Part shown: one piece after another, positions 1 to 13,246 of the stretch
Numbering within the stretch: position 1 is the first letter of the stretch
Layout of the letters: each line of letters begins with the position of its first letter
NCBI GenBank assembly: GCA_036149055.1
Contig: JAYZQJ010000096.1
Location: 1-13,246 of the forward strand
DNA: 13,246 bases
Reading direction: 5' to 3'
Source: Myxococcota bacterium
GTDB lineage: Bacteria; Myxococcota_A; Polyangia; Polyangiales; Sandaracinaceae
Program-made: the position numbers and the translations under genes
Notes under the pieces: generated by a model
The model's input: the letters and a program-made list of their open reading frames with translations, nothing else
What the model was told of the DNA's origin: nothing
The model's database searches: none

Positions 1-29
1 CGCCCTCCGCAAACATCGCGGCGCGTCCT

Positions 30-132
30 CCGCGGGGCCCCCCCCCCCACTCCGGGGCCTCGCGCCGCTCGGCCCGGCCCCCGGCGGGGGGCGCCGGGGG
101 CCCCGCGGCTCGCGCTCGCGCTGCGCGCGAGC
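30..132. repeat. GC-rich multi-hairpin non-coding element
   Basis: Perfect 13-bp inverted repeat 30-42/96-108 (ccgcggggccccc/gggggccccgcgg), competing 11-bp stem 76-86/92-102, 8-bp stem 114-121/125-132, and a C11 run at 38-48. Confidence 0.6.
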
Positions 133-160
133 TGGCCGCCTGCCGCCGCGGGAGCGCGTG

Positions 161-212
161 CGAGGAGGGGACGGAGTGAACTTGTGAACTTACGTAGTTC
201 ATCCGCCTACGA
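161..212 (+). repeat. Intergenic repeat family A, copy 1
   Basis: cgaggaggggacggagtgaacttgtgaacttacgtagttcatccgcctacga; 50/52 identical to 3082-3133. Confidence 0.95.
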
Positions 213-291
213 AGGTGGCTAGCTCGGTAGCCAGCCGAGCCTCCGATTCGCGGCCCACGCGGCTGGCATGGGTCCTGCGCTCGCGCGGGGC

Positions 292-1602
292 ATGAAGCTC
301 CGCCTCGTCGCGCTCCTCTTCGCTCTCGGCGCCTGCGCCACCGACGTCGGGGAGCCCGCCGCCGACCTCGGCGCGATCGGGACCAAGGCGGACGACGCGC
401 GGGTTCGCGAGGTGGAGCTCGACCTGGCGCCGGGCGAGGTGCGGCGCTTCCGGGTCTCGGCGCTCCGCTTCTTCGCCACCCTCTCGCAGGGCGGCGCGGT
501 CCCGGCGCGGCTCTCGGCGAAGCACTACGCGATCGAGCTCGAGGGCGAGGCCTCCTTCGAGCCGGAGCTCGACGTCGCCGCGCCGGCCGGCGAGGAGGAG
601 ACGCTCCGCAACTGGACGCTCCGCGTGCACAACCTCGGCGACGCGCCGCTCCGCGGCACCCTGCGCGTCGAGTCGATCGCGGAGCTGCCGGTCGAGGATG
701 GCCTCCTGCGCCGCGCCACCGTCACCGTCGAGCCCGGCGGCGTCCGGCGCCTCCGCGTCCGCGGCCCGAGCGTGCGCGCCGAGCTCCGCTCCCCGGTGCT
801 CGCGCGGCTCTCCGCCAAGCACTACGAGATCGACGTCTACGGCGAGCCGAGCCTCACCCCGACCGTCGAGGCGATCAGCGCGCGCGAGCGCAACTGGACG
901 ATCCGCGTCGAGAACCTCTCGCTCGACGAGACCCTCACCGGCGAGCTCACCGTCCGCGTGCTCACCGACGCCGACGCCCTCGCGGCCCGCTGGCGCGACA
1001 CCTTCGGCCCGGCGATCGAGGAGGCCGGCGGCGCCGACGGACGTCTCTCGCGCGCCTCGGCCGAGCGCATCGCGCGGCGCGACGACGCCCTCCGGCTCGC
1101 GGCCGACAACGGCACCTGGTTCTTCGACACCCACGACCAGGCCACCGTCTCCGCCGCGCGCCTGCTCGACGTGCTCACCGCCGAGGCCGCGCTCCACCTC
1201 CGCGCGGTCGCCGGACCCGACGGCCTCGTCTCGCTCGCCGAGGCCGACGCGCTCCCCGCCATCTGGCGCGCCGACGTCCGCTACCTCCTCGGCGCCGGCG
1301 AGCCCGACCCGCGCACCTGGGACGACTACGTCGCCGAGCTCCGCGCGCTCGTGCTCGACGCCTTCAGCACCGGCGCCCACACCCCGGTCGACGGCGTGCC
1401 CGGCCCCGTCCGCTTCCGCCGCGAGCTCGACCGCTTCCACGACGCCGGCTTCGATGCGAGCTTCTCTCTCTGGGTCGAGGAGGGCACGCTCTTCGTCTCG
1501 GTCGGCGCCTCCGCCGGCTCCCCCTCGCGCCACCTCGTCGGCTTCCACGATCTCGGCGCCGCGCCCCCCGCGCCCTCGATCGTCCATGGTGAGGATCTGT
1601 AA
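292..1602 (+). CDS. Lipoprotein with two tandem beta-rich repeat domains and a helical EF-hand-like region
   Basis: ORF 268..1602; likely start ATG 292 (MKLRLVALLFALGA-C lipobox), followed by TKAD; duplicated ARLSAKHY..EG..RNWT.RV.N segment. Confidence 0.85.
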   Translation: MKLRLVALLFALGACATDVGEPAADLGAIGTKADDARVREVELDLAPGEVRRFRVSALRFFATLSQGGAVPARLSAKHYAIELEGEASFEPELDVAAPAGEEETLRNWTLRVHNLGDAPLRGTLRVESIAELPVEDGLLRRATVTVEPGGVRRLRVRGPSVRAELRSPVLARLSAKHYEIDVYGEPSLTPTVEAISARERNWTIRVENLSLDETLTGELTVRVLTDADALAARWRDTFGPAIEEAGGADGRLSRASAERIARRDDALRLAADNGTWFFDTHDQATVSAARLLDVLTAEAALHLRAVAGPDGLVSLAEADALPAIWRADVRYLLGAGEPDPRTWDDYVAELRALVLDAFSTGAHTPVDGVPGPVRFRRELDRFHDAGFDASFSLWVEEGTLFVSVGASAGSPSRHLVGFHDLGAAPPAPSIVHGEDL

Positions 1603-1637
1603 TTCGCCGCGCCGCACCTCGCGATCCACGGTGCGGC

Positions 1638-2240
1638 ATGCGAAGCCTCGCCCTCGTCGCGCTCTGTCTCTCCCTCGCCCTCGGCTGCGCCATGTCGCGC
1701 GACGAGCTCGGGCGGCTCGAGACCGAGGTGGCCGCGCGCAACGCCGAGCGGCAGCGGACCGCGGGGGCGGAGCTGGAGGGGGAGGGTTACGTCGACGCCG
1801 AGGCGGAGCGACGGTGGGCGCGCCTCGACGAGGAGGATCGACAGCGCTGCCTCAGCCGCGAGCTCGGCGAGGCCCCGATGCGGATCACGCTGGACGAGCG
1901 CGAGCTCACCGCGGACCCGGCGGCGACCTGCGACTTCTTCCGCGGGCGCGTCGCTCGGCTCGAGGCCGCCGGGCCGGTCGTGCTCCACGCCATCCCCGGT
2001 GTCGGCGTCATGCGCGCGCCGGGCGGCGAGCACGTCCTCGTGCACACCGTGCTCCGCACCGTCCGGACCCACGAGGTCCTCGTCGACATGGACTGCGACC
2101 ACATGCCGCGCGTCGAGCCCGATCCGCTCGAGCTCGGCGCCCACGTCCCCGTGCTCGTCGCGCCCGAGCGTCCCCGCGAGATCACCCACGAGGTCGACCG
2201 AGAGGTCGTCGAGGTGGACTGCACCCGCAACACCTACTGA
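1638..2240 (+). CDS. Hypothetical lipoprotein
   Basis: MRSLALVALCLSLALG-C lipobox; GC3-biased codons; normal amino-acid composition. Confidence 0.8.
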   Translation: MRSLALVALCLSLALGCAMSRDELGRLETEVAARNAERQRTAGAELEGEGYVDAEAERRWARLDEEDRQRCLSRELGEAPMRITLDERELTADPAATCDFFRGRVARLEAAGPVVLHAIPGVGVMRAPGGEHVLVHTVLRTVRTHEVLVDMDCDHMPRVEPDPLELGAHVPVLVAPERPREITHEVDREVVEVDCTRNTY

Positions 2241-2318
2241 GGTCACCCTCGTCCCCTCGAGCCGCAACCCTTCGTGCGACTCCGAATGGAGAGAGCGCCA
2301 CGTCGTGTACGATTCCGC

Positions 2319-3071
2319 ATGCACGCCGCCTTCGTCCTCGCCTTCGCCTTCTGGTGGTCCGCCTGCGGCTCGGATCACGCCTCGGGGCCGCCGGTCCGCG
2401 AGCAGGTCGTCGATCTCCTCGAGGCTCGCCACGGTGAGCGCTTCGAGGTCACCTTCGTGGGTGGGGGCGTCAACGCGGGGAACCTCTTCGACGGGCCGTC
2501 GCGCACCTACGAGGCCGATCTGCGCAGCCCGACGGATCCCGAGCTGCGCGCGCACGCGCTCGTCCGGGTCGAGGAAGGACGCGTGCTCGAGGTGGAGGAC
2601 GACGTCCGACAGACGCGGGCCGAGAGGGAGCTGGCGTCGGCGGCGCGGGAGGCGGCTCGAGTCGAGCTGCCGGAGCTGGCGAGCGTGTGCGCCGCCGCCA
2701 CCTTCGAGCCTGACGCCGAGCCCGACCCCGCCTCGCCCAAGGCCGGCCTCCGCCGGGTCCACTACACCCTGAACGTAGGAGGCCTCGACGCGCCCGCGGT
2801 CCTCGCCGCCAAGGAGCGCGTTCGCCGCTCGCTGCTCGCCCTGGGCAACCCAGGTCGCGAGCCCGCGGGCGTGGAGATGCGCTTCTTCTCGGGCCCCGTG
2901 CCGCCCCCGCTCGACGACACCCCGTGCACCACCGAGAACACCACCTCTCTCACCCTCTCCGTGCCCACCCTCATGCTGCCCCTGCCCGCCGCCACCACCC
3001 CCGAGAGCTTCGACGCCGACACCACCGCCATCGGCTTCGGCCGCCGCGGCCCCCTCGGCGCCCAGCCCTGA
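2319..3071 (+). CDS. Hypothetical lipoprotein
   Basis: ORF 2274..3071; likely start ATG 2319 (MHAAFVLAFAFWWSA-CGS), with TACGAT 5 nt upstream. Confidence 0.75.
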   Translation: MHAAFVLAFAFWWSACGSDHASGPPVREQVVDLLEARHGERFEVTFVGGGVNAGNLFDGPSRTYEADLRSPTDPELRAHALVRVEEGRVLEVEDDVRQTRAERELASAAREAARVELPELASVCAAATFEPDAEPDPASPKAGLRRVHYTLNVGGLDAPAVLAAKERVRRSLLALGNPGREPAGVEMRFFSGPVPPPLDDTPCTTENTTSLTLSVPTLMLPLPAATTPESFDADTTAIGFGRRGPLGAQP

Positions 3072-3081
3072 GGCCTCGGCT

Positions 3082-3133
3082 CGAGGGGGGGACGGAGTGA
3101 ACTTGTGAACTTACGTAGTTCATCGGCCTACGA
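3082..3133 (+). repeat. Intergenic repeat family A, copy 2
   Basis: Direct repeat of 161-212 with 2 mismatches; starts 10 nt after the stop codon at 3071. Confidence 0.95.
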
Positions 3134-3223
3134 GGCCGAGCGTCTCGCTCGCGAGGTGAACAACCCGTGACGTCCGCGCCGCGTCGGCTTGCGGGGCGGC
3201 GCGCGGTTGCGATGCTCGCGCGC

Positions 3224-4291
3224 ATGATCGCCCGCACCCTCCTGCTCGCCCTCGCCCTCGCCGCCTGCGACGGCGCCTCCGACGCGCCCACCGACGCCGG
3301 CTTCGACGCGACCGTCGCCCTGGACTCCGCCACCGACTCGGCCATCGACTCGGCCGTCGACTCGGGCGCGGACGGCGGCCTCGAGCGCGACGCGGGCCTG
3401 GAGACCGACGGTGGCGCCGTGACCGACGCGGGGCAGCCGACCGAGCTGGCCTTCCGGGTCGTCGACGCGCAGCTCCCCGAGGGCGCGGGCGTCGCCCGGG
3501 GCCTCGAGCTGTTCACCTCCGAGGCCGCCCTCGCCGCGTACTTCGGCGGGGTCGCGCCCGCCGGCGTCGACTTCTCGCGCGAGCACGCGCTCCTCTACAC
3601 CGAGGGCGACAAGCCCTTCCCCGGCCACCTCGCCACCGTCACCGGGCTCGCGCTCAGCGCCGATGGAAGCGAGCTGCTCGTCGACACCGCGCACCGCGAG
3701 CCCGGCGCCAGCTGCGAGACCCTCGGCCTGCGCCGCGTCGCGTTCCAGCTCGTCGCCTTCGAGGCCACGCCGACCCGCGCCACCGAGCGCGCCCACGCGT
3801 CGTCCACCTTCGACTGCGCGACCAGCGGCGGGGCCGAGCACGCCGCCTGCTCCGAGGCGATGCTCTGCGGCGCCGGCCTCATCTGCGGCAACCTCACGCG
3901 CGGCGACGCCGGCCTCTGCTACCCGGCGGCGCTCTGGGACACCTTCACCGACCCGACCGAAGGCGCGCTCACCGACGACGGCGTCACCACCCGCACGCTC
4001 ATGGCCTCGGGCCTCGCGACCGTCGACGTCGACGTCATCGCGTACGTCGAGCTCACCCACGCCGACCCGTCCGAGCTGCGCATCACGCTCACCAACCCGT
4101 CGGGCAACGAGGTCGTCGTCTTCGACCGCGAGCCCGTGGCCAGCCCGGTGCGCCTCGCCCGCGTCCCGGTCGGCTTCTCCGGCGACGAGGACGTCAACGG
4201 CGAGTGGACCCTCCGCGTCACCGACCACGTCCCCGGCAACACCGGCACCCTCACCCGCTGGTCCGTCGAGATCGTCAGCCGCTGGGATTGA
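3224..4291 (+). CDS. Lipoprotein with a PrcB C-terminal-like domain and a C-terminal proprotein convertase P-domain
   Basis: Start 3224 or 3212; lipobox LALAA-C; D/S/A/G-rich linker; VDFSREHALL..G.K...G (PrcB_C-like); Cys-rich linker; LTHADPSELRITLTNPSG...GEWTLRVTD...GTLTRWSVEI (P-domain). Confidence 0.85.
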   Translation: MIARTLLLALALAACDGASDAPTDAGFDATVALDSATDSAIDSAVDSGADGGLERDAGLETDGGAVTDAGQPTELAFRVVDAQLPEGAGVARGLELFTSEAALAAYFGGVAPAGVDFSREHALLYTEGDKPFPGHLATVTGLALSADGSELLVDTAHREPGASCETLGLRRVAFQLVAFEATPTRATERAHASSTFDCATSGGAEHAACSEAMLCGAGLICGNLTRGDAGLCYPAALWDTFTDPTEGALTDDGVTTRTLMASGLATVDVDVIAYVELTHADPSELRITLTNPSGNEVVVFDREPVASPVRLARVPVGFSGDEDVNGEWTLRVTDHVPGNTGTLTRWSVEIVSRWD

Positions 4292-4306
4292 GCTCGCGAG
4301 GTCGGC

Positions 4307-5980
4307 TCAGAAGCGGTGCAGGTACAGCCCGTTGTCGGGTCCAGGCGCGCCTCCGCGGAGCACGTCGAAGTAGCGCACGTTGACCAGGACGGCGGCGCCG
4401 GCGCGGTCGACGTGCTCGGTCCCCGGGCCGAGCGCGACGAGGGGGAGGTGCACGTCCCGTGCGATGACCCGCTCGGCGCCGCCTTCGATGACCGCGAGCT
4501 CCATCAGCGAATCGGGATCCGAGCCGTAGGCGTGACCCAGCACCACGCGGTCGGGGCGCACGACGGTGGCCTGCGCCCTGACGTCCTCGGAGAGCACCCG
4601 CGGCGCCCACTCGGGGGCGGAGGCGGTCATCAGGTCTCCGTCGCGCCAGTAGACGAGCGAGTCGGGCCCCTGGAAATGGAGGTAGCTCCCCTCGACGCCC
4701 GGGAGCACCGCGGCGTCGGAGCCGTCCGCGTTCATCAGGGTGGTCGGACCGGAGGTCTCGGCGACGGCCACGCGCGCGCCCTCGATGGCGAGCGAGGCGG
4801 CCAGCGCCCCTTCGTCCAGCACGCGCGACGGCGCGCCGCCCTCGAGCTGCGCTCGCTGGAGCTCCACCCCGAAGAAGAGCCAGCCGTCGCTCGAGATCCC
4901 TCGAAAGGCGAGCCGGCTGCGGCCGCCGGGCCCCATCGGGCTGAGCCGATGGATCTCCGCGCCGTCGTCGAGGCGGTGCACGTAGAGCTCGACCGGGGCG
5001 CGGGAGCTCTCGCTCGCGACGTAGGCGACGCCGTCGTGCTCGAAGACGCGCGTGTGGTCGGCGAGCCCCTGGACGGGGAGCTGGGCGACCCTCGTCACCT
5101 CGTCCGTCGCCGGGTCGACGGTCGAGATGATGAAGCCGCCGACCTCGTTGTGGACGCAGACCACGCGCCCCTCCACCGCGCCGACCGGGAGACAACGGTC
5201 GGGCAGGATCACCAGCGCGCCGGTCTCGAAGTCCCACGCCACGCCCGTGGTGTCGCCGACGAACGGCTCGGGCCGAGGGGTCGAGGGGGCGGCGAAGAGC
5301 GCGTAGCGCGAGTCGCCGGAGAAGCCCTGGAACCGAGGTTGACGGTTGGAGGCAGCCGTGCGGACGGCGAAGAGCTCGCGCGCCTCACCGTCCGCCGCGT
5401 CCCAGGCGAACACCAGGCCGTCGTCCTCCCCGGTGAAGAAGACCGCGCGCTGCCCGTCCGGCGAGAGCGCGTAGTCCCACGCCGGGTCGGCCAGCCGCGC
5501 CCCCGCTCCTTCGACGCAGCGCGTCCCCTCCGCGCGGTACCCCTCGTCACACTCGCAGACCGGGCCCGTCGACCCGGCGACGCAGCGGCCGTGGTCTCCG
5601 CAGTCGACGTCGGCGCAGGCGCCCGACGCCGCGGACGGCATGCAGTAGGTGGCCTCCACCTCGCGGTAACCCTCGTCGCAGCGGCAGAGCGGCCAGTCGG
5701 GCTCTCCGCGCACCACCACGCACTCCCCGTGGCCGTCGCACTCCACCCCGTCGCACTCGCGGCCCGGGACGACCGGCACGCAGGCGACGCCGTCCGCGCG
5801 GTAGCCCGCGTCGCAGGCGCAGGTGGGGGTGCCGTCGGCGTCCACGCACCGGCCGTGACCCGAACAGTCGACGCCGCCGCACGCCTCGCCGACCGGCCCC
5901 TCGCAGCCTCCGAGCGCGGCGAGCGAGATGCCCACCGCGAGGGCTGCCGCGACGCTCAGCTTCGACCTTCCGTGATGCAT
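4307..5980 (-). CDS. Lipoprotein with three EGF-like repeats and a TolB-like beta-propeller
   Basis: ORF 4307..6049; likely start ATG 5980; lipobox LGG-C; three C..V.C..HG.C....C.CD.GY....C units (5516-5881); LSPDGQRAVF, FSGDSRYALF and ISSDGWLFF blade-like motifs. Confidence 0.88.
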   Translation of the reverse strand: MHHGRSKLSVAAALAVGISLAALGGCEGPVGEACGGVDCSGHGRCVDADGTPTCACDAGYRADGVACVPVVPGRECDGVECDGHGECVVVRGEPDWPLCRCDEGYREVEATYCMPSAASGACADVDCGDHGRCVAGSTGPVCECDEGYRAEGTRCVEGAGARLADPAWDYALSPDGQRAVFFTGEDDGLVFAWDAADGEARELFAVRTAASNRQPRFQGFSGDSRYALFAAPSTPRPEPFVGDTTGVAWDFETGALVILPDRCLPVGAVEGRVVCVHNEVGGFIISTVDPATDEVTRVAQLPVQGLADHTRVFEHDGVAYVASESSRAPVELYVHRLDDGAEIHRLSPMGPGGRSRLAFRGISSDGWLFFGVELQRAQLEGGAPSRVLDEGALAASLAIEGARVAVAETSGPTTLMNADGSDAAVLPGVEGSYLHFQGPDSLVYWRDGDLMTASAPEWAPRVLSEDVRAQATVVRPDRVVLGHAYGSDPDSLMELAVIEGGAERVIARDVHLPLVALGPGTEHVDRAGAAVLVNVRYFDVLRGGAPGPDNGLYLHRF

Positions 5981-5986
5981 CGCCGG

Positions 5987-5992
5987 AGAGTA
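5987..5992 (-). promoter_or_regulatory. Putative -10 box of a leaderless transcript
   Basis: TACTCT 6 nt upstream of ATG 5980; no Shine-Dalgarno. Confidence 0.45.
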
Positions 5993-6031
5993 CCGAAGGC
6001 ACGGGTGTCCGCGAATGGGAACATGGGCCTC

Positions 6032-6060
6032 GGGGACGCTCGTCGTCATATCGTCATTCG
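6032..6060 (+). repeat. Intergenic repeat family B, copy 1
   Basis: ggggacgctcgtcgtcatatcgtcattcg; identical to 9586-9614 and 12812-12840. Confidence 0.97.
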
Positions 6061-6105
6061 GCGCGGCCGCCCGAGCCGTGGAGGAAGGGCGGTCTGCGGG
6101 CGTCG

Positions 6106-6111
6106 TAGCTT
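6106..6111 (+). promoter_or_regulatory. Putative -10 box of a leaderless transcript
   Basis: TAGCTT 6 nt upstream of ATG 6118. Confidence 0.4.
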
Positions 6112-6117
6112 GCTTGC

Positions 6118-7719
6118 ATGACCATCCCTGCGCGCTGCGCGCGAGTCGTGGCCCACGGTGAGCCGCTCGACGCCGGACCCGGCGAGACGCTCTACACCCT
6201 CCAGATCAACGGCACCCTGAAGATCGAGGGCGCGGCGAGCCTCGAGACGCTGCGGGAGGCCGTCGAGTCGGGCTTCTTCGACCAGGTCAGCTGGATCGCC
6301 GTGGACCGCGACGCCCAGCTCGAGCGCTTCCCCGAGAACCTCGGGCGGCTGCCGCTCGAGGGCATGTCGATCGGCTCGGATCGCTTCACCGGCTGGGACA
6401 CGCTCGCGGCGCTCCCCATCGCGTCGCTCTTCCTCGAGGAGTGGGTGAGCCGGCTCGGCGAGGGACTCGGCGCGAACACGAGCCTCCGAGAGCTCAGGCT
6501 CCAGAGCGCCAAGAACCTGACCGAGCTCCCGAGCGACTTTCGCCAGCTGAAGCTCACGCGGGTGACGTTCCACAAGGGCCAGATCGACGCGCTCCGCGCT
6601 CACCTGGAGCACATGCCCAGCCTGGTGGCGGCCACGGTGGCGGGAGCGGGCGTGAGGCTGCAGGGCGGACAGCTCTCCATCGGCAATCCCACCGGCAACC
6701 ACCGGGCGCTGTGGAGAGACTGGCATGGGCACGAGCGCGCCCTGGAGCTCGCGTTCGATGGGTTCGGTGAGCCCGTGACCCGCCTCGTGCTCGAGCCCCA
6801 GTCGACGCTCCCGGCGCTGCCGGCTCCCTCGCGGCTGCCCGACGTGGAGGCCGTCGTCGTGCACTCGGGCGCGCTCGACGACTGGAGCAGCGTCTTCCGG
6901 CTCGGCTCGCTGAAGAGCCTCGTCGTCGACAAGAAGGCGAGCGGCAGCCTGGAGGGGATCTCCGCGCTCACGAAGCTCGAGACCTTGATCGTGAAGGCGA
7001 AGGGCGTCACCGAGCTCCCCGCGGAGATCGCGGGCATGCGGTCGCTGGAGACGATCGAGGTGAGCCCCGCGCTGCGTCCGGCCCTCGAGCCGATGAGCGA
7101 CGCGCGGACGGCGCTCGCGCTCGAGGCGGTGCTGGAGCGGCTCGAGCGCGCGCTCGCGCAGACCGCGCCGGACTACCTGGCGAGCCTGGCCCCCGGCGTC
7201 GACGACGCGGCCCTCGACGCGGTCGAGGCGGAGCTCGGCGTCTCGCTCCCCGCGACGGTGCGCGCGCTCTATCGGTGGCGCGACGGTCACCTGAAGCAGG
7301 ACGGCCGGTTCGTCTACCTCCGCAGCTTCGAGTCGCTGGCGAGCGCGGCGTCGACGTGGAAGATGCTGCGCGAGATGGAGCGCGCGGGGGAGTGGGCGCG
7401 CGACGGAGAGCAGCCTCCCGGCGTGTGGTCCGATCGCTGGTTCCCGTTCGCCCGCTGGTCGAACGGCCTCCACCTCTGCGTCGATCTCGAGGGCACCTAC
7501 CGGGGCCGGCGCGGGCAGGTGCTCGAGGTCTGGATGAAGGACAGCGACCGTCAGATCGTGGCTCCGGACCTGACCGCCTGGCTCGACGTCTTCGTCCGCG
7601 CGCTCGAGGACGGCTCGATCCGCGAGACGGCGGGCGGCGACCTCCACTGGGACCGTCCCCCGGCCTACGCCGCGATGCGCGGCTACCCGGTCCGCAAGAC
7701 CAGCCGCCAGGCGCCGTGA
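6118..7719 (+). CDS. Leucine-rich-repeat protein with a C-terminal SMI1/KNR4 (SUKH) domain
   Basis: LRELRLQSAKNLTELPSDFRQLKL and LTKLETLIV..KGVTELPAEIAGMRSLETI (LRR); LAPGVDDAALDAVEAELGVSLPATVRALYRWRDG...WFPFA...LCVDL...GQV...VAPDLTAWL (SMI1/KNR4). Confidence 0.9.
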   Translation: MTIPARCARVVAHGEPLDAGPGETLYTLQINGTLKIEGAASLETLREAVESGFFDQVSWIAVDRDAQLERFPENLGRLPLEGMSIGSDRFTGWDTLAALPIASLFLEEWVSRLGEGLGANTSLRELRLQSAKNLTELPSDFRQLKLTRVTFHKGQIDALRAHLEHMPSLVAATVAGAGVRLQGGQLSIGNPTGNHRALWRDWHGHERALELAFDGFGEPVTRLVLEPQSTLPALPAPSRLPDVEAVVVHSGALDDWSSVFRLGSLKSLVVDKKASGSLEGISALTKLETLIVKAKGVTELPAEIAGMRSLETIEVSPALRPALEPMSDARTALALEAVLERLERALAQTAPDYLASLAPGVDDAALDAVEAELGVSLPATVRALYRWRDGHLKQDGRFVYLRSFESLASAASTWKMLREMERAGEWARDGEQPPGVWSDRWFPFARWSNGLHLCVDLEGTYRGRRGQVLEVWMKDSDRQIVAPDLTAWLDVFVRALEDGSIRETAGGDLHWDRPPAYAAMRGYPVRKTSRQAP

Positions 7720-7776
7720 AGCCCTCCCCGTTGCGCTCGGTCGTCTCGGTTCACACCTTTCAGCGGGGGAGGGACG

Positions 7777-8316
7777 ATGAGGCACGCATTGCTGATCTGC
7801 GCCGCGCTCGCGCTGGGCTGCGGCGAAGAGGAGGCGGCGGCGCGCGAGACCGCCGAGACGGCCGAGGTCGAGGAGGCCCCGGAGGTCGAGGCGCCCGAGC
7901 CCGCGCCCGGCGGCCTCGTCGGCCTGATCGAAGGCGAGCCCTTCTCGGCGCGCGGCGTGCTGGCGCGGCGGGCTCCGGGCGACGCCATCGAGCTGCGCAT
8001 CTTCAGCCGCGCGGTGGACTGCGCGCGCTTCCGCGAGGACTACCGGCTGGCCGAAGGAGAGAAGGTCGTCACCGTCTTCCTCCGCTGGCCCAAGGCGGCC
8101 GGCGACACCATCGCGCTCCGGGCGAGCGAGACGCAGGATCGTCTGCAGTTCTGCCGCGGTCGCGCGAGCGGCTTCGCCTCCTGTGAGCCGCGTGCGCCCG
8201 AGCAAGGATCAATGACCATCGTCGAGGCCAGCCCCGAGGCGGGCGCGCTCACCTTCGACGTCTCGAGCGACGCGGGCGAGCTCTCCGGCCGCCTCGACTT
8301 CGCGCTCTGCCCCTGA
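7777..8316 (+). CDS. Hypothetical lipoprotein
   Basis: GGAGG upstream of the ATG; MRHALLICAALALG-C lipobox; acidic E/A/P linker. Confidence 0.85.
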   Translation: MRHALLICAALALGCGEEEAAARETAETAEVEEAPEVEAPEPAPGGLVGLIEGEPFSARGVLARRAPGDAIELRIFSRAVDCARFREDYRLAEGEKVVTVFLRWPKAAGDTIALRASETQDRLQFCRGRASGFASCEPRAPEQGSMTIVEASPEAGALTFDVSSDAGELSGRLDFALCP

Positions 8317-8338
8317 GGGGAGAGGCGCGGGTCCCGCT

Positions 8339-8383
8339 CTGAAACCAGGCTGAAACTGCATGACGTCGGGGGGCACCTAGAAT
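8339..8383 (+). promoter_or_regulatory. Putative promoter: CTGAAAC direct repeat (11-bp period) and TAGAAT -10
   Basis: ctgaaac at 8339-8345 and 8350-8356; TAGAAT at 8378-8383. Confidence 0.4.
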
Positions 8384-8440
8384 CGCTCTGGCCGCAGCAA
8401 CGTCGCTGCGTGACCGCCCTTCGTCATGGAGTCTCGAATC

Positions 8441-8725
8441 ATGAACCGCACCATCTCGACCACCCTCGCCGCGCTCGCTGTCTTCGTCGTCCTCCTCGGC
8501 CCCTCACTCGCGGAGGCGCGCTGCTTCTCCTTCCGCGGCGAGTCGATCAAGGTCTGCGTGTCCGGTAGCGGCGGCAGCGCAGAGCGCCAGGCCGAGTCCG
8601 TCTGCGAAGACGTCGTAGGTCACTCTTGCAGCGCCTCGGGCAACAGCGGAGAGTGCCGACGCTCCGGCTCGGTTCGCTGCTACGACGCGAGCGGCAACGA
8701 GCAGAGTCACATCGACCCCGACTGA
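8441..8725 (+). CDS. Small secreted cysteine-rich protein
   Basis: GGAG at 8428-8431 favours ATG 8441; Sec signal peptide ending AEA; six Cys in the mature part. Confidence 0.8.
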   Translation: MNRTISTTLAALAVFVVLLGPSLAEARCFSFRGESIKVCVSGSGGSAERQAESVCEDVVGHSCSASGNSGECRRSGSVRCYDASGNEQSHIDPD

Positions 8726-8756
8726 TGCCGATGGCTCCGGCGCGGAGCGGCCGCCC

Positions 8757-9551
8757 TCAGGGCTTCTGCGCCGTCACGATGTGGGCGGGGCTGGCGAACT
8801 CCACCGCGCCACCCCGCGTCTGGTGAGCCGCGAGCGCCCGCGGCGCCTCTCGCCGCAGCAGCGCGTACTGCGCCTCGTCGATGCGGTCGGCGAGCGTCCA
8901 CCCGCGCACGTCCGTGTGCACCCACGCGTCGATCGACTCGAACCGCGCCACCCCGACCTCGGTGCGGACCTCGGCCCCGGCCACCCCCGCCCGCTCGAAG
9001 AGCGCGCTCAGGGCGGCCGGGTCGCCGAGGCTGAAGGGAGCCCGGAGCTCGTCGGCGATCGCCACGCCGAACAGCCGCTCGAGCAGCTCGACCATCGCCT
9101 GGTAGCCGGGGGTCTCCGCGAGCGGCCCCCACACCGCCACCGCCAGCCGGCCTCCGGGCGCGAGCACGCGCCACATCTCGGACACCGCCCTCGCTCGGTC
9201 CTCGAAGAACATCAGGCCGAACTGACTCCCCACCGCCGCCAGCTCGCCGTCATCGAAGGGGAGCGCCTCGGCGCGGCCCGCGCGCCACTCCACCTCCGGG
9301 GCCAGCCGCGCGGCCACCGCCAGCATGCCCTCGTTGCAGTCGAGCCCCACCACCCGCTCCGCGCCGAGCCTGCGCGCGAGCTCCCGGCCCAGGACCCCCG
9401 TGCCGCAGGCGACGTCCAGCGCGCGCCCCGGACCCACCGGCTCGAGCGCCCGAGCCACCCTCGGCGCCCACTCCGCGAAGAGCGCCGGGACGAAGAACTC
9501 CTCGTACACCGACGCCGCGTCCTGCCCGATCTGCCCGCGAGAATCGCCCAT
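8757..9551 (-). CDS. Class I SAM-dependent methyltransferase (UbiE-like)
   Basis: ALDVACGTG motif I, GLDCNEGML, AEALPFDDG, EMWRVLAPGGRL; GGAGG upstream. Confidence 0.93.
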   Translation of the reverse strand: MGDSRGQIGQDAASVYEEFFVPALFAEWAPRVARALEPVGPGRALDVACGTGVLGRELARRLGAERVVGLDCNEGMLAVAARLAPEVEWRAGRAEALPFDDGELAAVGSQFGLMFFEDRARAVSEMWRVLAPGGRLAVAVWGPLAETPGYQAMVELLERLFGVAIADELRAPFSLGDPAALSALFERAGVAGAEVRTEVGVARFESIDAWVHTDVRGWTLADRIDEAQYALLRREAPRALAAHQTRGGAVEFASPAHIVTAQKP

Positions 9552-9585
9552 GGCCTCCAGATGCGCACGCCACCGTCGCCCGCCC

Positions 9586-9614
9586 GGGGACGCTCGTCGT
9601 CATATCGTCATTCG
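9586..9614 (+). repeat. Intergenic repeat family B, copy 2
   Basis: Exact 29-nt copy. Confidence 0.97.
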
Positions 9615-9668
9615 CCGCGAGGACCGGCGCGGCTGGACTCCGGCGACGCTCGGAACAAGATGCGCCCG

Positions 9669-10145
9669 ATGAGACATCTCCTCGCGCCTCTGCTCGTGCT
9701 CTCGGCCTGCGGCTCCGGGGCGCCGCCCCCTCGGGTGGCGGAGACGGAGGAGGTCGCGCCCCCGGCGGACGAGGAGCGCCCGGACCGCGCCGCCGAGGCG
9801 CGCCGGCTGCTGAGCGCGCTCGAGCGGATCGATATCGAAGACCCGGCGGACGCGCGCGGCGCGGCGCTCGAGCAGCTGCGGGCGCTCGAGCTGTCGTGGA
9901 ACGAGCACGTCGCGCTCCGGTCCCTCTGCGCGCAGGGGTTCGGCACCGTCGGCGAGGCGGAGCGCCTCCAGGCCGAGGCGAGGCGGGGCATCGAGGCGAT
10001 CGAGGCCACGGGGGAGGAGCCCACGCCCGAGGAGGCCCGGCGCCTGAGCGACCTGCTCGAGGCCTCCAACGCCGCCATCGCGCGCAGCCGAGTCGAGCTC
10101 GACCAGTGCTTCACCGCGCGCCGGGAGCTCGAGCTCGGTCTGTGA
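9669..10145 (+). CDS. Hypothetical alpha-helical lipoprotein
   Basis: 3' part of ORF 8781..10145; MRHLLAPLLVLSA-CGSG lipobox at ATG 9669. Confidence 0.8.
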   Translation: MRHLLAPLLVLSACGSGAPPPRVAETEEVAPPADEERPDRAAEARRLLSALERIDIEDPADARGAALEQLRALELSWNEHVALRSLCAQGFGTVGEAERLQAEARRGIEAIEATGEEPTPEEARRLSDLLEASNAAIARSRVELDQCFTARRELELGL

Positions 10146-10206
10146 CGCTACACGCGAGCGTGGCGGACTCGCCCGACCGGCGCGGGTCGTTAGACTCCCG
10201 GCGCCG

Positions 10207-10968
10207 ATGAAGTACGCGCCGCCGCCAGAGATGTTGGCTCGCCTCGACGAGGCGAGCGTCGAGCGGGCGCTGCGAGCCTTCTACGTCACCGGGGGCGACA
10301 GCGCGCTGCGGCCGGAGGAGCGCAAGAAGATCCCGCAGCTCGCGGGGCTCCTGCCGGCGCTCGCGCGCACGGGCCCGGATCCGCGCCTCGTCGACGCGGC
10401 GGCGGGGCGAGCCCCGGTCGGGCTCATGGCCGCCCGGCTGCTGGGCTGGTCGAACGTGGTGGTCATCGAGCGCGACCCGGGCCGGGCGGCCTCCGCGCGC
10501 CACGCCGTGGCCCGGGTCCCCGGCGTCGAGGTCGACGTGCGCGAGGGCGCCGTGGCCGACCCGGGCGTCTGGCCCAGCGCGGCCGACGTGGTCGTCGCGC
10601 TCCACGCCTGCGGCCCGGCCTTCGACGACATCGTGAGCCAGGCCATCGCCCAGGGCGCGCCCTGGGTCCTCGCCGTCCCCTGCTGCTACTCGAGCGCGAT
10701 CGCGTTCTCCGATACCGCGCGCGCCTGGGCCGACCACCTGGGCGTCGCCACCCAGGCGCCCGTCCGCCGTCGCTTCGTCGAGTCCCTCATCGACACCGAG
10801 CGGACCCTGCGCCTCGAGTCCCGCGGCTACCGCGTCTCGGTGCAAGCCTTCGTGCCCCCCGCGGTCACCCCCCACAACCTCCTCTGGAAGGCCCACCGCG
10901 TAGGCCCCAGCCGCCGCTCCACCGCCGCCGAGGAGCGCTGGCGCCGCCTCGTGAAAGGGCCGCCCTAG
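10207..10968 (+). CDS. SAM-dependent methyltransferase (Methyltransf_32-like, LHACG/PCC type)
   Basis: LVDAAAGRAPVG, VVALHACG, VPCCY, D..R...LE..GY.V, TPHN motifs. Confidence 0.88.
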   Translation: MKYAPPPEMLARLDEASVERALRAFYVTGGDSALRPEERKKIPQLAGLLPALARTGPDPRLVDAAAGRAPVGLMAARLLGWSNVVVIERDPGRAASARHAVARVPGVEVDVREGAVADPGVWPSAADVVVALHACGPAFDDIVSQAIAQGAPWVLAVPCCYSSAIAFSDTARAWADHLGVATQAPVRRRFVESLIDTERTLRLESRGYRVSVQAFVPPAVTPHNLLWKAHRVGPSRRSTAAEERWRRLVKGPP

Positions 10969-11019
10969 TGCGAGATCCATCCCGGTAGAAGGGGACCTGG
11001 CTCGTTCGCTGAAGCGCGT

Positions 11020-11046
11020 GGGGACGCTCGTCGTCATATCGTCATT
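11020..11046 (+). repeat. Intergenic repeat family B, copy 3
   Basis: 27-nt core identical; followed by gg instead of cg. Confidence 0.95.
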
Positions 11047-11055
11047 GGCTCCCAC

Positions 11056-11078
11056 GGGACGAGCTTCCCCCATCCCCA
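11056..11078 (+). repeat. Intergenic repeat family C, copy 1
   Basis: gggacgagcttccccatccccat; 22/23 identical to 12775-12797. Confidence 0.9.
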
Positions 11079-11135
11079 TCTCGCGCGGCATGCTCGCGCC
11101 GTGCGACAGGACAGCAACCCAACTGGCGCAGCGCG

Positions 11136-11978
11136 GTGATCCGTCGAGCGCTCGCCCTCGGGATCGCGGCCCTCGTGCTCTGGCCCGGCGCCGAGCACGC
11201 CGCGCCCGGGTATCCGCACCTGGATCACTTGGTCCCCCAGCCCGCGCCGGGTCCGGTCCCGCTCGTCGTCGCGTGGGAGCGTGGGCGCTGCCCGTGGCCG
11301 ACGCTGGTGCTCTACGACGACGGCGCCTGGCTCCGCGCGCCCACCCTGGACGCCGACTGCGCGCTCGACCTCGAGCGGGGCCGCCTGGACGACGCGCGCG
11401 CCGCCGACCTCGCGCGGCGCCTCACCGCCGCCGTCCAGCGCGCGCCGCAGCAGACCTTCGCGCTGCCGGGCGCGGACTGGAACACCGTCGTCGTCGCGGC
11501 GCGCACCGACCTTGGCTACCGCACCGTCTGGATGGAGGCGCTGCTGCCGCGTCGCCCGCGCGCCTTCCACGAGCGCGCGGCGCGAGAGCCGGTCGCGCCC
11601 ATCCCTGGCGCGATGCTGCCGAGCCTCATGTACCCGGCGCCGCTCCCCGAGCCGGTGCTCCACCTCAACGACCTCCTGACCGAGCTCGACCTGCGCGGCG
11701 CGCCCTTCACCCCGGAGCGGAGGCTCGTGCGCGTCTGGCCCGACGACCTGCCCCCGCGCGACCCGGAGCCGAGCGCGCCCTGGCCCGCCGCGCTCCCCGC
11801 GTCCGCCTGCCGCGCCGCCTGGCGGACCGCGAACATCGCCTGGCTCCCCGCGAGCGCCGCCGCGCGCCCCGGCCACTACCGGCTCGGCCGCCTCGGCTGC
11901 CGCCTCGACCCGACCATCCCCGCGCTCCCCGCGCACGAGACGATCTTCGACCTCGCCCGCAGAGTGCCCCCGAGCTGA
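11136..11978 (+). CDS. Hypothetical secreted protein
   Basis: GTG start; signal-peptide-like N-terminus (IRRALALGIAALVLWPG); GC3-biased codons. Confidence 0.7.
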   Translation: MIRRALALGIAALVLWPGAEHAAPGYPHLDHLVPQPAPGPVPLVVAWERGRCPWPTLVLYDDGAWLRAPTLDADCALDLERGRLDDARAADLARRLTAAVQRAPQQTFALPGADWNTVVVAARTDLGYRTVWMEALLPRRPRAFHERAAREPVAPIPGAMLPSLMYPAPLPEPVLHLNDLLTELDLRGAPFTPERRLVRVWPDDLPPRDPEPSAPWPAALPASACRAAWRTANIAWLPASAAARPGHYRLGRLGCRLDPTIPALPAHETIFDLARRVPPS

Positions 11979-12007
11979 AGCCCGGACCCTCGCGAGACCG
12001 CTCGCCG

Positions 12008-12484
12008 TCATCGCTCGCCCAGCAGCCGCTCCAGGTGCTCGGCGTCGACGCGGTCCTTCATGCGCCCCGTCGCTCGCTTGTTCTCCAGCAGAGCGCGTGG
12101 GCCGATCACCGGAAGAGTCACGCCCTCGAGCGTCACCTCCCGGCGCTCGGACCACGCTCGCTCCCACGAGACGCCCGAGAGCTCCGTCAGGATGTCGATG
12201 CGGCGGGGCGGAAGGCCGATCTGGTAGACGGTCCCCTTGGTGACGAAGTCCTCCGCGGTCACGCCATGCGCCGCCACCGGCGCGCCGTAGCGGAGAAGCG
12301 CCTCGAGCACTCGCGGAGCGTTCTGATCGTCGGGCCGCACGAAGACGTCGAGGTCGCCCGTCGCGCGCGGCAGACCGTGCGCGGCCATCGCGTGAGCGCC
12401 GACGACCAGGAACTCGACGTCCGCCTCCAGAAAGATCTCGAGGAGATCCGTGAAGTCCTCGTTGAAGCCGGGGTACTCACTCAT
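12008..12484 (-). CDS. Nucleotidyltransferase-superfamily protein (DUF6036-like)
   Basis: FLVVGAHAMAAHGLPRATGDLDVFV, IDIL, NKRATGRMKDRVD; start ATG 12484 overlaps the upstream stop (ATGAGTGA). Confidence 0.9.
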   Translation of the reverse strand: MSEYPGFNEDFTDLLEIFLEADVEFLVVGAHAMAAHGLPRATGDLDVFVRPDDQNAPRVLEALLRYGAPVAAHGVTAEDFVTKGTVYQIGLPPRRIDILTELSGVSWERAWSERREVTLEGVTLPVIGPRALLENKRATGRMKDRVDAEHLERLLGER

Positions 12485-12719
12485 CGCCGGGACGGATGAT
12501 GCGTCCGGGAGCATCGCTCCGCGAGTACGTAGGCAACGGGCGACCGCTCATCGCCCACGCGTCGAGGGCCAGGCGCCACATCATGCCCAAGCGCTCCGCG
12601 GCGGTGGTCGTGCCCGACAGGTCCTCGGGCGGCTCGCCCCCCAGCGGGTAACGGCTCACCGGCCACCCGGCGCGCGCGGCGGCCCTCCGAGTTCGCTCGT
12701 CGTCGCGAGAAGCGCTCAT
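12477..12719 (-). CDS. Small protein (80 aa) coupled to the nucleotidyltransferase; putative antitoxin or partner
   Basis: ATG 12719 preceded by TATCCT at 7 nt; TAAERLGMMWRL helix; 8-nt overlap with the downstream gene. Confidence 0.75.
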   Translation of the reverse strand: MSASRDDERTRRAAARAGWPVSRYPLGGEPPEDLSGTTTAAERLGMMWRLALDAWAMSGRPLPTYSRSDAPGRIIRPGDE

Positions 12720-12726
12720 GTTCGAC

Positions 12727-12732
12727 AGGATA
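12727..12732 (-). promoter_or_regulatory. Putative -10 box of a leaderless transcript
   Basis: TATCCT 7 nt upstream of ATG 12719. Confidence 0.5.
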
Positions 12733-12773
12733 GCCGATGAAAGGGCCCACGACCCTCGGGGACCGAGGAGGAC

Positions 12774-12800
12774 GGGGACGATCTTCCCCATCCCCATTCG
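12774..12800 (+). repeat. Intergenic repeat family C, copy 2
   Basis: ggggacgatcttccccatccccattcg; shares both ends (ggggacg...cattcg) with family B. Confidence 0.9.
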
Positions 12801-12811
12801 ATCCGGCCGAC

Positions 12812-12840
12812 GGGGACGCTCGTCGTCATATCGTCATTCG
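12812..12840 (+). repeat. Intergenic repeat family B, copy 4
   Basis: Exact 29-nt copy; ends 7 nt before the stop codon at 12848. Confidence 0.97.
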
Positions 12841-12847
12841 TACGGCG

Positions 12848-13246
12848 TCACGACACGTAGTAGAACAGCGCGTCGAAGACCGTGTGGGGCGGGGTACGGA
12901 GAGGCACGTCCACGTCGACGACCCGGCGCATCCGCGCGCTCGAGAGGAAGGTGTACCCCGCGTCCTCGAGCGTGCTCCGCAGCGCCTGCTCGTGCGCGGG
13001 CCACCCTTCGCCTGGCGGCAGACGATACAGGTCGTCCGGCCCGAGGATCGTCGCTCCTCCGCCGCGCTCGAAGGTGGTCGTCTCCGCCGGCCCGTAGACC
13101 GCGACGGGCGCGAGGATGGCCAGATGGACGGCGAGCCCCGGCTGCACCGTCACCTGCCCGCGCCGGTACGCGGATCCGGGCTCGTGCAGCAGCAGGTCGA
13201 GATACGACGCGCCGTACCGTCGGCGGACGACCTCGAGCCCGAGCTG
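12848..13246 (-). CDS. Hypothetical protein, 5'-truncated by the window edge
   Basis: Frame of ORF 12848..13153 stays open to 13246 (QLGLEVVRRRYGASYLDLLLHEPG...); ends TVFDALFYYVS. Confidence 0.7.
   Translation of the reverse strand, partial: QLGLEVVRRRYGASYLDLLLHEPGSAYRRGQVTVQPGLAVHLAILAPVAVYGPAETTTFERGGGATILGPDDLYRLPPGEGWPAHEQALRSTLEDAGYTFLSSARMRRVVDVDVPLRTPPHTVFDALFYYVS

Follow-up and report, generated by a model that had tools for sequence, protein, structure and literature searches.

The repeats that punctuate the 13,246-nt stretch of DNA analysed here (the window) are very probably dispersed terminal inverted repeats (TIRs) belonging to Y1 HUH nucleases that reside in the chromosome and have a DnaA-like HTH at the C-terminus, a class of element known as TIRtron/TIRYT. 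The genes between them belong to a true plasticity island, in which genes are gained, lost and reordered, and we consider it on balance probable that the resident-enzyme repeats are contributors to the turnover of this island and not its organisers. In our assessment the class of element is a known one, in which new signs of site-directed joining are now seen; a cassette system is no more than plausible.

Repeat sites in the window and across the genome

Independent gene calls bore out the original observation of eight repeat copies, all intergenic and all on the + strand, to which we added two features that it had missed, an IS-like end and a decayed reverse site (Table 1). The four B copies were identical across 27 nt, whilst the A copies at 161–212 and 3082–3133 shared 50 of 52 nt and 8 of 9 positions of their variable segment (N9; copies 167 and 3088); among 406 solo pairs, 10 show agreement at this level. 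The intervals between repeats measured 2921, 2944, 3554, 1434 and 1792 nt, with the A unit starting 10 nt past the g3 stop and B12812 ending 9 nt short of the g15 stop. The IS-like repeat has nine copies in the genome, and its CTAG start and shared continuation suggest the putative assignment.

Table 1. Repeat sites, genes and enzyme genes (window positions unless a contig is named)
Feature	Position	Strand	Remarks
TIR family A, solo site	167..210	+	30-nt arm ending GTAG, 9 variable nt, CTAC
Plasticity island, 15 accessory genes	268..13246		extends onto contig C170, overlap 127 nt
TIR family A, second solo site	3088..3131	+	with 167..210 copy forms 52-nt direct repeat around g1-g3
TIR family B	6032..6058	+	tandem doubling in a conspecific strain
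g6, LRR-SMI1/KNR4 (SUKH) gene	6118..7719	+	Pfam; strain-variable
Decayed outer end (TCCCC), reverse E/C-type TIR	7725..7729	-	better kept in strain without g6
TIR family B	9586..9612	+	tandem doubling in a conspecific strain
Truncated end, separate putative IS-like repeat	10965..11005	+	cut 15 nt before B11020
TIR family B	11020..11046	+
Degenerate TIR family C	11056..11079	+	GGGACG anchor, two differences
g12, strain-variable gene	11136..11978	+
3' part of g12	11740..11978	+	duplicated beside E dimer in strain with 3.1 kb extra DNA here
TIR family C, canonical	12774..12797	+
TIR family B	12812..12838	+
Y1 HUH gene (G000)	C63:7979-9010		framed by inward D repeats
Y1 HUH gene (G000)	C209:58106-58996		framed by inward E repeats

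Families A, B and C, together with two sister families (D and E), amount to 295 sites spread over 98 of the 289 contigs, with 34–75 copies per family and an anchor that in this genome reads GGGGACG[GCA], with G at position 7. This exceeds chance: with up to four mismatches allowed, the five family seeds together gave 309 matches across 9.9 Mb of real sequence versus 5 across 2.46 Mb of shuffled sequence. The sites form 176 loci (97 solo, 42 inverted and 37 tandem), and 67 of these have a neighbour within 5 kb, compared with 25.6 in simulation (maximum 44 in 2000). A repeat is joined solely to sites that belong to the same enzyme clade: of 20 mixed loci, 19 combine A with D, or B, C and E among themselves (expected 40 %, p = 3e-7). 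A comparison of shared flanks between sites was dominated by other repeats.

Solo A sites have an abrupt end at GTAG-N9-CTAC. The CTAC was exact in 25 of 29 such sites, and immediately past it the match to the second arm dropped from 0.9–1.0 to 0.45, 0.28, 0.21 and 0.07. This arrangement is confined to family A, and its N9 showed no covariation indicative of hairpin pairing. Visual inspection of 16 A dimers revealed no target-site duplication in their flanks.

Co-orientation, which had been proposed as a property of the system, holds for 6/6 loci in the window and did not extend beyond it: elsewhere, sites within 5 kb of each other numbered 16 in the same and 14 in the opposite orientation (p = 0.43), and the overall ratio outside contig C96 was 30:22. 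The pattern in the window probably reflects local propagation or chance. As a separate observation, site strand was weakly associated with local GC3 skew, a proxy for replication (73 to 50).

Y1 HUH genes framed by the repeats

An enzyme located outside the window, with a Y1 HUH or RAYT-like nuclease among the candidates, had been anticipated, and TIR-framed Y1 genes were indeed found elsewhere in this genome (Table 1). In a congener, three further genes, L070, L048 and L076, lie between B-, A- and C-like TIRs, respectively; the window B repeat is identical to the TIR of L070 at 24/26 positions, the A arm to that of L048 at 20/26 and the C copy at 12774 to that of L076 at 15/17. The best match for the protein model of the C63 gene was TnpA-REP (4ER8, E-value 8e-6), and ISDra2 transposases and DnaA domain IV (3PVP) were matched also. 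Its C-terminal HTH matched a DnaA profile (E-value 0.0013) and, by Foldseek, 3PVP (E-value 0.0018, TM 0.80 by target). Residues H60, H62, Y123 and N127-P128 were invariant in 9/9 aligned proteins, and the class 2 Y---NP motif was present as YIHNNP, YHHRNP, YLHRNP and YVHDNP; in the congener L076 protein the NP proline is absent. The seven best Pfam Y1_Tnp matches in the genome were set aside as members of a different family with a different repeat.

Enzyme genes keep orthologous positions while the repeat sequence drifts: the C63 gene is syntenic with L048 (47 % identical) and the C209 gene with L076 (70 %; orthologue median 84 %). All six genomes with at least five B/C/E-type sites carry such a gene, and the 21 of 41 genomes without a match to the gene hold 0–2 of these sites. 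Of such enzyme genes, the assembly (96 % complete) holds just those with D and with E repeats, and none cognate to A, B or C; one must therefore assume either that the D and E enzymes also use these sites or that an enzyme has been lost. The position syntenic to the congener's B gene is occupied by other genes, and a search of the genome-contig database returned neither a match to the exact A pattern nor a relative of the B-cognate protein.

These features agree with TIRtron/TIRYT elements as they appear in the accessible text of Di Nocera, De Gregorio and Rocco (2013; PMC3733652): a Y1 HUH gene lies between long inward TIRs starting GGGG, the TIRs are dispersed as singles, dimers and groups, and a genome may hold several genes and families. 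The long inward TIRs of the C63, C209, L070, L048 and L076 genes bear no relation to GTAG REP hairpins. The published GGGGWSAS differs by one base from the anchor found here; as other TIRs given in that text lack it, the motif is not obligatory. Unlike the elements described there, three of our five families are without a cognate gene in this assembly, and the accessible text does not mention any link to gene islands or to strain breakpoints, a defined junction motif, or TIR turnover at a fixed gene.

Integron cassette arrays likewise consist of unrelated accessory genes split by repeats, with an order that differs among relatives. An integron or CALIN, a recombinase target array or a set of regulator-binding sites would fit the heterogeneous small cargo and the position of 5/6 window loci just upstream of a + strand gene. 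However, we regard these identities as highly improbable, as Y1 genes demonstrably have these repeats as their TIRs, only 36/91 polar loci genome-wide point into a same-strand gene, and, unlike in integron arrays, there is no IntI or attC, orientation is mixed genome-wide, intervals hold several genes and many breaks lie off-site. The integron integrase profile TIGR02249 exceeded its cut-off in 0/2 genomes (G000 and G001), and the noted lack of attC was upheld on both window strands (no RYYYAAC..GTTRRRY pair at 40–190 nt spacing). The suggested tyrosine or serine recombinase was not found on contigs C96, C170 or C80; such genes are located on other contigs. CRISPR was excluded by the 1.4–3.6 kb spacing with genes between, an Rfam search gave no match, and we found no paper in the open-access literature linking these elements to cassette arrays.

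Gene turnover in the island and its breakpoints

The heterogeneous cargo that had been noted was confirmed with Pfam, which identified an SMI1/KNR4 (SUKH) protein (E-value 1e-16), two methyltransferases, and P-domain and EGF proteins, and which also gave a weak AbiEii match (E-value 0.0055). Lipoprotein-type cargo showed no clear enrichment beside sites (53/262 vs 1415/8206).

In the congener, the gene order of the island is shuffled: g11 has changed places with g12, and g2 with g4, in neither case with an inversion, and g12 lies between two direct E-type TIRs, before rather than after g11. Among conspecific strains, g6 or g12 may be missing and additional genes may be present. In L166/L198, g6 is missing from its start codon to its last ~10 nt, a break that lies ~60 nt inward of B, and a contig of run X18 without g6 joins 6121 to 7725; for the duplicated 3' part of g12 (Table 1), X18 has a contig spanning 11740–12837. 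Gene content and order thus change around the sites in relatives, as had been expected. Of the two signs named beforehand as speaking against gene capture, repeats in mixed orientation throughout the genome were found, but gene order is not kept across the repeats. The 1.4–3.6 kb blocks proposed as cassettes, however, do not move as units, since strains differ by single genes (g6 and g12) or other sub-blocks, and blocks g1–g3 and g4–g5 are intact in runs X6 and X18. At least half of window positions 220–10200 was present in 19 runs.

Strain breakpoint ends lay within 100 nt of a TIR in 17/30 cases before curation, and in 13/25 after five ends were dropped and one corrected, compared with 25 % of gene ends (p = 0.004), in a set whose ends are not independent and whose loci were chosen because they bear B. 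At 30 nt, the excess was not significant (6/25, p = 0.09). Between this genome and the congener, junctions were kept at 4/69 TIRs and at 10/80 nearby TIR-free gaps of at least 80 nt, no significant excess of breakage at TIRs (p = 0.26). A table of joints from run contigs consisted mostly of short chance matches and was left out.

The repeats might instead be passive passengers that spread like REP/REPINs and persist where harmless, namely at gene 3' ends, in convergent gaps and in dispensable islands, whilst the island turns over by ordinary transfer and by homologous or illegitimate recombination. Consistent with this, 61/91 polar loci follow a gene 3' end, convergent gaps hold 37/91 polar loci and 24/37 dimers (background 396/3164), and 71/88 gene indels or replacements relative to the congener are TIR-free in both genomes. 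Moreover, TIR-free window junctions are broken too (homology starts at 1589, 3180 and 10195), several strain indels lie at least 1 kb from any TIR (C80 and C88), and an 88-nt dimer insert was found with gene order unchanged. We nevertheless hold this to be rather unlikely, given that breakpoints are in excess within 100 nt, that a 2.2-kb loss ends exactly at a B site (C194), that a gene has replaced a dimer arm directly after CTAC (C243), and that truncated gene and IS pieces adjoin the outer side of TIRs.

At the other extreme, domesticated enzymes might drive integron-like capture, excising ssDNA circles of a gene plus its site between co-oriented sites and inserting them at other sites to build arrays of accessory or immunity-type genes. 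The resident, syntenic enzymes, the sharp CTAC junction, the swaps and the position of g12 in the congener, and the presence on C116 and C250 of single genes with a B site on either side accord with such a process, as does the C209 locus, where the enzyme is followed by a 108-codon gene and one extra direct E copy, a 323-nt unit absent from the congener's equivalent place. We judge this unlikely, as the co-orientation that it needs is not significant outside the window, the blocks do not move as units, most gene turnover occurs without sites and no circle junction was seen among the assembled contigs.

Proposed mechanism and relation to known transposases

In the explanation that we favour, in which the repeats contribute to turnover, the HTH would bind the iterated arm and the HUH/Tyr core would introduce a nick into single-stranded DNA close to the site, which in family A would fall immediately behind CTAC, with the choice of cut possibly guided by the complementary GTAG. 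Joining of the cut end to another site or to nearby DNA would spread the repeats. Tandem copies and adjacent deletions would arise as side effects, and now and then a neighbouring gene would be captured or swapped. Part of the gene loss would be due to homologous recombination between the direct repeats so formed. Such joining and recombination would make the repeats active contributors rather than organisers, with the island also turning over without them.

A bolder form, which we put forward only tentatively and think rather improbable, is that TIRYTs are HUH-based site-specific gene shufflers, with a guide-selected tetranucleotide cut (GTAG-N9-CTAC in A), downstream exchange between sites, capture of gene plus site beside their own gene and in islands, and periodic changes of specificity that leave orphan repeat families. 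If true, this would constitute an integron-like diversification system based on different chemistry. We found no tested function for TIRYT-type enzymes in the open-access literature; this genome offers matched enzyme–site pairs, a predicted cut position and loci polymorphic in wild populations, and thus the role of the resident Y1 transposases is directly testable. Should they move neighbouring genes, they would represent an unrecognised driver of accessory-gene turnover and possibly a sequence-directed ssDNA recombination tool; should they not, the result is a well-resolved REPIN-like repeat family.

A resident single-copy enzyme, inverted dimers with variable spacers and a preference for convergent gaps are shared with REP/REPIN–RAYT and IS200/IS605 systems (PMC8266576), and the GTAG of family A beside a complementary tetranucleotide recalls the guide-directed choice of a cleavage site. 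Unlike in these systems, the arms contain short direct repeats and the enzyme carries an extra HTH; classical REP/RAYT (groups 2 and 3) was rejected, as there is no GTAG-footed hairpin monomer and the RAYT family score (NF047646) was below cut-off for 5/5 proteins (16–43 bits vs 80). The HuH and Y---NP motifs, the Bac_DnaA_C-like C-terminal HTH, the low copy number, the low identity between copies and the lack of classical REP hairpins are shared with TnpA-Y1 subclass 2.1 (Quentin et al., 2018; PMC6006769) and RAYT group 1 (Bertels et al., 2017; 10.1101/119735). The proteins described here differ in being longer (297–344 aa vs a median of 238 aa); they fall below the Pfam Y1_Tnp cut-off, and their repeats reach the copy numbers per family given above. 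According to Quentin et al. (PMC6006769), subclass 2.1 enzymes are present in ~15 % of the species sampled there.

Repeat families of the window and the genome

The genome under study (G000) is a 9.9-Mb draft of 73 % GC, in which the window is the complete contig C96 (C and a number denote contigs). The original prediction placed eight GGGGACG-anchored repeats here, and we recovered all of them, from families A (A167, A3088), B (B6032, B9586, B11020, B12812) and C (at 11056 and 12774), all intergenic and all on the + strand. The two A copies were identical at 50/52 nt and the four B copies over 27 nt, whilst one C copy was canonical and the other degenerate. Pfam matches agreed with the earlier cargo labels, the motif pair of attC-type sites was, as noted then, absent from the window, and Rfam gave no match in it. 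The observation therefore stood; its interpretation, a gene-capture array, did so only in part.

Mapping across G000 identified 295 sites: 62 of A, 60 of B, 34 of C (after 14 matches with four mismatches were excluded as likely chance), and 64 and 75 of two sister families, D and E. Family matches numbered 309 in the 9.9-Mb genome and 5 in 2.46 Mb of shuffled DNA. The sites formed 176 loci (97 solo, 42 inverted, 37 tandem) on 98 of the 289 contigs and are clustered; 67 of the 176 had a neighbour within 5 kb, whereas 2000 random placements between genes gave 25.6 on average and 44 at most. Co-orientation is not a general property: successive polar loci outside C96 were in the same orientation in 16 cases and opposite in 14 within 5 kb (30 and 22 at any distance), and C96 is the extreme case rather than the rule. 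By our own gene finder, and before the C filter was applied, 61/91 polar loci lay at 3' gene ends, and convergent gaps held 37/91 polar loci and 24/37 dimers (inverted pairs) against a background of 396/3164, preferences that are shared with REPs. Of 20 mixed loci, 19 combined either A and D or members of B, C and E (p 3e-7), matching the two enzyme clades.

Solo A sites read arm-GTAG-N9-CTAC, followed by unrelated DNA. CTAC was exact in 25/29, and similarity to a second arm dropped after these four bases, an edge sharper than dimers decaying at random would leave. The N9 segment took 59 forms in 62 sites and had no pairing covariation; a motif of this type was not found in B, C, D or E. Guide tetranucleotides choose cleavage sites in IS200/IS605 elements, and GTAG does so for RAYTs (PMC8266576). 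By analogy, GTAG could select CTAC in family A. In IS608 the cut lies 3' of the tetranucleotide, and a candidate cut so placed would fall 3' of CTAC.

Y1 HUH enzymes framed by the repeats

The original prediction of an HUH Y1/RAYT-like enzyme outside the window was borne out, as a motif scan and tblastn located two Y1 genes between inward repeats in G000; the proposed tyrosine or serine recombinase was not, the four tyrosine and one serine genes all lying on other contigs. No integron integrase scored above the cut-off. The G000 assembly yielded no Y1 gene between A, B or C repeats. Relatives carry the same Y1 family framed by many GGGGACG repeats, and in the congener (G001) the repeats around three Y1 genes match B at 24/26, A at 20/26 and C at 15/17 positions. 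HxH and Y-x3-NP are invariant in the proteins. The predicted structure of the C63 protein (pLDDT 83) matches TnpA-REP 4ER8, DnaA domain IV and the transposases of ISDra2 and IS608; the profile also matches DnaA (E 0.0013). All six genomes with at least five B/C/E-type sites had a Y1 gene of this family, whilst the 21 of 41 genomes without a match held 0–2 sites each, kin among them not being independent.

Synteny pairs the C63 gene with the congener's A-like gene and the C209 gene with its C-like gene, yet identity is only 47 % and 70 %, respectively (median orthologue 84 %). The genes thus keep their positions as both enzyme and site diverge, and A and C plausibly represent earlier sites of these two enzyme lineages. 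The 108-codon gene after the C209 enzyme, the ATG of which is supplied by a reversed TIR (terminal inverted repeat), and its extra direct E copy are missing at the congener's position and form one cassette-like unit beside an enzyme.

TIR-framed Y1 elements (TIRtrons) and dispersed TIR families were defined by Di Nocera 2013 (PMC3733652), whose Figure 9 or supplements may already include GGGGACG-type TIRs. TIRtrons form subclass 2.1, with a DnaA-like HTH, in Quentin 2018 (PMC6006769), and resident RAYTs were described by Bertels 2017 (10.1101/119735). Relative to the accessible parts of these sources, the additions are the turnover of sites around enzyme genes that stay in place, the pairing of sites by clade, the sharp edge at CTAC and the excess of strain breakpoints near TIRs; our literature search found no paper linking TIRtron-type elements with gene arrays or testing their activity. 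The repeats are, with high confidence, TIRs of this described class of resident putative HUH enzymes. They are concentrated in a plasticity island, and with moderate confidence we favour the view that they contribute to its rearrangements.

Features associated with the repeats (G000 unless stated; L and a number denote fetched loci)
Feature	Location	Observation
Y1 gene	C63:7979-9010	Framed by D
Y1 gene	C209:58106-58996	Framed by E
108-codon gene (L071)	C209:58996-59335	Flanked by two direct E copies, immediately following the Y1 gene
Second Y1 family, seven similar copies (L001-L007)	C132, C4, C83, C116, C198, C143, C29	Own surrounding repeat TCTCTGCCGAATCGAG
Multi-copy genes of 106-107 aa, presumably four-helix-bundle type	C35, C128, C4, C8, C25; G001 L116, L120	In both species, adjoin (GAGTCC)n tracts as well as TIRs
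Convergent gaps	C47:55600-55922, C149:28574-28835	D dimers; B-type or A-like dimers in congener (L117, L100), apparently site reuse or conversion between families
Gene set, assumed IS66-like	C25:901-3624	Between two B sites with identical upstream flank
Three small genes, presumably resembling toxin-immunity proteins	C116:25248-26493	B sites border each
SUKH-like genes	C4, C9	Also border sites
Different GC-rich REP-like repeat	Window 1-156	Ends contig, abuts A167; 142 matches of at least 100 nt
Truncated IS-like element end	Window 10965-11005	Starts at CTAG (g11 stop), cut 15 nt before B; 9 copies, many in another genome (G010)

Island organisation in the congener

The window shares a 127-nt overlap with C170, and contigs C124 and C76 of G001, overlapping by 141 nt, together form the orthologous, TIR-rich region. 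As predicted for relatives, gene order and content change around the sites: anchor genes are collinear, the order of g11/g12 and of g2/g4 is swapped without inversion, and these four are the only window genes (4/15) found in that region, matches of g8, g9, g13 and g14 lying elsewhere. In the congener's region, g12 sits between two direct E-type sites, an arrangement that, like the unit beside the C209 enzyme, could be expected of a true cassette system, although we consider such a system unlikely overall. Homology edges fall at gene/promoter borders (1589, 3180, 10195) and not at repeats. The final bases of g1 and its stop codon (1589–1602) are part of the module upstream of g2 that the congener also has, so that g1 seems to have acquired a fused end where no TIR is present.

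Across 59 compared loci of G001 (about 1.1 of 11.1 Mb; 39 around TIRs, 20 TIR-poor controls), gene order was kept at 4/71 TIR junctions. Junctions without a TIR kept it in 31/150 cases when within 3 kb (p 0.005) and in 270/533 when far away; for gaps of at least 80 nt the local contrast was 4/69 versus 10/80 (p 0.26). Repeat-free junctions of the island were broken as well. Local indels or replacements of genes numbered 88, a few of them overlapping, and for 71 of these neither genome had a TIR; gene turnover in the genus does not require the repeats. These events would suit TIRs that are passive passengers, a reading that we judge unlikely given the strain breakpoints described below.

Conspecific strains

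Metagenome loci L164–L169 and L198 matched the window at 98–99 %. Their strain lacks g6 from the start codon to the last ~10 nt, the break lying about 60 nt inside B6032 and beside a reverse E/C-type stub that is decayed in the window. B6032 and B9586 are both doubled, and 3.1 kb of extra DNA with C, B and E sites follows g12. Within it, 49 nt repeat the end of g15 and, ~20 nt from an E dimer, 240 nt repeat the end of g12; if the two ends of g12 recombined, the window state would result. Contigs of four runs, each from a different study, confirmed the island polymorphism. In run X18, 6121 is joined to 7725; X18 and X6 contigs depart from the window at 10949, X18 rejoining at 12768 without g12; g6 and g12 contigs had lower depth in X2 and X6; and in X6 and X18 the blocks g1–g3 and g4–g5 were each unbroken on a single contig.

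At 37 strain loci taken as conspecific, 11/30 alignment ends lay within 30 nt of a TIR and 17/30 within 100 nt. After curation, which removed four expansions of tandem TIRs and one end at a multi-copy gene and shifted the g6 end to its true break, these became 6/25 (p 0.09) and 13/25 (p 0.004), against 12.7 % and 25.3 % for gene ends near B sites; as the loci were picked for holding B and the ends are paired, the excess is suggestive. Two cases were clean: at C194, the end of a B site coincides precisely with the border of a 2.2-kb loss, and at C243 the second arm of an A dimer is swapped for a gene directly after CTAC. Counter-cases at C80, C88 and C170 had strain differences far from any site. 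On the C170 side (L168), a 2-kb gene pair, which we take to encode a Cys-rich small protein and a dehydrogenase, is present in the strain and the congener's island and absent from G000, with no TIR at its edge.
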